In this document: positions 1 to 64,000 of the stretch, piece by piece
Position numbering within the stretch: the first letter of the stretch is position 1
Layout of the letters: each line of letters begins with the position of its first letter
Assembly (NCBI GenBank): GCA_965219085.1
Contig: OZ244720.1
Span: 2,240,001 to 2,304,000 of the forward strand
Direction of reading: 5' to 3'
Length of the DNA: 64,000 nucleotides
From: Dehalococcoidia bacterium
Lineage (GTDB): Bacteria > Chloroflexota > Dehalococcoidia > UBA2979
Notes under the pieces: generated by a model
Told to the model about the DNA's origin: nothing
Databases searched by the model: none
Seen by the model: only the letters and a program-made list of their open reading frames with translations
Made by a program: the position numbers and the translations under genes

Positions 1-1783
1 GGTACGCGCTGTACCCGCTCGTCTTCTCGATGCGGTACATCTGGTCGAGCACCTTGTTCCAGACGTTGCGCGCCAACTCGGTGCGCGTTTCCGGATCGAG
101 CTCGACCTGGTGCTGCGCCGCCCAGGCGTCGATCTCGGGGTCGTTGATGCGGTTGCGGTTGCCGCCCGACTCCGAGTGGTTGAGCCCGTACACGTAGTGG
201 TCGGCCGTCGGGTTGAACGAGGCCCAGCCGTCGAAGGACTCGGACTCGCCGGAGCGGGTCGTCCACTGCGAGTTGTACTCGGTGTAGTCGACGGCCTTCG
301 GGTGGAGGGTCACGCCGATCCGGCGGAACTGGTCGAGCAGCACCTCGTTCTGGAGGCTGTTCGCGACGTTGCTGTAGTTGAAGTAGACGAGGTCGAACTC
401 GAGCTCCTCCTCGCCCGCCGCGGCGAGCAGCTTCTTCGCCTCGTCCGGGTCGTAGCGCCACCACTTGCCGAGCGTGCCGCTGTCCGGCGACGGCTCCTCC
501 TCCCAGAAGAAGCGCCAGTCCATCTGCGGCAGCACGATGCCCGCGCCCGAGTAGATGATGTCGAGCAGTTCCTGGCGGTCGTACGCCAGGGAGAGCCCGC
601 GCCGGATGCGCTCGTCCTGCCACCTCGGCAAGTCGAGGTTGAAGTTCAGCGCGAACGTCGAGGCGAAGATCGGGGTCGAGAAGAACTGCGCGTCCGGGTT
701 CGTCTCGAGGATGTTCTCCAGCTCCTGGGACGTCTGGGCCGACAGTCCGTAGTCGTGGTTGCCGACGCGGAACTGAGCCTGGGCCGCAGCGGCGTCGAGC
801 ACCAGCGGCAGGTCAAAGCGGTCGATCTTGACCGGGCCGCGGAAGTAGTCGGGGTTCTTGTCGAACGCGCCGCCCTCGCCGGAGGTCCAGTGGTCGAGGA
901 TCATCGGCCCAGTGCCGATCGCCCTCGTCAGGATCTCCCCGCTATCGACCAGTTCCGGCCCGTGGACGGTGGTGTACGCCGTCGCGAGCGGGAAGATGAA
1001 GTCCGGCGTCGGCTGCTTCAACGTGATCACGACCGTCGCGTCGTCGACCGCCTCGGTCGAGGCCACCTGCAGGAAGTACGAGCGGTGCGGGCTGCCGGTC
1101 TCCGAGTAGCGATCGAACGAGAACTTGACGTCGCTGGCGACGAGGTTGCGGCCGTTCAGCGGCGGGATGTTCTGGAACTTCACGTCCGGGTGGAGGTGGA
1201 ACGTGTACGCCAGCCCGTCCTCGGATATCTCCCAGGACTCCGCCAGCTCGGGCACGAGGTCGTTGCGGGCGTACGGGTCGGAGTCCCATCCGCTGTAGAC
1301 GCCGAGCACGTGGTTGTAGACCGCGTTCACACCCGACAGCGTCCCGCCCGCCGAGGCGATCGCCGGGTCGAGCGGGCCGGGGTTGAGCGTGAACCGATGC
1401 GTCAGCGTGCCGCCGAACTTCGGCGGCTTGTCCGGCTCCGGGATCTGGAACGGGACGAAGCGCCCGGCCTCGGTGGTGAAGCCCTGCGCGCGCTCGATCG
1501 TGGCGACCGTGTCCTCGTCCTCGACCGTCGCGGCCGGCGCCGCCTCTTCATCGTCGTCTTCCGTCGTGTCAGCGGCTGCCGCCGCCTGTGTGGCCGTGGC
1601 CGCCGGAGTCGTGGCGGTGGTCTCCTCCCCGTCGTCGTCGTCGTCGTCATCGCCGCCGCGGCAGCCGATCAGTGCGGCAGCCGCCAGGCCGAGGCCGCCG
1701 ACGAGTCCGCCTCGCAGCAGCGTTCGGCGGGTGACGAGGTTCGCGAAGCGATCCTCCAGGTTCGCGTCTGAGTGTTCTGGCAT
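1..1783 (-). CDS. ABC transporter substrate-binding protein (family 5, peptide/nickel type), Tat lipoprotein; 3' end runs off the window
   Basis: Read on the - strand from ATG at 1783: MPEHSDANL...VTRRTLLRGG...AAAALIGC (twin-Arg plus lipobox), then ELAESWE, YTFHL, DVKFSFDR and GTGPM motifs. The + strand ORF 110..1771 is its shadow. Confidence 0.9.
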   Translation of the reverse strand, partial: MPEHSDANLEDRFANLVTRRTLLRGGLVGGLGLAAAALIGCRGGDDDDDDDGEETTATTPAATATQAAAAADTTEDDDEEAAPAATVEDEDTVATIERAQGFTTEAGRFVPFQIPEPDKPPKFGGTLTHRFTLNPGPLDPAIASAGGTLSGVNAVYNHVLGVYSGWDSDPYARNDLVPELAESWEISEDGLAYTFHLHPDVKFQNIPPLNGRNLVASDVKFSFDRYSETGSPHRSYFLQVASTEAVDDATVVITLKQPTPDFIFPLATAYTTVHGPELVDSGEILTRAIGTGPMILDHWTSGEGGAFDKNPDYFRGPVKIDRFDLPLVLDAAAAQAQFRVGNHDYGLSAQTSQELENILETNPDAQFFSTPIFASTFALNFNLDLPRWQDERIRRGLSLAYDRQELLDIIYSGAGIVLPQMDWRFFWEEEPSPDSGTLGKWWRYDPDEAKKLLAAAGEEELEFDLVYFNYSNVANSLQNEVLLDQFRRIGVTLHPKAVDYTEYNSQWTTRSGESESFDGWASFNPTADHYVYGLNHSESGGNRNRINDPEIDAWAAQHQVELDPETRTELARNVWNKVLDQMYRIEKTSGYSAY

Positions 1784-1993
1784 GTTCGGTCCTTCCTGGC
1801 CGGGGCATGCGCGTGCCCCCGCCCGGTGTCTTACCAGCGATACGTGCAGGGTCGCCGTGAGGTTTGGTGACATGGCGGCCGCCAGGGTCGCATCGCCTTG
1901 GCGGCATCATAGCAGCGCATGTAAGGGTCAATCGGCGATCGTTGTGCCCAGCCCCTCCGCGGGACTGGGGGATCGACCCCCGGAGGGGAGGTA

Positions 1994-2785
1994 CTACGCG
2001 ACGAACGCGCGGACCAGTGCGGCCACCTCCGACGACCGCTCGACCTCGACCATGTGCCCGGCGCCCTCGACCACCTCGAGGCGGGCGTTGGGGAGGGCTT
2101 CGGCGTACTGGCGGCCGACGCTCGTCGGGACCACGCCGTCCTCGCCGCCCCACACAAGCAGCGTCGGCGTGTCCACCTCGGCGAGGAGGTATGGGAGGCG
2201 CCAGTCCCACATGTACGGCTTCCACGTCAGGCGCGCGGTCATCTCGCGGCTGAAGTCCCACAGCTCGCGCGTCGCGGCGTCCGGCTGCTCGCCGAACTCC
2301 GCCTCGAACGCCGCCTGGTCCGCGAAGCAGGCACGCACGTAGACCGCGTGGGCCAGCATCATCTGGTCGAGGATCTCACCCTCGTCGGGCTTGATCCCCG
2401 GCGCGCCGATGAGCACGAGCCGCTCGAAGCGCTGCTGTTGCAGCACGGCCAACTCGGCCGCAACCCACCCGCCGAACCCAAGCCCCACGACGGTGACACG
2501 GTCGAGGCCGAGCCGGTCGAGGGCGCGGTGCAGCAGGATCGCGAGGTCACGCGGCTCACGCGCCCACTCCGGGCGGTCGGACTGCCCGTAGCCCGGCAGG
2601 TCGGGGACGATCACGCGCCCACCGCCGCTCAGCGCCTCGTGGAAGGGTAGCCAGCCGGGGTTGCCCGTCGAGCGGTGCAGCACCAGCAGCGGGGTTGCCG
2701 CGCCGGCGCCGGCTTCCAGGTACTGCACGCGCAGCCCTGCCACCTCGACGGCGGCTTCCGTCCATGTTGTGTTCGAGGTCGTCAT
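1994..2785 (-). CDS. Alpha/beta-fold hydrolase
   Basis: PDLPGYGQS, GLGFGG at the nucleophile elbow (Gly in place of Ser), C-terminal GAGH. Confidence 0.85.
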   Translation of the reverse strand: MTTSNTTWTEAAVEVAGLRVQYLEAGAGAATPLLVLHRSTGNPGWLPFHEALSGGGRVIVPDLPGYGQSDRPEWAREPRDLAILLHRALDRLGLDRVTVVGLGFGGWVAAELAVLQQQRFERLVLIGAPGIKPDEGEILDQMMLAHAVYVRACFADQAAFEAEFGEQPDAATRELWDFSREMTARLTWKPYMWDWRLPYLLAEVDTPTLLVWGGEDGVVPTSVGRQYAEALPNARLEVVEGAGHMVEVERSSEVAALVRAFVA

Positions 2786-2803
2786 TGGCGCGCCCCGCCC
2801 GTG

Positions 2804-4123
2804 CTAGTCGACGCTGCCGCGCGGCGGGTCGAAGTCGTACGGGCCGGGCAGGTTGAGGTCCTCGCCGATCTTGCGCATCGGCGGGAGCACGCGTTCGCCC
2901 ATGAGGGTGAGGCTGCTCATCGCGTCCTCGTGCGACATCGCGCCGTCGCCGTCCCACAGGAACACGGTGCCAAGCTGCAGCGTCTCGACCACGTGGCGCA
3001 GGCGCTCGATCACCGTCTCCGGGGAGCCGACGATGATGTTGTAGCGCTCGATCTGCTTGTCGTAGCTGCCGGAGAAGTCACGCTCGGCCTCGGGCACGCG
3101 TGGCTGGACCGGCTTCGGCTCGGCTTCGGCGACGCCGCGCGCCTTTGCCTGGGCGCGGTCGCGGCGCATCGGCAGCATGTCGCCCTTGCGGGGGCTGAGC
3201 CCGGGCAGGCTCTGGAGGTGCTGGCGAACTTCGCCCTGGTTGCCCTCGATGAACGGGTTCGACGGCCCCTGTAGGTACTTCCGCCCGATCTCGTAGGCCT
3301 GCTGGTCGGATTCCTCGACGTGGACCTTGAGGACGTAGCCGAAGTGCTCGGGGCCGGCCTCGTAGCCGACGTTCGAGGCGCACTCGCGGTAGTAGTCGAA
3401 GGATTCGCTGACGGCCTCGAGTTCGCCGCCGAGCATGATGTACGGGTAGCGGTGCTCGGCGGCCCAGCGCAGCGTGTTCTTGCTGAGCGTGCCGGGGATC
3501 CAGATCGGCGGGTGCGGCCGCTGCATCGGTCGCGACCATGGGTTTACGTAACGGTACTGGAAGTGCTTGCCCTCCCAGCGGAACGGGCCGTCGGTCGTCC
3601 AGGTCTTGATCACGAAGTCGTGCGCCTCCTGGAAGCGCTCCCAGTTGAACGGCGACTGCGCGTTGTGGGCCACGCTCTCGCGGCCCGTGCCTCGCACCCA
3701 GCCGGGCACGAGGCGGCCGCCGGAGATGAGGTCGATCTCCGCGAGCTCCTCGGCGAGCCACATCGGGTCCTCCCAGATCGGGAGGACGTTGCCGAGCAGC
3801 ACGATCTTCGCCTTCTTCGTGATGCGGGCGAGTATGGCGGCCTCGACGTTAATGGCGCCGCCCATGCAGAACAGGCTGGCGTGGTGCTCGTTGAGCATCA
3901 GCCCGTCGAAGCCCATCTCCTCGGCGTAGACCTTCTCGTCCAGGTAGCGGTTGTAGAGCTGGTGGGCGACGCGCGGGTTGTAGAGCCCGTTGCTCGTCCC
4001 GAGGTCGATCACGCCGGGCCCGCTGCCGGGTGCGAAGAGCTGACCGCCCTCGGTGAGGAACGCGCCGGAGATACCGGCGTCGGCATCCTGGTAGGGGCGT
4101 TCGGTGAAGTAGCCAAAGAACAC
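2804..4123 (-). CDS. LLM-class (luciferase-like) flavin-dependent oxidoreductase
   Basis: AEEMGFDGLMLNEHH, LAEELAEIDLISGGRL, PMQRPHPPIW, IVGSPETV. Confidence 0.92.
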   Translation of the reverse strand: MFFGYFTERPYQDADAGISGAFLTEGGQLFAPGSGPGVIDLGTSNGLYNPRVAHQLYNRYLDEKVYAEEMGFDGLMLNEHHASLFCMGGAINVEAAILARITKKAKIVLLGNVLPIWEDPMWLAEELAEIDLISGGRLVPGWVRGTGRESVAHNAQSPFNWERFQEAHDFVIKTWTTDGPFRWEGKHFQYRYVNPWSRPMQRPHPPIWIPGTLSKNTLRWAAEHRYPYIMLGGELEAVSESFDYYRECASNVGYEAGPEHFGYVLKVHVEESDQQAYEIGRKYLQGPSNPFIEGNQGEVRQHLQSLPGLSPRKGDMLPMRRDRAQAKARGVAEAEPKPVQPRVPEAERDFSGSYDKQIERYNIIVGSPETVIERLRHVVETLQLGTVFLWDGDGAMSHEDAMSSLTLMGERVLPPMRKIGEDLNLPGPYDFDPPRGSVD

Positions 4124-4162
4124 GGTGGCCTCCTCGAGGGCTGCGTCCGGGATGCGCGGAGT

Positions 4163-4423
4163 CTACTCCAGCGGAGCTGTGGTGCGGATGCACTCGGCGC
4201 GTCTGGCGCGGCCCCACGCCGTCCGCAACTCCGCCCGGTGCAGCGAAGCCCACTCGATCACAAGTCCGCGTGCCCGGAGTGGAAGGCGCCCGGATAGCAG
4301 ATCCAGGCTCTCGATCTCAATGGTGGCCGGGTGCTCGCCATAGCGGGCATGGAAGTGTGGCGGGGCGTGGTCGTTGAAGTACATCCGGACGACAATCCCG
4401 TAGAAGTGGCAGAGTTCAGGCAT
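4163..4423 (-). CDS. DUF4160 family protein (putative toxin-antitoxin component)
   Basis: MPELCHFYGIVVRMYFNDHAPPHFHARYG; ATG at 4423 overlaps the upstream gene stop. Confidence 0.85.
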   Translation of the reverse strand: MPELCHFYGIVVRMYFNDHAPPHFHARYGEHPATIEIESLDLLSGRLPLRARGLVIEWASLHRAELRTAWGRARRAECIRTTAPLE

Positions 4424-4706
4424 CGTCCACCGGGCCATGGACGCCCGGCATGATTTGCTCGACGGTCTTTCCGGTGAGCTGGAGGTAGAGCGCGTCGGGA
4501 CAGAGTTCGATGTCCTCGCCCCAGGCGATGGCATCGTGCGGGGCGATGCGCACTGCTTCGAAGAAGGCGCGGTCACTCCACGCCTGGAACACACCCCGAC
4601 CCGCGAGGTCGGACAGGTCGACTTCGCCGTTGGACCCGTCCTCGTACCGCATCCAGATGCGGTACCCCTGGCGGGGTTCCACCGTGGTAGGCCGGACTAC
4701 TGCCAT
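4416..4706 (-). CDS. DUF2442 family protein (DUF4160 partner)
   Basis: YRIWMRYEDGSNGEVDLSDL...IAWGEDIELCPDALY. Confidence 0.85.
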   Translation of the reverse strand: MAVVRPTTVEPRQGYRIWMRYEDGSNGEVDLSDLAGRGVFQAWSDRAFFEAVRIAPHDAIAWGEDIELCPDALYLQLTGKTVEQIMPGVHGPVDDA

Positions 4707-5443
4707 GCTGCCCCCAGGATCCGTCGCCGCTGGCAATGAGTCTAGCTGGGTGCTGAAAAAGGCGCGGCCATCTGGCAGGATAGCGAAGGCGGCGGGGGCG
4801 TAGCCTGGGAGGCAGCCCCGTGCGAGGCGACGCTGAGCGTCAGACCAACATGTTGCTGGCGGTGACGCCGGACTCCTTCATCCCGGACGACCACCCGATC
4901 CGACGCATCAAACCGATCGTCGATGCCGCGCTGCAGCGGCTCTCGCCGCTGTTCGGCACGATGTACGCAACGAGCGGGCGGCCCTCGATCCCGCCCGAGC
5001 ACCTGCTCAAGGCGAGCCTGCTGATCGCGCTCTACTCGGTGCGCAGCGAGCGCCAGTTCTGCGAGCGGCTGCGCTACGACCTGCTCTTCAAGTGGTTCTT
5101 GGACCTCAACATCTCAGACGCGCCGTTCGACGCCTCGAGCTTCTCGAAGAACCGCGAGCGCCTGCTCGCAGCCGATGTCGCGCGCGCCTTCTTCGCCGAG
5201 GTGGTGGCCGAGGCAAAGCGCCGCCGGCTGCTCTCCGCCGAGCACTTCACGGTGGACGGGACGCTGCTCGAGGCCTGGGCCTCGCTCAAGAGCTACCGCC
5301 CGCGCGACGAGCAGGAGCCACCCCTGGGCGGACGCAACCCGGATGTCGACTTCCGCGGGCGGCGGCGCAGCCGCGATACGCATGTTTCTGCGACCGACCC
5401 GGAGGCGCGGCTGTACACGAAGACACCCCAGGACGCTAAGGGG

Positions 5444-6667
5444 TCAAGCAGCGAGGTCCTCGTGGGTGTAACGGTGTCCCCAGGCGGTCGTCTCGTCGTA
5501 GGGCAAGCGGCGCTTCAGGCAGCCATGTAGGTAGCCGACGAGACGGTTGCCGAGGGCGCGGAGCGCCTGGTGGTGGAGGTCGCCCGCGGCGCGCCGCCGA
5601 TCGTAGAACTCGCGGCAGCCGGGGCTGGCCTGCAGGGAGCACAGCGCCCACTGGTCGACTGCGTCGTAGAGGCGCCGGTTGCGGACGAAGCGGGCTTTCA
5701 CGGTGTGCTTGCGGCCGGATGCTACCGTCAGCGGCGACGTGCCGGCGTAGTTCCTGCGGGACTTCGCCGACTCGTAGCGTTCGGGGTCATCCCCGAACTC
5801 GCCAAGCACCCGGGCGCCGAGGACCACGCCGAGACCGGGCAGGGAACGGTAGATACCGGCGTCCGGGTGCTGCTCAAAATGGCTCGCGAGCTCGGCCTCG
5901 AGCTCCTTGATCTGACGGTTGATCTCGCCGATCACCCTCATTGCCGCACTGGTGCTCGCGGCGAATGCCTTGCTCACCGCGGGCGGAGCCTCGAGCTGCG
6001 GTGAGCGCAGCGCGTCGCGGACCTCGGCGGCGCGCCGCTCGATGTTGCGCCGGCGGCCGCCGCGGCGCAGCGCGGAGCGGATCTGGGTGATGCTCAGCCG
6101 CGCCGCCTCGCGCGGGCCAGGCGCTGTCGCCAGCACGCCCACCGCGTCGTCGTGCGCGAGGTCGGGGAAGGCCTCCAGCGCACCCGGAAAGTACTCCCTG
6201 AGCGCGTTGCGCAGCCGGTTGGTCTGGCGGACGCGGTCCCAGATCAACTGCTGGTGGGCGCGGGCGAGGATGCGCACCGCGGCGGCTTCGTCGCTGTCGC
6301 CGGCGACCTCCCGGTGGTTGTGCCGGTCGGTGCGGACGAGGTCGGCGAGCAGCTTCGCGTCGCCGGCGTCGGACTTGGCGCCGCCGACGTGGTGGCGGTC
6401 GCGGTAACGCGACGCCGAGCGCGGGTTGATGGCGTAGACGTGGTAGCCGGCCGCGAGCAGTGCCGCGACCCAGGGGCCGCGGTCCGTCTCGATGCCGACG
6501 ATCACCTCACCCGGCCCTGAGGCGTACCCGGCGACCAGTCCGTGCAGGGCAGTGATGCCCTCCACCCCTTCGGGCAGACGCCGGGCGGCGAGCCGCTCGC
6601 CCGCGTCGTTCATGAGATGGACGTCGTGGTGGTCTTCGGACCAGTCATCGCCCAGGTACAAGGCCAT
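5444..6667 (-). CDS. IS110-family recombinase/transposase
   Basis: N-terminal DEDD RuvC-like motifs (LGDDWSEDHHDV, IGIE, KSDAGDA), SLPGLG, YAGTSP..ASG. Confidence 0.95.
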   Translation of the reverse strand: MALYLGDDWSEDHHDVHLMNDAGERLAARRLPEGVEGITALHGLVAGYASGPGEVIVGIETDRGPWVAALLAAGYHVYAINPRSASRYRDRHHVGGAKSDAGDAKLLADLVRTDRHNHREVAGDSDEAAAVRILARAHQQLIWDRVRQTNRLRNALREYFPGALEAFPDLAHDDAVGVLATAPGPREAARLSITQIRSALRRGGRRRNIERRAAEVRDALRSPQLEAPPAVSKAFAASTSAAMRVIGEINRQIKELEAELASHFEQHPDAGIYRSLPGLGVVLGARVLGEFGDDPERYESAKSRRNYAGTSPLTVASGRKHTVKARFVRNRRLYDAVDQWALCSLQASPGCREFYDRRRAAGDLHHQALRALGNRLVGYLHGCLKRRLPYDETTAWGHRYTHEDLAA

Positions 6668-6689
6668 CGTGTTTCAGTTCCTCTCCCGC

Positions 6690-6900
6690 TTCGCGCTGCT
6701 CGGTGCGACCCGGCGGGTTGGTTCCTGCGACGGCCTAATGGATCAGTGCTCGATGGCACGACACCCCATGAGTGCTGCAGAACAACCCGGAATACCAGCA
6801 GGGGCTCGGTCTTCGTGAAGCGGTCCAGAAGCCGCAGGGATCAGCTGAGAGCTCACCGGCTGGCAGGGTCCAGAACCAGTCTGCCAGAGAACCTCTGGCC
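6690..6900 (-). ncRNA. Putative IS110 bridge RNA (ends approximate)
   Basis: Two internal-loop hairpins whose guide segments match the target site and the donor junction (see findings). Confidence 0.75.
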
Positions 6901-7548
6901 GCTGGTCGGGCCCCATTAGGGGTCGGGGCAGACGGCGAAGCTCAGCTACATGGGCCATCTGCTCACCGAGAACCGTCACGGTCTGGTGCTGGACGTGGAG
7001 TTGGCCGAGGCGAACGGGTACGCCGAGCGCGAGGCGGCGGTCACGATGCTGGAGCGCAGCGTGAGCGGCTGCGGGACGCTGGGCGCCGACCGCGGCTACG
7101 ACACGCGCGGCTTCGTGGCGGCGCTGCGCGCTCGCGGCGTGACGCCGCACGTGGCGCAAAACGACCGCCGCCGCCGCAGCGCCGTGGATGGGCGCACCAC
7201 GCGGCATCGCGGCTACAGGCAGAGTCAGAAGCGGCGCAAGATCGTGGAGCAGGTCTTCGGCTGGATGAAGACCGTGGGCGGCGGGCGCAAGCTGCGCTTC
7301 GTGGGCCGCGAGCGCAACCGCTGTTGGCTGGAGCTCACCGCCGCCGCCTACAACCTCGTGCGCATGGCCACGCTCGAGACCGCCGCGGCGTAGGCGCAGT
7401 GCGCCCTCCGCCCCGCCAGGGAGCCCTCAGAGGCGCCCGGGGGCAGGTCAGGAGGCCACGATCACGAACCCGGAGGCGGCTTCAAGCCGCCTCTCGCCAC
7501 TCCGAGACCCCGGAAGGCGCTTCTTCAGCAGCCTGCTAGCATGGCTCC

Positions 7549-9234
7549 ATGGACCGCAACCGTGGTGGCCGGCCGCGCCATCCCGACGTGCTGACGCCGG
7601 CCGAGTGGCGCGTGCTCGAGGCGCTGCGCGACGGCGGGACGAACGCCGAGATCGGCGCTCGCCTCGGCCTCAGCCTCGACACGGTGAAGTACCACATCTC
7701 GAACATGCTCGCGAAGCTCGAGCTGCGCGACCGGCGCGCCCTCGCCGCCTGGCGTCCCGACGCACAGCGAGGCCGCCTCGGCGCGGTGCTCGCCGTCCCG
7801 GCTGTCTTGTGGGCGGTCGTAGGGCGGCCGCTCGTGTGGGTCGGGGTGGGAGTAGCGGCACTGGCCGGGGTGGCCGTCGTGGTGGCGGCGCTCGTGGCCC
7901 TCGAGGCAGTCGTGGAGCGGGACAGCGACGCGCCCGCTGCGGTCGCCCCGCCGCCCGCGACCGCCACGCCCACACCGGCCGTGGCGCCGACGGCGACGCC
8001 GAGCGTCTTTGCCGCCGGGCCGGCGCTGGCGCCTTCGGCGACTCCGCCAGCCGCGCCTTCGCCGACCCCGGCCGGGACACCCGAGCCGCGCGCCAGCCGG
8101 ACACCCGCAGCGCCGGCCCCCGCGCCCGGCTCTTGCGCGACACCGACCGACCCGACGTGCATCCACGCGGTATACCGGGGGGCGCCGGCCGACCACGCGC
8201 AGGTGCCCGACATCCCCGCCGACGCGCTGCTCACGCCGGCGAGTGATGGGCGCTACTACGTGGGGCGCGGGCAGCAGGTGACGGTGGTGACGGCTGCACC
8301 GCTGCCCGCCGGCTGGACGCGCTTCTGGCTGGACCGCAGCCCGCTCAAGGTCGGGGTGCCGTCGCCGACGTCGTTCGAGCAGCTGGTCCAGCCCGTTGGG
8401 ACGACCTACACGTTCACCGTCACCGACGACGAGGCTGGCGCCACGCTCATCACGTTCGACCTGACGGCGGCGCGGCCGCATCCGGTGCGGCCCACCCACA
8501 AGCCGGTGCTGGGCGACGTGGTGGTGACGACCGAGTTCGCGGTGCCAAAGTTGCGCTACAACCTCCTCGACACGGCCGGCGCAGCGGCGACCCCGGGGAG
8601 CTACGCCTTCCTGCAGGCGGCTGGCGATGTGTCGAGCGCAATCGAAAATTTCGGATTGCGCCCTGCAAAGGGCGTCGAGTTGCGCATCCATCCGACCGAC
8701 GCCTCTGGAGTGTCGCGCGCGGCCCTCTACGACACCTTGAAGGTCGGAGACGCATTCGAGTACCGCACAAATGGCCTCGACTGCTCCTTCCGCTTCAGAG
8801 TCACGAGTGTTTCTACACCCGCGTCCGTCCCGCGGAGCTACGGCCTTCACTTCGTTTCTGAGGATGGAGGGCGATGCGGAGACGCTATCGACGACCCAGC
8901 AGCAGCGAAGGATGTTGATTTCGCGTGGCTCGTTCCGCCCGGACGCGTTGGAGCGGATGGCATACGAGAGCTCATTCCCTGGGAGCCGGCAGGGAACGGT
9001 ACGTATCGGATTGGGTCCGGGGGTCGGTACGTTATCGATGTGCCTCTGGGAATGCGGATTGTGGCTAGTCCCGAGTTCTCCACTTACGGCTCTTCCATTA
9101 CGAGCGCCGTGACCCTCACAGACGAGGAAACAGGAGCCCGACTCCAGATCGATCCCGCGACAGGCGAGGTACTCGGACGTGACGCGAGTACACGGCTTGA
9201 TCCAATTGTGGATTCCATACGTCTAGCTGACTAA
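7549..9234 (+). CDS. LuxR-type HTH protein with transmembrane segment, Pro/Ala/Thr linker and large extracytoplasmic region
   Basis: LTPAEWRVLEALRDGGTNAEIGARLGLSLDTVKYHISNMLAKL, followed by a hydrophobic stretch and low-complexity linker. Confidence 0.8.
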   Translation: MDRNRGGRPRHPDVLTPAEWRVLEALRDGGTNAEIGARLGLSLDTVKYHISNMLAKLELRDRRALAAWRPDAQRGRLGAVLAVPAVLWAVVGRPLVWVGVGVAALAGVAVVVAALVALEAVVERDSDAPAAVAPPPATATPTPAVAPTATPSVFAAGPALAPSATPPAAPSPTPAGTPEPRASRTPAAPAPAPGSCATPTDPTCIHAVYRGAPADHAQVPDIPADALLTPASDGRYYVGRGQQVTVVTAAPLPAGWTRFWLDRSPLKVGVPSPTSFEQLVQPVGTTYTFTVTDDEAGATLITFDLTAARPHPVRPTHKPVLGDVVVTTEFAVPKLRYNLLDTAGAAATPGSYAFLQAAGDVSSAIENFGLRPAKGVELRIHPTDASGVSRAALYDTLKVGDAFEYRTNGLDCSFRFRVTSVSTPASVPRSYGLHFVSEDGGRCGDAIDDPAAAKDVDFAWLVPPGRVGADGIRELIPWEPAGNGTYRIGSGGRYVIDVPLGMRIVASPEFSTYGSSITSAVTLTDEETGARLQIDPATGEVLGRDASTRLDPIVDSIRLAD

Positions 9235-9317
9235 GAGCGAGGAGCAGATGCGGATGTATGGACGACCGCTCTTGCCGTCATTGGCATCGTGATGCCGTTC
9301 CCGCAGCCGCGAAAAGG

Positions 9318-10250
9318 CTAGCGGGCGATCGCGTCGACCTCGGCCATCTCCTCGGGCGTGAGCCGCCAGTCGCCGGCGGCGACGTTCGCCTCGACCTGCT
9401 CGGGCTTCGTCGCGCCGGCGATCACGCTGCCGACGAACGGCTTCGAGGAGAGCCACGCGAACGCGAGGTCGAGCAGCGTGTGGTCGTGCTCCACCGCCCA
9501 CGCGTCGAGGCGCTCGACGATGTCCCAGTTGCGGTCGCTCGCGATGCGCCCGCCCCTGGCCCTGCCGGCGAGGCGCGTGCCCTCGGGCGCCGCTTCGTTG
9601 CGGCTGTACTTGCCGGTGAGCAGGCCGCTCGCGAGGGGGAAGAACGGCAGCATGCCGAGGCCGAACGCCTCGCAGGCCGGGCCGATCTCCGCCTCGACGC
9701 CGCGCTCGAGCAGGCTGTAGTCGTTCTGCGCGGAGATGAACGGCGTGAGGTGGTCGCGCTGCGCGATGTAGTGCCCGCTCGCGATCTCCCACCCGTCGTA
9801 GTTCGAGTTGCCGAGGTAGCGCACCTTGCCGTCGCGCACGAGGTCGTCGAGGGCGCGCATGGTCTCCTCGAGCGGCGTGTCGTGGTCCGGCTGGTGGATC
9901 TGGTAGAGGTCGATGTAGTCCGTGCGGAGCCGCCGCAGGCTGTCCTCGACGGCCGTCATGATGTAGCGCCGCGAGCCGCCCGACGTGAACGGCCCCTCGC
10001 CCATCGACATGCCGAACTTGGTGGCGATGATGATGCCGTGGCGGTCCGCGCCGAGCGCGCGTCCGAGGTACTCCTCGGAGAGTGCGCCGCCGTAGATGTC
10101 GGCGGTGTCGAAGAGTGTGATGCCGAGGTCGATGGACCGGCGGACGACGGCCGTGGTCGCCTCCTGGTCCATCCGCCCGCCGAAGTTGTTGGTACCGAGT
10201 CCGACGACCGAGACCTCAAGCCCCGAGTTGCCCAGGTGGCGCGTGTCCAA
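9318..10250 (-). CDS. Aldo/keto reductase
   Basis: LGNSGLEVSVVGLG, FDTADIYG, IATKFG, SLRRLRTDYIDLYQIH; probable TTG start at 10250 after GGAGGG. Confidence 0.92.
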   Translation of the reverse strand: MDTRHLGNSGLEVSVVGLGTNNFGGRMDQEATTAVVRRSIDLGITLFDTADIYGGALSEEYLGRALGADRHGIIIATKFGMSMGEGPFTSGGSRRYIMTAVEDSLRRLRTDYIDLYQIHQPDHDTPLEETMRALDDLVRDGKVRYLGNSNYDGWEIASGHYIAQRDHLTPFISAQNDYSLLERGVEAEIGPACEAFGLGMLPFFPLASGLLTGKYSRNEAAPEGTRLAGRARGGRIASDRNWDIVERLDAWAVEHDHTLLDLAFAWLSSKPFVGSVIAGATKPEQVEANVAAGDWRLTPEEMAEVDAIAR

Positions 10251-10360
10251 TGTGCCCTCCAGCCGCGCGCGGCGCAGCGTCGCTTGCCCGATCGCATGGC
10301 GAGTTGTGTGCCGCGCGGAGTATAGAGCAGGCGCTCCCAAACGAACCCGTTGCGGGCGGC

Positions 10361-11464
10361 TCAGGCGGGCAGCGTCACCGCCGCTCCCGTCTCCGAGGAG
10401 CGCTCGATCGCCGCGAGCAGGCGGTGGCGCGTGACGGCGAGGTCGAAGCCCGGCGTGTACGCTTCGCCCGCCCCGAGCGCGTCAGCCATCCGGGCGTAGC
10501 CGTGCGCGACGTTTCGCGGCGGGCCGGACGGCGTCCCCTCGGGAGCGAGCATGTAGGCATCGGGCGGCTGCAGCTCGTCCAGCGCCTCGCCGCCGCGCGC
10601 GCCGAGCAGCCGGTTCGGCCCGATGTTCGAGGAGGGCGCGGTGAGGAAGAGCGCGCCCTCGCGGCCGAAGATCTCGAGTCGCGTACCGGTCGCGTGCGCG
10701 GGCACGCTCGCCACCTGGATCGCCGCCTCGGCGCCGCTCGCGAAGCGGCCCGCGACGGCGATGCTGTCCGGTGCGTCGACGGGGACATCCAGCCCGGTCT
10801 CCTCGTCGCGCCACTCCGTGATGCGCGTGGTCACGCGCGCGGAGACCTCGGTCATCTCGCCGAGGATCGCGCAGAGCGCGTCGATCGCGTGCCCGCCCGC
10901 GATCGTGAGCGGGTTCGCTCCGTTCGCGCGCTCGGCCTGCCAGATCCGGCCCGCGCCACGCTCGAGCACCGCCTGCGTCATCACGCTCAGGTTCGCTGTC
11001 AGCACCTCGCCCACGTACCCCTGCGCGACGAGGTCGCGGGCGTAGCGGATGCTGGGGTCACTGCGTCCCTGGAGCCCGACGGCCGTGCGCAGCGACTGCT
11101 CGCGCGCGAGGTCCGCCATCTCCTCGGCCTCCGCGAGCGTGGCCCCCAGCGGCCACTCGCAGAACACGTCCTTGCCCGCGCGCAGCGCCGCCATCACGAG
11201 CTGGTGATGCAGCGGCACGCGCACCGACACGACGACGAGGTCGATGTCCGGGTGAGCCACTATCGCGTCGATGTCGTGGAACGCGAGGGGCGCACCGAAG
11301 CGCTCGGCGGAGGCCTTCGCCGTGTCCTCGTGCGCTGTGCAGATCGCCACGAGCTCGTAGTCGGGCAGCGCGTCGAGGGCGGGCACATGGGCGTTGGCGC
11401 CCCAGCCGCTGCCCCCGGTCGTCACGGTCGCGCCCACGATGCCAACGCGGATGGGGCCTGCCAT
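10361..11464 (-). CDS. Gfo/Idh/MocA family oxidoreductase
   Basis: IRVGIVGA, AGKDVFCEWPL, GGHAID. Confidence 0.9.
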   Translation of the reverse strand: MAGPIRVGIVGATVTTGGSGWGANAHVPALDALPDYELVAICTAHEDTAKASAERFGAPLAFHDIDAIVAHPDIDLVVVSVRVPLHHQLVMAALRAGKDVFCEWPLGATLAEAEEMADLAREQSLRTAVGLQGRSDPSIRYARDLVAQGYVGEVLTANLSVMTQAVLERGAGRIWQAERANGANPLTIAGGHAIDALCAILGEMTEVSARVTTRITEWRDEETGLDVPVDAPDSIAVAGRFASGAEAAIQVASVPAHATGTRLEIFGREGALFLTAPSSNIGPNRLLGARGGEALDELQPPDAYMLAPEGTPSGPPRNVAHGYARMADALGAGEAYTPGFDLAVTRHRLLAAIERSSETGAAVTLPA

Positions 11465-11613
11465 CGCTCACTCCGTTCCCTGTCCTGATCACATCGTGCA
11501 ACTCTCAGCCGATCATCGCATAGCCGTGACGCGCGCTTACAGGCCGCTGGAAGCGGCGTCGCCGGTTGGCTGCGCTTCTATACTCGACCCGTACTCACCC
11601 ACGGAGGCATCTC

Positions 11614-13365
11614 ATGACGACCACCACTCCCCACACCGAGACCAGCGGCACGAGCGTCCACGTCGGGCCGCTCGCCGACCTCGAAGGCGGTGCGCCACGC
11701 GTGGTGTCGGCCGGCGGACACACCATCGTCGTCTTCGTCGTGGACGGCGAGGTCTACGCGCTCGACAACCGCTGCCCGCACATGGGCTTCCCGCTCAGCC
11801 AGGGCACCATCCGCGACGGCATCCTCACCTGCCACTGGCACCACGCCCGCTTCGACCTCGCGGGCGGCTCGACGTTCGACCCCTTCGCCGACGACGTAAC
11901 CTCGTTCGACGTCGAGGTGCGCGACGGCGAGGTGTGGGTCGACCCCGAGCCGCACGAGTCGGACCGCGAGACGCACTGGCTGCGCAAGCTCGACGAGGGC
12001 CTGGAGCAGAACATCCGGCTCGTACTCGCCAAGTCCGTGATCGGCCTCGACGAGCTCGACGCCACCGGCCCGCTGCTCGAACGCGCGGCGCTGTTCGGCA
12101 CGCGCAACCGCGCGAACGGCTGGAGCACCGGCCTCTCGATCCTGACAGCGATGGCGAACACGCTCCCCGTGCTCGACGAGGAGGACCGCACGCGCGGCCT
12201 CTACCAGGGGCTCATGCACGTCGCGCGCTCGACCGCCGGCGAGCCGCCCGACTTCGACCTCGATCCGCTCGACACCTCGGAGCAGCGGCCGGAGATGTAC
12301 CGCGCGTGGTTCCGGCGCTTCATGGAGACACGCTCGCAGGACCCGGCGGAGCGCACGCTGCGCACGGCCGTGGCGATCGGCCTCGCCCCGCAACAGGTCG
12401 CCGATATGGTGTTCGCGGCGAGCACGGACCACGTCTTCATGGACGTGGGCCACACGCTCGACTTCGCGAACAAGGCGTTCGAGCTCGTCGACCACGTCGG
12501 ATGGGAGCACGCCGAGGCGATCCTGCCGAGCATCATCCCGCTCATCGCGAGCGCCGAGCGCATGGAGGAGGCCGCGAGCTGGCAGCACCCGGTCGACCTG
12601 CCGGGGCTGATCGCCGAGTCCGACGCAGCGCTCGACGCAGCGCTCGCCGAGGGCGGCGAGCGCAACGCGGGCTGGGACGGCCACATCCCGCTCGCCGAGT
12701 CGATCCTGGACGACGAGCCACGCGTGTCGCTGCACGGGGTCGTCGAGGCGGCGCGCGCGGGAGCGCCGCTGGTCGAGCTGTCGGCGGCGATCGCGTACGC
12801 CGCAGCGAGGCGCGCCGTGCACTTCAACGTGGCCAACGAGTTCGGCGACTGGGACACGGTGCACCACACGTTCACGTACGCCCACGCGCTGTTCCAGGCG
12901 ATGCTGCGCGCGCCCTCGAGGGAGCTCGCGCGGGGCGTCCTGCACGGCGCGGCGGCGGTCTACCTCGACCGCTTCCTCAACGTGCCGAAGCAGCCGATCC
13001 CCCATCTGGCGTCGAACGGCAACGGCGGGGGCGACCTCGGCCCGCTGCTGGCGGAGTTCGACCGTCAGCAGCGCGTCGATGAGACCGCGGGCCATGCGGC
13101 CGACCTGCTGGCGGCGGGCCGCAGCGACGAGCTCGTCGCGGGCCTCGGGACGGCGCTGCTGCGGGAGGACTCGGGGTTCCACGAGTTCCAGATCTTCGAG
13201 GCGGCGGTGCGGCTCGCGGAGCACTTCGGGGAGCGGCCCGAGGGCGGGCACGTGCTGATCGGCGCCGCGCGGTTCCTGACGGCGCATTCGCCGACGGTGC
13301 GCTCGGCCGAGCAGACCTACGACACGGCGTACCGCCTGCACCGCGGGGACGTGATCTACGAGTAG
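11614..13365 (+). CDS. Rieske [2Fe-2S] domain fused to a large helical domain of unknown function
   Basis: NRCPHMGFPL...LTCHWHHARF; GGAGG before ATG 11614. Confidence 0.85.
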   Translation: MTTTTPHTETSGTSVHVGPLADLEGGAPRVVSAGGHTIVVFVVDGEVYALDNRCPHMGFPLSQGTIRDGILTCHWHHARFDLAGGSTFDPFADDVTSFDVEVRDGEVWVDPEPHESDRETHWLRKLDEGLEQNIRLVLAKSVIGLDELDATGPLLERAALFGTRNRANGWSTGLSILTAMANTLPVLDEEDRTRGLYQGLMHVARSTAGEPPDFDLDPLDTSEQRPEMYRAWFRRFMETRSQDPAERTLRTAVAIGLAPQQVADMVFAASTDHVFMDVGHTLDFANKAFELVDHVGWEHAEAILPSIIPLIASAERMEEAASWQHPVDLPGLIAESDAALDAALAEGGERNAGWDGHIPLAESILDDEPRVSLHGVVEAARAGAPLVELSAAIAYAAARRAVHFNVANEFGDWDTVHHTFTYAHALFQAMLRAPSRELARGVLHGAAAVYLDRFLNVPKQPIPHLASNGNGGGDLGPLLAEFDRQQRVDETAGHAADLLAAGRSDELVAGLGTALLREDSGFHEFQIFEAAVRLAEHFGERPEGGHVLIGAARFLTAHSPTVRSAEQTYDTAYRLHRGDVIYE

Positions 13366-13449
13366 TTCGCGCGGTTGTCCGGGTGGTCTGCCCGGGATGC
13401 TACCCTCAGTACGCATTACCTTGTCGGAATTTCATACTGGACTCAGCCG

Positions 13450-13671
13450 ATGCGGATCTCCGAACGAGGCCAGATCACGATCCCGAAGGCGCTGCGCGAC
13501 CGGGTCGGGATGAACCACAACGTCGAGGTCGAGATAACCCCCACTGATGAGGGGCTGCTCATTCGCAAGCGGGTGGTTGCGGAGCACCCGGTCGATCGTG
13601 TCGCGGGGATCCTCGATGGCGTGTTCGACGCCGACATCGACGCGTACATCGAGGAGATTCGCGGCCGGTGA
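13450..13671 (+). CDS. AbrB/MazE/SpoVT-type antitoxin
   Basis: MRISERGQITIPKALRDRVG. Confidence 0.85.
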   Translation: MRISERGQITIPKALRDRVGMNHNVEVEITPTDEGLLIRKRVVAEHPVDRVAGILDGVFDADIDAYIEEIRGR

Positions 13672-13750
13672 TCACGGCAGTTGACACCAGCGTGCTGTTT
13701 GACTTGTTCCGGTCAGACTCGCCCTTTCATGCCGAGTCAACGGAGCGGAT
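13668..13750 (+). pseudogene. Truncated VapC/PIN toxin (N-terminus only)
   Basis: GTGA overlap with the antitoxin; MITAVDTSVLFDLF is a PIN start, after which the sequence stops resembling PIN. Confidence 0.65.
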
Positions 13751-13859
13751 CGCACCACAACCCCTGTTACCGAACATCGCGGCGCGCGCATCACGGGCCT
13801 GTTACCGAAATGACAGTGCCAGGAGACACCCTGCCGCGTGCGCGAGCAGCGACGGCGAA

Positions 13860-14170
13860 GAAGCACTGCTGGGTAACACGTTGCCGGAGTTCGCGCCCGA
13901 CCCCACGCCGCCCTGGCGCGTCGGCTTGCCGCCGTGCACCGAGGGCTCCTCGCACCACTGTAGTCGCAGCGCCGCCAGCGGCTCGAGGATCGACTCGGGA
14001 GGCCGAGTAGTCCGCACAGCACGGCGCGGTCGAGCGCATGGCGCGTCTCGTCACGGTAGTCCTCGTTGGCCGGCAGGAAGTCGCGCTCCGCGAACTCGGC
14101 GAACAGGCTCTCAGCCTGATCGAGCTGCCGCTCGTTGAGCGCCCGCACGTCAAGGGCGGTGAGGCGCGGA
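13860..14170 (-). pseudogene. Frameshifted C-terminal gene fragment, possibly from a restriction-modification-type protein
   Basis: LDVRAL...FAERDFLPANEDYRDETRHALDRAV..LLGLP continues in another frame as ESILEPLAALRLQWCEEPSVHGGK; family assignment from recollection only. Confidence 0.45.
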
Positions 14171-14368
14171 GCGCAGCAACGAGGAACGTGAGCATTACCG
14201 CCGTCAGTAGGTTCGCGGCCGAGCACGCAGTGCCGCTTGCGGCGCGCGCCGGCACAGGTAGGGCGAAGGCAGATTAGCCGGGAGTGGTAGCGCACAGGAT
14301 CACAATCCGATTGTGCCTGCATCAACGACGCGTTGACTCCGTCTCATCTGCGGCTCCTCGCCTCGCGC

Positions 14369-15734
14369 GGTCACGTCCCTGCAAGTGGTGTAGCAGTGCA
14401 CCATCCTGATCATTTGCTAGCTGGCAGCTTGCAGCAGCACCTCCTCGCCTGAGGCGACCTCGGCCACGGCCGCCGGCAGCGACTGCAGCATCGTCATGTA
14501 GCGCCTCCCCTCCGCCCACTCGTCGTGCTGCTCGGCGAGCACGGCGCCGACCAGCCGCACGACCGCGGCGCGGTTGGGGAAGATGCCGACGACGTTGGTG
14601 CGCCGCCGGATCTCCTTGTTGAGGCGTTCCAGCGGGTTGTTCGACCAGACCTGCCGCCAGTGCTGGGACGGGAAGGCCGTGAACGCCAGGATCTCGGGTC
14701 CGGCGTCGGCGAGCAGCGCCGCGGCCTCGGGGAAGCGCTCGGCGAGCTGCTCCACCACACGGGCGTGCTGGGCCTGCACCTCGGCCGCAGAGGACTGCTC
14801 GTAGATCGTCCGCACCGTCGTCGCCACCAGCTTCTCGGCGCTCTTCGGCACCCGGGTGAGCAGGTTGCGCATGAAGTGCGTCCTGCAGCGCTGCCAGGAG
14901 GCGCCGGCGAAGACGGTCGCGATCGCGTCTCTGAGCCCCTGGTGGGCGTCCGAGGTCACCAGCTCGACCCCGGACAGACCGCGCGCCACGAGCCCGCGCA
15001 GGAAGCTCAGCCAGAACGCCCCGTCCTCGGAGGTACCGACGTCGATGCCCAGCAGCTCGCGCTTGCCTGTCGCGTTGACGGCGGTGGCGACGACCACGCT
15101 CACCTGGACGACGCGGCCCTCCTCGCGCACGAGCTGGGTGAGCGCGTCGAGCCAGAGGTAGCGGTAGGGGCCCGAGTCGAGCGGCCGCTCGAGGAAGCTC
15201 TCCACGACCTCGTCGAGCTCGGCGCAGATGCGCGAGACCTGGCTCTTCGAGATGCCATCACAGCCGAGCGAGCGCACGAGGTCGTCGACGCGGCGCGTCG
15301 AGACGCCCTCGACGTAGGCCTGCGTGACCACGGAGAGGAGGGCGCGCTCCGAGCGCCGCCGCGGCTCGAGCAGCGAGGGGAAGTAGCTGCCCTCGCGCAG
15401 CTTCGGGATGCCCAGTTCGATCGTGCCCACGCGCGTGTCCCAGCGCCTGGGCCGGTAGCCGTTACGCCGGGTGAGGCGCGTCTCGCTGCGCTCGCCGTGG
15501 GCGGCGCCGATCTGCGCCGAGACCTCGGCGTCCATCACCGCCTGGGCGAGCACCGCGACCGCCTCGCGCAGGAAGTCAATGTCAGCTCCGTCCGCCTGCT
15601 TGCGAAGCAACTCCAACAAGTCCACGCTCTCCTTGACCACCGTAGTCCTCCTTCACGTGACTGTTTCCTGTGTGAAGGATGGCGCGGTGGTCTCCTACGT
15701 CCACCTCTGTGACACCACTTCCTGGGACGCTACC
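14369..15734 (-). mobile_element. IS256-family insertion sequence
   Basis: Imperfect IRs ggtcacgtccctgcaagtggtgt and acaccacttcctgggacgctacc; 8-bp direct repeat CCTCGCGC at 14361-14368 and 15735-15742. Confidence 0.92.
14417..15640 (-). CDS. IS256-family transposase
   Basis: RNGYRPR..TRVG...IPKLREGSYFPS, YLWLDA, VTSDAHQGL, WQRCRTHF, NPLERLNKEIRRR. Confidence 0.96.
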   Translation of the reverse strand: MVKESVDLLELLRKQADGADIDFLREAVAVLAQAVMDAEVSAQIGAAHGERSETRLTRRNGYRPRRWDTRVGTIELGIPKLREGSYFPSLLEPRRRSERALLSVVTQAYVEGVSTRRVDDLVRSLGCDGISKSQVSRICAELDEVVESFLERPLDSGPYRYLWLDALTQLVREEGRVVQVSVVVATAVNATGKRELLGIDVGTSEDGAFWLSFLRGLVARGLSGVELVTSDAHQGLRDAIATVFAGASWQRCRTHFMRNLLTRVPKSAEKLVATTVRTIYEQSSAAEVQAQHARVVEQLAERFPEAAALLADAGPEILAFTAFPSQHWRQVWSNNPLERLNKEIRRRTNVVGIFPNRAAVVRLVGAVLAEQHDEWAEGRRYMTMLQSLPAAVAEVASGEEVLLQAAS

Positions 15735-15980
15735 CCTCGCGCGCGTCGTGGTCGAGATGTGTCCTCGCCCCAAGCACTCTATCTTCGGCCAGTCAATGGC
15801 CACGGCTAGCCCCAGCCTCGCCTCACGGAATCCATCGACGGCCTGGCTGCGGTCCCGTCTTGGTCGGGAGGATATGACAATCGCAGTCTGCGGATAGCTC
15901 CTGTAGTCTGTGCCCACATTGCACTGCTAGCGGAGAGGCCGATGGGATGGTGGGACGGGGTTTTGCCTTGACTCCCTGCC

Positions 15981-16340
15981 TTATCCCATCCGGATGCGGT
16001 CGCGGATCCAGCGCGCGGCGGTGAGCGTGCGCCACTCCTCCTCGGCGATCTGGCCGGGCAGCAGCTCCGCCTCCACCTCGATCCCCGGATCGCTGGTGGT
16101 AACGCGGAAGACGAAGCGTTCGACGCGAACGCCGTCGGCGCCGAGGGCGGGCGTGGGCCCAAAGATCAGCTCGAGCGCCGTTGCGTGGGGGTCGAGGCCC
16201 TGATCGCGCATCGCGGCCATCGCCGGCGAGAAGTCGAAGCGCCGCGAGGGCCGCACGCCGCTGCGCTGCGTGCGTCGCTGCTCGGCCTCCAGCCGCATCA
16301 GCGTCATCACGGCGGTCGCCACCCTTCGCGTCGCCCCCAA
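15981..16340 (-). CDS. Hypothetical protein (start uncertain)
   Basis: ORF with protein-like composition, divergent from the GYD gene. Confidence 0.5.
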   Translation of the reverse strand: MGATRRVATAVMTLMRLEAEQRRTQRSGVRPSRRFDFSPAMAAMRDQGLDPHATALELIFGPTPALGADGVRVERFVFRVTTSDPGIEVEAELLPGQIAEEEWRTLTAARWIRDRIRMG

Positions 16341-16423
16341 TGTTACGCGCCTCGGGAGGCGTGGACGGGTACTCGCCGCGGCCGTGCGGCGGTACGCTCA
16401 CGGAGCAGGCGAGGAGGAGAGCG

Positions 16424-16714
16424 ATGCCGCGCTACGTCGTGCTCTACCGGTTCACCGACGAGGGTCGGAAGCGACTGAAGGAGACGGTGCACCGCGCCGA
16501 GGAGATCCGCGAGCTCAACGAGGCCGCGGGCTTCGAGGTGCTCGGCCACTACTGGACGCAGGGCCACTACGACCTTGTCACGGTCGTCAACGCGCCGAGC
16601 GAGGAGGCGATGATGAACGGCGCGTTCAACATCGCCGCCACCGGCAACGTGACCAGCGAGACGCTGCGCGCGTTCACGGACGACGAGATGCAGCGCATCA
16701 TCGGCCCCGCGTAG
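16424..16714 (+). CDS. GYD domain protein
   Basis: MPRYVVLYRFTDEG...YWTQGHYDLV...GNVTSETLRAF; GAGGAG RBS. Confidence 0.85.
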   Translation: MPRYVVLYRFTDEGRKRLKETVHRAEEIRELNEAAGFEVLGHYWTQGHYDLVTVVNAPSEEAMMNGAFNIAATGNVTSETLRAFTDDEMQRIIGPA

Positions 16715-16721
16715 GTCGTCC

Positions 16722-17801
16722 CTACCGCCGGGCGACCACCATCGCACGGCCGGGCCGGCGGCCGGCCGCGGCGCCGATCGCCGTCGTCAGCGCCTCGAAG
16801 TGCGGGGCCACGGCGTCCATGTCGCCGCGCGCGATGAGTTCGCGCGCGACGTGGCGGGCGATGTCGCCGGGGTGGGCCGTGGGGCGCACCTCGCGGAAGC
16901 CGGCTGCCTCCAGCGACGCGACGAGCCATTCCGTCGTCCACCGTCCCATCTCGACGACCGTGCATCGACGCGCCAGCGGCGCGAGGCGCTCCAGCAGCGG
17001 CACCCCAAGGTCTCGCGCAAGCGTGGGCGTGAGCAGGGTCTCGCCGTAGGCGCGGCGGCCCGTAGCTGAAGCCTCCAGCGCGCGCTGGTGCAGCGCGGCC
17101 GCATCGCCCTCGTCGGGGAGTTCGAGGGTCCAGCGCCGCTCCATGGCGGGGTGCTGGAGGCGGCGGACGTAGGTGTAGAGCCGCACGGGAGTCGCGTCGG
17201 ACCCGCCCTGGCGGGCGACGCCATCCCACAGCAGCACGCTCTCGATCTCGGGCGCGGGCAGCCGCCAGTCCTGGTACGAGGCACGCAGCACGCCGCCCTC
17301 GCGCAGCACGCGGCGCAGTTCGGCGAACACGGCCTCCGGCTCGGCCGCCTCCTCGAGCGCGGACGCCGCGGTGATGAGATCGAGCGAAGCGTCGGCGAAC
17401 GGCAGCGCCGCGGCGTCGCCGGTCACGAACGAGGCGTTCGCGAGGCCGAGCCGCGCTGCGTTCGCCGCGCACACGCGCGTCCGCCGAGCTGCAGGGTCGA
17501 CTCCGACGACCTCGACGTCCGGCAGCGCCGCGGCGACGGGCAGCGCCGGCCAGCCGTCGCCCGGCCCAACGTCGAGGACGCGACGCGTGCCCTGCGGAGC
17601 GTGCGCGACGTAGTCGGCGACGCGCGCGGCGTCGGCCCAGTGCTCCTCGCGTCGAGCGTCGTAGGGCACGTCGACGAACGGGAGCTGGCCGCCGCGCTGG
17701 CGTGGCATGAGCTCATAGAGCGCGCGGGCGGAGTCGAGGGGCTCGGGCGAGGCGTGGTCGAGCAGCCAGCGCTCGATGGCAGAGGGGTGCGCCAGGTCCA
17801 T
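16722..17801 (-). CDS. Class I SAM-dependent methyltransferase
   Basis: VLDVGPGDG, GDAAALPFADASLD, LRRVLREGG. Confidence 0.85.
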   Translation of the reverse strand: MDLAHPSAIERWLLDHASPEPLDSARALYELMPRQRGGQLPFVDVPYDARREEHWADAARVADYVAHAPQGTRRVLDVGPGDGWPALPVAAALPDVEVVGVDPAARRTRVCAANAARLGLANASFVTGDAAALPFADASLDLITAASALEEAAEPEAVFAELRRVLREGGVLRASYQDWRLPAPEIESVLLWDGVARQGGSDATPVRLYTYVRRLQHPAMERRWTLELPDEGDAAALHQRALEASATGRRAYGETLLTPTLARDLGVPLLERLAPLARRCTVVEMGRWTTEWLVASLEAAGFREVRPTAHPGDIARHVARELIARGDMDAVAPHFEALTTAIGAAAGRRPGRAMVVARR

Positions 17802-17833
17802 GTGAGGGGTCGCGCCTGGGAGCTGCGGGCGGG

Positions 17834-17947
17834 CTAGAACAGCACGCCGGTGCGGACGGACCGCTCAATGGCGTAGACGACGAGCAGGCCGACGGCGATG
17901 ACGATCCACTTCCAGTGGAAGCGGCCGGGGTCTTCGAGGAGGTTCAT
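17834..17947 (-). CDS. Small (37 aa) membrane protein
   Basis: MNLLEDPGRFHWKWIVIAVGLLVVYAIERSVRTGVLF, one hydrophobic helix. Confidence 0.5.
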   Translation of the reverse strand: MNLLEDPGRFHWKWIVIAVGLLVVYAIERSVRTGVLF

Positions 17948-17996
17948 CGGGGTAGCGTACGGAGTCCGCGCCGTGGCGTCATGCACTGCACGGCTG

Positions 17997-18416
17997 TCAG
18001 GCGGGCTCCCACGGGTTGACCACCTCGATGTCGAGGGCTTCGAAGTCCTGGACGTTGCGGGTGGCGACCGCAAGGTCGTTCGCCTTCGCAGTGCCGGCGA
18101 TGAGTGCGTCACCGAGGTCGATCACACGGCCGGACATGCGGGCATCGGCACGGAATCGGGCAGCCCACTCCGCACCTGCCCGGTCGAGTGAGAGGATTCG
18201 CTCACCGTACTGGGCAAGGATGCGCTCGTGAGCCTCAATGAGCCGATCGCGCCTCTGGCCGGGAGGGAGCAGCCGGAGTCCGAATTCAAGCTCATGTATG
18301 ACCACCGACGGTAGCCACGCGTCGTCGGATTGAGTGAGGAACGCTACAACCCGAGCGTCCGGGAGTTCACGTGTCGTCTCTGAGACAACGTTGGTGTCGA
18401 GGACGTAGCCGCTCAT
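17997..18416 (-). CDS. vapC: VapC-family PIN toxin
   Basis: YVLDTNVVSE...DALIAGTA...VATRNVQDF...VVNPW. Confidence 0.92.
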   Translation of the reverse strand: MSGYVLDTNVVSETTRELPDARVVAFLTQSDDAWLPSVVIHELEFGLRLLPPGQRRDRLIEAHERILAQYGERILSLDRAGAEWAARFRADARMSGRVIDLGDALIAGTAKANDLAVATRNVQDFEALDIEVVNPWEPA

Positions 18417-18700
18417 TCGTCATCATCGTCGACGAACGGGATGGGCCTATTGGAGTGGCGCTCCCGCGGGATTTCGAGGTTCGTGCCCCGAGGCATGTTC
18501 TCGACGAGCCACCGCCCCAATGGGATCTTTGGTTCCTCTTCGCGATCCAGCCACACTCGTTCCGGTACGACGACGAACGAGTTGCGGACGCCGATACGTT
18601 GCGGTCCCTCCTCCTCGGCGAGCCGCAGGATCTCGGACAGTCGCGCCTTGGCCTCGGCGACTGTCCAGGCGGGGCGCGGTTCCGTGCGTTCAGTCGTCAT
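18413..18700 (-). CDS. Phd/YefM-type antitoxin
   Basis: WTVAEAKARLSEILRLAEEEGPQRI; ATGA overlap with vapC. Confidence 0.85.
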   Translation of the reverse strand: MTTERTEPRPAWTVAEAKARLSEILRLAEEEGPQRIGVRNSFVVVPERVWLDREEEPKIPLGRWLVENMPRGTNLEIPRERHSNRPIPFVDDDDE

Positions 18701-18711
18701 CGTCTCTCCAC

Positions 18712-18741
18712 CTAGACTAGTGCGCACTAGTCTAGACTAGT
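18712..18741. promoter_or_regulatory. Palindromic operator upstream of the antitoxin gene
   Basis: Perfect 24-bp palindrome ctagactagtgcgcactagtctag (18712-18735) overlapping actagtctagactagt (18726-18741). Confidence 0.7.
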
Positions 18742-18842
18742 CCATGTTCGGAGACCAGCCGCCGACATGTGAAGGCGCGATGCCGATCCATCGGGTTCGC
18801 CACGGCCCTCCCGCCGACCGCGTAGAATCCGGCGGGCCACCA

Positions 18843-21350
18843 ATGACCACACTCATGCCGCTGGACGACGTGCGCGTGATCGACCTGACGCAACACGCGG
18901 CGGGCCCGTTCTGCACGCGCGTCCTCGCCGACTCCGGCGCCGAGGTGATCAAGGTCGAGCGGCCCGGCGGCGACCCCGCGCGGGCGCTGCCCCCGTTCTT
19001 CGGCGACGTGCCCGGGCTCGACCGCTCCGGCATGTTCCTGTTCCTCAACACCAACAAGCACAGCGTCATCCTCGACCTCCGCACGGACGAGGGCCGCGAG
19101 CGCCTGCTCGACCTCGTCGCGACGGCCGACGTGCTCGTCGAGAACTACCGGCCCGGCGTCATGGAGCGGCTCGGGCTCGGCTACGAGGTGCTGCGCGAGG
19201 TGCAGCCGAAGCTCGTCATGACCTCGATCACCAACTTCGGGCAGACCGGCCCGTACCGCGACTTCGAGGGCACCGACCTGACGCTCTACGCCATGGGCGG
19301 GCCGATGGCGAGCTCCGGCAACGCCGACCACTACCCGCTCAAGACCGCCGGACGCGTGACCCTCTACCACGCCGGATACTCCGGCGCGCTCGCCACGGCC
19401 GTCGCGCTGCGCGCCGCCGAGGCGACCGGCCACGGCGAACACCTCGACGTGAGCGTCTATGAGACGGCGGCGCACTCCATCGACATGCGGCTCTCCAGGC
19501 TGATCGGGTACCAGTACGCGGGACGCGTCCTCGGCCGTATGCCGCTCGGATGGTCCGTCGGCGCCGGAACGCTCCCCTCCAGGGACGGCTTCTACATGAT
19601 GGGCGGCAGCGCCGACCGGCTGGATCGCACACTGCGCATGATCGGCCGCGAAGACCTCCTCGACACCGAGGAGTGGGGCACACTCGCGGAGCGCTCGAAA
19701 CCGGGGCGCTACGAGCAGTTCATGGACTACCTGCTGCCGTGGATGGCCGAGCGCACGAAGCGCGAGATCCGCGACATCTCGCAGGAGTTCGGCGTGATGG
19801 GCGGACCGATCAACACCATCGCAGACCTGCTCGAAGACGAGAACTTCACGTACCGGCGCTTCTTCCAGACCATCGACCACCCCGAAACCGGGCCGATCCA
19901 GTACCCCGGCTACCACCACACGCTCTACCGCGAGGACGAACCGATGCCGAAGCGGCGTCGCGCACCACGCCTCGGCGAGCACACTCGCGAGGTCCTCGAC
20001 GGGCTGCCCGGACGGCAGGCACGGACGGGCTCGCCACCACCGGCGCGGCGCGAGCGGCTGCCGCTGGAGGGCGTGCGCATCATCGATTTCACGGTGGTGT
20101 TCGCCGGCCCGTACTCGACGATGCACCTCGCCGAGTGGGGCGCCGAGGTGATCCGCGTCGAGTCACTCCAGCACTTCGCCTCGAACACGCGCGGCACAGT
20201 CGCCCGCCCGCCCGCCTCGCTGGTCGAGGCGCAGTCGAACATTGCGGCGCCGTACCCGGACAACGAGCCGGGAGAGCGGCCGTGGAACCGCGCCGGCACC
20301 TTCAACCACCACGCCCGCAACAAGCTCTCGATGACCCTCGACCTCACCCGCCCCGAAGGGCAGGAGGTCCTGCACCGGCTCGTCGAGGTCTCGGACGGGC
20401 TGATGGAGAACAACCTGCCGCCCAACATCGAGAAGCACGGCGTCAGCTGGGAGCAGCTCGGGCGGGTGAACCCGCGCCTCGTAATGGTGCGCATCCCGGC
20501 ATTCGGCGTCGAGGGTCCGTACCGCGGCTACCGCACGTTCGGGAACCACATGGAGGCGCTCACCGGCCACCCGGCGATCCGCTCGTACCCGGAGCTGAGC
20601 TACGAGTACGCCCCGACGGGTGTGCCCTCGGACGCTGCGTCCGGGGTGGGCTCCGCCTACGCGTTCCTGATGGGGCTGCGCTACCGCGAGCGCACCGGCA
20701 AGGGGCTGTTCGTCGAGCTCGCGACAGCGGAGAACTTCGTGCCGCTGCTCGGCGAGTTCGTCATGGACTACACGATGAACGGGCGGCTCTGGGAGAAGAT
20801 GGGCAACGACCACTTCTGGCTGGCCCCGCACAACGTCTACCCCGCGCATGGCCTCGACTGCTGGGTCACCATCGCCGTGCGTAACGAGGAGGCCTGGCGA
20901 CGACTCTGCGATGCGATGCGCCGCGAGGACCTCGTCGACGACCCGCGCTTCCGCGACATGGCGAGCCGGCACGCGAACCGCGGCGAACTCGACGCGATCA
21001 TCGCCGAGTGGACGTCGATCCGCGATGCGCGATGGGTGATGCATCGCCTCCAGTACCAGGGCGTCCCGGCGGGTGCCGTGATGAACGACGCCGACGCCTA
21101 CGAGGACCGACACCACGAGGCGCGAGGCTTCTTCCAGACCATATCCACGCCGGAGGCCGGGACGCATCGGTACGTTGGGCGGGCCTGGAAGGCGAGCGCT
21201 ACGCCGGAGCCACCCGCGCGTCACGCGCCGCTCCTCGGCGAGCACAACGAGTACGTCTACCGCGAGGTGCTGGGCTTCAGCGAGGCGGAGTACCGGCGCT
21301 TCGAGGAGCTCGGCCACATCGGCACGGAGTACGACCCGAGCGTGCGCTGA
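18843..21350 (+). CDS. CaiB/BaiF family III CoA-transferase, two fused domains
   Basis: PLDDVRVIDLT..AGPF..GAEVIKVE and PLEGVRIIDFT..AGPY..GAEVIRVE; two AP.LGEH ends. Confidence 0.93.
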   Translation: MTTLMPLDDVRVIDLTQHAAGPFCTRVLADSGAEVIKVERPGGDPARALPPFFGDVPGLDRSGMFLFLNTNKHSVILDLRTDEGRERLLDLVATADVLVENYRPGVMERLGLGYEVLREVQPKLVMTSITNFGQTGPYRDFEGTDLTLYAMGGPMASSGNADHYPLKTAGRVTLYHAGYSGALATAVALRAAEATGHGEHLDVSVYETAAHSIDMRLSRLIGYQYAGRVLGRMPLGWSVGAGTLPSRDGFYMMGGSADRLDRTLRMIGREDLLDTEEWGTLAERSKPGRYEQFMDYLLPWMAERTKREIRDISQEFGVMGGPINTIADLLEDENFTYRRFFQTIDHPETGPIQYPGYHHTLYREDEPMPKRRRAPRLGEHTREVLDGLPGRQARTGSPPPARRERLPLEGVRIIDFTVVFAGPYSTMHLAEWGAEVIRVESLQHFASNTRGTVARPPASLVEAQSNIAAPYPDNEPGERPWNRAGTFNHHARNKLSMTLDLTRPEGQEVLHRLVEVSDGLMENNLPPNIEKHGVSWEQLGRVNPRLVMVRIPAFGVEGPYRGYRTFGNHMEALTGHPAIRSYPELSYEYAPTGVPSDAASGVGSAYAFLMGLRYRERTGKGLFVELATAENFVPLLGEFVMDYTMNGRLWEKMGNDHFWLAPHNVYPAHGLDCWVTIAVRNEEAWRRLCDAMRREDLVDDPRFRDMASRHANRGELDAIIAEWTSIRDARWVMHRLQYQGVPAGAVMNDADAYEDRHHEARGFFQTISTPEAGTHRYVGRAWKASATPEPPARHAPLLGEHNEYVYREVLGFSEAEYRRFEELGHIGTEYDPSVR

Positions 21351-21481
21351 GCCCACGTCGAGGGGTCGGCAAGGACGCCAGATTCCAGCGCGAGCGGCCT
21401 CGAAATACATCCCGTTACGAACGTAACGGATAGAGAATTCAGGTACCCTGCGCATGCGGTGGGCACGGTTCCGCTCCCACG

Positions 21482-21805
21482 GTGCCCATAGACAGGATGC
21501 ACACGCACGTGGCTCGGATCATTCCACAGGAAGAGCTCGAAGAACTTCTCGAGCCCTTCGGGGGCATCGAGAGCGCGATGGAGGGCTTGCGCGAGTCCGA
21601 GGCCAACCGGCGGCACCTTGAAGCGCACCGTGAAGAGTTGGAGCAGCAGTATCCGGACGAGTGGATCGGAATGCTGCATCAGCGTGTCGTTGCGCACGGG
21701 GATAACGCCCAGGAGGTTCGGCAGGCCGTCGTCGACGCTGGGGGAGACCCGCACAGTGTGTTCCTGGAACACTTGACGACCGAAGAACAGACCTGGTTGC
21801 TGTAG
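21482..21805 (+). CDS. DUF5678-like small protein
   Basis: LEAHREELEQQYPDEWIGM...VVAHGDN. Confidence 0.6.
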   Translation: MPIDRMHTHVARIIPQEELEELLEPFGGIESAMEGLRESEANRRHLEAHREELEQQYPDEWIGMLHQRVVAHGDNAQEVRQAVVDAGGDPHSVFLEHLTTEEQTWLL

Positions 21806-21864
21806 GCTTCCGTGCCACACGTTATTTCCAGGGGACCCGGAGGCGGCCCTACATTCGCGCGAGG

Positions 21865-22248
21865 GTGATACTGCCCGGTCTCGGTGTCGCCGGCGAGGTT
21901 CAGCTTCTCGTGGACACAGGTGCAGACACGACGACGATCCACTGGGGCGACCGGCACTTTCTGACCACTCGGGAGGGCGCTCCGTTGGCTCCCGACACGG
22001 TGCTCCTCGAACGCGCTCATGCTCTCGGGATCGCCAGCACGCCAGTCGAATACGGGCGCGAGGATGCGGTGCTCATGTTCACGACCGAGGACGGCACGCC
22101 GTGGGTCTGCGACGCGCGCGTGCACATCGAGCTCACTCCATCGGCTACCGACGTGCCCTCGCTGCTCGGGCGCGACGTACTGAGTGAGGCGCGGTTGGAC
22201 TTCAACATGCCCGCCGACGGCCTCGTCCTCGACTGGGCCCTCGCGTAG
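21865..22248 (+). CDS. Retropepsin-like aspartyl protease (start uncertain; frame is open upstream)
   Basis: LLVDTGADTT and SLLGRDVL. Confidence 0.8.
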   Translation: MILPGLGVAGEVQLLVDTGADTTTIHWGDRHFLTTREGAPLAPDTVLLERAHALGIASTPVEYGREDAVLMFTTEDGTPWVCDARVHIELTPSATDVPSLLGRDVLSEARLDFNMPADGLVLDWALA

Positions 22249-22282
22249 CGGCCGGTCGCACTCAGTTCAGGGCGGTGGGCCC

Positions 22283-23422
22283 TCAGCCCAGCAGGTCCGC
22301 GACGAGGTTCGCGAGCGGAATGGCGCAGGTCAGACCGGGCGACTCGATGCCGCCGAGGTGGACGTAACCAGCGTCGTGCCAGACGAGGAAGTCGGCCTGC
22401 GGCTCGCCCGCGTCGTGGAGCTTCGGGCGGTAGCCGACCTGGCCGGGGGCCAGGTCCTCGTCGGTCAGCGCCGGCAGGAGGCGTTGGCCGGCCGCGAGGA
22501 ACGCGGCGCGCGCCGCGTCGTCGTTGCGGTAGTCGAGCGCCGTGTCATCGTCGAGCCACGTCGCGTCGGGGCCGAGGTGCAGTGCGCCATCGGTGTCGAT
22601 GGTGAGGTGCACGCCGAGCGCCGCGCCCGCGTGGTCGGGCAGCGGGTAGATGAGCCGCGTCACGGCTTGCGCGAAGCCGGGGCCGACGACGTCGTAGTAG
22701 CGGCCGCGGCTCGCCGTCTGGCGCAGCCGGGGCGCCTCGCCCTCGCCGTCGAGGGGGTAGCCGAGCGCGTCCGCGATGTGCGGCGCGCCGTGGCCCGCGG
22801 CGTTGACGAGCGCCGCGGTGCGCAACTCGGAACGCTGCCCGTCGGCGTCACGCAGTTCGAGGCGGAAGGCCGCGCCGTCGCGCGACGCGGCCAGTACCTC
22901 GTGCTGGTAGGCGAAGAGCGCGCCGCCCTCGATCGCTGCCCCCTCGAACGAGCGCACGAGCCCGGCCTGATCGACGACGCCCGTGCTTGCGGAGAGCAGC
23001 GCGCCGGCAGCCGGGACGGCCGGTTCCAACGCGCGTGCCTCGGCGCCCGTGAGCCGCGAGATGCCCGGCACCCCGTTCGCGCCGGCCTGCTCCACGACGG
23101 CGTCGAGGCCGTCGAGATCGTCTCCGGCGAGCGCGACGATGAGCTTGCCGCAGCGGCGATGCACGACGTTGCGCTGCTCGCACCACTCGTACAGCAGCGC
23201 GTTGCCCTCGATGCATGCGCGGTGCTTGAGCGAGCCGGTCGGGTAGTAGATCCCGGCGTGGATCACGCCGCTGTTGTGGGAGCTCGTCTCGCGCCCGCTG
23301 CCCTCGTGGCGCTCGACGACGAGGACCGAGTGGTCGGGGGCGAGCGTGGCGGCGACGGCCGTGCCGAGGGCGCCCGCGCCGATGACGGCGACTTCGACGT
23401 CGTAGCCGGGCTGCCTGGTCAT
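22283..23422 (-). CDS. FAD-dependent oxidoreductase, L-2-hydroxyglutarate oxidase-like
   Basis: VIGAGALG, TSSHNSGVIHAGIYYPTGSLK, LGVHLT, GIESPGLT. Confidence 0.88.
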   Translation of the reverse strand: MTRQPGYDVEVAVIGAGALGTAVAATLAPDHSVLVVERHEGSGRETSSHNSGVIHAGIYYPTGSLKHRACIEGNALLYEWCEQRNVVHRRCGKLIVALAGDDLDGLDAVVEQAGANGVPGISRLTGAEARALEPAVPAAGALLSASTGVVDQAGLVRSFEGAAIEGGALFAYQHEVLAASRDGAAFRLELRDADGQRSELRTAALVNAAGHGAPHIADALGYPLDGEGEAPRLRQTASRGRYYDVVGPGFAQAVTRLIYPLPDHAGAALGVHLTIDTDGALHLGPDATWLDDDTALDYRNDDAARAAFLAAGQRLLPALTDEDLAPGQVGYRPKLHDAGEPQADFLVWHDAGYVHLGGIESPGLTCAIPLANLVADLLG

Positions 23423-23665
23423 CGCGCACCTCGCGGCACGAGTGTACGGCCCGGCGGGGCCCGTCGGCGCGGCCCGGATCTGCGATGCGTCGCGCGCACA
23501 TCGCGGGAGCGACGGTGCAAGCGTCGATTGGTGCGCAGCTTTGGCAAGAAATCGACGTACGGCGGGGGCGCGTTGCCCGGAATGCTGTTACGATACGACA
23601 CCGTTAGCCGAGGCTAACATCCCACGTATGCTGCCACGCGCCCCGGGACCCTACGAGGAGCGTCG

Positions 23666-25294
23666 ATGACTGTTCGTGAAGCCGCGCTGCCGCTGCGGCG
23701 CGCCATGCGCGCGCGGCTGCCCGGTGAACGAGGCCCCTCCGCCGCCCTGTGGATACCCGCCATCCTGGTGGGGATCGCGTGCGTCATCCCGCCCGCCTAC
23801 CTGCTCGTGCGGGCCGGACAGTCGCCCGAGGCGGCGTGGGACGCGCTGCTGGCCGGCTCGACGCTGCGGCTGGTGTGGAACACCGCTGCGCTCGCCTTCG
23901 CCGCCACGGCCCTCGCCGCCGCGCTCGCACTCCCGATCGCATGGCTCACGGTGCGCACGGACTTGCCGGCGAGGCGGCTGATGGCCGTGCTCGCCGCGCT
24001 GCCGCTCGCGATCCCCTCGTACATCGCGGCGTGGCTCGCGGTGTCCGCGTTCGGGCCGCGCGGGCTGTTGCAGGACGCGCTGGCGCCCCTCGGCGTCGAG
24101 CGACTGCCGTCGATCTACGGCTTCTGGGGCGCGACGGCCGTGATCGCGCTGTGCACGTACCCGTACCTGCTGCTCACCCTGCGCCCGGCCATCGCCGGGC
24201 TCGACCCGCGGCTCGAGGAGCTCTCGCGCGGGTTCGGTCATGGGCGCATCCACACGTTCCGCTACGTGGTGCTGCCGCAGCTGCGGCCCGCCCTCGCCGC
24301 GGGCGGGCTGCTTGTCGCGCTGTACGCGATCTCCGACTTCGGCGCGGTCGCGCTGCTGCGCTACGACTCGCTCACGCGTGCGCTCTTCGTGCGCTACGAG
24401 GCCGGCTTCGACCTCAGTGGCGCCGCGGCGCTCGCGCTCGTGCTCGTGAGTCTCGCGCTCACGCTCGTCGTGTTCGAGATGTGGACGCGTGGGCGCACGC
24501 GCTACCACGCGGCCCACGGCGCCGGGCGGGCCGCCCGCACGGCGAGGCCCCACGGGCTGGGGCGCTGGCGCTGGCCGGCATTCGCGTTTGTCGCCGGGGT
24601 GCTGACGCTCGCGCTGGCGATGCCCGTCGCGCTGCTCGGCTACTGGCTCGTACGAGGGCTCTCAGCCGGTGAGGCAGTGCGAGGCGTCGTGATCGCGGCG
24701 ATGGACTCGCTGCTCGCCTCGGGGCTGGCAGCGGCGGCAGCGGCGCTCGCCGCCTTCCCGATCGCGATGCTCGCGTCGCGCCACCGCGGCTTTGCGCTCA
24801 CGCGGCCGCTGGAGGCGCTGAGCTACACCGGCTTCGCGCTGCCGGGGCTCGTCGTGGCGCTCGCGCTGGTGTTCGCCGCACTGGGTACGGGGCTGCTCTA
24901 CCAGTCGCTGACGCTGCTCGTGCTCGCGTACGCGCTGCTGTTCCTCCCGCAGGCAGTGGGCGCGACGCGCGTCTCGATGCTGCAGTTGCGCCCCTCGATG
25001 GAGGAGGCAGCGCGCGGGCTCGGGCGACGGCCGTGGGAGGTGCTGCACTCGATCACGCTGCCGCTGACGGCTCGCGGCATCCTCGCGGGGTCCGTGCTCG
25101 TCTTCCTCACGGCGATGAAGGAGCTGCCCGCCACGCTGCTGCTGAGCCCGATCGGGTTCGAAACGCTCGCGGCCCGTGTGTGGACGGCGTCGAGCGAGGC
25201 GTTCTTCGCGCAGGCGGCGCTGCCCGCGCTCGCGCTGATCGCGCTCTCCGCGCTCCCGCTCGCCGTGCTCGCCGTGACGAGACGCGATGCCTGA
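23666..25294 (+). CDS. Fe3+-type ABC transporter permease (FbpB-like)
   Basis: Two EAA loops (LEELSRGFG, MEEAARGLG), ISDFGAV, MKELPAT. Confidence 0.9.
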   Translation: MTVREAALPLRRAMRARLPGERGPSAALWIPAILVGIACVIPPAYLLVRAGQSPEAAWDALLAGSTLRLVWNTAALAFAATALAAALALPIAWLTVRTDLPARRLMAVLAALPLAIPSYIAAWLAVSAFGPRGLLQDALAPLGVERLPSIYGFWGATAVIALCTYPYLLLTLRPAIAGLDPRLEELSRGFGHGRIHTFRYVVLPQLRPALAAGGLLVALYAISDFGAVALLRYDSLTRALFVRYEAGFDLSGAAALALVLVSLALTLVVFEMWTRGRTRYHAAHGAGRAARTARPHGLGRWRWPAFAFVAGVLTLALAMPVALLGYWLVRGLSAGEAVRGVVIAAMDSLLASGLAAAAAALAAFPIAMLASRHRGFALTRPLEALSYTGFALPGLVVALALVFAALGTGLLYQSLTLLVLAYALLFLPQAVGATRVSMLQLRPSMEEAARGLGRRPWEVLHSITLPLTARGILAGSVLVFLTAMKELPATLLLSPIGFETLAARVWTASSEAFFAQAALPALALIALSALPLAVLAVTRRDA

Positions 25295-26345
25295 CGGCCC
25301 GCCCGCGCTGCGCGCCGCCGGGCTCTCGCGTCACTACGGCAGTGTCACGGCCGTCGACGACTTCAGCCTCGAGGTCGAGGCCGGCGAGTTCTGCGCCATC
25401 CTCGGGCCAAGCGGATCGGGGAAGACCACCGCGCTGCGGCTGATCGCGGGCTTCGAGCGGCCCGACGGCGGCACGCTCGAGCTGTTCGGGGAGCCCGCCG
25501 CGGGCGGCTCGACGTTTGTGCCGCCCGACCGCCGCGACGTCGGGATGGTGTTCCAGGACTACGCGCTGTTCCCGCACATGAACGTCGCGGAGAACGTCGC
25601 GTACGGCCTGCGCGGCGGCGTCCGCAGCGGCCGCGAGCGTCGCGAGCGCGTGAGCGAGGTCCTCGACCTCACGGGCCTCACCGGCCTCGCGGAGCGCAGC
25701 GTGCACGAGCTGTCGGGCGGCGAACAGCAGCGCGCCGCGCTCGCGCGCGCGCTCGCGCCCGGCCCACGCATGTTGCTGCTCGACGAGCCGTTCTCGAACC
25801 TCGACGCGAGCCTGCGCGAGCGGCTGCGCCTCGAGGTGCGCGAGATCGTGCGGCGCGCGGGTGCGACGGCGATCCTCGTCACGCACGAGCAGGAGGAGGC
25901 GCTGTCGCTGGCCGACCGCGTCGCGTTCATGTGGCAGGGGCGCATCGAGCAGAGCGGGACGCCCGAGGCGATCTACCGCGAGCCGCGCACCCTGCACATC
26001 GCGACGAGCATCGGCGACGCGATCGTGCTGTCGGCGCCCGTTCGCGACGGGCGCGTGCGGAGTCCGTTCGGCGAGCATCCGGCGCCCGCGGACGCCGCCG
26101 AATGCGCCGTCGTGATCCGGCCCGAGGACGTGGTGATCAGCCCGGCGGGCGAGCCGGGCGTGCCCGGCGAGGTGCTGGGCCGCACCTTCTACGGCCACGA
26201 CCAGATGCTGCGCGTGCGCACCGATGCCGGAGACGAGCTACAGGTGCGCGTCGGCTCCGACGAGGCGTACGAGCGCCTCGGCAGCGTCGCGCTGAGCCTG
26301 CGGCGGGAGCCGCGAGTCTTCGCGCGGGACCTCGACGCCGGGTAG
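25287..26345 (+). CDS. ABC transporter ATP-binding protein (FbpC/PotA-like)
   Basis: GPSGSGKT, LSGGEQQR, LLLDEPFSNLD. Confidence 0.92.
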   Translation: MPDGPPALRAAGLSRHYGSVTAVDDFSLEVEAGEFCAILGPSGSGKTTALRLIAGFERPDGGTLELFGEPAAGGSTFVPPDRRDVGMVFQDYALFPHMNVAENVAYGLRGGVRSGRERRERVSEVLDLTGLTGLAERSVHELSGGEQQRAALARALAPGPRMLLLDEPFSNLDASLRERLRLEVREIVRRAGATAILVTHEQEEALSLADRVAFMWQGRIEQSGTPEAIYREPRTLHIATSIGDAIVLSAPVRDGRVRSPFGEHPAPADAAECAVVIRPEDVVISPAGEPGVPGEVLGRTFYGHDQMLRVRTDAGDELQVRVGSDEAYERLGSVALSLRREPRVFARDLDAG

Positions 26346-26394
26346 CTCCGCCCTCCCCGTTTGACGCGCAGCGTGGAGCGCCGACAATACCGCC

Positions 26395-26745
26395 GTGACT
26401 ACCGTCGGACCCGGATCCGTTCCCGCGCCCGTCGAGGCGCCTCGTGAGGCCGGAGAGCCCGAGTCGGCGCTCGAGCCGCTCTACCACCTCGTGCTGCTCG
26501 ACGACGACCACCACACGTACGCATACGTGATCGAGATGCTGGGCAAGATCTTCGGCTACGGCCGCGAGAAGTCGTACGCCCTCGCGAGCATCGTCGACAG
26601 CGCCGGCCGCGTCGTGGTCGAGACCGCCGACCACGACCGGGTGACGCTCGACCAGGGCAAGGTCCACGGCCATGGCGCCGACCCGCGCATCCCCGACTGC
26701 AAGGGCTCGATGTCGGCGATCGTCGAAGCGGCGGAGCGGTCGTGA
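26395..26745 (+). CDS. clpS: ATP-dependent Clp protease adaptor ClpS
   Basis: LYHLVLLDDDHHTYAYVIEML..IFG. Confidence 0.82.
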   Translation: MTTVGPGSVPAPVEAPREAGEPESALEPLYHLVLLDDDHHTYAYVIEMLGKIFGYGREKSYALASIVDSAGRVVVETADHDRVTLDQGKVHGHGADPRIPDCKGSMSAIVEAAERS

Positions 26746-28313
26746 GCGGCGCCGGGCCGGCCATCGCGCCCGGAACGGTGGCGCGCGCACCCGTCGACGG
26801 CTCGCTGAACCTCGCACGTGCGTGCATCGAGGGCTGGGCGAGCGACCCCGACCACGCGGACCGGCCGGCGTTCACGTTCCTGTCTGGCCCGGGGCCCGGC
26901 GACGCCGAGTCGTGGACGTACGCCGAGGTGTGGGAGCGCGTGCAGCGCGTCGCGCGAGGACTCCTCGCGCGCGGGTTGGAGCCGGGCGACCGTGTGCTCG
27001 TGCGGCTGCCGCACTCGCCGGCCTACGCGTTCGCGTTCTTCGGCGCGAACGCGGCCGGGCTCGTGCCGATCCCGGCGTCGCCGCAGCTCACGGAGGGCGA
27101 GGCGACGTTCCTGGTCGACGACGCGGAGCCGCGCGCCGCCTTCACCACCCGCGAGCTCGCCGTGCCGGGCTTCGACGGCCTCGAGCTCCACGCCGAGGAC
27201 CTCGACACGCTCGACGGCGGCGGCGCGCTGCCGGAGACGGCGGCCGAGGATCCTGCGTTCCTCATCTACACCTCGGGCACGCAGGCGCGACCGAAGGGCG
27301 TCCTGCACGCGCAGCGCACGCTGTACGGGCGCGCGCTGATGTGGGGAGCGTGGCAGGGCTTCGGCCCCACCGATGTGGCCCTCCACGCGGGCACGCTGAA
27401 CTGGTCGTACACCCTCGGCGTCGGTCTGATGGACGTGTGGGCCTCGGGTGGGCACGCGATGCTCTACGGCGGGCCGCCCGACCCGGCCGTCTGGGCGTCG
27501 CTCATCGCGCACCATCGCATCACCGTCTTCACCGCCGTGCCGACGGTGCACCGGCAGCTCCTCAAGTACGGCGCGCCCGAGGAGCACGACTTCTCGTCGC
27601 TGCGGCACTGCCTGTGCGCCGGCGAGCCGCTGCTCCCCGCGCTGCGGGGCGAGTGGCTCGAGCGCATCGGCGTGGAGATGTACGAGGCGCTCGGCATGAC
27701 CGAGGTGAGCACGTACGTCTCCTCGGGGCCGGCCGCGCCGGTGCGGGCCGGCTCGCCGGGGCAGCCGCAGCCCGGCCGCCGGGTCGCGATCCTGCCGGAG
27801 GACGGCGGCGCGGAGCCGCTGCCGCCGGGCGAGGTCGGCCTGCTGGCGGTGCATCGCTCCGACCCCGGCCTGATGCTCGGCTACTGGCGGCGGCCCGACG
27901 AGGCGGCGTCGGTGTACCGCGGCGAGTGGTTCGCCGGAGGCGACCTTGCCGCGCTCGACGAGGACGGCTACGTCTGGTTCCAGGGCCGCGCCGACGACGT
28001 GATCAAGTCGTTCGGCTACCGCCTCTCGCCGGTCGAGATAGAGGCGGCGCTGGAGTCGGCGCCCGGCGTCGCCGAGGTGGCGGTCGTGGGATTGGAGATC
28101 GACGCCGCGAAGACACTGGTCACCGCGTGCGTGGTGCCCGAGGAGGGCGTGGCCCTCGAGGAGCAGGCGCTGCGCGCCCACGCCGAGGCGCGCCTCGCGG
28201 GCTACAAACAGCCGCACCAGTACGTGCCGGTCGCGGAGTTGCCGCGCACCCGCAACGGCAAGCTGCAGCGCAGCGCCCTCGTCGAGCGGCTCACCGCGGA
28301 CCTCGCCGGGTAG
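26742..28313 (+). CDS. Acyl-CoA synthetase / AMP-binding ligase
   Basis: IYTSGTQARPKG, GRADDVIKSFGYRLSPVEIE, LPRTRNGK. Confidence 0.92.
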   Translation: MSGAGPAIAPGTVARAPVDGSLNLARACIEGWASDPDHADRPAFTFLSGPGPGDAESWTYAEVWERVQRVARGLLARGLEPGDRVLVRLPHSPAYAFAFFGANAAGLVPIPASPQLTEGEATFLVDDAEPRAAFTTRELAVPGFDGLELHAEDLDTLDGGGALPETAAEDPAFLIYTSGTQARPKGVLHAQRTLYGRALMWGAWQGFGPTDVALHAGTLNWSYTLGVGLMDVWASGGHAMLYGGPPDPAVWASLIAHHRITVFTAVPTVHRQLLKYGAPEEHDFSSLRHCLCAGEPLLPALRGEWLERIGVEMYEALGMTEVSTYVSSGPAAPVRAGSPGQPQPGRRVAILPEDGGAEPLPPGEVGLLAVHRSDPGLMLGYWRRPDEAASVYRGEWFAGGDLAALDEDGYVWFQGRADDVIKSFGYRLSPVEIEAALESAPGVAEVAVVGLEIDAAKTLVTACVVPEEGVALEEQALRAHAEARLAGYKQPHQYVPVAELPRTRNGKLQRSALVERLTADLAG

Positions 28314-28337
28314 CGGCGGCCGCGCGGCCCACGTCGC

Positions 28338-28979
28338 TCAGTCCGTTCGCGTCACGAACGCCTCGCCGTACTGACGGGCGTGCTCCGCGCGCCGCACGTC
28401 GAGGGCGGCGCGCCCCTCTGGTGTATCGAGGCCGTCGAGGAGCATCACGAGCGCATCCTCGTCGTTGTCTTTGTAGTAGCGGCGCAGCCGGCCGTGGCTG
28501 CGGAACCCGTAGCGCGCGTAGAGGTTGACCGCGCGCGCGTTCGTCGTGCGCACCTCGAGCGCGACGCTGTCGAGGTCGGCCGCGACGGCGAGGTCGCACA
28601 CGGCCAGCAGCAGCGCCTGGCCGATGCCGAGCCCGTGGTACTGCGGCGCAACGGCGATGGTCACGAGGTGCAGTTGGTCGTGGGTGAACCATGCGCCGGC
28701 GTAGCCGCCGATCGGCGCGCCGGCCGGGCCGAACGGCAGGCGGTCGGGGAGGAACTGCACCATCCGCGCCCACCAGCCGCGCACCTGCGGCGGCGCCGCG
28801 GCCGACTCCCCGACATCGGCCACGAGGAACTGCGCGAGCCCGTTCAGCAGCTCGCGCCGGAATCCCGAGCGAGGACTCTGCGATCCGTAGGCGTCGCGCT
28901 CGACGCGCACCGCGGCGCGCACGTCGCCGGGACGCATCGGGCGAATGGTGACGGTGCTCGGGCGAGCGAGGGCGCACAT
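28338..28979 (-). CDS. rimI: Ribosomal-protein-alanine N-acetyltransferase RimI (GNAT)
   Basis: LHLVTIAVAPQYHGLGIG, LEVRTTNARAVNLY..YGF...RRYYKDNDEDALVM. Confidence 0.85.
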   Translation of the reverse strand: MCALARPSTVTIRPMRPGDVRAAVRVERDAYGSQSPRSGFRRELLNGLAQFLVADVGESAAAPPQVRGWWARMVQFLPDRLPFGPAGAPIGGYAGAWFTHDQLHLVTIAVAPQYHGLGIGQALLLAVCDLAVAADLDSVALEVRTTNARAVNLYARYGFRSHGRLRRYYKDNDEDALVMLLDGLDTPEGRAALDVRRAEHARQYGEAFVTRTD

Positions 28980-29093
28980 GTGGCGATCGTATCGCGTATG
29001 CGACGAACGTACCGCGCCATCACCACCTCGGCCCTCCCGCGCGCAGCGTCTACCGTCCGCCGCACGCAGACCCGAGTACCGAGGAGGACCACG

Positions 29094-29552
29094 ATGGAAG
29101 ACCACAACGAACTGACGCTGAGCGACGCCGAAGGCGAAGACCTGCCCGACGAGGCGCTCGCCGAACTTGCCGCGATCGGGGACGACGAGCCCAACGCCGA
29201 GGCCACCGCCGAGCACACCTCGGAGGAGATCGCGAGCCTGCGCGCGGACCTCGACGCCGAGCGCGCCGCCCGGCGGACCGCCGTCGCGCGTTACCGCGAT
29301 GCGGTGCTGGCGGCGGAGCCGGCGCTGCCGCCGGAGCTCATCGCCGGCGACAGCCTCGCCGAGGTCGACGCCTCGGTGGAGGCGGCGCGGCGCGCCGTGG
29401 CGCAGATCCGCGAGCGCCTCGCGACCGAGGCGGACGAGGCCGCCGCGCGCGGCTTCCCCGTCGGCGCACCCGGCCGCCGGGAGCCGAGCGCCGAGGGGAT
29501 GTCGGCGACCGAGAAGATCGCGTTCGGACTGGAGCGACGCGCCGCAAGCTGA
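29094..29552 (+). CDS. Putative capsid scaffolding protein
   Basis: Acidic N-terminus, coiled-coil-like middle, C-terminal PVGAP.R...MSATEKIAFGL; directly upstream of the capsid gene; GAGGAGG RBS. Confidence 0.65.
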   Translation: MEDHNELTLSDAEGEDLPDEALAELAAIGDDEPNAEATAEHTSEEIASLRADLDAERAARRTAVARYRDAVLAAEPALPPELIAGDSLAEVDASVEAARRAVAQIRERLATEADEAAARGFPVGAPGRREPSAEGMSATEKIAFGLERRAAS

Positions 29553-29674
29553 GCCCTCGTGCCCTGGCGCCCTGGCGCCCTGGTGCCTTCGCGCCCTCGC
29601 CCGGCCGCAGGTGGCCGGGCGGGGGCCGTCCGGAGCATCCGATTCGTCGATGCGTGCCACTTTGACCTTCGGAC

Positions 29675-29688
29675 AGAACACACGTTCC
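29675..29688. promoter_or_regulatory. LexA-type SOS box upstream of the capsid gene
   Basis: aGAACacacGTTCc just 5' of a -10-like TAGGCT (29691-29696). Confidence 0.65.
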
Positions 29689-29756
29689 CATAGGCTCCCT
29701 CCCACAACGCATCGAAGCAGGCGCGCGGCACGAAACCGCGCGCGGGGAGGGACGCA

Positions 29757-30647
29757 ATGGCGCTGACACTGACCGAGGGGGCCAAGCTCTCCAACGACGT
29801 ACTCCAGCAGGGCGTGATCGAGACCGTGATCAAGGACAGCCCCATCCTGCAACGGCTCCCGTTCATCGAGATCGTCGGGAACGGGCTCACCTACAACCGC
29901 GAGAACGCCGCGGCCACCGCTGCCTTCTACGCCGTCGGGGACACGTGGGCGGAGAGCACGCCGACGTTCACGCAGGTGACCGCCTCGCTCACCATCCTCG
30001 GCGGCGACGCGGACATCGATAACTACATCGCGCGCACCCGCAACAACGTCCAGGACATCGAGGCGGCCGTCGTCGAGCTCAAGGCGAAGGCCGTCCAGCA
30101 GCAGTTCGACGAGACCTTCATCGACGGCGACGCCGACACCAACTCGAAGGCCTTCAACGGCATCGACGAGCTGTGCGCCGCCGGCCAGACCACCTCGATG
30201 GGCAACAACGGCGCGAAGCTCACCCTCGACAAGCTCGACGAGCTGGTGGACCTCGTGCGTGGCGGGAAGCCGGAGATGCTGCTCATGTCGCGTCGCTCGC
30301 GGCGCACGCTGAACAGCCTCGCGCGCGCCGCGGGCTCGGGCGTGGTGGAGCACGACCGCGACGAGTTCGGCCGCATGGTCGCGTACTACGACGGCATCCC
30401 GATCGGGGTGAGCGACTACATCAAGGACACCCAGAGCCGGGGCACGGCGCGCAACACTTCGGTGATCTACGCGCTGCAGTTCGGCGAGGGCGCCGTCGCG
30501 GGGCTCACCGCGCCCGGCGGCGTGACCATCGAGCGCGTCGGCGCGCTGGAGACGAAGGACGCCACGCGCGTGCGCGTGAAGTGGTACGTCTCCGTCGCGC
30601 TCTTCAACGAACTCAAGCTCGCGAAGCTCACCGGCGTGCAGGCCTAA
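29757..30647 (+). CDS. Phage major capsid protein (HK97-fold type)
   Basis: MALTL.E.AKL...GVIETVIKDSPILQRLPF, LTILGGDADID, FIDGDADTNSKAFNGI, LTLDKLDEL, YDGIPI, RVKWYVSVA. Confidence 0.85.
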   Translation: MALTLTEGAKLSNDVLQQGVIETVIKDSPILQRLPFIEIVGNGLTYNRENAAATAAFYAVGDTWAESTPTFTQVTASLTILGGDADIDNYIARTRNNVQDIEAAVVELKAKAVQQQFDETFIDGDADTNSKAFNGIDELCAAGQTTSMGNNGAKLTLDKLDELVDLVRGGKPEMLLMSRRSRRTLNSLARAAGSGVVEHDRDEFGRMVAYYDGIPIGVSDYIKDTQSRGTARNTSVIYALQFGEGAVAGLTAPGGVTIERVGALETKDATRVRVKWYVSVALFNELKLAKLTGVQA

Positions 30648-30686
30648 GCGGTCCGCACGCCCCATCGACACGCCCGGGAGGCGACC

Positions 30687-31319
30687 ATGCACCTGACCGA
30701 GATGCGGACCCGCGTCCGCCGCGACCTTCGAGACACGGACCCCGCGGACGAGCGCTGGTCCGACGACGAGCTCGACCGGCACATCGAGCGCGCCGTGCGC
30801 GAGCTCTCGCTCGGCGCGCCCGTCGAGGCGGTCGCGACGCTCACGACGGCTGCCGGCAGCCGCGACCTCGACGTGTCGGCGCTCGCCAGCCGCGTCTCGA
30901 TCGACGCGGTCGAGTATCCGGCGGGGCAATACCCGCCGGCGTTCGCGGTGTTCTCGTCATGGGGCGACACGCTCACGCTGGTCGTCGACCGGGCGCCGCA
31001 CGCGGGCGAGCGCGCGACCGTCTCCTACTCGAAGCTCCACACCCTGACCGACGACGCCTCGACGCTGCCTGCGGCCCTCGAGGAGATCGTCGCGACGGGC
31101 GCGGGTGGGTACGCCGCGCTGGAGTGGGCCTCGTTCGCCACGAACCGCGTCAACGCGGGCGGGACGGACACCTGGCGGCACTATCACATCTGGGCGCAGG
31201 AGCGCCTCGCCGCCTTCGCACGCGCGCTCGCCAAGCACGGGCGCGAGCGGCGGGTGCGGTCGCGCCAGCTCTACCGGCCCGCGGGCGACGCCGTTGGCGC
31301 GCCCGCCCCGGGCGGGTAG
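30687..31319 (+). CDS. Putative head-tail adaptor/connector-like protein
   Basis: MHLTEMRTRVRRDLRD....RWSDDELDRHIERAV resembles adaptor N-termini; follows the capsid gene. Confidence 0.55.
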   Translation: MHLTEMRTRVRRDLRDTDPADERWSDDELDRHIERAVRELSLGAPVEAVATLTTAAGSRDLDVSALASRVSIDAVEYPAGQYPPAFAVFSSWGDTLTLVVDRAPHAGERATVSYSKLHTLTDDASTLPAALEEIVATGAGGYAALEWASFATNRVNAGGTDTWRHYHIWAQERLAAFARALAKHGRERRVRSRQLYRPAGDAVGAPAPGG

Positions 31320-31325
31320 CCCGCG

Positions 31326-33302
31326 ATGCGCGGGCTCACACCCACGCTCGACGCGGCTCGGCGCTCGCCGAGCGTGCAGCCGTACCTGCGCGTGCAGCTC
31401 CACGACCGCGACGTCGGCTCGCTGCGGCTGCGCTGGCGACGCGTCTACTCGGGCCCCGAGCCCGACGGCCCGTGCGCCGCGGCGGTCGCCGCTGACGGCG
31501 CGCTGCTGCGGGTGCGCATCGACCCCTCGACGGGCGCGCTCACGCGCCAGCGCGTCGCGTCGCCGGGCGCGGTGAGCGACTACGGGGCGTGGACGCCCGT
31601 GGCGACCGTCGCCGTCGGCCCGCGCGTCGGCCTCGCCGCGCGCGGCACGCGCGGCATGATCGCCTCGGTGCGGGCCGATGGCGTGACCGTCGACGTGCGC
31701 GAGAGCACCGACGGCGGCGCGACATTCGGGGCGGCCAGCGTGCTCGCGGTCGCGTCGGGAGTGGTCACCGCGGTTGCATGCTCGATGGCCCCGGACGGGA
31801 CTGCCGCGGTGATCTACGCCGTTGGCGGCGTCGTCTACGCGGTCCGCCGCTTCGGCACCGGGCGCTGGCTCGCGCCGGCTGCGTGGTCGCGCTCGCTCGC
31901 GACGGTGAACGCGCTCGCCGCGTCATTCGAGGTGGACCACAACGTGCTGATCTCCGGCACGAATGCCGCCGGCGACACCGGCGTGTGGTCGACGATCTAC
32001 GGCGCGGGCGGCGCGTACCCCCCGGGGAGGTGGCGGCCGCTGGCCGAGGTGGTCTCGGCCGCCCCGGGCACCCGCACCACGTACCTCGCGAGCGGGACGG
32101 CGAACGTCGACGCGCCGCAGAACGTGTTCGTAGAGTCGTACGCCGGTGGCGGGGCGTACGACCGCGTGCACATCGGGGCGGGCGTGGGAGGCACCGCGTA
32201 CCGGGACCAGCTGTGGCGGAACCCGAGGCCATTCGGTCACGAGTCGCCCCACGGGCTCGCGATCGCGTCCGGGCGCGGCGGCGCCTGGCTGGTCTCGCCC
32301 AGCGCTGTGTGGCACGCGCCGTACCCGGAGCCCGCGGCCGACCTCGGCGCTGACGTGCTCGAGGCGACGCTCATCGAGGGGCTGCGCGGGGGACGGATGC
32401 GCCTGGTGCTGCGCAACGACGACGGGCGGTACGGCCCGGATGCCGCACCGGTCGCCCTCGCGGCGGGTGGCGAACTGCGGCCGGGCCCCGGCTACCTCAC
32501 GAGCGCGGGCGAGGAGTCCTCGGACGGGCGCGCGTTCTGGATCACCACCGTGCGGCGCCGCTACGAGCCCGGCGGCTCGACCGTCGAGATCGAGGCAGTC
32601 GACGGCTGGGGGTTGCTCGACGCGTGGACCGCTCCGCGCCAGTTCGTGTGGGCGGCGGGCGAGGCGAGCGCGTCGAGGGTGCTCACGGGGGTCATGCAGC
32701 ATGCAGGCGTACGGCTCGCAAGCGGCAGCTCGAGCGTCGAGTCCGCGACGTTGCGGCCGGCGTTCACGATGCGCGCAGGCGAGCGCGGCTCGACCGCGGT
32801 CCGGCGGCTCCTCGCGATGCTGCCCGACGAGGTGATCATGCGTGACCACTGGGCGTTCCTGGCCGAACCAGCCGCGAACGACGCGCCCGTGGCCAGTTTT
32901 GGAGACGACGACCCCCTCGTCCGCATCACCGTGGAGTCGGGCGCCCCTGCCACCGGATGGGCGCGCATCTTTGGCGCGGGCGTGCTGGCCGAGGCCGTCC
33001 ACGACGACGCGCTCGCCGAGGGTGGCGGCACGGCCATCGTCGTCGACGGGAACGTCGACGCGCAGGCGCGCGCCGACGCCCGCGCGGACGCAGTGCTGCG
33101 CCGTTCGCAGCTGGCTCTCGGGCGCGGGGAGGTGGTCGTGCGGCCGCACCCGGGCCTCGAGGTCGGCGACGTGGTCGCGATCGCCTCGAAGCGCGCGGGA
33201 CTCGTCGAGGCGCGGTTCCGCGCGTCCGGGCTGCACCTTCGCTACGTGCGCGGCGGCCGGCGCGCGGTCTACGAGCAGCGCATCGCGCTCAGCGACGTGT
33301 AG
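31326..33302 (+). CDS. Putative virion structural protein (beta-rich N-half with Asp-box, hub-like C-half)
   Basis: ESTDGGATF Asp-box; C-terminal PHPGLEVGDVVAI; tight operon spacing. Confidence 0.5.
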   Translation: MRGLTPTLDAARRSPSVQPYLRVQLHDRDVGSLRLRWRRVYSGPEPDGPCAAAVAADGALLRVRIDPSTGALTRQRVASPGAVSDYGAWTPVATVAVGPRVGLAARGTRGMIASVRADGVTVDVRESTDGGATFGAASVLAVASGVVTAVACSMAPDGTAAVIYAVGGVVYAVRRFGTGRWLAPAAWSRSLATVNALAASFEVDHNVLISGTNAAGDTGVWSTIYGAGGAYPPGRWRPLAEVVSAAPGTRTTYLASGTANVDAPQNVFVESYAGGGAYDRVHIGAGVGGTAYRDQLWRNPRPFGHESPHGLAIASGRGGAWLVSPSAVWHAPYPEPAADLGADVLEATLIEGLRGGRMRLVLRNDDGRYGPDAAPVALAAGGELRPGPGYLTSAGEESSDGRAFWITTVRRRYEPGGSTVEIEAVDGWGLLDAWTAPRQFVWAAGEASASRVLTGVMQHAGVRLASGSSSVESATLRPAFTMRAGERGSTAVRRLLAMLPDEVIMRDHWAFLAEPAANDAPVASFGDDDPLVRITVESGAPATGWARIFGAGVLAEAVHDDALAEGGGTAIVVDGNVDAQARADARADAVLRRSQLALGRGEVVVRPHPGLEVGDVVAIASKRAGLVEARFRASGLHLRYVRGGRRAVYEQRIALSDV

Positions 33303-33311
33303 GAGGCCCCG

Positions 33312-33518
33312 ATGATCGAACGCGCCACCCTCGAAGCCTTCGACGCGGCGACGCACCTAGCGACCGTGCGGTTCGCCGGCTCACTCACCTCGGTGGTGCG
33401 CGGCGTCCCCGTCTCGCGCGCCATCCCGGCCGCCGAGCTGGTCACGGGCCGGCGGGTGGCGGTGGCCCTGTTCGACCCCGGCCACCCCCTCGATGCGATG
33501 GTCGTGGGGGTGCACTGA
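33312..33518 (+). CDS. Small beta-strand protein, possible OB-fold spike-like component
   Basis: AGGAGG RBS; MIERATLEAFDAATHLATVRF...GRRVAVALFD. Confidence 0.55.
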   Translation: MIERATLEAFDAATHLATVRFAGSLTSVVRGVPVSRAIPAAELVTGRRVAVALFDPGHPLDAMVVGVH

Positions 33519-33527
33519 CCGACCTGG

Positions 33528-34604
33528 CTACGGCGCGGTGTCACCCTCAAACAGCGTGGGCTGCGCGCCATTCGACCCGGCCGAGGGCTCCTCGGCGGCG
33601 TGGTTGTAGGCCATACCGAGGTGGTCGTAGGCGAAGCGGGACGCCACGCGCCCGCGCGGGGTGCGCTGCAGGAAGCCGATCTTGAGCAGGTACGGCTCGT
33701 ACACGTCCATGATCGTGTCGGGCTCCTCGGACACCGCCGCGGCCAGCGTCTCGAGGCCGGCCGGCCCGCCCCCGAAGCGGTCCACGAGCACACGCAGCAA
33801 CTCGCGGTCCATCGCATCCAGCCCCAACTCGTCGATCTCCAACTGCGCCAGCGCCTCGTCGGCGACCGCGGCGGTGATGACGCCGTCCGCGCGCACCTCG
33901 GCGTAGTCACGCACGCGCCGCAGCAGGCGGTTGGCGACACGCGCAGTCCCGCGCGAGCGCCGCGCGATGCCCTCCACGCCGCCGTCGTCGATGGCGCAGC
34001 CGATCACGGCCGCCGAGCGCTCGACGATGCGCGCGAGCGCCTGCTCATCGTAGAAGTCGAGCCGCCACGTCGCGCCGAAGCGCTCGCGCAGGGGCTGGGA
34101 GACGAGGGCGTAGCGCGTCGTGGCGCCGATCAGCGTGAAGCGGTTGAGCTTGAGCCGCACATCGCGCGCCTTCGGCCCGGAGCCGAGGATGATGTCGAGC
34201 GCCCAGTCCTCCATCGCCGGGTACAGGATCTCCTCGACGGGCCGCGGGAGCCGATGCACCTCGTCGATGAACAGCACGTCGCCGGACTGCAGGCTCGTGA
34301 GCACCGCGGCGAGGTCGCCGGCGCGCTCGATGGCGGGGCCCGAGGTGACGCGGATCGAGACGCCCATCTCGGAGGCGATGATCATCGCGAGCGTCGTCTT
34401 GCCGAGGCCCGGCGGCCCGTGGATGAGGACGTGGTCGAGCGGCTCGCCACGCGCGAGCGCCGCCTCGATGCCGATCCGCAGCGACGCCTTGACGGTGTCC
34501 TGGCCGAAGTACTCGTCGAGCCGCCGTGGACGCAGCGAGGGTTCGACCGTCACGTCGCCCGGAGTTTGCGTTCGCGCCAGCGGACCGCGTTGCGTGTCGT
34601 TCAC
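33528..34604 (-). CDS. ruvB: Holliday junction branch migration helicase RuvB
   Basis: [50 protein letters not shown]. Confidence 0.97.
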
Positions 34605-34660
34605 GCCTGTCCTCGATCGCACGGCTCTCTGCCGCGCTCCCCACCGAGGCGTCAGTATAG

Positions 34661-34674
34661 CGAACGTGCGTTCG
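34661..34674. promoter_or_regulatory. LexA SOS box upstream of ruvB
   Basis: CGAACgtgcGTTCG adjacent to a minus-strand -10-like TATACT (34654-34659). Confidence 0.8.
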
Positions 34675-34697
34675 TCGCGCGACCCGGGGGGATCAGG

Positions 34698-35252
34698 TCA
34701 GTCTTGCTGAGGATTGCTATGGACGCTCTCGAGGGTCGTCGTGGAGGGAAGGGACATCGTCTCGATGATCAGTTGGCAGATTCTTTGGCCTGGATACAAT
34801 CTCAGCGTGAATGGCCCGGCATTAGTGAGTTCGAGTTGCAGGCGCTCGTGGAACGTCGGATGCACAGTGGGAGCCGACTGATGGACGGAGAGGCCGAGCC
34901 GTGCTGGCGTACTCCGTCCCTCAACACGAGCAGCCAGGAAGTTCGGGAGGCCAATAGTTTCGCGTGTCCAAGCGAGCGCGAATTCGCCGGGCCGCAACGG
35001 AAAGGAGTCTCCCTCCTCGATCTCCGTGACCACACTGAAGTCTCGCAGGGCGTCCATCACGGCTCGCGAATCACGCGTGTCAATCGATGTCTCTGCTGCC
35101 TTCCCACCAGGGACGACCACCGTCTGGAAGTCGTTGGCAAGCGTCAGATCGATGGTCGAGGGCGATACAGCCTCAAGTGCGGGAACTGGGTCGATGATCA
35201 GACGCTCTGACCTGATCAGCGACCAAATCTCTTGATCGGACAGGATCGCCAT
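34698..35252 (-). CDS. dcd: dCTP deaminase (trimeric dUTPase fold)
   Basis: ILSDQEI, SPSTIDLTL, LRPGEFALAWTRE, EGRSTPARLGL, LYPGQRICQL; lower GC than flanks. Confidence 0.85.
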   Translation of the reverse strand: MAILSDQEIWSLIRSERLIIDPVPALEAVSPSTIDLTLANDFQTVVVPGGKAAETSIDTRDSRAVMDALRDFSVVTEIEEGDSFPLRPGEFALAWTRETIGLPNFLAARVEGRSTPARLGLSVHQSAPTVHPTFHERLQLELTNAGPFTLRLYPGQRICQLIIETMSLPSTTTLESVHSNPQQD

Positions 35253-35253
35253 G

Positions 35254-35550
35254 CTAGGCCTGTATCAAGTCCTGGGAGACGAGCAGTCGCTCACCGGATG
35301 GGAAATCAACGAGCCAATTCGCATCATTGTCGTCCGCAGTGCCTACTTTCATTGCCCGTACAAGCTGTTCTGGTACTCGGAAGTGCCTGGAGGAAGCGAT
35401 AATGATCCGCGTCCCTTCCACTCCTCTGACGACGCAGGCGGCCTCACCTCCCGGCAAGCTGCTGGCTTCCTCACACCTTACCCACGTACGTTCCGGCCTT
35501 GGGAGGAATCGCGGAATCGTGATTTCTGGCATTGCTACCTCGTCCCTCAC
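35254..35550 (-). CDS. Hypothetical protein, probably co-transcribed with dcd
   Basis: Stop lies 1 bp before the dcd ATG; same low-GC patch. Confidence 0.55.
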   Translation of the reverse strand: MRDEVAMPEITIPRFLPRPERTWVRCEEASSLPGGEAACVVRGVEGTRIIIASSRHFRVPEQLVRAMKVGTADDNDANWLVDFPSGERLLVSQDLIQA

Positions 35551-35694
35551 TGCGGTGCGGTAAACATAGAGGTGTGGGCTAATGGCATCAACACAAAGCG
35601 ATCTAGCGATTCAGCATTTACTCCGATGCCCACTGGACGATGGTAGCATACATGTTCTGATACGCAGAAGCCCTCTCCCCCGGCCGCCGCGAGA

Positions 35695-36585
35695 ATGCAG
35701 CCAGCAAGAAGAATCGCGCCGCTACGGCCCGCAGGTCGCTATCCTCGGACGGTGGGAACCGAGCGCGACCAGGCGATGCTGACGGAGATGACCGCGGGGC
35801 TGCACACCTCGTTCGTGCCGGCCGTCGTGCGACAGCTCGGGGACATCGATGGCTTCCTGAGCGCCGTCTGGCCGCAGCTCGCGCCGTCCGTAGACACCGC
35901 TGGGTTCCTCGGGAGCGCCCTGTACATGGCCGATATGGCGCTCGACGCTGTCGAGGAGGTCTACGACGAGCCCACGCTGTCGCGGGAGTCGCTGCTGGCC
36001 GGTGCGCTGAGCGAGGCCGACCTCGATCAGGTCATCGCCGTGCTCGACGTGTTCCACTGGCTGCAGCCGCAACTGCTGCTCCTGCTCGCGGCGCTCGCCG
36101 AATCGCAGGACGCACCCTCCGTGGGCGGCGAGGGGCGGCCCGAGCCGCGCGAGCCGTCGGAGCGCGAGCAGGCACATGTCGACACGTGGGTGGAGCTGGC
36201 CTCGCCCGAGGTGGGGCCGCTGCCGGAGGTTGTGAAAGAACTCCAGCTCGATGCGCCGCCCGACCTCTACCGAGCCGCCGGCGTTTGGCCCGGATACCTC
36301 GAGGCTGTGTGGGACGAGTTGCAGCACCTGGTGGCGTACCCGCTGTTCCGGCGCCGCGGGCGCGCGCTGTACTTCTATGCACGCTCCTCGTCACGCTTCC
36401 TCGCAGTCCCGCTGCATGCGGACGACACGGCCCTGCGCGAGGCAGGCGTGCGTCCCTACGCCATCGCCGAGGCGCGCGACATCGTCGAGCGCGCGCTCCC
36501 GGCCGTCTCCACGATGATGATGCACTGCACCGCGATGCGCGTCGGTCTGGGCCTGCGCGAGCGCGAGGTCGTGCTCGACGCATGA
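35695..36585 (+). CDS. DehI-like (group I haloacid dehalogenase family) protein; start uncertain
   Basis: Internally duplicated helical halves: FVPAVVRQL...FLSAVWPQL and PDLYRAAGVWPGYLEAVWDEL. Confidence 0.55.
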   Translation: MQPARRIAPLRPAGRYPRTVGTERDQAMLTEMTAGLHTSFVPAVVRQLGDIDGFLSAVWPQLAPSVDTAGFLGSALYMADMALDAVEEVYDEPTLSRESLLAGALSEADLDQVIAVLDVFHWLQPQLLLLLAALAESQDAPSVGGEGRPEPREPSEREQAHVDTWVELASPEVGPLPEVVKELQLDAPPDLYRAAGVWPGYLEAVWDELQHLVAYPLFRRRGRALYFYARSSSRFLAVPLHADDTALREAGVRPYAIAEARDIVERALPAVSTMMMHCTAMRVGLGLREREVVLDA

Positions 36586-36603
36586 GACCCGGCAGGGCGC
36601 GCC

Positions 36604-37365
36604 ATGGCTGAGCGCATCGGCGACCTCACGAACGCGTGGTCGCCGGACGACCCGGACGTCCTCGATGCGCTGCGCGAGGCGACCATGGGGCAGCTGCGGC
36701 TGCTGTACGACTCCTCGAACTACGTGTTCCTCGCCGACCTCGAGCATCCCGAGCACGGCGCCGGGCTGGGCGTCTACAAACCGCAGCGCGGCGAGCAGCC
36801 GCTCTCGGACTTCACGTACGGCACGCTGCACCGCCGCGAGGTCGCCACGTACGAGCTGTCGCGCCTCCTCGGGTGGCCGATGGTGCCGCCGACCGTGGAG
36901 CGCGAGGGGCCCGAGGGGCTGGGCTCCATGCAGCTCTTCGTCGAGCACGACCCGGCCGAGCACTTCTTCGCGCTGCGCGACCGCGAGGACCTGCGGGAGC
37001 AGTTCATGCGGATGGCCGCGTTCGACCTCGTGGCCAACAACGCGGACCGCAAGGGCGGGCACATCCTCCTCGACGCCCGCGGCCGTGTGTGGGGCATCGA
37101 CCAGGCGCTGTGCTTCCATCACCACGAGAAGCTGCGCACGGTGATCTGGGACTTCGCCGGCGAGGAGCTCCCCCAGCGCTGGCACGCGGACCTGGAGCGC
37201 GCGCACGACGCGATGCGCGACCGGGACTCCTCGACGGAGCCGCTGCGGGCGTTCCTCACGGATGCCGAGACGGATGCGTTCGTCGAGCGTACCGCGCGTC
37301 TGTTGGCCTACCCGGTGTTGCCGGAGATGTACCCGTGGCGCTGCGTGCCCTGGCCGATGATCTAG
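36604..37365 (+). CDS. SCO1664-family PI3/PI4-kinase-like protein
   Basis: SSNYVF, VYKPQRGEQPLSDF, REVATY, NNADRKGGH, WGIDQALCFH. Confidence 0.85.
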   Translation: MAERIGDLTNAWSPDDPDVLDALREATMGQLRLLYDSSNYVFLADLEHPEHGAGLGVYKPQRGEQPLSDFTYGTLHRREVATYELSRLLGWPMVPPTVEREGPEGLGSMQLFVEHDPAEHFFALRDREDLREQFMRMAAFDLVANNADRKGGHILLDARGRVWGIDQALCFHHHEKLRTVIWDFAGEELPQRWHADLERAHDAMRDRDSSTEPLRAFLTDAETDAFVERTARLLAYPVLPEMYPWRCVPWPMI

Positions 37366-37413
37366 GCTGGCTCGCGCCGTCCAGTCACTCGAGCCGGATC
37401 CCGAGGCGGGGCG

Positions 37414-38660
<1,247 letters not shown>

Positions 38661-38661
<1 letters not shown>

Positions 38662-39530
38662 CAGGATGGTCCCGTGGTCAGACTCTGGAGGAACTCGCGG
38701 ATGTGCTGCCCGAGGGCGGCCGGTTGGTCAGATGGTACAGCGTGCCCGGCCTCCTCGATCAAGGAGACGCGGGAACCGGGGATGCGGCGGTGGAGGCGCT
38801 GGATCGCCTCGGGCGTGAGCATGTCGGTCTCCGCGCCGCGCACGATCATCACCGGGCACTGGATGCGCTCGACGCAGTCCCAGAGGTTCACCATGCGACG
38901 CTGGCCGGGGTCGGGCTCCGGCGGGCGCGCGGTGGCGTCGCGGAAGATCGGGTCGAAGTTCCACGCGAACGCGCCATCGTCGGTGGCGGCCACCGTGGCT
39001 CGCACGCGGCGGGCGAGTTGCTCCTCGGTCGCGTAGGGATAGAAGTTGGCGAAGATCTCGATCGCCTCGTCGTGGCTCGTGAACTCGTCGGCCGACGCGA
39101 AGAGCCGCCGCAGGTTCTCGATGCCCGTGCGCAGCACCTCCGGCGCCGCCTCGATGACGACGAGGGCGGTGACGATCTCGGGGTGCTCGGCGGCGAAGCA
39201 GAGCGCGTTCGCGCCCCCCATACCGTGGCCGATGAGCGTAACGGTGCGGAGCCCGAGGCTGTCCACGAACGCCTCGAGATCCTCGACCTGGCTGGTGCGG
39301 GAGTAGTTGTGGTCGCTGGCGCGCTGGCTGCCGCCGTGGCCGCGCTGGTCGAGCGCGATCACGCGGTACTCGCGCGCGAGTTCGGTGCCCGTCTCCTGCC
39401 AGATGCCGGAGGTCTCACCGTAGCCGTGGAGCAGGATCAGCGCGTGACGCGTACGCGATTCGCCCCACTCGTGGTACTGGAGGTTGAGGCCGTTGATCTC
39501 GACGGTCTGGGCCGTGTTGCGGTTGGCCAA
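38661..39530 (-). CDS. Alpha/beta-fold hydrolase
   Basis: LLHG, LDQRGHG, GHGMGG, AGH. Confidence 0.85.
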
Positions 39531-39733
39531 GGCAAGCGCCTCTCGGGGTCAGCGTGAACGTGCTGCGGTGGGCCATCGTAGCATCGCGGTGCGCTGCGCG
39601 CTGCGACGATGAGCTGAACGGCGATGTCGCGCCGCCTGCCAAGTCGTGCTGTCCAGACGAGGTTGCCGGAGGGCGCGAGGAAGAGAATGGTCCTGACGCT
39701 ACAGCAGTGCTGGACGCTCAACGGGAGAAGTAC

Positions 39734-40228
39734 ATGAAGCGCCACGCGTGGCTCCTCGTGTCATGCACGCTCTCTCTAATGCTGATCCTCGCCGGCTGCT
39801 CTGGCGAGTCGTCAAAGTCGGAAGAAGAGGAGTACTGCGAGTCCCTCGGGACGGCCGGGAAGCACGAGTATGCGCTAAGGGGGCACTGCTTGAACGCCGC
39901 CGATGCCGAACAAGCGAGGATCGAGCGCGAGAATTGCCAACGCAACAGCGCCACGTGTCCCCCGACACCCCGTCCAACGGTGACGCCTGCCGCGTCTGAC
40001 GTTTTTCGCCTCTGGTACGCCGCAAATGGATACCCGGCTTCCGCGTTCGACAAGGCGCGAAGCATCGTCGACCAGGCTTGCCGGTCGCTCCGCGATGGTC
40101 TCTCGGGGGAGTCGGTGGTGATTGCGATCATGGCGGCAGCCGAGCCGAGCGAGACTGGTGACATCCTCTACATTGTCGGTGCCGGAGTACAGGCGCTCTG
40201 CCCGGATCAATCGCACAAGTTCCGGTGA
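39734..40228 (+). CDS. Hypothetical Cys-rich lipoprotein
   Basis: MKRHAWLLVSCTLSLMLILAGC lipobox; paired Cys; C-terminal QAC...ALCP; atypical codon usage. Confidence 0.6.
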   Translation: MKRHAWLLVSCTLSLMLILAGCSGESSKSEEEEYCESLGTAGKHEYALRGHCLNAADAEQARIERENCQRNSATCPPTPRPTVTPAASDVFRLWYAANGYPASAFDKARSIVDQACRSLRDGLSGESVVIAIMAAAEPSETGDILYIVGAGVQALCPDQSHKFR

Positions 40229-40440
40229 GACCCATGCTCACGATCGCCAGACGCAAGAGCGGAGCTTGGCGTCAGAGCGGCGCTACGCGCCCTGCCCAAC
40301 CCCATCTCGGTGACGGCCAACCTGCGACGCTGGCAAAATGACAGCCTGAGGATCGGACCCGGCCGCAGTTCCGCTCCATGGTCGGATCGTAGGCTCGGGC
40401 AACAGGCCGACCTCAAGTGAGGCCCGCTGGGTCGCCTCGG

Positions 40441-41385
40441 CTACAGCGAGACGGCGAGGGAGCTGGCGGGGGGCAGGCTGGCCGTGTCGCCGTCGTCGGT
40501 GAGCGGGAGCCAGTTGGTGCCGCGGTCGTGCGAGGCCCACAGCCGCGCACCGGCCAGCACGAACGTCGTGTCGAGGCTGCCCGCCATGCGCGTCACCACG
40601 GGCGCGGCCGGCCACTCATCCTCGTCGCCGACGATGATCCGCATCCACCGCATGCCGCCGTCGATCGACCGGAACAGCGCGCCCTGTCCCGAGCGGCGGC
40701 GCGCCGCGCTCATCACCAGCGTGTCCAACGTGTCGGGCAGCACGGACACGGTGCGCGCGATCGAGCGGTCGAGGCCCGTGAGCGACTGCAGCCACGTGTA
40801 GCCGCCGTCCTCGGAGCGGAAGAGTCCGCTGCTCGTCGTGGCGTAGACGCGGTCCTTGTGCTCGGGGTGCTCGTAGAGCCCGGTCACGGCGGGATCGATG
40901 CCCTCGGAGCGCGGCATCCAGCCGCGGCCCTCGTCCATCGAGAGCCACACCCCCGCGCCGCGCACACCGACGAGGATGCCGTCGGGCGGGAACGCGATCG
41001 CCGTCAGCGCCCACTCGGCGTTGCTGACCGTGACCGTGCTGCGCGTGCGCTGGTAGCGCACCACGCTTTCGAGCGTGACCGAAGGCTGCCACGTCGCTCC
41101 GCCGTCGGTCGAGCGCAGCAGCTTCGGGGGCGCGGCGCCGACGAGCAGGTCGCCGTCCGGCGTGATGCGCGCCGACCGCGCATCGCCCTCCCACACCTGC
41201 CGCCAGTCCGACGGCGGCCCGCCGTCGTGCAACCACACGCCGTGGCCGGGTGACGTGACGACGGCGACACCCTCGTGCGCGTCGACGCTCGCGATCGGCA
41301 GGTCGGGGATGAGGGGGCGCGGACGCTCGCCGGGGAAGAACCCGTAGAGCCCGCGTTCGGTGCCGATGAGGATCCCGAGGCTCAC
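40441..41385 (-). CDS. BNR/Asp-box beta-propeller protein
   Basis: Repeated S.D.G..W motifs (STDGGATW, SMDEGRGW, SEDGGYTW, SIDGGMRW, SHDRGTNW). Confidence 0.85.
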   Translation of the reverse strand: MSLGILIGTERGLYGFFPGERPRPLIPDLPIASVDAHEGVAVVTSPGHGVWLHDGGPPSDWRQVWEGDARSARITPDGDLLVGAAPPKLLRSTDGGATWQPSVTLESVVRYQRTRSTVTVSNAEWALTAIAFPPDGILVGVRGAGVWLSMDEGRGWMPRSEGIDPAVTGLYEHPEHKDRVYATTSSGLFRSEDGGYTWLQSLTGLDRSIARTVSVLPDTLDTLVMSAARRRSGQGALFRSIDGGMRWMRIIVGDEDEWPAAPVVTRMAGSLDTTFVLAGARLWASHDRGTNWLPLTDDGDTASLPPASSLAVSL

Positions 41386-41406
41386 GTTACGGCCGGCTGT
41401 CCGCGG

Positions 41407-42219
41407 TCAGGCCGGGCGGCGTGCGCGCACGGCGTCGACGAGCCGCGGCAGCAACTCCCCGGCCGGGCCGCGCAGGATCACGGTCGCGATGGCCGTGAGC
41501 GCGGTGGGGTCGGGGTCGATCTCGATGAGCGGCACGCCGCGGCGCACGGCGATCTGCGGGAACTCCGCCGCCGGGTACACCTGCGCGGTGGTGCCGATGA
41601 TCATGAACAGGTCGCACTGCAGCGACTCGAGCTGCGAGCGCTGGAGCGCGTACGGCGGGATCGGCTCGCCGAACATCACGCCGTCGCTCTTCACGACGCC
41701 GTTGCAATCTGGCTGGGAGCAGCGAGGCGGCAGGTTCTCGGGGTCGATGGTGACCTCGGCGGCTGGCCAGCGGGAGTGGCAGGCCATGCAGCGCATCCAG
41801 TTCGTGTTGCCGTGGATCTCGGTGAGCGACTCGGTGCCGCCCTGGCGGTGCAGGTCGTCGACGTTCTGCGTGATGACGTGCTGCACCACGCCGATGCGTT
41901 CCAGCTCTGCGAGCGCACGGTGCCCGTCGTTGGGCTGGGCGGCCTCGAGCTTCACGCGGAAGTCGTCCATGTCGGGATCGGGCTGGGCGTCCCGCGCGAT
42001 CTGCTCTTCCCACCAGCTGCGGGGGTCCTCCATGAACTTCTGGTAGCCGTCCATGGCGGGCTCGCCGAGCTTCGTCCACAGGCCGTCCGGCCCGCGGAAG
42101 GTGGGGATGCCGGACTCCTTGGAGATGCCGGCGCCGGTCAGCACGACGTTGTGCGTGGATCCCGCGAGCAGGTCCGCGGCGCGCTCAAGTTCGAGGTCGA
42201 GGTTCGCTGGATCGGCCAC
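41407..42219 (-). CDS. cobB: NAD-dependent deacylase (Sir2 family)
   Basis: TGAGISKESGIPTFRG, ITQNVDDLH, EIHGN, zinc-binding Cys pairs. Confidence 0.92.
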   Translation of the reverse strand: MADPANLDLELERAADLLAGSTHNVVLTGAGISKESGIPTFRGPDGLWTKLGEPAMDGYQKFMEDPRSWWEEQIARDAQPDPDMDDFRVKLEAAQPNDGHRALAELERIGVVQHVITQNVDDLHRQGGTESLTEIHGNTNWMRCMACHSRWPAAEVTIDPENLPPRCSQPDCNGVVKSDGVMFGEPIPPYALQRSQLESLQCDLFMIIGTTAQVYPAAEFPQIAVRRGVPLIEIDPDPTALTAIATVILRGPAGELLPRLVDAVRARRPA

Positions 42220-42358
42220 GGCCCGCCCCCCTGTTGGCTCGCCTGCATCGTAGTAGGCGTTGATCACACTCACAACGCCGGGGGCTCACAACATCGAGGG
42301 CTCGCTGCGCGGACGTGACCTATGCTGGATATGGCGCTCCCGCGATGAAGGAGAGGCG

Positions 42359-43672
42359 ATGCACCTGCGGACCATCCTGTTGGCGATCGGCCTTGTGGCC
42401 GCGGCGCTCCTCGTCGCTTGCAGCGGCGATGACGACGACGCCACCATGATGGAGGAGGACGCCCCGGCTACGGCCTCGCCGGCCGCCTCGCAGGCGGCGG
42501 CAACGGCGACCGCATCGCCGACCGCATCGCTGACGGCGGAGGCCAGCCCGGAGGCGACGCCGGCCGCGACCGCGACGCCCAACCCCTCGGCCGAGGCGGC
42601 GAAGGAGGCGCAGCGCGAGTTGATCGCGCGCCGGCTGCAGGAGGACTTCCCGCTCCTCGACACCACCAGGACGACGATCGACCTCGCGGACATCATCGGC
42701 CTGCTGCCACCCGACGCGATCCCCTCGATCGACGAGCCGAACTTCGACACCGTCGCGGCGGCCGGCGCGTGGCTGCAGGCGCAGGAGCCGGTGATCGCGT
42801 TCGAGCACAACGCCGACGCGCGCGCCTACCCGCTGCACATCCTGACGTGGCACGAGATCGTCAACGACGTCGTCGGCGGCGAGCCGGTGATCGTGACGTA
42901 CTGCCCGCTCTGCAACTCCGCGATCGTGTTCTCGCGCAGCGTGGACGGCGGGGTCCGCGAGTTCGGCACGTCCGGCAAGCTACGCCGCAGCGACTTGATC
43001 ATGTACGACCGCACCAACGAGTCGCTGTGGCAGCAGCTCACGGGCGAGGCCATCGTCGGCGTCGACGCCGGGACCGTGCTCGACTTCCTGCCGGCGCAGA
43101 TCGTGTCGTTCGAGGAGTTCGGCGCGGCCTACCCCGGCGGCATGGTGCTCAACCAGGAGACGGGCCACTTCCGCAACTACGGCCAGAACCCCTACGTCTA
43201 CTACGACACCGGCGACCGCTTCATCGTCGCCGTCCCGGAGTTCGACGATGCACGCCTCGACGCCAAGGAACGCGTGCTGACCGTCGAGGTCAACGGCGAG
43301 GCCGCCGCGTTCGCGTGGCGGGCGCTCAGCGAGCTCGTGGTCATCGAGGCGGCGATCGGCGGCGAGCCGGTCGTGGCGTTCTGGCAGCCGGGCGCGGTCT
43401 CCGCGCTCGACGACGCGTTCATCGTCGGCAGTCGCAACGTCGGCTCGGCCGGCGCGTTCGTGCCGGTGCTCGACGGCGAACGGCTGACGTTCGAGGAGCG
43501 CGACGGCGCCATCGTCGACGTCGGGACGGGCAGCACGTGGAACGTGCTCGGGCAGGCGGTCGAGGGGCCACTGGCCGGATCGCAGCTCGAGCCGGTGGTG
43601 TCGGGCAGCCACTTCTGGTTCGCATGGTCGGTCTTCAAGCCGGAAACGCGCGTGATCCTGACCAGCGGTTAA
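42359..43672 (+). CDS. DUF3179-family lipoprotein
   Basis: LVAC lipobox; DAIPSID, ARAYPL.ILTWHEIVND, TYCPLCNS, MYDRTNESLWQQ, FWFAW. Confidence 0.88.
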   Translation: MHLRTILLAIGLVAAALLVACSGDDDDATMMEEDAPATASPAASQAAATATASPTASLTAEASPEATPAATATPNPSAEAAKEAQRELIARRLQEDFPLLDTTRTTIDLADIIGLLPPDAIPSIDEPNFDTVAAAGAWLQAQEPVIAFEHNADARAYPLHILTWHEIVNDVVGGEPVIVTYCPLCNSAIVFSRSVDGGVREFGTSGKLRRSDLIMYDRTNESLWQQLTGEAIVGVDAGTVLDFLPAQIVSFEEFGAAYPGGMVLNQETGHFRNYGQNPYVYYDTGDRFIVAVPEFDDARLDAKERVLTVEVNGEAAAFAWRALSELVVIEAAIGGEPVVAFWQPGAVSALDDAFIVGSRNVGSAGAFVPVLDGERLTFEERDGAIVDVGTGSTWNVLGQAVEGPLAGSQLEPVVSGSHFWFAWSVFKPETRVILTSG

Positions 43673-43735
43673 CGCTTCGCTGACGCATGGCGAGCATCGA
43701 ACGATAATGATGGTAGTGGCGAAGGGGCACGAGGC

Positions 43736-44452
43736 ATGGAAGAGTCGCAGACGCGGAGGCTGATCCGCTACACCATCGTCGTGGCGATCGTCGTCGTGCT
43801 CGGCGCGCTCTACGTGCAGCGCGAGATCCTCACCGACGACGAGGTCATGGTTGCCGTTCCCCCTCCCGCCCCCACCCAGGCCGCCGACGCGACGGACGAC
43901 GGATCGACGGACGACGATGCGACCGGGGACGGCTCGACTGAGGACAGCGCACGCGGCTCGACGATGGTGGCCGTCGGACTGCTCGACGACCGCCCCGTCG
44001 AGCTGGACGAGTTGGCGCCGGACTTCCGCCTGACGGACCTCGACGGCAGGGTCGTGATGCTCTCCGACTTCCGCGGCAAGACCGTCGTGCTCAACTTCTG
44101 GGCGAGCTGGTGCCCGCCGTGCCGCGAGGAGATGCCGGAGTTCCAGGCGCTCTGGGACGAGCGCGGCGCCGAGGGCTCCGACGACCTCGTGGTGCTTGCC
44201 GTGAACTTCCTCCGCGACGACAGCGTGAGCGCGGCGACGAACTTCATTCAGGCCAACGACTTCACGTTCCCCGTCATCTTCGACACGACACGCGGCGAGG
44301 TCGCCCAGCGCTACGGCGTGCGAGGACTCCCCGCGACGTTCTTCATCGACCGCAACGGCATCGTGCGCACCACGGCACTCGGCCCGGTCTTCGGCAACCT
44401 GCTCGAGACGGGCATCGCGGACGCCGACACCGAGGGGGGCACGGTCCAGTGA
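43736..44452 (+). CDS. Membrane-anchored TlpA/ResA thiol-disulfide oxidoreductase
   Basis: N-terminal TM helix; [31 protein letters not shown]. Confidence 0.92.
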
Positions 44453-44964
44453 TCGGTCGTCCGGCGCGCCGGCTGGGCGCGTTCGCGGCCCTGCTCGCGC
44501 TTGGCGCACTCCTCGCCGTCGCGTGCGGTGACAGCGCATCGGACGGGCAGCTGGCGGAGCGCGCCGGCTCGACGTCCGGCTTCCCCACCGGCCCCGCGGT
44601 GACGGTGCCCGAGGGCTTCCAGGGGCCCGCCGAGGGCGTCGGGTCCACCGGCGCCTGGCTCCCGGACAACGAGCAGCCCACGCTCGTGTTCGTCGATGCG
44701 ATTTGGTGACCGTTCTGCGCTCCGGCGCGGTCCGTCGTGCACGGACTCCGCAATGAGTACCAGGACCGGGTGAACTTCGTCATCCTCGACTACGATGAGG
44801 GCGACGAGCGCTCGCTTGCCGAGCGTCTCGGCGCCGGCTCGCACCCGGCGTACGCGACGGTCACGCCCGGCGCCGGCGAGGTGGTGAGCAGCTTCTTCGG
44901 GCCGGCGCCCGAGGCTCAGTTGCGCGAGGTGCTCGATACACTCATCGCCGAGCACGGCGGATAG
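44449..44964 (+). CDS. Thioredoxin-fold lipoprotein, predicted selenoprotein (UPFC)
   Basis: GTG start overlaps the tlpA stop; LAVAC lipobox; in-frame TGA 44707-44709 in W-U-P-F-C; frame continues to TAG 44964. Confidence 0.85.
44730..44746 (+). promoter_or_regulatory. SECIS-like hairpin 1
   Basis: GTCCGT-cgtgc-ACGGAC at +21 to +37 after the TGA. Confidence 0.7.
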
Positions 44965-44988
44965 CGTGACGGTGGCGACGGGGGTCGC

Positions 44989-46062
44989 ATGTTGAGCGTG
45001 TGGTCGAGGCGGATCCGGTCGTGGGGCGCGCTCGCCGCGCTCGGCCTCGCCGTGGCCGCGCTCGCCGCCTGCACGGGCGACGACGAGGAGCCGGCCGAGC
45101 CGCCGGCCGTCGCCACGCCTGTTGTGACGGCAACGCCCACGACCCCGCCCGCAGCCACACCGTCGCCCACGGCGACGCAGGCGCCTCGGACGACTGCTCC
45201 GGCGACCGCGACCGCGACGGCCACAGCGACGGCGACGGCTACTGAGACCGCGACGGCGACTGCGACAGCCACAGCGCCCAGCGCACCTCCGCCCACCGCG
45301 ACCGCGACTCCGGCCGCGAGGGCCGCCGCACAGCCCTCGCCGACCGCCACGGCCGCGCCGGCCGCGGCGGCGTCGACGGCAACCGCGACGCCCGAGGCGA
45401 CACCCCGACCGCAGCCAACGGCGACCGCCACCCCGGCTCCGACACCCACGCCGCGGCCCACGGCGACTCCACACCCGACAGCGACCGCGACACCGCGGCC
45501 CACAGCGACTCCACGCCCGACAGCGACCGCTGCGCCCACGCCGACCGCGACCTCGACGCCTGCACCTACGCCTCCGCCGACACCCGATCCCACGCCCGAG
45601 CCGACGCCTGACCCCACCCCGGAGCCGACTCCGCAGCCGACGCCTGAACCCACTCCAGAGCCAGAGCCCGAGTACGACTTCCCTACCGGCGAGGCCGTGC
45701 TCGTGGCGGACGACTACGAACCACCGAGCAACTCCCTCGGTTCGACGGGAGCGTGGTTGCCCGCCAACGGGAAGCCGACGTTCGTCGTCGTCGGAGCACA
45801 GTGGTGACCGCACTGCCGCCGTGCAAAGCCCGTCGTGAACGGGCTCCGACTAGAGTTCCAGGACCGGGTGAACTTCGTCATCCTCGATTTGGACCGCGGG
45901 GCCGACCGAAGGTTGGCGCGCACCCTCGGGCTGGCGGGTCACCCGAACTTCGGCACGCTCGCGCCCAACTCGAACGAGGTGGTGCAGGGGCTCTTCTCCG
46001 CACCGCGCAGCGGCGAGTTGCGCGCGATGATCGAGGCGCTCCTGGAGGAGCCCGGCGGGTAG
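44989..46062 (+). CDS. Thioredoxin-fold lipoprotein with long Pro/Thr/Ala stalk, predicted selenoprotein (UPHC)
   Basis: LAAC lipobox; in-frame TGA 45805-45807 in W-U-P-H-C; frame continues to TAG 46062; paralog of the upstream gene. Confidence 0.85.
45828..45844 (+). promoter_or_regulatory. SECIS-like hairpin 2
   Basis: GCCCGT-cgtga-ACGGGC at +21 to +37 after the TGA. Confidence 0.7.
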
Positions 46063-46130
46063 CGCTCGCCACCCTCGCCACCGCGCGCTGCCGGAGGGCC
46101 GCCGACCTGGCGGAGTGCTAGCGTGACGCC

Positions 46131-47069
46131 GTGACTGCCTCGCTCGCACCGATACGCACACGCATGCAGGTACGCGAGTGGGTCGCGCTGCTCGTCGGCG
46201 TGTCGGCGGTGTCCTGGGCGGCGCCGCTCATCCGTCTCGCCGACGCGCCCGCGCTCACGGTCGCGGCCCTGCGCCTCACGTTCGCGGCGATCCCGCTGCT
46301 CGTGCTGGCGCTGCTGCTGCGGCGCGGCGAGTTGCGGACGCTGCGTCGAGGAGATCTGGCGCTGCTCGTGCTGGCGGGACTGTGCATCGGGGCGCACTTC
46401 GGCTTCTGGGTCGCGTCGGTGCAGGACACCTCGCTCGTGGCGAGCACGGCGATCGTCGCGACGCAGCCGCTCTTCGCCGGGGTCGGCGGCTGGCTGCTGC
46501 TCGGCGAGCGGCTCACGAGGTCGCTCATGCTGGGCATCGCGATCGCGGCGGCGGGCGCGCTGCTGCTGGCCGCCGAGGACCTGGGCGAGGCGACCTCGCT
46601 GCGCGGCGACTTCTTCGCACTCCTCGGAGCGGCGTTCGTCGCGGCCTACTTCCTCGCCGGGCGGCGGGCGCGGGCTGGACTCTCGAACGTGAGCTACGCG
46701 GCGATCGTGAACAGCGTCGGCGCCTGCGCGCTGCTGCTGACGCTGACGCTGAGTGGCGGCTCGCCGGTGGGGCACGAGGGCGACGCGTACGTGTTCATCG
46801 TGCTGCTGGCGCTCGTGCCGCAGCTGATCGGGCACGGCTCGCTGACGTGGGCGCTCGGGTCGCTGCCCGCCGTGGTGGTGACCGTGGCCGCGCTCGGCGA
46901 GCCCGTCGGGGCGGCCGCGATCGGCGCCACGCTGCTCGATGAGCCGCCTACACTCGTGGAACTGATCGGGGCAGCCGTGCTGCTCTGCGGCGTATATGTG
47001 GCGCTGCGTGGCGGGCCGGGCGTCGCGCTCGGCGCAGCGCCGCCACGTGGAAGCGAGGGGACGCAATGA
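46131..47069 (+). CDS. DMT/EamA family transporter
   Basis: About 10 hydrophobic segments in two repeats; LLGER, LGEPVGA. Confidence 0.88.
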   Translation: MTASLAPIRTRMQVREWVALLVGVSAVSWAAPLIRLADAPALTVAALRLTFAAIPLLVLALLLRRGELRTLRRGDLALLVLAGLCIGAHFGFWVASVQDTSLVASTAIVATQPLFAGVGGWLLLGERLTRSLMLGIAIAAAGALLLAAEDLGEATSLRGDFFALLGAAFVAAYFLAGRRARAGLSNVSYAAIVNSVGACALLLTLTLSGGSPVGHEGDAYVFIVLLALVPQLIGHGSLTWALGSLPAVVVTVAALGEPVGAAAIGATLLDEPPTLVELIGAAVLLCGVYVALRGGPGVALGAAPPRGSEGTQ

Positions 47070-48322
47070 CCGAGGACACGACGGGCCCGAACGCCGCGAA
47101 CGGCGGCCCGCTCGCGGGCGTGCGCGTGCTCGACCTCAGCTGGGTGCTCGCCGGGCCGTACTGCACGATGGTCCTCGCGGACCTCGGCGCCGACGTGGTG
47201 AAGTGCGAGCGCCCGCCATTCGGCGACGTCGCGCGCACCACGGGCCCGCTCGTCGACGGCGAGTCCGGCTACTTCTTCAGCATCAACCGCGGCAAGCGCA
47301 GCATCGCCATCGACCTCAAGCTCGAGGCCGGCCGCGACCTGTTCCTGCGGCTCGTGCCAGAGTTCGACGTGATCGTCGAGAACTTTCGCCCGGGCACCCT
47401 CGAACGGCTCGGGCTCGGCTACGAGCAGCTCGCCGAGGTGCACCCGAAGCTCGTCTACCTCGCCATCTCCGGTTACGGGCAGACTGGGCCGATGCGCGAC
47501 CGGCCGGCCCTCGACGTGGTCGTGCAGGGCGCGGGTGGCGTGATGTCGATCACCGGCGAGCCGGGCGGTCCGCCGATCCGGCCGGGGCTCTCGCTGGGCG
47601 ACATCGCCGGCGGGCTGTTCGGCGCGATCGGCGTGCTGTCCGCGCTGCGTGAGCGCGACCAGTCCGGCCTCGGCCAGTTCGTCGACGTCTCGATGCTCGA
47701 CTGCCAGCTCGCGGTCCTCGAGAACGCGTTCCTGCGCTACCACCTCACGGGTGAGACGCCGCAGCCGATGGGCACGAGGCACTCGTGGGCGGTGCCGTTC
47801 CAGGCGTTCCCGACGGCCGACGGGCATCTCGTGATCGCGCTCGCGTGGGGCGTCCCCAACCAGTGGGCATTGCTGTGCTCCGAGCTCGGCCTCGTCGAGC
47901 TCATCGACGACCCCCGGTTCGCCGCGAGCCACCAGCGCTCCGCCAACCACGCTGAGCTGGAACCGCTGCTCAACGAGGCGTTCCGCACGCGCACCACGGC
48001 GGACTGGCTGGAACGCCTCGAGCCCTACGGCATCCCGTGCGGGCCGGTGAACAACATCGCCGAGGCGGCCGCGCACCCGCAGGTGGCGGCGCGCGAGATG
48101 CTGGTGCCAGTCGAGCACCCGGAGCTCGGCACGCTGCCGCTGGTCAGCACGCCGGTGAAGCTCTCACGCACGCCGGGTGGCATCCGCGGGGCATCGCCGG
48201 ACATGGGTGAGCACTCGCGCGAAGTGCTCGCCGAGCGACTCGGGCTGGATGCCGGGGAGGTCGACGCACTGATCGCGGGGCAGATCGTGTGGGAGGAGCG
48301 CCCGCCGGTCGATCTGGGATGA
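47066..48322 (+). CDS. CaiB/BaiF CoA-transferase
   Basis: PLAGVRVLDLS..LAGPY, NRGKRSI, ENFRPG, GYGQTGP. Confidence 0.93.
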   Translation: MTEDTTGPNAANGGPLAGVRVLDLSWVLAGPYCTMVLADLGADVVKCERPPFGDVARTTGPLVDGESGYFFSINRGKRSIAIDLKLEAGRDLFLRLVPEFDVIVENFRPGTLERLGLGYEQLAEVHPKLVYLAISGYGQTGPMRDRPALDVVVQGAGGVMSITGEPGGPPIRPGLSLGDIAGGLFGAIGVLSALRERDQSGLGQFVDVSMLDCQLAVLENAFLRYHLTGETPQPMGTRHSWAVPFQAFPTADGHLVIALAWGVPNQWALLCSELGLVELIDDPRFAASHQRSANHAELEPLLNEAFRTRTTADWLERLEPYGIPCGPVNNIAEAAAHPQVAAREMLVPVEHPELGTLPLVSTPVKLSRTPGGIRGASPDMGEHSREVLAERLGLDAGEVDALIAGQIVWEERPPVDLG

Positions 48323-48370
48323 CGAGCGGCCCCGTAGGGGCCGCGCCGATCCAAATCATGAGTAGGTAGC

Positions 48371-48406
48371 GCGTTCGGCGTGCGCATCGTTGACTATCAC
48401 GCGTAG
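48371..48406 (+). pseudogene. 3' remnant of a higB toxin gene
   Basis: Encodes AFGVRIVDYHA*, matching the HigB C-terminal IVDYH motif, directly upstream of higA. Confidence 0.6.
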
Positions 48407-48417
48407 GAGCTATCGAC

Positions 48418-48705
48418 ATGTTGCCGGAGCAGCGGATCCCGACCCACCCTGGCGAGATTCTGGCGGAGGAGTTCCTGAAGCCGCTCGATCTCACGCAGGT
48501 CGCGCTTGCGCATCATATCAGCGTGCCGGTGCAGCGGGTGAACGAGATCGTGCGCGGGAAGCGCGGGATCACGGCGGAGACGGCCTGGCTCCTATCCGGC
48601 GCGTTTGGGACCACACCGGACTTCTGGATCAATCTCCAGACGAGCTACGACCTTGCCACGAAGCGGCCCGACCGGCAGGTGGAACGGCTGGGCGTGACCG
48701 GGTAA
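48418..48705 (+). CDS. higA: HigA antitoxin
   Basis: PTHPGEILAEEFLKPL...RVNEIVRGKRGITAETA...FWINLQ. Confidence 0.92.
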   Translation: MLPEQRIPTHPGEILAEEFLKPLDLTQVALAHHISVPVQRVNEIVRGKRGITAETAWLLSGAFGTTPDFWINLQTSYDLATKRPDRQVERLGVTG

Positions 48706-48961
48706 CGCCACCGAGCTACATCTACCTGTACCTGCCCGATCAACCCCAACGCCTACGTCGGCCAGCCTCAGTGACACGAGGTTCTGACTTCGGACCCGCA
48801 GCACACCGACAATCCTGCTGACACTGATTGCCACGCTTTACACCACGCGCGCGAAGCGCCGACAATGTGCTCGCGCCTTGGGCTCTCATGTGCCGTGGGC
48901 TAAGATGGATCGTCGGAAGCTCCACGGGCCGGGGCGTGCCCAGTTCAGGAGGCAGATCGCG

Positions 48962-51900
48962 GTGAATGCCGCACACGCGCGCTCTGCGCAGCAATCAGTT
49001 CTGCACTCGCCGCATCCCCTACGCGGGGATGCCGCGCTGCACCTCCAACGCGGGGATGCCCCGAGGGGCGGGCTCTACAACCCCGCGCTCGAGCATGACG
49101 CCTGCGGCACCGGCTTCGTCGCCGAGGTGAGCGGCGAGCGCACGCGGCGCGTCGTCGAACTGGCCGTCGAGGCCGTCATCAACCTCACGCACCGCGGCGC
49201 CGTATCTGCCGACGCGGCCTCGGGCGACGGCGCCGGGGTCACGATCCAGGTCCCCTTCGAGCTGCTGCAGGACGACATCGCCGCCCTCGGCCACGAACTG
49301 ACCGACCGCGCCGACCTCGCCGTGGCCATGTGCTTCCTCCCGCAGGACGCGGACGCCCAGGCTACGGCGCGTGCCGCGCTCGAGGAGACCTCCACGAGCG
49401 TCGGCCTCGACGTAATCGGGTGGCGGCCCGTCCCGCACGACCCGTCGGTGCTCGGCGGACTCGCGCTCGCCTCGCTACCCGGCATCGAGCAGTTGCTGCT
49501 GCGTCGGCCGGAGGGGCTGGACGCCCGCGAGTTCGAGCGGCAGCTCTACCGCGCGCGCCGGCTCGCCGAGCGTGTCTACCGCGAGCAGGAGATCGACTGC
49601 TACGTCGTGTCGATGTCCTCGCAGACCGTTGTCTACAAGGGGCTGATGGTCGCGCCGCAGTTGCCGGCCTTCTACCCCGACCTCTCGGACGAGCGCACCG
49701 TCTCGTCCGTCGCGCTGTTCCACCAGCGCTTCGCCACCAACACACTGCCGAACTGGCCGCTCGCGCAGCCGTTCCGGTACGTCGCGCACAACGGCGAGAT
49801 CAACACGCTGCTCGGCAACCGCAACTGGATGACGGCGCGCGAGCCCGAGCTGACCTCGAACGTCTGGGGCGACGACATCGGCGAGTTGCTGCCGGTGATC
49901 CTGCCCATCGGATCCGACACTGCCTCGCTCGACGAGGCGCTCGAGTTGCTGACCGCCTCCGGCCGCGACCTGCTGCACGCGATGATGATGCTGATCCCGG
50001 AGGCGTGGGAGAACATGCCGCGGATGAACCCGGAGCTGAAGGCGTTCTACCAGTACCACGCCTGCCTGCAGGAGCCGTGGGACGGCCCCGCCGCCGTCGC
50101 CTTCACCGACGGCGAGATGGCCGCCGCGATCATGGACCGCAACGGCCTCCGCCCCGCTCGCTACCAGCGCACGCGTGACGGCCTGGTCGTGATGGGCTCC
50201 GAGGTCGGCCTCGTCGACCTGCCCTTCAGCGAGATCATCGAATCGGGGCGCATCGGCCCGGGCCAGATGATCGCGGTCGACACGAAGCGGCGGCGCTTCC
50301 TCCACAACGACGAGATCAAGCGCGAGATCGCCGGCAGGCACCCGTATCGCAGCTGGGTCGAGGAGCACCTCTACACCCTCGACCGCTACCTCGACACCGC
50401 CAACGGCCACCACCGCGAGCAGCCCGATGTCGAGCTCCGCACGCAGCAGGTGATGCACGGCTACACCCACGAGGAGATCGAGTACGTCATCAAGCCGATG
50501 GTGCGCGAAGGCAAGGAGCCGACCGGCTCCATGGGCGAGGACACGCCGCTCTCGACGCTCTTCGAGCCCAGCCGCCTGCTCTACACCTACTTCAAGCAGA
50601 AGTTCGCGCAGGTCACGAACCCCGCGATCGACTCGATCCGCGAGGAGATCGTGATGTCGCTCGACACGCTGCTCGGGCGGCGGCACTCGCTACTCGAGGC
50701 CGAACCCGAGGCTGCGCGCCTCGTGAACCTCAACAGCCCGCTGCTCGTCGACGAGGAGCTGGCGGCGCTGCGCAACGTGCCGATGAACGACTTCGCGCTG
50801 ACCACGCTGCACGCGCGCTTCGCGGTCTCGGGCGGTCCCGACGCGCTGCGCGCTTCGCTCGATGACCTGTGCGCCGACGCCGAACGCGCCGTCGAAGAGG
50901 GCAAGTCGGTGATCGTCATCAGCGACCGGCTGACGAGCGCGGAGTGGGCGCCGATCCCGATGCTGCTTGCGGTGTCGACCGTGCACCACCACCTGATCCG
51001 CTCGGGCCACCGCATGAAGGTGAGCCTGGTCGCCGAGTCAGGCGACGCCCGCGACGTGCATCACTTCGGCACGCTCATCAGCTTCGGCGCGAGCGCGGTG
51101 AACCCGTACCTCGCGTTCGATACGCTGCGCGACCTCTACCAGGAGGGCGAGTTCGGCGAAGTCGAACTCGACGAGGTGATGCGCAAGTACCACCAGGCAG
51201 TGGACGCGGGAATCCTCAAGGTGATGTCCAAGATGGGCATCTCCGCGGTCTCCTCGTACCACGGCGCGCAGATCTTCGAGGCGCTCGGCATCTCCGACGA
51301 GGTGATCGAGTTCTCGTTCCCCGGCACCACCTCGCGCATCGGCGGCGTCACCTACGACGACCTCGCGCGTGACGTGCTGGACCGCCACGCGCGCGCCTTC
51401 CCGGAGACGGCGATGCCGCACGGCGGCTGGTACAAATACCGCCGCGACGGCGACTACCACGCCTACGAGCCCAAGGTCTGGCGCGCGCTCCACAAGGCGG
51501 CGCAGGACGGCACATACGAGGACTACAAGGCCTACGCCGAGATCGTCGAGAACCGCCCGACGACCGCGCTGCGTGACCTCCTCGAGTTCCGCCCCGACCG
51601 CGAACCCATCGACATCTCACGCGTCGAGCCGGTCGAGAACATCACCCGCCGCTTCAACACCGGCGCGATGTCGCTGGGGGCGCTCAGCCGTGAGGCCCAC
51701 GAGGACATCGCCCGCGCGATGAACATCCTCGGCGGGCGCTCCAACACCGGCGAGGGCGGCGAGGACCCGCGGCGCTACAGCCCCGACGGCGACCTCCGTG
51801 ACGCGAACTCGAAGGTGAAGCAGGTGGCCTCGGGCCGCTTCGGTGTGACGCCGGCGTACCTCGCCGCCGCCGAGGAGCTCGAGATCAAGATCGCGCAGGG

Positions 51901-53557
51901 CTCGAAGCCCGGCGAAGGCGGGCAGCTGCCCGGCCACAAGGTCTCCGAGTACATCGGTGAGATGCGGCACGTCATGCCCGGCACGCCGCTGATCTCGCCG
52001 CCGCCACACCACGACATCTACTCGATCGAGGATCTCTCGCAGCTGATCTTCGACCTCAAGGCGGCGAACCCGCGCGCCCGCGTGTGCGTGAAGCTCGTCG
52101 CCGCCGAGGGCGTCGGCACGATCGCTGCCGGCGTGGCCAAGGGCTACGCCGACATCATCCAGATCAGCGGCCACGACGGCGGCACCGGCGCCTCGCCGTG
52201 GTCGTCCATCAAGTACGCCGGCGCGCCGTGGGAGCTCGGCCTGGCCGAGACCCAGCAGGTGCTCGTCATGAACAGCCTGCGCGGCCGCGTACGGCTGCGC
52301 GTCGACGGCGGCTTCCACACCGCGCGCGACGTGCTGGTCGCCGCGATGCTCGGGGCCGAGGAGTACGGCTTCGGCACCGCCGCGATGGTCGCGGTCGGGT
52401 GCAAGATGGCGCGCCAGTGCCACCTCAACACGTGCCCCGTCGGCGTCGCGACCCAGCGCGAAGACCTGCGCGCGAAGTACTTCGGCACCCCCGAGATGGT
52501 GATCCGGTACCTCACGCACCTCGCGCACCACGTGCGCGAGCTGCTCGCCGAACTCGGCTACGAGCGCGTCGAGGACCTCATCGGGCGCGCCGACCTGCTC
52601 GACCAGATCGAGCCGGTCAACGGCCACCGCGCCGCCGGCATCGACCTCGAAAAGGTGATCGCACCCGTCGACCGCGAGGGCGCCGAGCCGCACCGCAGGG
52701 TGCTGGATCGCAACGACCGCGGTGAAGCGCTGCTCGACGACCGCATCATCGCGGACGTGCGCACGGCCATCGAAGGCGGCGCCCCGTTGCAGCGCTCGTA
52801 CACGATCCGCAACACGGATCGGACCGTGGGTGCGCGGCTCTCCGGCGAGATTGCGCGTCGCTACGGCGACCGCGGCCTGCCGGACAGCTCCATCGACCTG
52901 TCGTTCCGGGGTTCGGCCGGGCAGTCGTTCGGTGCGTTCCTCACGTCGGGTGTGCGGTTGCACCTCGTCGGCGAGGCCAACGACTACGTCGCGAAGGGGA
53001 TGAGCGGCGGCGAGATCACGATCCGGCCGCCGCGCGATGCGGGGTTCCGCGGCAAGGATGCGGTGCTGGTCGGCAACACCGTCCTCTACGGCGCGACGGG
53101 CGGCCACCTCTTCGTGGCCGGCAGCGCCGGCGAACGCTTCGGGGTGCGGAACTCCGGCGCGCGGGCCGTTGTCGAGGGCGTGGGTGACCACGGCTGCGAA
53201 TACATGACGGACGGCGTGGTCGTGATTCTCGGACCCGCGGGCCGGAACTTCGGCGCGGGCATGTCGGACGGCGTTGCCTTCGTGCTGGACGAGGAAGGCG
53301 ACTTCCGCACGCGCGTGAACCAGGAGCTCGTCGGCCTCGAGCAGGTCACGACGCCCGACAGCATCGAGTTGCTCGAGGCGATGATCCGCCGTCACTACGA
53401 GCTGACGGATTCGCACCGCGCGAAGCGCGTCCTGGACGAATGGCGGCTCTCCCTGCCGAAGTTCTGGAAGGTCATGCCGAAGTTCGCGCTCACCGAGGAA
53501 GGCCCGATGACCGTCGTCCGGCGCCACCTCGAAGGCCTGCGCGCGACCAGCGTCTGA
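48962..53557 (+). CDS. gltB: Glutamate synthase large subunit
   Basis: EHDACGTGF, HQRFATNT, EPWDGPA, SNTGEGGED, QGSKPGEGGQLPG, CKMARQCHLNTCPVG; GTG start after AGGAGG. Confidence 0.97.
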   Translation: MNAAHARSAQQSVLHSPHPLRGDAALHLQRGDAPRGGLYNPALEHDACGTGFVAEVSGERTRRVVELAVEAVINLTHRGAVSADAASGDGAGVTIQVPFELLQDDIAALGHELTDRADLAVAMCFLPQDADAQATARAALEETSTSVGLDVIGWRPVPHDPSVLGGLALASLPGIEQLLLRRPEGLDAREFERQLYRARRLAERVYREQEIDCYVVSMSSQTVVYKGLMVAPQLPAFYPDLSDERTVSSVALFHQRFATNTLPNWPLAQPFRYVAHNGEINTLLGNRNWMTAREPELTSNVWGDDIGELLPVILPIGSDTASLDEALELLTASGRDLLHAMMMLIPEAWENMPRMNPELKAFYQYHACLQEPWDGPAAVAFTDGEMAAAIMDRNGLRPARYQRTRDGLVVMGSEVGLVDLPFSEIIESGRIGPGQMIAVDTKRRRFLHNDEIKREIAGRHPYRSWVEEHLYTLDRYLDTANGHHREQPDVELRTQQVMHGYTHEEIEYVIKPMVREGKEPTGSMGEDTPLSTLFEPSRLLYTYFKQKFAQVTNPAIDSIREEIVMSLDTLLGRRHSLLEAEPEAARLVNLNSPLLVDEELAALRNVPMNDFALTTLHARFAVSGGPDALRASLDDLCADAERAVEEGKSVIVISDRLTSAEWAPIPMLLAVSTVHHHLIRSGHRMKVSLVAESGDARDVHHFGTLISFGASAVNPYLAFDTLRDLYQEGEFGEVELDEVMRKYHQAVDAGILKVMSKMGISAVSSYHGAQIFEALGISDEVIEFSFPGTTSRIGGVTYDDLARDVLDRHARAFPETAMPHGGWYKYRRDGDYHAYEPKVWRALHKAAQDGTYEDYKAYAEIVENRPTTALRDLLEFRPDREPIDISRVEPVENITRRFNTGAMSLGALSREAHEDIARAMNILGGRSNTGEGGEDPRRYSPDGDLRDANSKVKQVASGRFGVTPAYLAAAEELEIKIAQGSKPGEGGQLPGHKVSEYIGEMRHVMPGTPLISPPPHHDIYSIEDLSQLIFDLKAANPRARVCVKLVAAEGVGTIAAGVAKGYADIIQISGHDGGTGASPWSSIKYAGAPWELGLAETQQVLVMNSLRGRVRLRVDGGFHTARDVLVAAMLGAEEYGFGTAAMVAVGCKMARQCHLNTCPVGVATQREDLRAKYFGTPEMVIRYLTHLAHHVRELLAELGYERVEDLIGRADLLDQIEPVNGHRAAGIDLEKVIAPVDREGAEPHRRVLDRNDRGEALLDDRIIADVRTAIEGGAPLQRSYTIRNTDRTVGARLSGEIARRYGDRGLPDSSIDLSFRGSAGQSFGAFLTSGVRLHLVGEANDYVAKGMSGGEITIRPPRDAGFRGKDAVLVGNTVLYGATGGHLFVAGSAGERFGVRNSGARAVVEGVGDHGCEYMTDGVVVILGPAGRNFGAGMSDGVAFVLDEEGDFRTRVNQELVGLEQVTTPDSIELLEAMIRRHYELTDSHRAKRVLDEWRLSLPKFWKVMPKFALTEEGPMTVVRRHLEGLRATSV

Positions 53558-53566
53558 ACCGGCTCT

Positions 53567-53675
53567 GTAGTCGCCAACCCGCAGCAGTCGCCAACCCGCA
53601 GCGGCCGCCAACCCACAGCAGCCGCCAACCCACAGCAGCCGCCAACCCACAGCAGCCGCCAACCCAGAGCAGCCG
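53567..53675. repeat. Tandem 17-bp repeat, six copies plus a partial
   Basis: Consensus gcagccgccaacccaca, head-to-tail with no spacers, between convergent genes. Confidence 0.9.
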
Positions 53676-53696
53676 ACGGCGTGAACGCCTCGGCGG

Positions 53697-56600
53697 CTAC
53701 TCGTATCTGAGCGCCTCGGCGACCGCCACGCGCGAGGCGGCGCGGGCGGGGAGCAGCGTCATCAGCGCGCTCGCTCCGTAGGCGATGGCGAGGATCACGG
53801 CCAGCCGCACCCACGGCACCTGGAAGTCGATGTCGGTCCCGCCCGTGAACTCCGGGCTCGACAGCAGGTTGTACGAGACCGCCAGCCCGAGCACGACCCC
53901 GATCGCGACGCCCGCGATCGCGATGAACGACGACTCAAGGAAATAGGACACCGCCACGAGCCTGCGGCTGTAGCCGATGGCGCGCAGCATCCCGATCTGC
54001 TGCCGGCGCTCCACCACCGTGCGGAACGCGATCACGCCGAGCGCGGCGATGCCGACGATCAGCCCCAGCCCCATGAAGCCCTCGAACAGGTACTGGAACG
54101 AGCGCGACGTGCCCGCCTGGTCGTCGATCAGCTTGTCGATCGAGTTGGCCTGCACGCCGAGCTCCAGCAGCGTCGACTCGATGTCCCGTGCGGCCTCGAT
54201 CGCCGCCTCGTCCGAGGTGTCGGCGGTGACGACGTAGTACTGCTCGAAGTCCCCGCCCGCGAAGCCCTCATCGATGGTCGCGGCCTGCGTGAAGATGGCG
54301 AAGAAGGAGAGGATGACGGAGGTCGCCTGCGACTCAAGCACGCCGATGATCCTGATCTCCCTAGTGAGGCCGCTCGATGGGTCGCGGACGGTGAGCGGGA
54401 TCGGGTCCCACGGCTGATTCCGGAGGTCGCTGTCCGAGACGCCGAGGTAGAAGTTGCTCTGCTGTCCCGGGCCACCGCCGAAATCGTCCGCCGCCTGCAG
54501 GCGCGAGGCGTCGATGACGGCGACGGTGGGATCGGTACGGACCGCCTCCCAGACAGCCTCGTTGCTGTCGTAGCCGGCCGCGCGATGCTCGACGGGCAGG
54601 CGCTGGAGGTCGATGAACTCGTCGTCCGTGCCGGCGAGGTGGTAGGTCTCGTACGCGTCGTCGCCTGCGGGGTCATCGCTGCGGCGCACTTGCGGGAAGG
54701 CGGAGACGAGGCGCCCGACGCCCCCGATGGTGGAGTCGGGCGCGTATCCCGCGGAGCCGAGTGCGTCGCGCAGGTCGCCGATACGGTTGCTCGGGTTGAC
54801 GTCGACGGCGACGTCGAAGCCGGCGTTGGCGCTGTCGCTCAGGAACGCCTGCGTGAAGTTCGAGTTGAGCGTGGCCATCACCACGACGCTGAAGACGACC
54901 AGCCCGAACATCGCGAGGGTCATGCCGGTGCGGAACTTCGCGGCGACCGGGTAGGCGATGGCCGTCTTGATCGCGGGCGCGATCCCGCCGAGCAGCGTGC
55001 CAAGCCAGCGCACCGGGGCGAGCGCCAGTTCAGCGTTGAGGATGATGACCAGCACCGCCGCCGCCGTGACGGCGATGCCGGAGACGAAGAACATCTCGAT
55101 GTTGCCCTCGATGTCCCCCGGACGCGGCAGCCCGAGGATCCGCAGCACTCCGTCGACCGGGTCGAGGTCGCCGCCCACGACGCTATTGAGGTCGGTGAAG
55201 AGCGAGAACGGGAGCGGGAGGATCCAGTACCAGACCAGTCCGAGCCCGGCGGCCGTGAAGGCGAGGCGCTGGTTCAGCCCGAAGTAGACGGCGAGCATGG
55301 CGATGCCGAGGAGGGCGAGGTTGAAGCCGGACGTGTAGGAGAACGCCTGGCCCTGCAGCCCGCTCAGCGCGTCGAAGCCCCAGCCCGACAGCCAGACCAG
55401 CAGCGAGCCGAGGATGAGCATGATCACGGCCCAGCCGCCCGCGTTGCGGTGGCGGCCCGCCCACGCCCGCGAGAGCTGCAATAGCCATACGACGCCCGCA
55501 ACCACGTTGAAGACGACGAGCCAGAGTGCCCAGAGTAGCCAGTGGCGCCAGTTCCACTGATTGCGGAAGGCTCCTCGGCGGACGGTCCGCGCGCCGAAGA
55601 ACATCAGCGTGCTGACGGCCATCAGGGCTGCGCCGCCGAAGAGGCCGGACAGGATCGTCGGCAGGTCCCCGAACGCCGCACCAATCACGGCCGCGGTGAT
55701 GAACAGCGTCGCGAACCCGGCCACCGCCAGCGCGACGATCCAGCCGACCAGCCAGAGTGCGCCGACCGCGGACTTGAGCAGCGCGCCGATCGTTCGGTCC
55801 GCTCCCGCCAGCGCCTGCGGCTCGGGCAGGTCGCGGATGGCGCGCACGATGTTGAGGTTCGCGATGCGGAACGAGGCGAACGTGACGGTGGCGAAGGTGA
55901 GCACCACGCCCAGGCTGTAGGCGATGAGGAAGCCCTGCCAGTTGAAGTGGAAGGTGATCCCGAAGCCGAACGCCTCGCTGAAGATCCGGCCCAACACCAG
56001 CACGAGCACGAAGGCGACCCCGAGGCCGAGCAGCGCGCCCACCGCGGCCGAGCCGAGGTTGTACGCCATCCCCTCGGCGAGGAACGTCTCGGTGAGGTGC
56101 AGGCGCTGCATCCCGATCGCGCGCGCCATCCCCATCTCGGAGCGTCGCTCGGCCGCGAGCATCACGAAGATCATGAAGATCAGCAGCACACCCGACGCGA
56201 TCGCGAACAGCCCGAAGATCAGGAAGAACGTGACGAAGATCGAGCCGACCGTCTCGGCCAGCGCGACGCCCTGCTTCTTCGTGAAGAGCATCGTCGCCCG
56301 GCTCTCCGGGTGCTCCTCGATGAACGTATCGAGCCGTTCCTCGACGGTGTCGCTGAGGTCGAGTGTGTCTCGCACGCCGCCGGTGATGGACACGACGACC
56401 ACGGATAGCTTGCCGTCGAGTCCGGTCAGCTCGCGGGCGACATCGAGGCTCGTGACGAGCCCGCCTCCGCTGGCATTGGCCCCGGTGAGCGAGGTGTCCT
56501 GGACGATGTCGATGACCTCGAACGCGGTCGGCCGGCCGTCGTGGAAGATCTGCACGCTGTCCCCGGGCCGCACGTCCAGCTGGTCGGCGAGATCCTCGGA

Positions 56601-57167
56601 CACGTAGGCGCGCATGCCGCCGAGGGTAGAGCCGGGGATCAGCGCACCGTCGAGCGTCTTCAGGCCCTTGAACGCGTCGACGGTGGCGGGGTCGACGCCG
56701 ACGAAGCCCGCCGCGGCTTCCGCAAGCCGGCGCTCGGCATTGAGCGCGGGCAGCACCTCGACCAGCAGGCCGGAGACGCCGTCGATGTCGGGGTCGCCGG
56801 CGAACTCGTCCGCGAGCGCGCCGAGGAACACGTCGGTGAGGTAGCGGTCGTCGCGCTCGGCGGCGGCGGCGCCGTCGAATCCGATGAGGAAGTCGACTTC
56901 CTCGAAGCTGTCGTACACCTCGTTCGTGATCGAGTAGCCGACGGTGTCGCCGGTGGCGAAGGCGGCGCTGATGATCAGCGTGGAGAGCATCAGCCCGATC
57001 ACGATCAGCGAGGTCTGTGCCTTGCGCCGCCCGATGTTGCGCAGCCCCATGCGCACGAGCAGGGGCTGACGCCAGGCGATCACGCCGAGGACCCCGAAGA
57101 TCGCGCCGAGCGCGAGTAGCAGCGCGACCAGGATGCTCGTCAGCGGGATCCCGAAAAGGCTATCCAA
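53697..57167 (-). CDS. FtsX/MacB-like ABC permease (double domain)
   Basis: AERRSEMGMARAIG and VERRQQIGMLRAIG; C-terminal VAEALRYE. Confidence 0.9.
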   Translation of the reverse strand: MDSLFGIPLTSILVALLLALGAIFGVLGVIAWRQPLLVRMGLRNIGRRKAQTSLIVIGLMLSTLIISAAFATGDTVGYSITNEVYDSFEEVDFLIGFDGAAAAERDDRYLTDVFLGALADEFAGDPDIDGVSGLLVEVLPALNAERRLAEAAAGFVGVDPATVDAFKGLKTLDGALIPGSTLGGMRAYVSEDLADQLDVRPGDSVQIFHDGRPTAFEVIDIVQDTSLTGANASGGGLVTSLDVARELTGLDGKLSVVVVSITGGVRDTLDLSDTVEERLDTFIEEHPESRATMLFTKKQGVALAETVGSIFVTFFLIFGLFAIASGVLLIFMIFVMLAAERRSEMGMARAIGMQRLHLTETFLAEGMAYNLGSAAVGALLGLGVAFVLVLVLGRIFSEAFGFGITFHFNWQGFLIAYSLGVVLTFATVTFASFRIANLNIVRAIRDLPEPQALAGADRTIGALLKSAVGALWLVGWIVALAVAGFATLFITAAVIGAAFGDLPTILSGLFGGAALMAVSTLMFFGARTVRRGAFRNQWNWRHWLLWALWLVVFNVVAGVVWLLQLSRAWAGRHRNAGGWAVIMLILGSLLVWLSGWGFDALSGLQGQAFSYTSGFNLALLGIAMLAVYFGLNQRLAFTAAGLGLVWYWILPLPFSLFTDLNSVVGGDLDPVDGVLRILGLPRPGDIEGNIEMFFVSGIAVTAAAVLVIILNAELALAPVRWLGTLLGGIAPAIKTAIAYPVAAKFRTGMTLAMFGLVVFSVVVMATLNSNFTQAFLSDSANAGFDVAVDVNPSNRIGDLRDALGSAGYAPDSTIGGVGRLVSAFPQVRRSDDPAGDDAYETYHLAGTDDEFIDLQRLPVEHRAAGYDSNEAVWEAVRTDPTVAVIDASRLQAADDFGGGPGQQSNFYLGVSDSDLRNQPWDPIPLTVRDPSSGLTREIRIIGVLESQATSVILSFFAIFTQAATIDEGFAGGDFEQYYVVTADTSDEAAIEAARDIESTLLELGVQANSIDKLIDDQAGTSRSFQYLFEGFMGLGLIVGIAALGVIAFRTVVERRQQIGMLRAIGYSRRLVAVSYFLESSFIAIAGVAIGVVLGLAVSYNLLSSPEFTGGTDIDFQVPWVRLAVILAIAYGASALMTLLPARAASRVAVAEALRYE

Positions 57168-57855
57168 CGAGCTGCTCCTCGCGCTCGATCAGCCCGTCGC
57201 GCATATGCACGATGCGGTGGCAGCGGTCGGCGATCTCACGGCCGTGCGTGACGATCACGAAGGTCTGGTCCTGCTCGCGGTTGAGTCCGATGAGCAAGTC
57301 CATGATCTGCCCGGCGGTCACGGAGTCGAGGTCGCCCGTCGGCTCATCGGCCCAGACGATCGTGGGGTCGTTGACGAGTGCGCGCGCGATGGTCACGCGC
57401 TGGCGCTGGCCGCCGGAGAGCTGGCCGGGGCGGTGCTCCGCCCAGTCGGTGAGCCCCACGTGGTCGAGCTGACCGAGGGCCAGCCGCCGCGCCTCGGCGG
57501 GCGGGGTGCCGGAAACGAGCAGCGGCAACTCGACGTTCTCGACCGCGCTGAGCACGGGCAGCAGGTTGTAGAACTGGAAGATGAACCCCATCTGCTGTGC
57601 GCGGTACGAGGTCTTGGTGTTGTCGTCGAGGCTGCCAAGGTCGGTGCCCTCGATGGTGATGCTGCCCTCGGTGGGGTCGTCGAGGCCGGACGCGGTGTTG
57701 AGCAGGGTCGTCTTGCCACAGCCCGAGGGCCCCATGATGGCGACCATCTCGCCGCGTTCGACGGTGAGGTCGACGCCCCTGAGCGCCTGCACCTGCACCT
57801 CGCCGGTGTCGTAGGTCTTGACCAGACTGTTCAGTTCGATGATCGCTTCGGGCAT
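57160..57855 (-). CDS. ABC ATP-binding protein (LolD/MacB-like)
   Basis: GPSGCGKTT, LSGGQRQR, WADEPTGDLD. Confidence 0.92.
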   Translation of the reverse strand: MPEAIIELNSLVKTYDTGEVQVQALRGVDLTVERGEMVAIMGPSGCGKTTLLNTASGLDDPTEGSITIEGTDLGSLDDNTKTSYRAQQMGFIFQFYNLLPVLSAVENVELPLLVSGTPPAEARRLALGQLDHVGLTDWAEHRPGQLSGGQRQRVTIARALVNDPTIVWADEPTGDLDSVTAGQIMDLLIGLNREQDQTFVIVTHGREIADRCHRIVHMRDGLIEREEQLVG

Positions 57856-58038
57856 CGGCCCTCCGAGCGTCGCGTCACGGTGTCCGCGATCGATGCTCCG
57901 CGATAGCACCACAAGGGGCTACCGGGTGCGTGCCATCGGTGGGAGCGGGGCGCGCGTTTTCGGCGGCGCGGGTATCGTAGCATCGAGCCGCGTGTGCGGC
58001 GCGCGCGCCGCGCGCACGACGGCTCACCGGGGGGAACG

Positions 58039-58200
58039 ATGGCGTTCGGGGTCCTGCTCGTGATCGTCGGGGGGATATTCCTCGCCGAGTCGCTTGGGCT
58101 CACCGAGTTCGGCATCCTCGAGCTGTGGCCGCTGCTGCTGATCGGCGGCGGCTGCGTCATCCTCTACGAGCGCGTGCGCCGCGCCTATCGCCGCCGGTGA
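58039..58200 (+). CDS. Small LiaI/DUF5668-like membrane protein
   Basis: GVLLVIVGGIFL...LWPLLLIGGG. Confidence 0.7.
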   Translation: MAFGVLLVIVGGIFLAESLGLTEFGILELWPLLLIGGGCVILYERVRRAYRRR

Positions 58201-58211
58201 GGTTCCCGGCG

Positions 58212-58778
58212 ATGACGAGCCGCGCCCGCGATGTCGTACCGCTCACGATCGGTCTCTACCTCATCGCGCTCGGCGCAGTCCTGCTGCTCGACAGCACGAA
58301 CGTGCACGCCATCGGCGTCGAGGGAGCGATCGGGAGCGCGTTCGGCCTTGGGTTCGTCGCGCTCGGCGTGCTCGCGTTCCTGGCGGCGTGGCGGGTGCGG
58401 CGCTTCTCACGGCGGATGCGCCGCGCCGTGGGGCACCTGCGCTCCGCCTCCGGCGGCTGGACGGTCGAGGACGACGCGGTCATCTCCACCGTCGTCGGCG
58501 ACATCTCGCTCGACCTGCGCGACGCGGACCTGCCCGAGGGCGAGACCGAGCTCGCGGTGCTGTGCTGGCTCGGCACCATCCAGGTGCGCGTCCCGCGCGC
58601 GTTCGGCGTCGACGTGACCGCGCAGGCCATTGTCGGCAGCGTCGACGTGCTCGGTGAGCGCGAGGAGGGCGTCGTACGCGACATCCATGTGCGCAGCGAG
58701 GGCTACGAGGGCCAGACGCGGCGCGTCCGGCTCCGCCTCTCGACCTTCGTCGGCGAGCTCATGGTGGTGCAGGTCTAG
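58212..58778 (+). CDS. LiaF-like cell-envelope stress protein
   Basis: N-terminal TM helices; GDISLDLRDA...GTIQVRVP...GSVDV beta repeats. Confidence 0.8.
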   Translation: MTSRARDVVPLTIGLYLIALGAVLLLDSTNVHAIGVEGAIGSAFGLGFVALGVLAFLAAWRVRRFSRRMRRAVGHLRSASGGWTVEDDAVISTVVGDISLDLRDADLPEGETELAVLCWLGTIQVRVPRAFGVDVTAQAIVGSVDVLGEREEGVVRDIHVRSEGYEGQTRRVRLRLSTFVGELMVVQV

Positions 58779-59398
58779 CCCGACTCGACGCCCTCGCGAT
58801 GCGGGCAGCCGACGCAGTCGGGCAGGGCGGGCCGGTCTCCCTCGACACCCGCGACATCGCGCAGCAGCCGCCGCAGCGTCCACAGCGGCAACCCGATCAC
58901 CGCGCAGCGGCATCCCTCAACCGCGGCCGCCGGGGCGAGTTCCGTGTCCTGCACGGCGTAGCCTCCTGCCTTGTCGAACGGCTCGCCGCGCGCGATGTAG
59001 CGAGCGACCTCGACGTCGGCGTACTCGCGCATCGTGACCGCGGTCGTCACGGCCTCGGTCGCCTCGGCACCGCCGCCGATGACCGCGACGCCCGTCACGA
59101 CGTGGTGTGTGCGGCCGCGCAGCGCCTCCAGCATCGCCCGCGCCTCCGTGTCGTCGCGCGGCTTGCCGAGCTGGCGGCCGTCGAGGACCACGATCGTGTC
59201 CGCGCCGATCACGGTGTCGCCGGGCCGCGCGACGGCGATGGCGCGCGCCTTGCGCCGCGCAAGCGTGCAGGCCAGCCGCGCCGCGTCGTCGTCCTCGCCG
59301 GACTCGTCGACGCCGGCCGGGACCACCTCGAAGGTGACGCCGAGGGCGGGTAGCAACTCGCGGCGGCGCGGTGAGGCGGACGCGAGGACGATCGCCAC
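58775..59398 (-). CDS. maf: Maf-family nucleoside triphosphate pyrophosphatase
   Basis: IVLASASPRRRELL, IGADTIV, GKP, DKAGGYAVQ. Confidence 0.93.
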   Translation of the reverse strand: MAIVLASASPRRRELLPALGVTFEVVPAGVDESGEDDDAARLACTLARRKARAIAVARPGDTVIGADTIVVLDGRQLGKPRDDTEARAMLEALRGRTHHVVTGVAVIGGGAEATEAVTTAVTMREYADVEVARYIARGEPFDKAGGYAVQDTELAPAAAVEGCRCAVIGLPLWTLRRLLRDVAGVEGDRPALPDCVGCPHREGVESG

Positions 59399-59414
59399 GG
59401 CTGCCTGACCCCGG

Positions 59415-60713
59415 CTACTCGGTCCGGTCGAGCGTGGTGATGCACTCGATGTGCTGGGTGTGCGGGAACATGTCGATGGGCTGCACCTCGCCGATGGTGA
59501 AGCCGCCGTCGACGAAGCGGCGCAGGTCGCGGGCGAGCGTCGCCGGCTCGCACGAGACGTAGACCATGCGCCGCACGTCCGAGTCGATCACCGTCTCGAT
59601 GATTGACGCGTCGAGGCCGGCGCGCGGCGGGTCGACGACGACCACGTCGGGCTGTGGGTTGAGGAGCGGCAGCTGCTCCTCGACGGCGCCGGTGATGCGC
59701 CGCACGTTCGGGTAGGGCGCGAGGTTCACCGCGGCGTCGTCCCCGGCGGCGCTGGACGCCTCGATGGTGACGACATCCGGAACCACCTGCGCGAGCGCGA
59801 CGGCGAAGGTACCGACGCCGGAGTAGGCGTCGGCAACGAGCCGCGGCCCGACGGCGCGTGCGCGCGCGACGACCAGCTCGATCAGCCGCTCCGCCTGCCG
59901 CGAGTTGACCTGGAAGAACGCCGGCGAGGAGACCTGGTAGCGCGCGCCGCGCAGCAGCTCGTGGTATTGCTTTTGGCCGCTGCGCACGTTGCCGTGGCGG
60001 CCCGGCCGCCAGCGCAGCTTCGGCTGCACGAGCACTTCGCCGGTGTGCTCGCCCGCTCGGACCGTGAGCTGCTTCGTCTGCATCGTGCGGCCCTGCGCGT
60101 TGCGGAGGACGCGGTTGGCCTGGGGCAGCGCGATCTCGCAGTGGTCGACGCGCAGGAAGCGGTGCGTGCCGTGCTCCATGAAGCCGATGTCGCCGTCGCG
60201 GCGCACGGTGAAGCGCATGTGGTTGCGGTATGCCCACGGATCGGTCATGCCGATCATCTCGCGCAGCACGCCGTCGATCTCGGAGTCCTCGAAGCGCCCG
60301 ATGCGCCGCATCTGCTCGCGCACGACGCCCGCCTTCAGCCGTAGCTGCTCGCCGTAGGCGATGTGCTGCATCTGGCAGCCGCCGCAGCGCCCGTAGTACG
60401 CGCAGCGCGGCTCCACGCGCTCAGGCGACGCCTCCTGCACCATCACCGTGCGCGCCTCGATGTACGAGGACTCCTCGGAGGTGATCTCGGCGATCACGCG
60501 CTCGCCCGGGATGCCGAACTCGACGAAGGCGATGCGGCCGTCGGGCGCGCGGCCCATCGCGACGCCACCCGCCGCGAACCCGGTGAGCTCGAGCTCGACG
60601 GGCGTGCGGGGGCGGTCGACGAGGTGCCCGCGACGGCGCCGCCGCCGCTGCCGCTTGCGCGGCGGCCGCTCGGGTGCGACGTCCTCGATGTCGGGTCCCA
60701 TCTCCGGGGTCAT
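59415..60713 (-). CDS. 23S rRNA m5U methyltransferase, RlmD/TrmA family
   Basis: TRAM domain, CAYYGRCGGCQMQH, FFQVN, DPPRAG, YVSCEPATLARD, DMFPHTQHIE. Confidence 0.92.
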   Translation of the reverse strand: MTPEMGPDIEDVAPERPPRKRQRRRRRRGHLVDRPRTPVELELTGFAAGGVAMGRAPDGRIAFVEFGIPGERVIAEITSEESSYIEARTVMVQEASPERVEPRCAYYGRCGGCQMQHIAYGEQLRLKAGVVREQMRRIGRFEDSEIDGVLREMIGMTDPWAYRNHMRFTVRRDGDIGFMEHGTHRFLRVDHCEIALPQANRVLRNAQGRTMQTKQLTVRAGEHTGEVLVQPKLRWRPGRHGNVRSGQKQYHELLRGARYQVSSPAFFQVNSRQAERLIELVVARARAVGPRLVADAYSGVGTFAVALAQVVPDVVTIEASSAAGDDAAVNLAPYPNVRRITGAVEEQLPLLNPQPDVVVVDPPRAGLDASIIETVIDSDVRRMVYVSCEPATLARDLRRFVDGGFTIGEVQPIDMFPHTQHIECITTLDRTE

Positions 60714-60765
60714 ACGTCGATGGTACGGGCCGCCGCCGTGCGAGCGCGAGCGGCACTCGCGCACG

Positions 60766-61932
60766 ATGGCGGGTAGCATCGGCGGCGAGGAGGCTGGCGT
60801 GGAGCCCACACCACTGCGCGACATCGTCCGCGAGGTTGTCTCGATCCCGACCGCGCCGTTCCTCGAGCGCGGCGTGCGCGAGTACATCCGCGCCTTCGCC
60901 GAGGCGCGCGGCCTGGCCCACGAGGAGGACGCGTTCGGCAACGCCTACGTGACCTACCGCCGCGGGCGGCGTCGGCGCCCACTCGTGCTCGGCGCGCACG
61001 TGGACCACCCCGCGCTCGTCGTGGCCGGCGTCGACGGCGACCACCTCGACCTCGAGTTCCGGGGCGGCATCGACGCCTCCTACGGCGATGGCGAGCCGCT
61101 CGTGCTCTACCGCGAGGGCGCGCACGAGCCTCACGCGCGGGCGGTCGTGACCTCGGTGCGCGCCGACGAGCGCGGCCGGCTCGCGGGAGCCGAGGCCACG
61201 GTCGACGGGGACGCGAGCGGCGTCGCCATCGAGGACCTCGCGCTGTGGGACGTGACGCCGTGCCGGTTCCGCGGCGAGATCGTGCATGCGCGCGCGTGCG
61301 ACGACCTCGCCGGGGCCGCCGCCGTCCTCGCCACGCTCGACCGCATCGCCGCGGAGCGGCCCAACGGGCACGTCGTGGGGCTGTTCACGCGCGCCGAGGA
61401 AGTGGGGCTGCTCGGCGCGTCGGTCGCCGCGCGCGAGCGGCTGCTGCCGGAAGACGCGCTCGTCGTGGCCGTCGAGACCTCCTCGATGGCCGCGGGGCGC
61501 GCCGAGCAGGGCGGCGGGCCGATCGTGCGCCTCGGCGACGCGATGCACGTCTTCTCACCACGCATGTCGCAGTGGATGACCGCGCTCGGCGGCGAGCTGC
61601 GCGCCGAGGACGAGACGTTCGCCTTCCAGCGCAAGCTCATGGACGGCGGCACGACCGAGGCGACCTCGTACGACCTGTACGGGTACGAGACCGGGGCCGC
61701 GTGCATCGCACTCGGCAACTACCACAACGCCGGGCCGCGCGGCCGGGTGCGCGCGGAGACGGTGCACCTCGGCGACCTCGAAGGCCTCGTGCGGCTGTTC
61801 GTGCGGATGCACGAGACGACGCTGCGCTACCAGCGCTACCTGCCTGCGCTGCTGCGGCGGTACGACGTGCTGGGGCGTGAGGCGCGCCGCCGGCTGCGCA
61901 CCAGCGCGGGCGGGCGGGGCAGGGGCCGCTAG
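60766..61932 (+). CDS. M20/M42-family metallohydrolase
   Basis: GAHVDH, ARACDDLAG, AEEVGLLG, GGTTEA, NYHN. Confidence 0.82.
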   Translation: MAGSIGGEEAGVEPTPLRDIVREVVSIPTAPFLERGVREYIRAFAEARGLAHEEDAFGNAYVTYRRGRRRRPLVLGAHVDHPALVVAGVDGDHLDLEFRGGIDASYGDGEPLVLYREGAHEPHARAVVTSVRADERGRLAGAEATVDGDASGVAIEDLALWDVTPCRFRGEIVHARACDDLAGAAAVLATLDRIAAERPNGHVVGLFTRAEEVGLLGASVAARERLLPEDALVVAVETSSMAAGRAEQGGGPIVRLGDAMHVFSPRMSQWMTALGGELRAEDETFAFQRKLMDGGTTEATSYDLYGYETGAACIALGNYHNAGPRGRVRAETVHLGDLEGLVRLFVRMHETTLRYQRYLPALLRRYDVLGREARRRLRTSAGGRGRGR

Positions 61933-62510
61933 CGTTCGAGGTGCTTCCAGACCGCCTCTTCGGTCTCCGTGCCGACGTGGCCCTCGCGCATGAGCCGGAT
62001 CAGCAGGCGGCCGTCGTGGCCCTGGGCGCGGAGATGGTCCCCGATCGCCGTCGCGCGCTCGGGGTTGCCGAGCACCACGGCGAGCAGCAGTTCCCACTCG
62101 ACGGGCGTGGCGAGGACGATCGCGCCGTTCACGTCGACCTGCGCGCGCGCGTCCCACAGCGAGGGGATGTCGACCGGGCTGAGCGAGACGTAGGCGCCGT
62201 GGAACGTCGGGCTGCCGTGCACGAAGACCGGCACGCGGCTGCGCATGAACTGCAACCGCGCCGCCGCCACGTGGGCGCCGCGCTGCCAGGTCACGGGGAC
62301 GTCGAGCATGTCGGCGAGCTGGCGCAGGGCTGCGTCGGTCGTCGCGAACTCGAGGTTCGGGGCGGGCGTGTCGATGCCCTGCAACTGCAATGCCGAGGCG
62401 CCCACGAGCGCCCACGGCTGATCGCCCGCCGCCTCTTCGATGACGCGCACGAGCGGGCCGAGTACCGCGTCGGATTCGGCGTCGAGTCGAGTCGGTTCGA
62501 GGATCGTCAT
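61929..62510 (-). CDS. Nucleotidyltransferase-fold-like hypothetical protein
   Basis: WALVGASALQLQG....NLEF (degenerate GS/DxD pattern). Confidence 0.55.
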   Translation of the reverse strand: MTILEPTRLDAESDAVLGPLVRVIEEAAGDQPWALVGASALQLQGIDTPAPNLEFATTDAALRQLADMLDVPVTWQRGAHVAAARLQFMRSRVPVFVHGSPTFHGAYVSLSPVDIPSLWDARAQVDVNGAIVLATPVEWELLLAVVLGNPERATAIGDHLRAQGHDGRLLIRLMREGHVGTETEEAVWKHLER

Positions 62511-62757
62511 GCGCCCACGGCTCCTCGGCCTCCAGCGGGCGGTTGGCAGGAATCGTAACGCGTTGCCATGTAACGGTCTGCCGCCCGGTGGCGCCCCGGG
62601 CGGGGCCACAGGGCGAGGCCGCCGGGCGGCGGGTGATGTGCGCTCAAGCGTTTATTGGTTTCGGATGATGGCGGTGGGTGGATCCGGCGAGTGGGCGTAG
62701 GCTCACCAGACTCCGAGGGCCGCTTGCGCCGTCGGACATACTGCGGGCGGGTGATGC

Positions 62758-63996
62758 ATGCAGGCGACATCGGATGTGGCTGCACAGCGCGAACCGACCA
62801 GCGACCCCGAAGGCGCCCGGGGCGCGGCGCAGCGCGCCGCCGGCGGGCGCGGCGTGCTCCCGGCACAGGCGCTGCGACGCGCCATCTCCGACGGCGTCAT
62901 CAAGGCTGCCCGCAAGATCGAGGACAGCCAGATCCAGCCGGCCAGCCTCGACTTGCGACTCGGCAGCAAGGCCTACCGACTCCGCAGCAGCTTCCTCCCC
63001 GGAGCGGCTCGCATCCGCGACCGGCTCAGCGATCTGCAGGTGGGGCCGGCGCTCGACCTCGACAACCCCGACGGCGCCGTGCTCAACCCGGGCCACCCGT
63101 ACCTCATCGAGCTCATGGAGCGCGTGCGGCTGCCCGAGGGCACGAGGGCGGTCGCCAATCCGCGCAGCTCAACGGGCCGCCTCGACATCTTCACGCGCGT
63201 GATCGCGGAGCGAGCCACGCAGTTCGATGCGATCGAGCCGGGCTACGAGGGCGCGCTGTGGCTGGAGATCTACTCGAACACCTTCACCATCGGCGTGCGG
63301 TCCGGACTCTCGCTCGCGCAGCTGCGGCTTTCGACCTCGGATGCGGCGCTGACGGCGGCGGAGATCGAGGGCCTCCACGCTACGCAAGGATTGGTGTTCG
63401 CGCCGGGCACGGAACCGCGGGAGCCGGTCGCGACGCCGGCGATCGGGAACCGCGGGCTGCTCATCAACGTCGGGCTCCCGAACGGCAACGAATACGTCGG
63501 GTGGCGCGCGAAGCACCACACACCCCTCCTCGACCTCTCCAAGACGGCGGCGTACGACGCACTCGACTTCTGGGAGCCGGTGCGCGCGGAGCGGGGCGGC
63601 CGGCTGGTGCTCAACCCGGACGCGTTCTACCTGCTGATCTCGAGGGAGTTCGTGCGCATCCCGCCGAACGTGGCGGCCGAAATGGTGGCGTACGACCCGA
63701 CGAACGGGGAGCTGCGCACGCACTACGCCGGTTTCTTCGACCCGGGCTTCGGCTACGGCGACCAGGTGTCCGGCACCCGCGCCGTCCTCGAGGTCCGCGC
63801 GCACGACGTGCCGTTCATGCTGGAGGACGGCCAGCCGATCGCGCGCCTCGCGTACGAGTACATGGCGGAACCCCCCGACCGCCTCTACGGCGACGCGGCG
63901 CTCACGTCGCACTTCCAGCGGCAGGCGATCAACCTCAGCCGCCAGTTCCGACCCGTCGAGAGCGCGATCACGTTCCAGTTCCTCGGTAGCGAGTAG
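62758..63996 (+). CDS. dCTP deaminase, long two-domain type
   Basis: QIQPASLDLRLG, NPRSSTGRLDIFTRVI, GELRTHYAGFFDPGFG, VLEVRAHDVPF. Confidence 0.9.
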   Translation: MQATSDVAAQREPTSDPEGARGAAQRAAGGRGVLPAQALRRAISDGVIKAARKIEDSQIQPASLDLRLGSKAYRLRSSFLPGAARIRDRLSDLQVGPALDLDNPDGAVLNPGHPYLIELMERVRLPEGTRAVANPRSSTGRLDIFTRVIAERATQFDAIEPGYEGALWLEIYSNTFTIGVRSGLSLAQLRLSTSDAALTAAEIEGLHATQGLVFAPGTEPREPVATPAIGNRGLLINVGLPNGNEYVGWRAKHHTPLLDLSKTAAYDALDFWEPVRAERGGRLVLNPDAFYLLISREFVRIPPNVAAEMVAYDPTNGELRTHYAGFFDPGFGYGDQVSGTRAVLEVRAHDVPFMLEDGQPIARLAYEYMAEPPDRLYGDAALTSHFQRQAINLSRQFRPVESAITFQFLGSE

Positions 63997-64000
63997 CCAA

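What the first reader, a model, noticed from the sequence alone, without database searches (positions are those of the whole stretch)
6690..6919. IS110 bridge RNA readable by eye: guides match both donor junction and real target
Seen on the - strand: the reconstructed target is cgaccc-CT-tcgtg and the circular donor junction is tggggtgt-CT-aatgg. The non-coding end contains a target loop gatccct-[gcgg..ccgc stem]-tt-cacgaag (6/7 match to gacccCT; exact reverse complement of CTtcgtg; + coordinates 6836-6842 and 6811-6817) and a donor loop tggggtgtc-[gtgc..gcac stem]-tgat-ccattag (matches tggggtgtC; reverse complement of CTaatgg; + coordinates 6760-6768 and 6735-6741). Known: IS110 recombinases use a bispecific bridge RNA around a short core. 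Inference: an intact, reprogrammable high-GC ortholog.
Basis: partly seen in the sequence, partly recalled or inferred. Interest (0 to 1): 0.7.

Follow-up and report, generated by a model that had tools for sequence, protein, structure and literature searches.

The report
Bridge RNA of an IS110 element
This is a mobile DNA element of the IS110 family whose upstream non-coding end encodes the two-loop guide ("bridge") RNA that tells its recombinase where to insert; the reading is correct, but it is one more example of a system described in 2024.

Summary
All four guide strings sit at the stated coordinates on the minus strand, beside the stated short stems.

The element spans 5421-6919 and has 70% G+C. 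It has CT cores at both ends, a 252-nt left end, a 23-nt right end and an intact 407-aa DEDD/Ser recombinase.

The genome holds six near-identical copies. Five lie at one site of an IS5-like element (GACCC-CT-TCGTG). One lies at an unrelated locus (GATCT-CT-TCGTG). Both sites fit the predicted guides at 11 of 12 positions.

Among 80 related loci, the target-loop guides change together with the flanks. In 12 target groups the own-flank match was 4.08/5 and 4.33/5, against 1.89 and 1.63 for other groups' flanks. None of 100,000 permutations reached the observed value. The stems around the loops show compensatory changes. The handshake dinucleotides also fit.

Not shown: that the RNA is made, or that the system recombines. 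Thermodynamic folding alone is no better than shuffled sequence.

Verdict: a genuine IS110-group bridge RNA, a new member of a known kind, of modest interest.

The parts
5421..6919 (-). Whole IS110-group insertion sequence, counted from the left CT core to the right CT core (1,499 nt with both cores, 70% G+C)
   Evidence: The boundaries come from six near-identical genomic copies whose similarity stops at the cores.
6918..6919 (-). Left copy of the CT core dinucleotide
   Evidence: One search located the left end in 81 of 82 entries with a pattern that begins with CT, so the left CT is an input of that search. The changing flank directly upstream is what one search shows.
5421..5422 (-). Right copy of the CT core dinucleotide
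5444..6667 (-). Recombinase gene, 407 aa, with a DEDD RuvC-like domain and a Tnp domain
   Evidence: Pfam DEDD_Tnp_IS110 E 2.7e-37 and Transposase_20 E 4.1e-11. It matches the IS621 transposase 8wt6 at E 5.6e-8. D8, E60, D100, D103 and S317-G318 are present, and the protein is identical in all six copies.
6668..6919 (-). Non-coding left end (252 nt) that encodes the bridge RNA. The structured part runs from about 6905 to 6725.
6876..6905 (-). 5' stem-loop (CCAG/CTGG and GCCAGAG/CTCTGGC)
   Evidence: Predicted in the single-sequence fold. On the 31-sequence alignment, helix 1 is 94.2% paired. Helix 2 is 67.3% paired, with changes on both sides in 5 of its 7 pairs.
6849..6864 (-). Target-binding loop, 5' strand of the outer stem
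   Evidence: RNAalifold predicts it. It is 98.2% paired, and 3 of its 14 pairs change on both sides.
6836..6842 (-). Left target guide (LTG), GATCCCT, same sense as the target top strand including the core
   Evidence: It matches the left flank plus core at 6 of 7 positions in all six copies. The homologous columns covary with the left flanks in relatives.
6820..6835 (-). Inner hairpin of the target-binding loop (GCGG/CCGC)
   Evidence: 100% paired in 31 sequences; 3 of its 4 pairs change on both sides.
6811..6817 (-). Right target guide (RTG), CACGAAG, reverse complement of the core plus right flank
   Evidence: 7 of 7 in all six copies. It covaries with the right flanks in relatives.
6809..6810 (-). 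Handshake dinucleotide of the target loop (AC), complementary to the GT that precedes the core in the donor
   Evidence: AC faces GT in 68 of the 75 rows with a known right end. The other 7 have AT facing GT. The definition is from passages of PMC11208158.
6794..6807 (-). Target-binding loop, 3' strand of the outer stem
6774..6780 (-). Donor-binding loop, 5' strand of the outer stem (CTGC.GC)
   Evidence: 82.8% paired; 1 of its 6 pairs changes on both sides. This is the weakest helix.
6760..6768 (-). Left donor guide (LDG), TGGGGTGTC, same sense as the end of the right end
   Evidence: 9 of 9 up to the C of the core. In L085, L090 and L091 a G-to-A change is present both in the guide and in the right end.
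6746..6759 (-). Inner hairpin of the donor-binding loop (GTGC/GCAC)
   Evidence: Invariant and 100% paired in 31 sequences, so it says nothing by covariation.
6735..6741 (-). Right donor guide (RDG), CCATTAG, reverse complement of the core plus the first bases of the left end
   Evidence: 7 of 7. RNAalifold pairs these columns with the element's first 7 bases in 31 of 31 sequences.
6733..6734 (-). Handshake dinucleotide of the donor loop (GC). Its first base G complements the C that precedes the core in the target.
   Evidence: 72 of 75 rows with G have C at target position 7. Both rows with C (L092, L093) have G there.
6725..6731 (-). Donor-binding loop, 3' strand of the outer stem
5442..5447 (-). 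TTGACC in the right end, overlapping the TGA stop. It is a candidate -35 box of a promoter that forms only in the circular form.
   Evidence: In the computed right-end/left-end junction it lies 18 nt before TCTAAT, which spans the core. TTGAC is kept in 28 of 29 distinct junctions of relatives. This is a hint only: the -10-like hexamer has C where the consensus has A.
4742..5420 (+). First part of the interrupted IS5-like host element (DUF772 transposase N-terminal part); the right flank of the IS110 element
   Evidence: Pfam. Extent is from blastn against the genome.
6920..7539 (+). Second part of the interrupted IS5-like host element (DDE_Tnp_1 domain); the left flank of the IS110 element
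   Evidence: Pfam.

Best explanation
Window 5421-6919 (minus strand) is an intact insertion sequence of the IS110 group. Its 252-nt left end encodes a bridge RNA with a 5' stem-loop, a target-binding loop and a donor-binding loop.

Inferred mechanism, by analogy with IS621:
1. The element excises as a circle that joins its right end to its left end around one CT core.
2. The RNA is bound by the DEDD/Ser recombinase.
3. The donor loop pairs with the circle junction. TGGGGTGTC pairs with the bottom strand and CCATTAG with the top strand.
4. The target loop pairs with a genomic site. GATCCCT pairs with the bottom strand and CACGAAG with the top strand.
5. The recombinase exchanges strands next to the CT core.

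Shown here:
- the anatomy of the element;
- the fit of the guides to six insertions;
- covariation of guides with flanks across relatives;
- compensatory changes in the stems.

Inferred only: transcription, binding by the recombinase, and catalysis.
For: 1. All four guide strings are at the stated places and in the canonical orientation. The orientation rule is taken from passages of PMC11208160.

2. The genome has six copies with only 3 variable columns over the element. Five lie at GACCC-CT-TCGTG in an IS5-like element. One lies at an unrelated locus at GATCT-CT-TCGTG.

3. Of 13 host-element sites found with the 30-nt left flank (up to 5 substitutions), the 5 with the fitting variant are all occupied. 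The 8 with GCTCC-CT-TTGTG (7) or GAACC-CT-TCTTG (1) are all empty.

4. Across 12 target groups of relatives, a group's own guides match its own flanks at 4.08/5 and 4.33/5 non-core positions. Cross pairings give 1.89 and 1.63. None of 100,000 permutations reach the observed sum.

5. The named structure is 90.4% paired on 31 sequences. 13 pairs change on both sides, against 8.6 in shuffles (0 of 500 shuffles as high). Sliding the partners drops pairing to 28-53%.

6. The handshake dinucleotides fit, including a C/G switch in L092 and L093.

7. The recombinase has both Pfam domains, and the IS621 catalytic residues align. The residue numbers for IS621 are from passages of PMC11208158.
Against: - There is no direct evidence that the RNA is made.
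- Single-sequence folding is no more stable than shuffled sequence: z -0.24 for 252 nt and +0.18 for 151 nt.
- Rfam 15 gives no bridge-RNA match in 5300-7100.
- The LTG has one non-Watson-Crick position against every occupied site. The genome has no perfect 12-mer site (0 found).
- One copy each of the two occupied 12-mers is empty elsewhere in the genome.
- The LDG ends in G where the core has T.
- The junction's -10-like hexamer TCTAAT lacks the consensus A at position 2.
- The promoter scan finds 0 sigma-70-like sites in the integrated state.
- The outer stem of the donor loop is only 82.8% paired.
Confidence: 0.92

Rival explanations
1. The guides are real, but the five copies in the IS5-like host are not five independent insertions. 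One insertion was spread by transposition of the composite element, or by gene conversion between host copies. On this reading the genome records only two targeting events.
For: All five occupied host copies share the site variant GACCC/TCGTG, and all eight empty ones lack it. A conversion tract that carries the insert would give the same pattern. Three of the five also share a second nested element at host position about 982-992.
Against: The host DNA of the other four occupied copies is 93.7-98.9% identical to the window's host copy, whereas the IS110 copies differ at only 3 columns of about 1,497. Differences between occupied copies begin within about 25-35 nt of the right junction. One occupied copy (G000:C1:3089012-3090572) carries left-flank variants otherwise seen in the empty copies. 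The sixth copy and the covariation in relatives do not depend on this question.
Confidence: 0.2
2. The internal copies of the end and flank sequences act at the DNA level as protein-binding or synapsis sites. No guide RNA is involved.
For: No transcript was shown here. The donor-loop strings are simply internal repeats of the termini.
Against: The stems that flank the guide segments keep pairing through changes on both sides: 3 of 4 pairs in the inner target hairpin and 3 of 14 in the outer stem. That is the signature of a folded single strand. The family's mechanism was solved as RNA-guided (passages of PMC11208160 and PMC11208158).
Confidence: 0.03
3. The element is a recently silenced relic. 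The sequence features persist, but the system no longer moves in this genome.
For: Two copies carry an extra G inside the right-end run that the LDG reads. One copy has an extra C in the left end. Fitting 12-mers remain empty.
Against: Six copies are near-identical, and all encode the same intact 407-aa protein with the catalytic residues. Their host flanks are far more diverged than the inserts, which points to recent movement.
Confidence: 0.05

Closest known systems
IS621 of Escherichia coli with its bridge RNA (Durrant et al. 2024, PMC11208160; Hiraizumi et al. 2024, PMC11208158; I read passages of both)
   Same: - The recombinase has a DEDD RuvC-like domain and a Tnp domain with a catalytic serine.
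- The core is CT.
- The RNA is encoded in the long left end.
- The order is 5' stem-loop, target loop, donor loop.
- The left guides have the sense of the top strand and the right guides are its reverse complement, each including the core.
- Two handshake bases lie 3' of each right guide.
   Different: - The protein is distant: E 5.6e-8, matched only in two stretches. It is longer, 407 aa against the 326 residues given in the paper's passages.
- The element has 70% G+C.
- The target is a site inside another insertion sequence's transposase gene.
- Expression and activity are untested here.
Other IS110-group elements that insert in short repeated intergenic sequences, such as ISPpu10 (bioRxiv 10.64898/2026.03.19.712850; I saw the listing and the start of the abstract only)
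   Same: The closest relatives of the window's element (L021-L084 groups) sit at a recurring C-rich site of the form ...CACCCCCGCC-CT-CTCCC... in many places of their genomes. This looks like a repeated intergenic target.
   Different: The window's own copies use a different target. Five of the six lie inside a coding region of an IS5-like element.
IS1111 group of the IS110 family, with the guide RNA in the right end (seekRNA/bridge RNA; passages of PMC11208160)
   Same: The same recombinase family and the same RNA-guided logic.
   Different: IS1111 elements have a long right end, a short left end and longer sub-terminal inverted repeats. Here the left end is 252 nt and the right end 23 nt, so the window's element belongs to the IS110 group.

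Membership tests
IS110 family recombinase | N-terminal DEDD RuvC-like domain and C-terminal Tnp domain | tested here: met
   PF01548 E 2.7e-37 over residues 6-161. PF02371 E 4.1e-11 over residues 274-355.
IS110 family recombinase | Catalytic residues equivalent to IS621 D11, E60, D102, D105 and S241 | tested here: met
   The alignment to 8wt6 and the residue read-out give D8, D100, D103 and S317-G318. For E60, HMMER places the IS621 glutamate in a one-residue insertion next to the window's GIETD, so that equivalence is by my own one-residue shift. The IS621 residue numbers are from passages of PMC11208158.
IS110 group (as against IS1111 group) | Long non-coding left end upstream of the gene, short right end, a dinucleotide core at both junctions, no long terminal inverted repeats | tested here: met
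   The left end is 252 nt and the right end 23 nt, with CT at both ends. The criterion is from PMC11208160. I made no separate search for inverted repeats.
Bridge RNA | Two internal loops, each with a 5' guide in top-strand sense and a 3' guide that is the reverse complement, both including the core | tested here: met
   for the strings. for the stems that frame the loops.
Bridge RNA | Target-loop guides covary with the insertion flanks across orthologues | tested here: met
   12 target groups: own flanks 4.08/5 and 4.33/5, cross pairings 1.89 and 1.63, 0 of 100,000 permutations as high.
Bridge RNA | Donor-loop guides match the element's own ends and covary with them | tested here: met
   9 of 9 and 7 of 7 in the window. 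A G-to-A change is shared by the guide and the right end in L085, L090 and L091. The ends are otherwise nearly invariant, so there are few independent events.
Bridge RNA | Handshake guides complementary to positions 6-7 of the non-cognate DNA | tested here: met
   Target loop: AC faces donor GT in 68 of 75 rows. Donor loop: the first base G faces target C7 in 72 of 75 rows, and C faces G7 in 2 of 2. The second base of the donor-loop handshake (C) does not pair with C6 of the window's target. Many rows are near-identical copies.
Bridge RNA | Promoter reconstituted across the right-end/left-end junction of the circle | tested here: inconclusive
   TTGACC, then 18 nt, then TCTAAT across the core. 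TTGAC is kept in 28 of 29 distinct junctions. The second hexamer lacks the consensus A at position 2. The consensus scan could be run only on the integrated state, where it found 0 sites.
Bridge RNA | The RNA is transcribed and bound by the recombinase | not testable with these tools
   Only contigs were available. Contigs from two RNA libraries, 90-95% alike, cover 6727-6920. The tool states that this does not show transcription.
Bridge RNA | Match to a curated covariance model | tested here: inconclusive
   No bridge-RNA family appears among the 6 Rfam 15 matches at E up to 10. I do not know whether Rfam 15 holds such a family.

The most novel reading that the evidence does not exclude
This clade of recombinases (66-86% protein identity) is a natural series of reprogrammed bridge RNAs on one scaffold, with at least a dozen distinct target specificities. 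In this genome the guide has moved from a repeated C-rich intergenic site to the coding region of another insertion sequence's transposase, so one mobile element selectively disables a subfamily of another. It does so with a guide that fits no site in the genome perfectly, and inserts through a G-U wobble at one site and a C-A mismatch at the other. That would make it a natural read-out of mismatch tolerance.
Probability: 0.3. Interest if true: 0.45.

Novelty: new member of a known kind. Interest (0 to 1): 0.3.

Why it matters
It shows that a bridge RNA can be read correctly from raw sequence. It adds a 70% G+C member from a lineage whose closest relatives are in Dehalococcoidia genome bins.

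I found no paper that pairs IS110 with Dehalococcoidia (0 papers). One paper holds both 'bridge RNA' and 'Chloroflexota', but the Chloroflexota passage shown concerns tandem-repeat clusters, not bridge RNAs.

The set of close relatives with a dozen different target guides is a ready-made natural data set on how the target loop is retargeted while the donor loop and the protein stay nearly fixed. Otherwise the biology is that of IS621 and is already known. Large-scale mining has already catalogued thousands of such loci (passages of PMC11208160 and of bioRxiv 10.64898/2026.10.21.760802). I could not see their supplementary tables, so this very element may already be listed there.

Tried and rejected
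Single-sequence folding. The minimum-energy folds pair the guide segments with each other and are no more stable than shuffles (z -0.24 and +0.18). I rejected them as a test and used covariation instead.

Rfam scan. There was no bridge-RNA family among the matches. The only match above its gathering score is Ms_AS-4, on the plus strand inside the recombinase gene.

My first automatic rule for finding the start of the inner stem was out of register in several classes. I dropped it and took the LTG from fixed alignment columns. One class (L065/L066) is still one base out of register there. I left it uncorrected, which works against my reading.

L007, an 83%-identical copy in the same genome, was of no use for the guides. 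Its left end is replaced by other sequence and its gene has lost a base.

Sequencing runs. Only Logan contigs were served.
- RNA-library contigs, 90-95% alike, cover parts of the gene and 6727-6920. They show neither strand, ends nor transcription.
- One DNA contig of X1 joins 5383 to 6924. I read this as an empty host-element copy of the kind also present in the genome, not as excision.
- Loose ends at 6918 in X1 and X4 run into host-element-like sequence. They are too short to interpret.
- No circle junction was seen.

Promoter scan of the integrated element found 0 sites. It could not be run on the circular junction, which exists only as a computed string.

I did not try protein structure prediction, complex prediction or the large protein searches, because the family assignment was already clear.

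Rows dropped:
- One search examined 82 entries: the window copy, the copy at C1:166285 and 80 loci. L078 had no left end.
- lost L043 and L064 for lack of anchors, leaving 79 rows.
- One search gave 22 guide classes.
- One search used 12 of these, one per distinct target group, each with the first locus that had both flanks.
- Left out: 7 classes that share the C-rich target of the group-D representative; the L085-L088 class, where no locus has both flanks; and L092 and L093, where the right end was not found.
- The alignment used 31 of the 36 distinct left ends. L042, L057 and L061 were not chosen, and L043 and L064 are not true left ends.

Full report
OBSERVATION.
- The left junction is GACCC-CT-AATGG, with the CT at 6919-6918. 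The right junction is TGGGGTGT-CT-TCGTG, with the CT at 5422-5421.
- In the 252 nt between the left junction and the ATG at 6667, GATCCCT (6842-6836) is followed by a GCGG/CCGC hairpin, then TT, then CACGAAG (6817-6811).
- Further on, TGGGGTGTC (6768-6760) is followed by a GTGC/GCAC hairpin, then TGAT, then CCATTAG (6741-6735).
- The stated identities and reverse complements are exact.

In 20,000 dinucleotide shuffles of the left end:
- the right target 7-mer appears in 468;
- the right donor 7-mer in 48;
- the left donor 9-mer in 23;
- the left target 7-mer with up to one mismatch in 10,231, so that match means little alone;
- the two target strings in the right order and within 40 nt in 66.
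The combination is not chance.

THE ELEMENT. The gene at 6667-5444 (minus strand) encodes a 407-aa protein with Pfam DEDD_Tnp_IS110 (E 2.7e-37) and Transposase_20 (E 4.1e-11).
- Its only relative among solved structures is the IS621 transposase (8wt6, E 5.6e-8).
- The residues aligned to the IS621 catalytic set are D8, E60, D100, D103 and S317-G318. For E60 I shifted the HMMER alignment by one residue. The IS621 numbering comes from passages of PMC11208158.
- The right end is only 23 nt and the element has 70% G+C.
- A long left end and a short right end are the mark of the IS110 group rather than the IS1111 group (passages of PMC11208160).

The element interrupts an IS5-like insertion sequence on the plus strand. 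Its DUF772 part ends at 5420 and its DDE part resumes at 6920.

COPIES AND TARGETS IN THE SAME GENOME. The genome holds six copies.
- Over the element they differ at three alignment columns only: an extra C in one left end, one silent G/A change, and an extra G in the right-end G-run of two copies.
- All six encode the same protein.
- Five copies lie at the same position of different copies of the IS5-like element, flanked GACCC-CT ... CT-TCGTG.
- The sixth, at C1:166285, lies in unrelated DNA flanked GATCT-CT ... CT-TCGTG.
- So the right flank fits the right target guide at 7 of 7 in all six copies, and the left flank fits the left target guide at 6 of 7 in all six.
- The odd position would be a G-U wobble at the host-element site and a C-A mismatch at the other site.

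A search with the 30-nt left flank (up to 5 substitutions) found 13 host-element sites.
- The 5 with the fitting variant are all occupied.
- The 7 with GCTCC-CT-TTGTG and the 1 with GAACC-CT-TCTTG are all empty.

The genome has no perfect 12-mer site. It has 17 one-mismatch sites with an intact core that are empty, including one copy each of the two occupied 12-mers. It has 200 two-mismatch sites, none occupied.

The host DNA of the other four occupied copies is 93.7-98.9% identical to the window's host copy. That is far more diverged than the inserts, so I read the five as separate recent insertions. Spread by gene conversion is not excluded and is kept as a rival about the number of events.

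RELATIVES. A scan of one genome per species found 251 stretches that encode a relative. The best 80 were kept, at 66-86% protein identity. By record title, 73 are Dehalococcoidia genome bins, 4 are Smaragdicoccus niigatensis and 3 are Actinomycetota bins.
- In 81 of 82 entries examined, a left end of the same kind was located by a pattern that begins with CT. The flank upstream of it changes from group to group.
- The donor loop and both termini are nearly invariant.
- The two guide segments of the target loop differ between groups, and they differ in step with the flanks.
- Examples: L082, L090 and L067 match their left flank at 8 of 8. L091 matches at 9 of 9.

For a test I took one locus from each of 12 distinct target groups and scored only the five non-core positions on each side.
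- Own guide against own flank: 4.08 and 4.33 of 5.
- Guide against the flanks of other groups: 1.89 and 1.63.
- None of 100,000 permutations reached the observed total.
- Results that go against the reading: L060/L061 match only 1 of 5 on the left (the guide seems one base short), L017 and L041 have a right flank that fits at 3 of 5, and the C-rich groups match at 3-4 of 5 on the left.

In the donor loop, L085, L090 and L091 carry a G-to-A change in the left donor guide, and the same change in their right end.

STRUCTURE. Folding the window's sequence alone is uninformative. On an alignment of 31 distinct left ends, RNAalifold recovers three things:
- the outer and inner stems of the target loop;
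- the inner stem of the donor loop;
- pairing of the right donor guide with the element's own first seven bases in 31 of 31 sequences, which is simply the guide-donor complementarity.

For a structure that I named from the window's sequence (5' stem-loop, target-loop outer and inner stems, donor-loop outer and inner stems), one search gives:
- 90.4% of cells paired, against 86.4% in shuffles (0 of 500 shuffles as high);
- 13 pairs with changes on both sides, against 8.6 in shuffles (0 of 500);
- 28-53% paired when the partners are slid by 1-3 columns.
- The inner target hairpin is 100% paired, with 3 of 4 pairs compensatory.
- The outer target stem is 98.2% paired, with 3 of 14 pairs compensatory.
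- The inner donor hairpin never varies.
- The outer donor stem is the weakest, at 82.8%.

The structure was derived from one of the aligned sequences, which favours it in the sliding control. The shuffle control ignores relatedness.

HANDSHAKE BASES AND PROMOTER. In IS621 the two bases 3' of each right guide pair with positions 6-7 of the other DNA after strand exchange (passages of PMC11208158).
- Here the target loop has AC (6810-6809), complementary to the GT before the donor core. This holds in 68 of 75 rows; the other 7 have AT.
- The donor loop has G (6734), facing the C before the target core. 72 of 75 rows with G have C there and 3 have T.
- The two rows with C (L092, L093, one genome) have G there.
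- These rows include many near-identical copies, so the switch counts as roughly one event.

In the computed circular junction, TTGACC (5447-5442, overlapping the TGA stop) lies 18 nt before TCTAAT, which spans the core. TTGAC is kept in 28 of 29 distinct junctions. This resembles the junction promoter described for the family. However, the second hexamer lacks the consensus A at position 2, so I treat it as a hint. No sigma-70-like promoter or intrinsic terminator is found in the integrated state.

EXPRESSION. Only assembled contigs of public runs could be laid. Contigs from two RNA libraries, 90-95% alike, cover 6727-6920 and parts of the gene. They differ from the window exactly in the left target guide. 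The tool warns that this does not show transcription. I draw nothing from it.

COMPARISON AND VERDICT. In every respect testable from sequence, this is a bridge RNA of the IS110 group that works like that of IS621. It differs in three ways:
- a distant, longer recombinase;
- high G+C;
- a target inside another insertion sequence, where its closest relatives use a recurring C-rich site.

It is a new member of a known kind. What remains open is transcription, activity and experimental reprogrammability. Interest is modest, because bridge RNAs have been predicted in most IS110 elements (85.7% in ISfinder; passage of PMC11208160) and mined in thousands of loci since.

Noticed in passing
G000:C1:1799940-1801468 (mostly L004:1-1380); also C1:1204282-1205813, 3274983-3276511, 1971385-1973824 and 340395-341901: A second, different IS110-family element sits at another fixed site (host position about 982-992) of several copies of the same IS5-like host, including three that also carry the window's element. 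It is about 1.53 kb, with a 338-aa protein that has both Pfam domains, and it has 11 near-full-length copies in the genome. Its right end looks longer than its left end. The IS5-like element is therefore hit by two RNA-guided elements at two sites.
   Followed up: partly
G000:C1:1803541-1805177 and 3090780-3092146: Two further insertions of other repeated elements lie in occupied copies of the IS5-like host. One is 1,636 bp with 4 near-full copies. The other is 1,366 bp with 9 near-full copies. They sit at host positions about 1551-1555 and 1364-1371, so the nesting is up to three deep.
   Followed up: partly
window 5762-5843 (+): Rfam family Ms_AS-4 (an actinobacterial antisense sRNA) matches above its gathering score: 63.9 bits against 50, E 5e-9. 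The match is antisense to the conserved Tnp-domain part of the recombinase gene. The alignment has many non-standard pairs, so it may only reflect conserved coding sequence.
   Followed up: no
L007:1480-2700 (G000:C1:893433-894622): A decayed relative of the element, 83% identical over the gene. It has lost a base in the gene. Its left end is replaced by a tandem duplication of sequence that looks like the right end of the second IS110-family element. It lies next to an empty copy of the IS5-like host.
   Followed up: partly
Right end of the copies at G000:C1:1202604-1204165 and 3276631-3278192; left end of the copy at 1801588-1803149: Two copies have an extra G in the G-run of the right end that the left donor guide reads. 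One copy has an extra C between the 5' stem-loop and the target loop. These could impair the affected copies.
   Followed up: no
L021-L084 (many loci): The closest relatives sit again and again at a C-rich site of the form CCCTCACCCCCGCC-CT-CTCCCGC... in their genomes. This suggests a dispersed repeat as their natural target.
   Followed up: no

What the first reader, a model, noticed from the sequence alone, without database searches (positions are those of the whole stretch)
29094..33518. Minimal phage-head operon embedded between rimI and ruvB: candidate domesticated GTA-like particle
Seen: five co-directional, intact ORFs (scaffold-like, major capsid, adaptor-like, 658-aa beta-rich/hub-like, 68-aa OB-like) with host-like GC, wedged between rimI (divergent, about 115 bp away) and ruvB (convergent, 9 bp gap). 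No integrase, att repeats, repressor, replication, portal, terminase, tail tube, tape measure or lysis gene lies nearby, and there is no pseudogene debris. Known: gene transfer agents are host-retained phage structural genes, often split across loci. Inference: a vertically inherited, nearly tailless particle, either a GTA whose portal and terminase sit elsewhere or a portal-less protein shell.
Basis: partly seen in the sequence, partly recalled or inferred. Interest (0 to 1): 0.9.

Follow-up and report, generated by a model that had tools for sequence, protein, structure and literature searches.

The report
Inherited phage-head genes in Dehalococcoidia
This bacterium carries intact genes for a virus-like capsid with almost no tail, split between two distant places on its chromosome and inherited down a whole bacterial class, which suggests the host keeps the particle for its own use, possibly to move DNA between cells.

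Summary
Five co-directional intact genes lie between rimI and ruvB: a scaffold-like protein, an epsilon15-gp7-type HK97 major capsid protein, an SU10-type adaptor, a 658-aa protein and a 68-aa protein. A confident model shows the 658-aa protein is a beta-propeller fused to a gp27/Mu-gp44-type tail hub. The 68-aa protein is an OB fold most like the gp5/gpV spike domain. A terS-like gene, terL, a Zn-ribbon/HTH gene and the portal lie 605 kb away in the same genome. Both modules are conserved across Dehalococcoidia: capsid in 150 of 251 genomes, portal in 157, both in 140, almost always in one copy. The capsid tree follows host families (21 label changes for 21 families; minimum 20; shuffles 48-59). 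dN/dS resembles that of ruvB and rimI. Cluster GC tracks host GC (r 0.96). The modules are adjacent in some lineages and up to hundreds of kb apart in others. No integrase, tape measure or second capsid gene lies nearby. Best reading: an ancient, vertically inherited, phage-derived DNA-packaging particle with a tube-less tail tip, possibly GTA-like. DNA transfer is untested. Distant integrase-bearing relatives exist in viral contigs. My literature searches found no description of it.

The parts
28338..28982 (-). rimI (ribosomal-protein-S18 alanine N-acetyltransferase); host flank, divergent from the operon, 111 bp away
   Evidence: TIGR01575 rimI 96.7 bits (cut-off 86.4); GNAT Pfam families; the flank is conserved in the genus
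29094..29552 (+). O1, 152 aa, scaffold-like protein (acidic N-terminus, Ala/Arg/Glu-rich); the role is inferred
   Evidence: No family matched. Homologues lie between portal and capsid in contiguous clusters of other lineages. A GGAGG site precedes the ATG. dN/dS 0.25-0.38
29757..30647 (+). O2, 296 aa, major capsid protein of the epsilon15-gp7 / HK97 family
   Evidence: NF045672 203 bits (cut-off 75) and TIGR01554 32 bits (cut-off 27.5); Phage_capsid 2.6e-12; phrog_212 1.5e-72; single copy in the genome
30687..31319 (+). O3, 210 aa, head-to-tail adaptor of the SU10 type
   Evidence: Pfam SU10_adaptor 1.5e-8, 35.8 bits (cut-off 27), aligned over residues 1-189; dN/dS 0.12-0.20
31326..33302 (+). 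O4, 658 aa: N-terminal beta-propeller (about residues 1-330) fused to a gp27 / Mu gp44 / VgrG-type tail hub (about 330-658)
   Evidence: AlphaFold model with pLDDT 91.9 and pTM 0.87. Foldseek against PDB: 7aef_q 2.1e-16, 3cdd 9e-14, 1wru (Mu gp44) 7e-13, 1k28_D (T4 gp27) 3.5e-10. The propeller part hits sialidases at about 1e-8
33312..33518 (+). O5, 68 aa, five-stranded OB fold; probably the spike or plug domain under the hub (inferred)
   Evidence: Model pLDDT 92.9. The best PDB hit is a Mu baseplate chain, 9ki1_V, at 7e-3; P2 gpV scores 0.023. Among BFVD ranks 3-20, seven hits are gp5/Vgr OB-fold, baseplate V or Val-Gly-repeat proteins. dN/dS 0.07-0.11
33528..34622 (-). ruvB; host flank, convergent, 9 bp from the O5 stop; the only ruvB in the genome
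   Evidence: RuvB_N 1.7e-74, AAA_lid_4 and RuvB_C. It is the one strong RuvB_N match in the genome (251.7 bits; two weaker matches of 48.9 and 26.3 bits elsewhere). ruvA lies 676 kb away

Best explanation
The five genes are the head, neck and tail-tip half of a phage-derived particle system that Dehalococcoidia have inherited vertically for a very long time. In this genome the system has nine genes in two loci. Locus 1 is in the window: scaffold-like protein, HK97/epsilon15-type capsid protein, SU10-type adaptor, a hub protein carrying a beta-propeller, and a small OB-fold protein. Locus 2 lies 605 kb away at G000:C1:1664561-1668140 on the - strand: a terS-like gene, the large terminase, a Zn-ribbon/HTH protein and the portal.

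Shown here: gene identities, folds, co-occurrence, vertical descent, purifying selection and dispersal of the modules.

Inferred assembly: the scaffold and capsid protein build a procapsid on the portal. The terminase, whose ATPase and nuclease motifs are invariant, fills it with DNA. The adaptor ring closes the portal. A trimeric gp27-like hub, plugged by the OB domain, docks directly on the adaptor, with no tube, sheath or tape measure. The propeller may be the cell-binding part.

Inferred function: the two loci cannot be packaged together, and no integration or replication gene accompanies them (lysis genes were not searched for). The system therefore cannot spread as a virus, and it is kept because it serves the host. 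The most likely service is GTA-like packaging and delivery of host DNA. My odds: domesticated and vertically inherited 0.85; builds a DNA-filled particle 0.6; transfers genes 0.35-0.4.
For: Second locus: SPP1_portal matches once in the genome. The adjacent genes are a portal (phrog_64 7.5e-20; SPP1_portal 4.1e-11), terL (phrog_7579 5.3e-9), an HTH protein and a terS-like gene. The terS-like gene was found by tblastn with the G034 protein (4.6e-6); the G038 homologue matches phrog_1889 terS at 6.6e-9.

Distribution among 41 relatives: capsid in 30, portal in 33, terL in 36. Among 251 genomes of the class: capsid in 150, portal in 157, both in 140, capsid only in 10, portal only in 17, neither in 84. 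Nearly all have one copy. Carriers include genomes of 0.8-1.0 Mb.

Synteny: the order O1-O5 is kept across the class, and the rimI and ruvB flanks are kept in the genus.

Vertical descent: on a capsid tree of 65 rows from 21 families, the family label needs 21 changes (minimum 20), against 48-59 in 500 shuffles. Distances of capsid, adaptor and hub correlate with RuvB distances (Mantel r 0.94, 0.88, 0.95; 0 of 2000 permutations as high; 15 loci). Cluster GC tracks flank GC over 0.48-0.75 (r 0.96; 49 loci, a few fetched twice).

Selection: dN/dS against five close relatives is 0.20-0.28 (capsid), 0.12-0.20 (adaptor), 0.24-0.29 (hub) and 0.07-0.11 (OB), compared with 0.11-0.20 for ruvB and 0.17-0.27 for rimI. 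In a second clade the medians are 0.07-0.14.

Dispersal: in 87 genomes with both genes on one contig, the capsid-portal distance is at most 3 kb in 29, 3-15 kb in 28, 15-100 kb in 19 and over 100 kb in 11. The distance is similar within genera. Host speD/speE genes or an IS lie inside the cluster in some lineages.

Terminase: the motifs RQxGKNE, LLExDExQD, GTxW, GxDxxG, VDxTGxG and GHDD are invariant or nearly so in 18 sequences. The motif names are recalled.

Tail tip.

No other phage parts in this genome: no PF03237, PF04860 or PF10145 match, one capsid match, two recombinases far away.
Against: No particle, packaged DNA, expression or transfer has been observed. No run on record as RNA holds the stretch, which says nothing either way.

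Some genomes of the same genus show breaks. The hub is in two frames in G004. The capsid is in two frames in one G012 copy. terL carries a TAG and no portal was found in G017. No portal was found in G015. terL is truncated in G009. These could be real decay or assembly errors in MAGs.

dS is probably underestimated at GC3 of about 0.95, so absolute dN/dS values are rough. Only the comparison with the flanking genes is safe.

Distant relatives of the same structural module sit in integrase-bearing elements (L172, L163). Contiguous copies in other lineages might therefore still be mobile.

No lysis or regulatory genes were identified, and no receptor-binding fibre. The hub-on-adaptor architecture is inferred from gene content, not modelled. 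The role of O5 is uncertain: its sequence profile also weakly matches a capsid decoration protein (8cjz_B, E 0.22) from the same PDB entry that gives the best capsid hit (8cjz_Y, E 0.006).
Confidence: 0.6

Rival explanations
1. The system is domesticated, but for a function other than gene transfer. Candidates are an anti-phage device (for example particles that waste or hijack an invader's resources), a killing or lysis particle of the PBSX type that packages DNA without delivering it productively, or a DNA-export or DNA-storage particle.
For: All the evidence for vertical inheritance and purifying selection fits this equally well. There is no recognisable receptor-binding fibre and no tail tube, so productive DNA injection is not assured. 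Retention in genomes of 0.8-1.0 Mb shows strong benefit but not which benefit.
Against: None of the nine proteins matches a PADLOC defence model beyond two chance-level hits (E 0.0017 and 0.0058). The conserved terminase catalytic motifs and terS-like gene point to DNA packaging. A hub with a propeller and a spike-type OB domain is the apparatus phages use to engage and open a cell envelope (its function is recalled knowledge).
Confidence: 0.22
2. It is still a virus or a virus-dependent element: a temperate phage, a satellite that borrows missing functions, or a split prophage whose two parts cooperate and can still spread horizontally.
For: IMG/VR holds 80 loci with the hub gene in the same gene order. 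One of them, L172, has the order O4-O5, ArdC-N, tyrosine integrase (1.2e-35), Phage_rep_O, pol-beta thumb, terS-terL-portal. L163 also has an integrase. So mobile relatives with this structural module exist. In 29 of 87 genomes capsid and portal are within 3 kb, as in a phage.
Against: In this genome the modules are 605 kb apart, and the nearest recombinase is 69 kb from the operon. There is one copy per genome. The capsid tree is congruent with host families. GC is ameliorated to each host. Host flanks are conserved. Host genes are interleaved in the cluster. The hub of the integrase-bearing relatives is only about 30% identical to this one.
Confidence: 0.08
3. It is a non-functional remnant of an ancient prophage that has simply not yet decayed.
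For: Possible frameshifts or truncations of the hub, capsid, terL or portal occur in some genomes of the genus (G004, G009, G012, G015, G017). One genus (g56) keeps only portal fragments, one of them with a stop, and no capsid. Whole families lack the system (f23 0 of 15, f24 0 of 6, f28 0 of 6).
Against: All nine genes are intact here. dN/dS resembles that of housekeeping neighbours in three clades. The capsid diverges as slowly as RuvB (maximum p-distance 0.33 against 0.38). Both modules are retained together in 140 of 251 genomes across at least 21 families, which neutral decay would not allow.
Confidence: 0.07

Closest known systems
Gene transfer agents / viriforms (RcGTA of Rhodobacter capsulatus and relatives; BaGTA, VSH-1, Dd1, VTA)
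   Same: Phage-derived capsid, portal and terminase genes sit in the host chromosome without integration or replication modules. They are vertically inherited, under purifying selection and split over more than one locus. The GTA concept is taken from the abstracts of PMC9662315, PMC6821227 and PMC5721377 as shown in search listings and from recall.
   Different: The host phylum is different (Chloroflexota). The ancestry is different: an epsilon15-gp7-type capsid and an SU10-type adaptor. No tail tube or tape measure was found, whereas RcGTA has a siphovirus-like tail (recalled). Packaging of random host DNA and transfer, which define a GTA, are untested here. I did not compare sequences with RcGTA proteins directly.
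Podoviruses epsilon15 and SU10 (sources of the matching capsid and adaptor families)
   Same: The capsid is an equivalog-level match to the epsilon15 gp7 family. The adaptor passes the SU10_adaptor cut-off. Assembly depends on a scaffold, and no protease gene lies between portal and capsid.
   Different: Those phages close the adaptor with a nozzle, needle and fibres (recalled). Here the next gene is a gp27/gp44-type hub, a fold known from long-tailed phages, contractile injection systems and T6SS. tblastn of O3 and O4 finds no match in 50,697 phage records.
gp27-gp5 / Mu gp44-gp45 / P2 gpD-gpV hub-spike complexes
   Same: The C-terminal half of O4 has the hub fold (E 1e-10 to 1e-16). The gene that follows encodes an OB fold like the N-terminal domain of the spikes.
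   Different: The spike is reduced to the 68-aa OB domain, with no beta-helix or tip. The hub carries an N-terminal beta-propeller. No tube or baseplate genes accompany them. A 1:1 complex prediction gave no verdict, and I do not count it either way.
Capsid-forming phage satellites (cf-PICI) and defective prophages such as PBSX
   Same: They are small sets of head and packaging genes kept in a chromosome, and their particles may lack full autonomy (recalled).
   Different: Satellites have an integrase, replication genes and att sites, and they move horizontally. None of these is near either locus here, and descent is vertical. PBSX has a full contractile tail (recalled).
Encapsulins
   Same: An HK97-fold shell protein encoded in a bacterial chromosome.
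   Different: Encapsulins have no portal, terminase, scaffold or adaptor. All of these are present and co-inherited here.

Membership tests
Gene transfer agent (viriform) | Phage-type structural and packaging genes (capsid, portal, terminase) encoded by the cell | tested here: met
Gene transfer agent (viriform) | Vertical inheritance with the host lineage rather than horizontal spread | tested here: met
   The capsid tree needs 21 family changes (minimum 20; shuffles 48-59). Mantel r against RuvB is 0.88-0.95. Flanks are syntenic. GC tracks the host
Gene transfer agent (viriform) | Maintained by purifying selection | tested here: met
   Pairwise NG86 dN/dS is 0.07-0.38, similar to ruvB and rimI. 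Formal codon models were not run
Gene transfer agent (viriform) | Cannot transmit its own genes as a unit: no integration or replication module, and dispersed loci | tested here: met
   The loci are 605 kb apart. There are only two recombinases, 69 kb and 2.2 Mb from the operon. Neighbours are host genes
Gene transfer agent (viriform) | Particles package more or less random host DNA, less than is needed to encode the particle | not testable with these tools
   Needs sequencing of DNase-protected DNA from purified particles
Gene transfer agent (viriform) | Particles deliver DNA to recipient cells | not testable with these tools
   Needs a transfer assay in a cultured carrier
RcGTA-type GTA (Rhodobacter type) | Head-tail cluster with tail tube, tape measure and distal tail proteins | tested here: not met
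   No PF10145 tape measure in the genome. No tail genes lie in or near either locus. Direct sequence comparison with RcGTA proteins was not done
HK97-fold major capsid protein, epsilon15 gp7 family | Sequence membership above curated cut-offs | tested here: met
   NF045672 203.4 bits (cut-off 75); TIGR01554 32 (27.5); PF05065 47.2 (24.2); PF20911 33.3 (27)
HK97-fold major capsid protein, epsilon15 gp7 family | HK97 three-dimensional fold | not tested
The only PDB sequence-profile hit is weak: 8cjz_Y, a major capsid protein, E 0.006
gp27 / Mu gp44 / VgrG tail-hub family | Hub fold | tested here: met
   Foldseek E 2e-16 to 1e-10 against many hub chains over about 340 columns, from a model with pLDDT 91.9. 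No sequence family matched
gp27 / Mu gp44 / VgrG tail-hub family | Trimer that caps a tube and binds an OB-fold spike | tested here: inconclusive
   The hub-OB complex job gave no verdict. Oligomer state was not modelled. No tube gene was found
Intact temperate prophage | A contiguous genome with integrase, replication, lysis and a complete virion module | tested here: not met
   Lysis genes were not searched systematically
Encapsulin | An HK97 shell without portal, terminase or scaffold, with an adjacent cargo protein | tested here: not met
   The portal and terminase co-occur with the capsid. A scaffold-like gene and an adaptor flank the capsid gene

The most novel reading that the evidence does not exclude
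Dehalococcoidia, and a few other Chloroflexota families, carry an ancient gene transfer agent of independent origin. Its particle is a new architecture: an epsilon15-type capsid whose SU10-type adaptor is capped directly by a propeller-bearing gp27-like hub and a 68-aa OB plug, with no tail tube. The system is old enough to have co-diverged with host families. It is valuable enough to be kept in genomes of 0.8-1.0 Mb. Its genes have been scattered across the chromosome like ordinary host genes.
Probability: 0.35. Interest if true: 0.92.

Novelty: new variant of a known kind. Interest (0 to 1): 0.85.

Why it matters
Domesticated phage particles that move host DNA are known from only a handful of lineages. 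A new one of independent origin, spread over an environmentally important and mostly uncultured class, would add a route of gene exchange to these organisms. The class includes organohalide respirers and sponge and subsurface symbionts.

The system would also give a datable example of virus-to-host domestication with a visible series of stages: integrase-bearing relatives, then contiguous clusters, then clusters with host genes interleaved, then modules hundreds of kb apart.

The predicted particle, in which a tail hub sits straight on the head-to-tail adaptor, would be a minimal DNA-delivery machine. That is of interest for phage structural biology.

Practically, virus-detection pipelines already file these clusters as viral contigs (80 loci in IMG/VR). 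Recognising them as host genes would correct virome and provirus counts for this class.

Tried and rejected
- **Portal-less shell or encapsulin reading:** rejected, because portal and terminase exist and co-occur with the capsid.
- **Other terminase and portal Pfam families in the own genome:** PF03237 and PF04860 gave nothing. terL has no Pfam or NCBIfam match and was recognised only through PHROGs and conserved motifs.
- **PDB sequence searches:** the O4 profile found nothing. terL alone found nothing. The capsid alone gave only chance-level hits. The capsid profile gave one weak hit, 8cjz_Y. The O5 profile gave one weak hit, 8cjz_B, a capsid decoration protein at E 0.22. I keep that as an alternative role for O5. 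A search for '8CJZ' in the paper library found nothing.
- **tblastn of O3 and O4 against 50,697 phage records:** no match.
- **Homologues of three accessory genes of G038 (154, 228 and 78 aa, between capsid and adaptor):** not found in the own genome.
- **Complex prediction of the O4 hub domain with O5 (1:1):** no verdict, score 0.00. This is not evidence either way.
- **The look-up of sequencing runs:** 22 holders in 9 studies, all kept as contigs, and no RNA holder listed. Read laying was therefore not used. Expression remains unknown.
- **PADLOC:** no meaningful hit for the nine proteins or for the dcd island.
- **Promoter and terminator scan of 28800-33800:** no promoter-like site, and one terminator-like site no better than chance.
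- **Literature:** searches found no description of a conserved capsid cluster or GTA in Dehalococcoidia or Chloroflexota. The IME1 preprint (10.64898/2026.09.15.751708; outline, passages and section 10 read) describes a different element without tailed-phage hallmark genes. Its supplements were not seen. The library lacks most subscription journals, so 'not in print' holds only for these searches.
- **Errors of my own:** one search failed because one row (L089) had a stop codon; I dropped that row. One search timed out and was rerun as a faster script on fewer rows. The trees contained 9 rows translated from the wrong strand, because antisense frames are open in high-GC DNA. Those results (26 changes) are discarded in favour.
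- **Rows dropped before counts:**
  - One search kept 15 of about 77 loci: those with full-length capsid, adaptor, hub and RuvB after removing identical capsids.
  - One search kept 18 terL sequences with at least 85% coverage and no stop.
  - One search used 60 capsid genes that I chose by hand. I took up to four from each of 20 families, preferring families with two or more carriers. I added five from the own family.
  - One search used 49 loci of at least 15 kb, a few of which are the same genome fetched twice.
- **Hand-copied data:** the capsid-portal distances were copied by hand from the tables. They cover 87 genomes with both genes on one contig. Four single-contig genomes (G014, G078, G173 and possibly others) were treated as circular.
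- **Unpublished genome:** G240 is one of the 251 genomes and is positive in both. Without it the counts are 149 and 156 of 250, with both genes in 139. No sequence of G240 was fetched, and no other claim rests on it.

Full report
**1. The observation**

The window lies in a single-contig genome of 3.3 Mb and about 72% GC. Record titles of close relatives name them Dehalococcoidia (Chloroflexota) MAGs.

They are co-directional and intact, with GC3 of 0.92-0.96 in four of them, like neighbouring host genes. Strong ribosome-binding sites precede the first two.

rimI lies divergently 111 bp upstream (TIGR01575 above cut-off). The genome's only ruvB lies convergently 9 bp downstream. GC is host-like throughout.

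**2. What the five proteins are**

- **O2** is a major capsid protein of the epsilon15-gp7 / HK97 family. It scores 203 bits on NF045672 (cut-off 75), 2.6e-12 on Phage_capsid and 1.5e-72 on phrog_212.
- **O3** passes the Pfam SU10_adaptor cut-off over its whole length.
- **O4** has no sequence family. An AlphaFold model built on 23 homologues is confident (pLDDT 91.9, pTM 0.87). Residues of about 330-658 match the gp27 / Mu gp44 / VgrG hub of long-tailed phages, contractile injection systems and T6SS at E 1e-10 to 2e-16. Residues 1 to about 330 form a beta-propeller that resembles sialidases.
- **O5** models as a five-stranded OB fold (pLDDT 92.9). Its best PDB match is a Mu baseplate chain, and P2 gpV is also listed. 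In the viral library, seven of ranks 3-20 are gp5/Vgr OB-fold, baseplate V or Val-Gly-repeat proteins. E-values are weak (4e-4 to 1e-2), as expected for a 68-residue OB fold. The reading 'spike or plug domain' leans partly on its place next to the hub gene. A weak profile hit to a capsid decoration protein from the PDB entry that also gives the best capsid hit keeps a decoration role open.
- **O1** has no family. It is called scaffold-like because its homologues always sit between portal and capsid.

**3. The missing portal and terminase exist**

A genome-wide scan with SPP1_portal gave one match, 605 kb from the operon. The locus at G000:C1:1664561-1668140 (- strand) holds four genes:

- a terS-like gene, found with the homologues of G034 and G038 (the G038 one matches phrog_1889 terS);
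- terL (phrog_7579 5e-9);
- a 127-aa Cys-rich HTH protein;
- the portal (phrog_64 7.5e-20).

Its neighbours are ABC transporters, a PDZ protein and IS transposases.

In an alignment of 18 diverse terL sequences, the ATPase and nuclease signatures are invariant or nearly so (motif names recalled).

The genome has no other capsid match and no tape-measure match. It has only two tyrosine recombinases, both far away.

**4. Distribution and descent**

Among 41 relatives the capsid is found in 30, the portal in 33 and terL in 36. Most genomes that lack one lack the others.

In an even sample of 251 Dehalococcoidia genomes of at least 85% completeness:

| Gene(s) found | Genomes |
|---|---|
| Capsid | 150 |
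| Portal | 157 |
| Both | 140 |
| Capsid only | 10 |
| Portal only | 17 |
| Neither | 84 |

. One of the 251, G240, is unpublished. Without it the counts are 149, 156 and 139 of 250.

Almost all carriers have one copy, and carriers include genomes of 0.8-1.0 Mb. Whole families lack both genes (f23 0 of 15, f24 0 of 6, f28 0 of 6). One genus keeps only portal fragments.

Outside the class, 12 sampled genomes in six families match at 47-57% identity.

Four lines of evidence point to vertical descent:

- A capsid tree of 65 sequences from 21 GTDB-type families needs 21 changes of the family label. The minimum is 20, and 500 shuffles needed 48-59. An earlier version of this tree contained a strand error and is discarded.
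- Distances of capsid, adaptor and hub correlate with RuvB distances (r 0.88-0.95). The capsid diverges about as slowly as RuvB.
- Cluster GC follows the GC of each host's flanks from 0.48 to 0.75 (r 0.96).
- Kin are not independent, so I give counts and no p-values.

**5. Selection**

Pairwise dN/dS against five close relatives:

| Gene | dN/dS |
|---|---|
| Capsid (O2) | 0.20-0.28 |
| Adaptor (O3) | 0.12-0.20 |
| Hub (O4) | 0.24-0.29 |
| OB protein (O5) | 0.07-0.11 |
| Scaffold-like (O1) | 0.25-0.38 |
| ruvB | 0.11-0.20 |
| rimI | 0.17-0.27 |

. Two other clades give medians of 0.15-0.34 and 0.07-0.14. Absolute values are rough at this codon bias. The point is that the phage-like genes behave like their housekeeping neighbours.

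**6. A domestication series**

The inferred ancestral order is terS, terL, Zn-HTH, portal, scaffold, capsid, (accessory genes), adaptor, hub, OB. It is seen intact in many genomes and viral contigs.

In 87 genomes with capsid and portal on one contig, the distance between them is:

| Distance | Genomes |
|---|---|
| At most 3 kb | 29 |
| 3-15 kb | 28 |
| 15-100 kb | 19 |
| Over 100 kb | 11 |

The distance is similar within a genus, for example about 43-53 kb in most genomes of g12 and about 1.8 kb in most of g81.

Host genes (speD, speE, a PAP2 protein) separate scaffold and capsid in G034. An IS sits between capsid and adaptor in G006. ruvB is next to the OB gene in several families, sometimes co-directional and 73 bp away.

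IMG/VR lists 80 contigs with the hub gene, mostly short fragments of the same cluster. Two of them carry integrases, and one also carries a Phage_rep_O gene between the OB gene and terS. Mobile relatives with this virion module therefore exist. This argues that the module can build a working particle, and it marks the likely ancestor.

**7. Mechanism**

*Shown:* the gene set, folds, co-inheritance and constraint.

*Inferred:* scaffold-assisted assembly of an HK97-type capsid on the portal; DNA packaging by terS-like protein and terL; closure by the adaptor ring. A trimeric hub, closed by the OB domain and bearing propellers that could bind a cell surface, then attaches directly.

There is no tube, sheath, tape measure or fibre gene in either locus or elsewhere in the genome.

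The two loci are 605 kb apart and have no integration or replication genes. The particle therefore cannot carry its own genes as a unit. I conclude that it is a host-retained particle, and I take GTA-like DNA transfer as the most likely use. The odds are given in the best explanation. Other uses, residual virus status and neutral remnant are the rivals.

**8. Against my reading**

- Nothing shows expression, particles or transfer. No RNA run was listed, and the complex prediction gave no verdict. Neither counts as evidence.
- Apparent frameshifts or truncations occur in a subclade of the same genus. They may be MAG assembly errors or real decay.
- The role of O5 is ambiguous.
- No lysis gene or regulator was identified.

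**9. Comparison and novelty**

The closest known kind is the gene transfer agent / viriform. The genomic criteria are met. The functional ones cannot be tested here.

It is not an RcGTA-type element: it has no tail tube or tape measure, and its capsid and adaptor belong to other families. It is not an encapsulin, a satellite or an intact prophage.

Cultured phages share only the capsid, at about 40% identity, and nothing for the adaptor or hub.

Seven literature searches found no description of such a system in Dehalococcoidia or Chloroflexota. The only related paper describes a different, filament-like element. Its supplements and subscription journals were not visible to me.

I rate this a new variant of a known kind, of high interest.

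Noticed in passing
window 34698-35550: A low-GC island (about 0.61 against 0.72) holds a dCTP deaminase (TIGR02274 1.7e-35) and a 98-aa ORF with no family. It sits between ruvB and the DehI-like gene. In G018 and G014 ruvB is followed directly by the DehI-like gene, so this looks like a recent insertion. There is no PADLOC hit.
   Followed up: partly
window 29757-30647: The capsid gene's synonymous divergence from close relatives (dS 0.15-0.20) is about half that of its operon neighbours and flanks (0.27-0.59), and its GC3 is 0.96. This may reflect codon-level constraint from high expression.
   Followed up: no
window 29553-29756: The 204-bp gap between the scaffold-like gene and the capsid gene holds a short GCCCTGG-type repeat and two GC-rich hairpins, one just before the capsid ribosome-binding site. 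This may control the scaffold-to-capsid expression ratio. In G018 the same gap is about 1 kb long, with no ORF that passed my filter.
   Followed up: no
L172:1941-10647 (IMG/VR contig of 13.7 kb, GC 0.46): A compact element has the order hub, OB, ArdC-N protein, tyrosine integrase, Phage_rep_O, pol-beta-thumb protein, terS, terL, portal. It is a likely small temperate virus or mobile element, perhaps 17-18 kb if circular, built on the same virion module. L163 also carries an integrase.
   Followed up: partly
L022:10482-11492 (G006); L032:10467-13380 (G034): An IS-type transposase lies between capsid and adaptor in G006. Host genes (a ChaB-like gene, a PAP2 membrane protein, speD, speE) lie between scaffold and capsid in G034. 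The gene names are read from sequence, not scanned against libraries.
   Followed up: no
L028:8200-9583 and IMG/VR loci L106-L160: Many lower-GC lineages carry three accessory genes (about 154, 228 and 78 aa) between capsid and adaptor: 24, 13 and 22 of the 80 IMG/VR loci respectively. They are not found in this genome. Their function is unknown, and they may be decoration or binding proteins.
   Followed up: partly
IMG/VR loci L164-L170, L173, L175-L179: A divergent subgroup (hub 26-29% identical) has the order capsid, adaptor, OB, a gene of about 1.3 kb, then hub. The OB gene is thus separated from the hub gene.
   Followed up: no
L055:13993-15345; also L089 and L096: In several families ruvB lies co-directionally just downstream of the OB gene (73 bp in L055), whereas in this genome it is convergent. 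The link between the cluster and ruvB is older than the family. In this genome ruvA is 676 kb from ruvB.
   Followed up: partly
G070:C1:373039-373884; G140:C1:337486-338280: Two complete 1.5-Mb genomes of one genus (g56) have only a partial portal match, one of them with a TAG stop, and no capsid match. They look like remnants after loss of the system.
   Followed up: no
L100:13706-15575 and G000:C1:1669601-1671600: IS transposase genes (DDE_Tnp_1 and others) lie next to the terS end of the packaging locus. They may have mediated the rearrangement that separated the two modules.
   Followed up: no

Follow-up and report, generated by a model that had tools for sequence, protein, structure and literature searches.

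A LexA-type operator precedes a phage-like capsid gene in a Dehalococcoidia genome

The gene for an HK97-fold major capsid protein in a Dehalococcoidia bacterium is preceded by a perfect GAAC-N4-GTTC palindrome, and the identical 12-mer stands in front of a DNA-packaging operon about 600 kb away on the same chromosome. Both the palindrome and the capsid gene lie in a 64,000-nt stretch of DNA, referred to below as the window, from a genome (G000) of 3.31 Mb and 69.8% GC that is represented by a single contig. The analysis establishes the motif, the regulon in which it occurs, the gene content of the two loci, their vertical inheritance under purifying selection and the unequal conservation of the two operators. 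The host LexA protein probably binds both operators, and DNA damage would then release ruvB, recA and the mutasome and, with them, the synthesis of heads, a stub tail and the packaging motor. Since a LexA-type site stands before a capsid gene that is inherited with the host, it is probably the cell itself that switches on particle production upon DNA damage.

The capsid module

The capsid module consists of five plus-strand genes located between host genes: a scaffold, the capsid, an adaptor, a hub with a propeller and a 68-residue protein. The scaffold-like protein (29094-29552) is an acidic, helical polypeptide of 152 residues with no family match; its reading frame is supported by the codon-position GC content and by its location upstream of the capsid gene in relatives. 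A longer, 390-residue open reading frame at 28380-29552 was rejected as mostly an artefact, as the codon-position GC resolves it into a minus-strand GNAT acetyltransferase gene (28338-28937) and the scaffold gene starting at 29094. The capsid protein (29757-30647) has 296 residues and matches PF05065 (2.6e-12) and phrog_212 (1.5e-72). It is followed by a head-to-tail adaptor-like protein of 210 residues (30687-31319), syntenic in relatives, that matches PF24175 (SU10_adaptor, 1.5e-8) over positions 1-189 of 194. The last two genes encode a tail-tip protein of 658 residues (31326-33302) and the conserved 68-residue protein, p68 (33312-33518), which always follows the hub gene, has dN/dS values of 0.07-0.30 and returned no family match.

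The 658-residue protein contains an N-terminal β-propeller with an Asp-box and a C-terminal hub of the gp27/Mu gp44/VgrG type. Its AlphaFold2 model has a mean pLDDT of 92.7, and Foldseek aligns it with baseplate hubs (7b5h_AJ, 1.4e-16; 3d37_A, TMt 0.71). In these comparisons, the C-terminal domain matches hub and central-spike proteins, including Mu gp44, T4 gp27, VgrG and the hubs of contractile injection systems. A podovirus nozzle was considered for this protein and is unsupported, given that the C-terminal half matches the baseplate-hub folds. No tape-measure or long tail tube gene was found, and the tail comprises only the adaptor and the hub-propeller protein. Searches of the adaptor and terminase sequences against solved structures yielded nothing useful.

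Upstream, the module is flanked by genes for an ABC transporter, ClpS, an AMP-binding enzyme and the GNAT acetyltransferase, and downstream by ruvB and dcd; Pfam and PHROGs searches of these neighbours returned host genes only. The G+C content dips to 64% between 34001 and 36000 over dcd (34698-35252, minus strand), which was left uncalled by the codon model. A dcd-like open reading frame also sits between the portal and scaffold genes in the contiguous cluster of one relative (L176), which raises the possibility that dcd has long been next to the module.

Two other identities for the module were examined and discarded. A prophage, whether intact or decaying, does not fit a locus with no integrase, attachment sites or repressor in its flanks, a fixed site across the genus, and intact genes under constraint. 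An encapsulin nanocompartment is at odds with a cognate portal and terminase that are conserved and, in other families, encoded beside the scaffold and capsid; nor was there a Pfam match to an encapsulin family.

Inheritance and selection

Of 61 related genomes, 39 have the capsid gene, nearly always as a single intact copy, and 46 have the terminase. Within the genus, the capsid gene occurs in 17 of the 18 genomes other than G000 and the terminase in all 18. One relative (G056) has five terminase-like copies and one capsid match, which may mean that other elements of its lineage, possibly active ones, use this terminase family too. Across the genus the five module genes are syntenic between GNAT and ruvB, and the module adjoins ruvB in other genera and in one other family as well.

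Sequence identities were compared with those of two host proteins. In the near clade of the genus, the capsid is ~93% identical, RecA 91% and RuvB 91-94%; in the far clade all three stand at 82%; and in other genera the values are 72-76%, 77-80% and 72-82%, respectively. Capsid identity tracks that of RecA and RuvB, and the module evolves at their pace. The dN/dS ratios are 0.07-0.54 for all module genes (0.20-0.33 for the capsid) and 0.10-0.29 for ruvB. Synteny, presence and ratios below 0.55 show vertical inheritance of the module under purifying selection within the host clade.

Beyond the genus, relatives of the capsid occur on at least 596 contigs of species-representative genomes; 80 were kept, almost all of them labelled Dehalococcoidia or Chloroflexota. 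When the phylum was sampled evenly, the capsid turned up in 46 of 401 genomes (G000, 24 more from its class and 21 from different classes). All six closed genomes of 1.7-1.9 Mb from genus g45 have it. Isolated phages contributed 277 capsid-matching records, 274 of which match over at least 80% of the length. The nearest, from Pseudomonas phage PaMx28, Clostridium phage vB_CtyS-FA70 and Xanthomonas phages, belong to the same capsid family, but none of the records exceeds 41% identity, and the chromosomal copies of Chloroflexota are 51-97% identical. The module is a set of phage-derived, vertically inherited genes flanked by host genes and neither a phage nor a prophage.

The capsid-proximal operator and its promoter

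The initial annotation had placed a GAAC-N4-GTTC palindrome upstream of the capsid gene, and this is confirmed: GAACACACGTTC, at 29676-29687, matches at all eight arm positions and ends 69 nt 5' of the capsid ATG (29757). With one flanking base on either side the site reads aGAACacacGTTCc (29675-29688). Three nucleotides past the box lies the hexamer TAGGCT (29691-29696, plus strand), a predicted -10 element that reads TAGCCT in most relatives. The genus alignment shows the hexamer to be conserved, even in the clade that lacks the box. Sixteen nucleotides 5' of TAGGCT, TTCGGA (29669-29674, plus strand) is a possible weak -35 element, at which relatives have CTTCGC or TTCGCG. A sigma-70 consensus scan of 28900-29800 called no promoter and picked up neither TTCGGA nor TAGGCT. 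The hexamers of this putative promoter, TTCGGA-N16-TAGGCT, are weak, and we infer it solely from conservation. The box is also atypical in its flanks, with CC rather than TA after GTTC, and the -10 element is 3 nt farther from it than at recA or the packaging operon.

Between the scaffold and capsid genes, 3' of the scaffold stop codon, the plus strand at 29593-29626 can form a GC-rich hairpin of 14 bp that is terminator-like but has no T run. The MFE structure and the centroid structure both contain it, with a whole-stretch z-score of only -0.95, and the equivalent position in one relative (L032) holds a different, perfect hairpin. Immediately after the scaffold stop codon and 5' of the hairpin, positions 29556-29592 contain three tandem GCGCCCTG-like units. 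In the region upstream of the scaffold gene, no conserved-position site with one mismatch or fewer was found in any of nine genus loci (9/9). It had been proposed that the capsid promoter lies downstream of the scaffold gene and uncouples the expression of the two. The two separate upstream regions, the lack of a scaffold box in the nine loci and the intervening hairpin agree with this; the putative promoter itself was not called by the sigma-70 scan.

The second perfect palindrome of the window, GAACGTGCGTTC (34662-34673), lies 5' of ruvB, a minus-strand gene at 33528-34553 with an alternative start at 34622 that gives a longer reading frame; the product contains the RuvB_N, AAA_lid_4 and RuvB_C domains. 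With its flanking bases the site reads cGAACgtgcGTTCg (34661-34674). Read on the minus strand, it continues as GAACGCACGTTC-GC-TATACT, placing the box 2 nt before the TATACT hexamer (34659-34654). A perfect box occurs upstream of ruvB, the gene suggested at the outset as an internal control, in 15 of the 20 loci from metagenome-assembled genomes (MAGs) that have a ruvB match.

GAAC-N4-GTTC as a LexA operator of the genome

The palindrome GAAC-N4-GTTC is the LexA motif of Dehalococcoides. It is likewise the motif of Firmicutes and Actinobacteria, according to PMC3323433. The genome encodes a canonical LexA with a DNA-binding domain (LexA_DNA_bind, PF01726) and a peptidase domain (Peptidase_S24, PF00717). 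Perfect boxes precede recA, a recQ-like helicase, an imuB-like Y-family polymerase, a dnaE2-like polymerase, ruvB and a DUF5131 gene; further perfect boxes lie 5' of two ThsB-type TIR genes, an Xre-type gene, a LuxR-type gene and the operon of a conjugative element. The recA box is perfect in 30 of 30 loci from relatives, where its usual form is TAGAAC-N4-GTTCTAT. At recA, radC and the packaging operon, the promoters share one layout, in which the -35 element is followed after 5-6 nt by the box and then by a -10 element that starts with TA directly after GTTC. Because the same motif is found at recA, recQ, imuB and dnaE2, and at recA throughout the relatives, we take the palindrome with high confidence to be the LexA operator of this lineage. 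The capsid box thus has the form that the initial annotation ascribed to it.

Imperfect forms also occur at repair promoters. There is no perfect box upstream of lexA, which instead has a one-mismatch GAAC-N4-GTAC ~230 nt upstream (genome positions 1247015-1247026). This site overlaps a second, degenerate copy, and a tract of CGGCGGACGGTA-like repeats comes after it. The GCAC form is found at radC, in a promoter of the recA type. Genome-wide, enrichment outside called genes reaches 3.6-fold for the GTAC variants and is not seen for the GCAC variants as a class (28 observed against 26.1 expected).

Occurrence counts alone do not set the capsid site apart. The window holds two perfect sites, those of the capsid gene and ruvB, against an expectation of 0.63, and two or more were seen in 11 of 100 shuffles, so the count in the window is not significant by itself; a search tolerating one mismatch gave 19 sites against 17.25 expected. 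The whole genome contains 39 perfect sites, close to the Markov expectation of ~31, and chance palindromes therefore do occur. Their location is more informative. With genes called by a home-made codon-usage caller that covers 82% of the genome, and expectations taken from a first-order Markov model, 27 perfect sites lie outside called genes (18% of the genome) where 6.7 are expected, 13 of them in intergenic gaps of at most 500 nt (2.26 expected), and 12 lie within called genes (24 expected). Owing to this enrichment outside genes and depletion inside them, an intergenic perfect site is mostly a non-chance one.

A position weight matrix was derived from 26 sites at SOS genes; it did not include those of the capsid gene and the packaging operon. 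Scored against ~3.3 million positions, the capsid site ranks 24th with 15.4 bits, and all of the top 26 positions fall outside called genes. The recA site ranks second (25.3 bits), that of the packaging operon 13th (19.2 bits) and that of ruvB 17th (17.8 bits). The capsid site lies 10 bits below that of recA.

The packaging operon

In distant families, a portal gene (phrog_64) lies directly upstream of the scaffold gene. Its homologue in G000 is found ~600 kb away, at 1664561-1665826, as the last gene of a minus-strand packaging operon (genome positions 1664561-1668646) that encodes p93, p48, p106, the large terminase, p111 and the portal. The portal is supported by matches to PF05133 and phrog_64, and p93 is a small membrane protein. 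The terminase, of 474 residues, has a weak family match (phrog_7579, 5e-9), and its AlphaFold model (pLDDT 84.3) matches the large terminases of HK97, T4, Sf6 and D6E over the ATPase and nuclease domains. Between the terminase and the portal, p111 combines a cysteine cluster with a helix-turn-helix (HTH) and weakly matches a phage late activator family and Sigma70_r4. The operon is flanked by genes for a PDZ protein, an ABC transporter and the HD-like p209; an IS5-type transposase gene lies near the locus and is not part of the operon.

The box of this operon, GTAGAACACACGTTCGTG, is located 50 nt 5' of p93 and is the same 12-mer as the capsid box. In the direction of the operon, the promoter reads TTGGCG-N18-TACGCT, with the box abutting the -10 element at a recA-like spacing. 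Behind the other LexA boxes of the genome, no further parts of the module were found. In some families, the two loci form one contiguous set, in the order box, p106, terminase, p111, portal, a variable stretch, scaffold, capsid, a second variable stretch, adaptor, hub and p68, with ruvB nearby. Only 11 genes of the module and packaging operon recur in the contiguous clusters of other families. The slot between capsid and adaptor is variable, at 1-6 kb, and contains unrelated insertions in L057, L061, L066, L068, L176, L192 and other loci.

The structural genes had been proposed to be wired directly to host LexA instead of to a phage repressor cascade. In favour of this, the box has the LexA form, and no repressor gene was recognised in the capsid module; the packaging operon encodes the unassigned HTH protein p111. 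The proposal needs amending in two respects: the genes constitute a host-inherited module rather than a phage, with the terminase and portal 600 kb away behind the same box, and the capsid box, which has one mismatch in sister species and is gone from one clade, is less well conserved than that of the packaging operon.

Across relatives, the packaging box is perfect in 15 of 30 loci, with arms that are invariant and N4 spacers that differ. Besides the near clade of the genus, these loci represent seven further genera and one further family. In the far clade of the genus, six of the seven extended loci have the box with one mismatch (GCAC, GTAC or ATTC), and the seventh lacks it.

Conservation of the capsid operator

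The capsid site was compared at its aligned position in 30 loci, G000 included. It is perfect in three, has one mismatch in 12 (mostly GCAC or GTAC) and has two or more mismatches in the remaining 15. The perfect boxes are those of G000, L026 and L044, the last from another genus. L026 belongs with L138 to a 97%-identical copy with a fragmented hub gene on a short contig, in a genome that has its own 80% copy; as a near-identical copy on a short contig, L026 is not independent of G000. Within the near clade, the promoter-distal arm of the box reads GCAC or GTAC. Since the operator of these sisters is thus usually imperfect, the box of G000 looks like either a recent C-to-A change or a retention. 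In the far clade (L034-L042, nine genus loci), the site has been lost while TAGCCT is kept and the genes are intact under purifying selection, so LexA control at the capsid promoter is dispensable.

A wider sample was drawn from the 80 MAG loci, 47 of which have a capsid gene with no scaffold match within 300 nt upstream. Among these 47 Dehalococcoidia loci, 27 have a site with one mismatch or fewer within 150 nt (four perfect, 23 with one mismatch), compared with 18 of 395 random windows from the same loci. Most of the sites read G[C/T]AC-N4-GTTCT and are followed by a TA-rich hexamer. Where the scaffold gene is adjacent, only five of 32 loci have a capsid site with one mismatch or fewer, and a perfect box, if there is one, tends to precede the scaffold. 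In total, 14 perfect boxes were found in 250-nt windows 5' of scaffold or capsid genes, in 13 of the 80 loci; these windows add up to 30.6 kb, and the loci as a whole contain 4.6 sites per 100 kb. Sites with one mismatch or fewer are thus far commoner upstream of these capsid genes than in the control windows; as a perfect palindrome the operator is rare, and in one clade it is gone.

The variation in sister species bears on whether the palindrome of G000 has any regulatory effect. In principle, it could have arisen by a chance or neutral change from GCAC to GAAC within a conserved promoter spacer, as sister species have GCAC or GTAC there and ~30 perfect palindromes are expected by chance per genome. 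However, only ~0.002 are expected in a gap of 204 nt, the functionally linked packaging operon has the same motif, and the dyad is kept across families. We consider a neutral origin the least probable of the explanations weighed here.

Equally, the dyad might be read by a different protein, either a paralogue of 86 residues that consists only of a LexA DNA-binding domain or a factor from the module, in which case the likeness to the SOS box would reflect the shared ancestry of the binding domains. Two extra PF01726 matches, lacking the peptidase domain, do occur in duplicated copies of a mobile element, and class-wide the capsid promoters favour a G[C/T]AC distal arm, which recA never does. 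On the other hand, the 86-residue paralogues reside in those mobile elements, the GTAC and GCAC forms are also seen at lexA and radC, and the box of the packaging operon is canonical and perfect, its flanks and spacing being like those of recA. This makes a separate reader very improbable, and LexA remains the preferred candidate at both loci.

The capsid operator is less stable than the packaging operator, with three versus 15 perfect boxes in 30 loci. As the capsid box has one mismatch in sisters and is gone in one clade, the packaging operon is the better-conserved SOS node. This difference would also be expected if LexA acted mainly at the packaging operon and the capsid promoter were weak, late and dependent on an activator, its box being minor or vestigial, with a cascade running from LexA through p111 to the capsid genes. 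In line with such a cascade, the capsid box is absent from the clade whose packaging box has one mismatch, p111 is a conserved HTH protein with weak activator-family and sigma-factor matches, and the hexamers of the putative capsid promoter are poor. Nevertheless, the capsid box is perfect in G000, and p111 could equally be the small terminase. Moreover, a dyad with one mismatch or fewer stands before the -10 element at the same place in many genera and families, far in excess of the control; its conservation argues for a protein that reads GNAC-N4-GTTC at that spot. We regard the cascade as unlikely, though as the strongest of the alternatives, and direct control of both promoters by LexA as the favoured reading. 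What is new here is the twin 12-mer at loci 600 kb apart, the control at recA (30 of 30) and the graded capsid operator beside a better-kept packaging operator.

Proposed mechanism

In the favoured reading, the palindrome at 29676-29687 would be a host LexA operator within the spacer of a weak promoter that drives the capsid, adaptor, hub and p68 genes. The second operator, the same 12-mer, would control p93, p48, p106, terminase, p111 (HTH) and portal from its position 50 nt upstream. In an undamaged cell, LexA would sit on the capsid, packaging, ruvB, recA, recQ and imuB/dnaE2 promoters. DNA damage would then lead to RecA-stimulated self-cleavage of LexA, which would free all of these promoters, and the cell would make heads, stub tail and packaging motor while expressing its recombination and repair genes. 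The particles would most likely carry host DNA in the fashion of a gene transfer agent (GTA). LexA binding, the capsid promoter, induction by damage and the cargo of the particles are the steps that we infer.

With regard to gene content, phage-derived capsid, portal, terminase and tail genes are present, the flanking genes are those of the host, and there are no integrase, replication or lysogeny genes. A GTA-like role is supported by this gene set, by the lack of integrase, replication and recognised repressor genes, and by the class-wide vertical inheritance. Our best reading of the sequences is that the system is probably a domesticated, GTA-like kit for short-tailed particles that is wired into the SOS regulon.

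A more far-reaching and tentative version, which we think possible though doubtful, extends this to much of Dehalococcoidia and to scattered other Chloroflexota. There, a minimal short-tailed GTA would be a true member of the SOS regulon beside ruvB, and upon damage chromosomal DNA would be packaged and released for recombinational repair in kin. The co-induced Holliday-junction motor would perhaps clear branched DNA before packaging, and the promoters would be tuned by operator strength, with a perfect box for packaging and a weakened G[C/T]AC box for the capsid.

If LexA does hold these promoters, DNA damage is directly coupled to DNA-packaging particles in an abundant, mostly uncultured class with no phage regulator in between, a simple regulatory design for a GTA-like system outside Alphaproteobacteria. 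Mitomycin C or UV would then also be a concrete means of inducing the particles in order to see them. The operator variants, perfect, with one mismatch or lost, represent a natural series on the wiring of a domesticated virus into a host regulon.

Comparison with known systems

Direct control of a viral or plasmid promoter by host LexA is known from Bacillus phage GIL01 and from colicin operons. By analogy, the system described here would likewise be controlled by the host SOS repressor and not by a CI-type repressor of the element itself. However, GIL01 and the colicin operons are autonomous phage or plasmid genes, whereas here the genes are a fixed chromosomal set shared by a whole bacterial class.

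With the Cheo-type LexA operator of Firmicutes and Actinobacteria (motif in PMC3323433), the sites share the palindrome and, at recA, ruvB and the packaging operon, the location in the promoter spacer near the -10 element. The regulons are also alike in having recA, ruvB, imuB/dnaE2 and recQ under the box. They differ in that capsid and DNA-packaging genes are predicted to be regulated here and in that the distal arm at the capsid is usually G[C/T]AC.

The RcGTA-type agents of Alphaproteobacteria (Rhodobacter capsulatus, Dinoroseobacter and Caulobacter; PMC6473078, PMC9632790 and PMC5026251) similarly consist of phage-derived head, tail and packaging genes with no integrase, replication or lysogeny genes. 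These agents also share vertical inheritance, distribution over several loci, host regulators and a link to SOS or DNA repair. The present system belongs to a different phylum, has no long tail tube or tape-measure gene, and shows predicted LexA-type operators on structural and packaging promoters in contrast to control by CtrA and GafA. It is also known from its genes alone, so that packaging and transfer of DNA would follow by analogy with these agents.

FpGTA of Faecalibacterium prausnitzii, according to its description (PMC12946183), is podovirus-like, comes from outside Alphaproteobacteria and is encoded in two operons ~125 kb apart, a split similar to the one seen here. It has holin, endolysin and tail-fibre genes, whereas in the present system only p93 hints at lysis; the two systems are likened by description. 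The word LexA is absent from that paper. Literature searches on Chloroflexi GTAs, Dehalococcoidia prophage capsids and Dehalogenimonas capsids retrieved no paper on the Chloroflexota element, for the GTA search among the matches listed.

Other SOS-linked sites

Several further boxes of the genome lie next to mobile or defence-like genes. At genome positions 730642-730653 (L007:2501-2512), a perfect box stands 20 nt 5' of the first gene of a conjugative transfer operon, which is followed by a TrbL/VirB6 gene; the box is ~45 nt downstream of a long palindrome. Transfer of this conjugative element may be SOS-controlled. Two neighbouring perfect boxes occur at 2468337 and 2468840 (L014:2501 and 3004), the first 5' of a ThsB-type TIR-domain gene and the second 5' of a 127-residue open reading frame that is TIR-like by eye, and these TIR genes may be defence genes within the SOS regulon. 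The two copies of the mobile element that encode the 86-residue LexA DNA-binding domain with no peptidase are located at about 839866-840045 (L003) and 2638810-2638989 (L002). Each of the 86-residue genes has an Xre-type gene next to it and LexA-type boxes close by, and their products could compete with LexA or mimic it.

Follow-up and report, generated by a model that had tools for sequence, protein, structure and literature searches.

The window, i.e. the whole stretch of 64,000 nucleotides of a Dehalococcoidia genome that was analyzed, contains two tandem genes, designated gene A and gene B, which each carry an in-frame TGA. Gene A extends from a GTG start at 44449 to 44964 and comprises 171 residues, with the TGA as residue 87 (…DAIW-TGA-PFC…). 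Gene B extends from an ATG start at 44989 to 46062 and comprises 357 residues, with the TGA as residue 273 (…GAQW-TGA-PHC…). A preliminary description of this DNA had placed the TGA of both genes at the first Cys of a thioredoxin WCxxC motif, and the sequence matched exactly at 44707 and at 45805. As it had also stated, ORF calling with translation table 11 splits each gene in two, gene A into 44110..44709 and 44737..44964 and gene B into 44989..45807 and 45835..46062. When both genes were read through the TGA, the products were 50% identical over 127 residues in an ungapped alignment (E 4e-42), which confirmed the proposed homologous frame past the TGA, including the two stretches of 21 residues that had been quoted. 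The genes and their surroundings are as follows (evidence in brackets):

42260-43672, forward strand: DUF3179 lipoprotein gene, Cys form (YCPLC), syntenic neighbor (Pfam DUF3179, 335 bits)
43680-43708, forward strand: promoter-like site 5′ of the TlpA-like gene (sigma-70-like consensus match)
43736-44452, forward strand: TlpA/ResA-like thiol:disulfide oxidoreductase, membrane-anchored, Cys form (WCPPC) (Pfam AhpC-TSA 105.4 bits, Redoxin 102 bits)
44449-44964, forward strand: gene A, putative Sec-containing thioredoxin-fold prolipoprotein (W-U-P-F-C) (translation, Pfam, orthologues)
44707-44709, forward strand: UGA of gene A, predicted to be read as selenocysteine, U87 (sequence, alignments)
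44989-46062, forward strand: gene B, putative Sec-containing thioredoxin-fold prolipoprotein (W-U-P-H-C) with a long linker (translation, Pfam)
45805-45807, forward strand: UGA of gene B, predicted to be read as selenocysteine, U273 (sequence, alignment)
46131-47069, forward strand: EamA-family transporter gene, syntenic downstream neighbor (Pfam EamA, 109 bits)

The TGA stop codon of the TlpA-like gene overlaps the GTG start codon of gene A (GTGA). Among 41 related loci, a TlpA-like gene adjoins the family in 21, an EamA gene is present in 21, the most divergent ones included, and a DUF3179 gene was found in 15 (3-kb flank). In other organisms, DUF3179 is listed among the selenoprotein families (PMC13188914 Table 1), and the literature listings on DUF3179 gave no functional lead. 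The site at 43680..43708 is the sole sigma-70-like match between 42000 and 47200, where shuffled sequences give 0.1 matches, and it is a possible start of a tlpA-like/gene A/gene B operon, as judged from its consensus. A terminator-like site was not found. In the RNA-library run X22, 6% of the sampled words were present. Its contigs, which stem from a relative that is about 94% identical, cover positions 43938-44622, 44780-44997, and 45012-45182. They flank the UGA of gene A on both sides, but none bridges 44707 and none covers 45805, and DNA carry-over is possible; they are no evidence either way on read-through.

Conservation of the TGA and the cysteine homologues

Every one of the 48 matches with 100 bits or more, which came from 22 of the 41 related genomes, had the in-frame TGA; the best match below this set had 33.9 bits. 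All 40 aligned copies, taken from 20 related loci, had the TGA in one column, and it was found in 26 of 26 matches in a sample of 401 genomes of the class Dehalococcoidia, although many copies are close kin, which inflates such counts. All orthologues of gene A, with identities of 73-87%, also have the TGA. This conservation in column and matches is far beyond chance, and it agrees with the earlier argument that the same TGA in two paralogs speaks against nonsense decay. The TGAs are also spanned by contigs from two other studies, with no change among the 40 of 125 entries listed.

Past the TGA, the sequence is conserved, and purifying selection acts on it. The alignment contains numerous invariant columns in this part, and the dN/dS ratios of 11 orthologue pairs were similar on both sides, with 0.14-0.50 past the TGA and 0.13-0.59 before it. 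The aligned copies share the redox motif W-U-P/Q-x-C, where x stands for F, H, S, T, N, A, or Q. Genomes contain two to four copies, and some relatives have U-x-x-U diselenide variants. In the genomes searched, the family is limited to one family of Dehalococcoidia, and Sec is nearly always used.

Homologues with cysteine at this position were found as well. A Cys was aligned with U87 in all 12 full-length public homologues, and two loci with Cys forms, L059 and L062, were available as DNA. In the public protein sets searched, Sec forms were present exclusively as split N-terminal and C-terminal stubs: among 150 proteins listed, 31 stop just before the U and 11 begin at about profile position 54, and a second protein set had 13 stubs among 21 matches. 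A full-length entry at the orthologue level of 73-87% identity was not found in these sets. The full-length and named entries are the rarer Cys forms, which are called “TlpA family protein disulfide reductase” (NCBI) or “thiol-disulfide isomerase/thioredoxin” (JGI). Since the Sec forms were seen only as stubs, the genes have been missed or miscalled in these genomes.

A hairpin behind each UGA and the selenocysteine machinery

[quoted passage not shown]

44729-44747, forward strand: SECIS-type hairpin of gene A, stem 44729-44735/44741-44747, loop CGUGC at 44736-44740 (folding, covariation)
45827-45845, forward strand: SECIS-type hairpin of gene B, stem 45827-45833/45839-45845, loop CGUGA at 45834-45838 (folding, covariation)

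The hairpin starts 19 nt past each UGA and consists of a 7-bp stem and a 5-nt CGUGM loop. In an alignment of 35 distinct 60-mers that follow the UGA, 99.2% of the cells were paired in the hairpin, and compensatory double changes were observed in four of the seven stem pairs (19 cells). None of 500 shuffles reached the observed pairing or covariation, a statistic that is raised by related sequences, and slid registers were paired to only 5.7-54.7%. The loop positions C30, G31, and U32 were invariant. Of 58 distinct TGA forms, 49 have all seven pairs, eight have six, and one has four. In the divergent copy L077 the hairpin fits only with a bulge, and the consensus is devoid of a bulged nucleotide. 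An additional lower stem of 3 bp that was proposed by RNAalifold (columns 10-12/19-21) was excluded from the element because it did not exhibit double changes.

The hairpin was not singled out when the folding of single sequences was compared with shuffles (z -0.2 to -1.2, with values of -1.0 to -1.2 among these), and the minimum-energy fold of the 70 nt of gene B is another structure. As the energy of single sequences does not set the hairpin apart, covariation was relied on instead. The Cys forms at L059 and L062 are a natural control: these two loci, which have TGC in place of TGA, are without the hairpin, having only two and three of the seven pairs, respectively, and weak folding energies of -1.9 and -3.5 kcal/mol. 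In comparison with SECIS elements of the Escherichia coli fdhF type, the element is alike in being a stem-loop inside the coding region just past the Sec UGA with a small guanosine-containing loop, but its sequence is distinct, with seven base pairs in the stem, five nucleotides in the CGUGM loop, and no bulge in the consensus, and its binding by SelB is putative.

All four components of the Sec machinery were found in the genome with scores above the curated cut-offs. The tRNA-Sec gene (selC) scored 73.7 bits, and ARAGORN assigned the anticodon TCA; SelA reached 451 bits, the winged-helix domain of SelB 57.7 bits, and SelD 366 bits. The selD gene of this genome has an in-frame TGA of its own, and a 7-bp hairpin with a GUG loop is located past its UGA. 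No tRNA was found within the window, and the tRNA-Sec gene is located elsewhere in the genome. TGA is the ordinary stop codon of the adjoining TlpA-like, EamA, and CoA-transferase genes, and therefore the code is not altered genome-wide.

Fold, predicted export signals and putative lipid anchor

The Pfam Thioredoxin profile PF00085 matched both products marginally, with 24.1 bits for gene A and 28.0 bits for gene B vs. a cut-off of 23.5, and PF13098 scored 22.1 and 23.0 bits, which is under its cut-off of 27. At E <= 0.1, PF00578 (AhpC-TSA) and PF08534 (Redoxin) had no match to either product, and an NCBIfam scan at the same threshold yielded only weak generic thioredoxin/PDI/DsbE matches far under the cut-offs. 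Selenoprotein thioredoxin-like families have been named SaoT, HUIPC, VPGUxxT, and Trx7/PDZ (PMC13188914 Table 1), and the selenoprotein-specific NCBIfam models, e.g., NF040730 (SaoT), NF047660 (HUIPC), NF041383 (VPGUxxT), and NF041199 (Trx7/PDZ), did not match, as far as the release scanned contains them. An AF2 model of the domain of 128 residues (pLDDT 91.1, pTM 0.88) had the order beta-alpha-beta-alpha-beta-beta-alpha of a plain minimal thioredoxin fold, in which U44 lies just ahead of helix 47-61 and the invariant P90 precedes strand 91-95. The top Foldseek matches were all thioredoxins. The U-x-x-C motif of both genes can thus be confidently placed, on the basis of the model, in a thioredoxin fold. 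Strand 1 is preceded by a conserved extension (FPTGPAV…STGA…NGKPT) that is about 35 residues long.

The N-terminal parts of both products have candidate features of prolipoproteins:

44449-44526, forward strand: predicted signal peptide and lipobox of gene A (…LLAVA-C26) (translation, conservation of the lipobox Cys)
44989-45072, forward strand: predicted signal peptide and lipobox of gene B (L-A-A-C28) (translation, read by eye)
45073-45678, forward strand: low-complexity linker of gene B, rich in Pro, Thr, and Ala, which joins the predicted lipid anchor to the thioredoxin domain (translation)

In the lipobox of gene A (A-V-A-C), position -3 is A and not the classical L, and the lipobox Cys was nearly invariant in an alignment of 13 homologues. 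Lgt (173.9 bits) and LspA (125.4 bits) are encoded in the genome. The products of both genes are thus putative exported, lipid-anchored proteins. The thioredoxin domain of gene B begins at F231, and in-frame length variants of the linker were found in contigs of other samples. Among the literature matches listed that join selenoprotein or selenocysteine with lipobox or bacterial lipoprotein, there was no lipid-anchored bacterial selenoprotein, and a 2026 review does not mention the terms periplasm, secreted, exported, or membrane-anchored.

Proposed decoding, possible role and relation to known systems

The analysis shows by computation where the UGA lies, that a covarying hairpin follows it, that the Sec machinery is encoded, that Sec and Cys forms pair, that the part past the UGA is under purifying selection, and which fold the domain has. 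Gene A and gene B are very probably genuine selenoprotein genes, and their decoding and action would proceed as described below. The preliminary description had read them as exported, lipid-anchored seleno-oxidoreductases with a SECIS element 3′ of the UGA, and had called for a search for selA, selB, selC, and selD, for Cys homologues at the TGA, and for conservation downstream of it. This reading gained support from each of these lines, i.e., the four Sec genes, the covarying hairpin behind each UGA, the Cys forms in public proteins and at the two loci, the invariant columns and dN/dS ratios past the TGA, the modelled fold with its Foldseek matches, and, at the level of sequence, the predicted signal peptides and lipobox Cys together with Lgt and LspA.

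Other explanations were weighed against it. The genes could be pseudogenes or assembly errors, with nonsense mutations in former CxxC thioredoxin genes, and both are indeed interrupted under table 11 while homologues of the Cys form exist. However, the TGA stands in a single column in all aligned copies and in every strong match of the 22 related genomes and every match of the class sample, the dN/dS ratios past it indicate selection, a covarying hairpin lies behind it, and contigs of two other studies span it without change in the entries listed. The conservation effectively refutes this explanation, which has next to no probability. It would also be conceivable that a changed code or near-cognate suppression leads to one of the standard amino acids, i.e., Cys, Trp, or Gly, at the UGA. 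The open frame continues past the TGA and is conserved there, homologues carry Cys at this site, and the inserted residue is not distinguishable by the tools used. Yet TGA stops the adjacent TlpA-like, EamA, and CoA-transferase genes, the genome has a complete Sec machinery, and TGA forms have retained the hairpin while TGC forms have lost it, which a SelB-binding element predicts and plain suppression does not. A standard residue is thus considered very improbable.

A similarly low probability is assigned to the explanation that the UGA mostly terminates translation, that the functional products are short lipopeptides from the N-terminal part and/or C-terminal fragments with a start of their own, and that Sec insertion is rare or regulatory. 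Internal GTG codons at 44737 and 45835 could serve as starts past each TGA, and public gene callers have produced just such stubs. In contrast, a thioredoxin fold needs both halves, and in the model the break separates strand 1 and the U from the part that runs from helix 1 to helix 3. The U-x-x-C active-site motif lies across this break, Cys forms occur as single proteins of full length, and GTG 44737, the second Val codon within the loop of the hairpin, is not an obvious start.

For the preferred explanation, i.e., selenocysteine at both UGAs, the following course of selenium insertion, export, lipidation, and electron flow is proposed. When the ribosome meets the UGA at 44707 or 45805, SelB with GTP and Sec-tRNA(Sec) would bind the CGUGM hairpin, and selenocysteine would be inserted in place of termination. 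The full-length prolipoproteins would be exported by the general secretion pathway, and Lgt and LspA would lipidate Cys26 (gene A) or Cys28 (gene B), so that the proteins would be tethered at the outer face of the cytoplasmic membrane, the domain of gene B being carried on the Pro/Thr-rich linker of about 200 residues. This group of Dehalococcoidia (Chloroflexota) is probably single-membrane. At the N-terminus of helix 1, the selenol of U-x-x-C would attack a substrate disulfide, and a selenylsulfide bond to the resolving Cys would form. The proteins would most probably serve in thiol-disulfide exchange outside the cytoplasm, acting on exported proteins or on external substrates. The genome also encodes CcdA/DsbD_TM and VKOR, and the probable reductant is the co-oriented TlpA-like protein with its overlapping start and stop codons, fed by CcdA; this partner and the direction are proposed from gene order, and the pairing would be a transient one of enzyme and substrate. 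Tentatively, and with a rather low likelihood, the tandem Sec-thioredoxin lipoproteins, the TlpA-like reductase, and DUF3179 might form a lineage-specific selenium-dependent redox module at the cell surface, which would act on external or envelope substrates rather than in routine folding and in which Sec would be the ancestral and almost obligatory residue.

UxxC thioredoxin-fold selenoproteins are a class known since 2005 (PMC1088965; PMC13188914 Table 1), and a Sec-containing thioredoxin (Trx, PF00085, UxxC) has been experimentally verified (PMC13188914 Table 1). Genes A and B share with the latter the thioredoxin fold, Sec at the attacking first position, an in-gene SECIS past the UGA, and Cys homologues. 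They differ from the cytoplasmic Trx in being predicted exported prolipoproteins, in the W-U-P/Q-x-C motif, the extension ahead of strand 1, and the marginal Pfam score, and in the confinement of the family to one Dehalococcoidia family in the genomes searched. The active-site dipeptide of canonical Trx is different from that of W-U-P/Q-x-C. UxxC thiol-disulfide-exchange selenoproteins from marine metagenomes, with which the present family may or may not be identical, resemble the two genes in the UxxC thioredoxin fold, the predicted role, and the names of the Cys forms, but the genes differ in a PF13098 score under the cut-off and the lack of AhpC-TSA/Redoxin matches. TlpA, ResA, and CcmG are extracytoplasmic, membrane-tethered thioredoxin folds with a redox motif of two-residue spacing, as is predicted for the products of genes A and B, which adjoin a TlpA-like gene. 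Genes A and B have, however, Sec instead of Cys, a predicted lipid anchor instead of a transmembrane helix, and a minimal fold, whereas TlpA-type proteins carry an extra insert in the fold; PF00578 and PF08534 do not match them, while the upstream neighbor scores more than 100 bits. The active site of DsbA has the inner dipeptide P-H, which recurs in U-P-H-C of gene B. Extracytoplasmic action would also be shared, and the VKOR of the genome could serve an oxidative pathway, but PF01323 (DsbA) did not match the gene A and B products, and the helical insertion domain is absent from the model.

What is new here is a member of the known UxxC class that is restricted to one family of Dehalococcoidia, has Sec in nearly all cases, occurs as a tandem duplicate, and is predicted to be lipid-anchored. 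The understanding of how selenoproteins work is unchanged by the two genes. With its dozens of Sec copies, a hairpin that shows compensatory changes, and Cys forms whose hairpin has decayed, the family is a clean comparative set and is useful to define SelB recognition in this group and to study the replacement of Sec by Cys. Dehalococcoidia are rich in selenoproteins (PMC13326102), and the two genes add to this picture and point to a selenium-dependent extracytoplasmic redox chemistry in a widespread and mostly uncultured group.

The tandem genes and the selenocysteine machinery

The preliminary description had read two neighboring genes, here called gene A and gene B, as tandem, exported, lipid-anchored UxxC thioredoxin-fold selenoproteins. 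The genes and the hairpins downstream of their in-frame TGA codons are:

44449-44964, + strand: gene A, GTG start; TGA at 44707-44709, context DAIW-U-PFC
44729-44747, + strand: gene A hairpin, GGUCCGU-CGUGC-ACGGACU
44989-46062, + strand: gene B, ATG start; TGA at 45805-45807, context GAQW-U-PHC
45827-45845, + strand: gene B hairpin, AGCCCGU-CGUGA-ACGGGCU

Positions and contexts of both TGAs were exactly as described before, and it was verified that the standard bacterial code yields two ORFs per gene, so that the ORF track cuts each gene in two. The read-through products are indeed paralogous, with 50% identity over 127 residues in a gapless alignment (E 4e-42). The genes are separated by 24 nt. 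The start codon of gene A (GTG) and the stop codon of an upstream TlpA-like gene (TGA) overlap as GTGA (44449-44452), which suggests translational coupling. A site search of 42000-47200 revealed a single promoter-like site, which directly precedes the TlpA-like gene, and gave no match resembling a terminator. Because of this arrangement and the tight spacing and overlap, an operon of the TlpA-like gene, gene A and gene B is plausible.

The window belongs to a single-contig genome of 3.3 Mb, and all four components of the Sec machinery were found in it: SelA (451 bits), the winged-helix domain of SelB (57.7 bits), SelD (366 bits) and a tRNA-Sec, which scored 73.7 bits, above the Rfam cut-off, and was called tRNA-SeC with anticodon TCA by ARAGORN. 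The selD gene has a single interrupting TGA of its own (...SCGG-U-AGK). TGA is not reassigned genome-wide, because the neighboring TlpA-like, EamA and CoA-transferase genes use it as their ordinary stop.

A covarying hairpin downstream of the UGA

In both genes the UGA is followed, after 19 nt, by a stem-loop (7-bp stem, 5-nt loop). [quoted passage not shown] RNAalifold predicted the 7-bp helix on an alignment of 35 distinct post-UGA 60-mers. Pairing was found in 99.2% of 245 cells, with changes on both sides in four of the seven pairs (19 cells), and the loop positions C30, G31 and U32 were invariant. None of 500 shuffles matched the observed pairing or covariation score, a statistic inflated by kinship among the sequences. 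Kinship does not affect the slid-register control, in which just 5.7-54.7% pairing was obtained in six registers, or the comparison with Cys forms described below. By folding energy alone, the single sequences of gene A and gene B could not be separated from shuffles. Several compensatory pairs combine a synonymous change on one side with an amino-acid change on the other (e.g., CCC to CCU with GGG to AGG), and this points to selection on the hairpin RNA itself.

In selD of the same genome, as one example, the UGA is followed by a similar hairpin of 7 bp with GUG in its loop. It is the second of two hairpins downstream of this UGA (L011:1531-1600), its loop lies at +37-39, and the trinucleotide is common to the hairpins of the thioredoxin genes.

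As a natural control, 102 copies from both sets of fetched loci were pooled, giving 60 distinct 60-mers (58 TGA, 2 TGC). All seven pairs were present in 49 of the TGA forms, six in eight and four in one (L077, whose fold is shifted in register and contains a bulge); their folding energies ranged from -4.4 to -17 kcal/mol. The TGC forms at loci L059 and L062 retained only two and three pairs (-1.9 and -3.5 kcal/mol); the hairpin appears to have decayed in the Cys forms.

Conservation, distribution and evolution of the family

In 41 related genomes, all 48 matches of at least 100 bits carried an in-frame TGA, 46 of them one and two of them two. Besides the window's own genome, every one of the 18 other genomes in its genus contributed matches, as did three more genera of the same family, with two to four mostly tandem copies per genome; the next match down (33.9 bits) was an ordinary thioredoxin without a stop. 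The TGA column, the first position of U-x-x-C, was identical in 40/40 domain copies from 20 fetched loci, and Cys occurred there in none. A class survey (an even sample of 401 genomes, E <= 1e-20, 10 candidates scored per genome) yielded members in 15 genomes, all of one taxonomic family, and TGA in 26/26 matches; excluding the window's genome, 14/25 genomes of that family had members versus 0/375 elsewhere. A pattern scan with one genome per species added 41 loci, all titled Dehalococcoidia, Dehalococcoides or Chloroflexi/Chloroflexota MAGs. Their 65 domain matches, 64 of which reach the active-site column, had TGA in 62 cases and TGC in the two cases L059 and L062.

Gene-B-type copies of two relatives, G016 and G003 (L019:747-806, - strand, and the first copy of L073), read Y-U-P-H-U. 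The codon of their resolving Cys is also TGA, 9 nt past the first, with the same hairpin downstream; a diselenide active site is possible in these copies.

A profile search of 1.84 billion public protein representatives gave 3,111 matches at E <= 1e-3 and three at E <= 1e-30. Of the 150 listed matches, 31 break off right in front of U and 11 start near profile position 54; both kinds of stub are products of gene callers that stop at TGA. The best full-length matches were Cys forms. Two of these, P0005 (907 aa) and P0008 (601 aa), are membrane proteins in which a multi-pass domain at the N-terminus precedes as many as six thioredoxin repeats in tandem (C-E/D-F-C). Of 21 proteins obtained in a second public search, 13 were N-terminal stubs; the other eight were full-length, with 46-57% identity. 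Cys stood opposite U87, the Sec of gene A, in 12/12 aligned full-length homologues, and the lipobox Cys was nearly invariant in this alignment.

A quick maximum-likelihood analysis of 87 rows (a short alignment of 127 columns, with two distant Cys lipoproteins as the root) placed the Cys forms in three groups nested within the Sec forms, and the deepest branches were all Sec. Gene A belonged to a clade of 13 rows (support 97) and gene B to one of 17 rows (support 99). The nesting and the separate clades suggest an old duplication and secondary replacement of Sec by Cys.

Protein features, genomic context and putative function

The coding frame continues after the TGA, as had been proposed: dN/dS was 0.14-0.50 after the TGA versus 0.13-0.59 before it (11 orthologue pairs), and the many invariant downstream columns include C47, V54, L57, R58, Q62, N66, F67, V68, L70, P90 and L115. 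Pfam Thioredoxin matched barely above its cut-off of 23.5 bits (gene A 24.1, gene B 28.0), Thioredoxin_2 stayed below cut-off, no Pfam match to AhpC-TSA, Redoxin or DsbA was obtained, and NCBIfam gave weak generic matches and no selenoprotein-specific family. When the 128-residue domain was modeled with AlphaFold2 (pLDDT 91.1, pTM 0.88), the result bore out the thioredoxin fold, with strand 35-40, helix 47-61, strand 66-71, helix 75-83, strands 91-95 and 102-107 and helix 112-126. Helix 1 has U44 at its N-terminus, and strand 3 is preceded by the invariant P90; the best Foldseek matches were classical thioredoxins (E ~1e-6, 22-28% identity).

The translations begin with lipoprotein-like signal peptides (...LLAVA-C26 in gene A, ...L-A-A-C28 in gene B), the genome encodes Lgt and LspA, and lipid anchoring is probable. 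In gene B, about 200 residues (45073-45678) form a linker rich in Pro, Thr and Ala. Contigs of other samples carry in-frame length variants of it (an insertion of 6 nt after 45201, a loss of 3 nt at 45243), and numerous partial matches belonging to other organisms also fall on it.

The gene order of the window (DUF3179, TlpA-like, Sec-thioredoxin array, EamA) is seen repeatedly in related loci; within 3-kb flanks of 41 loci the neighbors were TlpA-like in 21, DUF3179 in 15 and EamA in 21. In other organisms, DUF3179 is listed as a UxxC/T selenoprotein family (PMC13188914 Table 1). The neighbor in this window (42260-43672) and its two paralogues in the same genome (C1:3119372-3120331, C1:450433-451386) are all Cys forms without TGA. 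Summed metagenome contig depth rises 20- to 40-fold at 44024-44185, around the active site encoded by the TlpA-like gene, where many short contigs end; this probably reflects conserved parts of other organisms' homologues and not copy number. Three of ten AhpC/TSA-type matches of the genome, all outside the window, have one in-frame TGA each and are candidates for further Prx-like selenoproteins:

C1:2217412-2217807, - strand: AhpC/TSA-type match with TGA
C1:1329863-1330231, + strand: AhpC/TSA-type match with TGA
C1:1740600-1740938, + strand: AhpC/TSA-type match with TGA

In the best-supported mechanism, Sec would be inserted at the UGA by SelB with the help of the hairpin; the Sec-thioredoxins would then be exported and lipidated, and would perform selenol-based thiol-disulfide exchange outside the cytoplasm. 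From the gene order and the start/stop overlap we infer that the TlpA-like neighbor recycles them. Also encoded in the genome are a membrane electron carrier of the CcdA/DsbD type and a VKOR homologue. Because of the latter and the DsbA-like P-H dipeptide of gene B, the proteins may have an oxidative role instead.

Catalogues of selenoproteins have included UxxC thioredoxin-fold members since 2005 (PMC1088965 Tables 1 and 3; PMC13188914 Table 1). The entries comprise Trx, thiol:disulfide interchange protein, thiol-disulfide isomerase-like, DsbA-like, DsbG-like and Prx-like proteins, with UxxU forms among the Prx-like ones (PMC1088965; PMC13188914), and the BSepDB paper gives Dehalococcoidia genomes with 46 and 49 selenoproteins (PMC13326102). 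Among the papers listed for selenoproteins in combination with Dehalococcoidia, SAR202 or Chloroflexota, or with lipobox or lipoprotein, none described the present family. Taken together, the machinery, the conserved TGA, the covarying hairpin and the Cys homologues support the main reading of the preliminary description, and at the sequence level genes A and B are a well-supported pair of real selenoprotein genes. The class is known already and the family is an added member of it. The family is distinctive in its almost exclusive use of Sec, its restriction to one Dehalococcoidia family among the genomes searched, its tandem paralogues each with a putative SECIS-type hairpin of its own, its probable lipid anchor, its rare U-x-x-U variants in relatives, and its Cys forms with a seemingly decayed hairpin.
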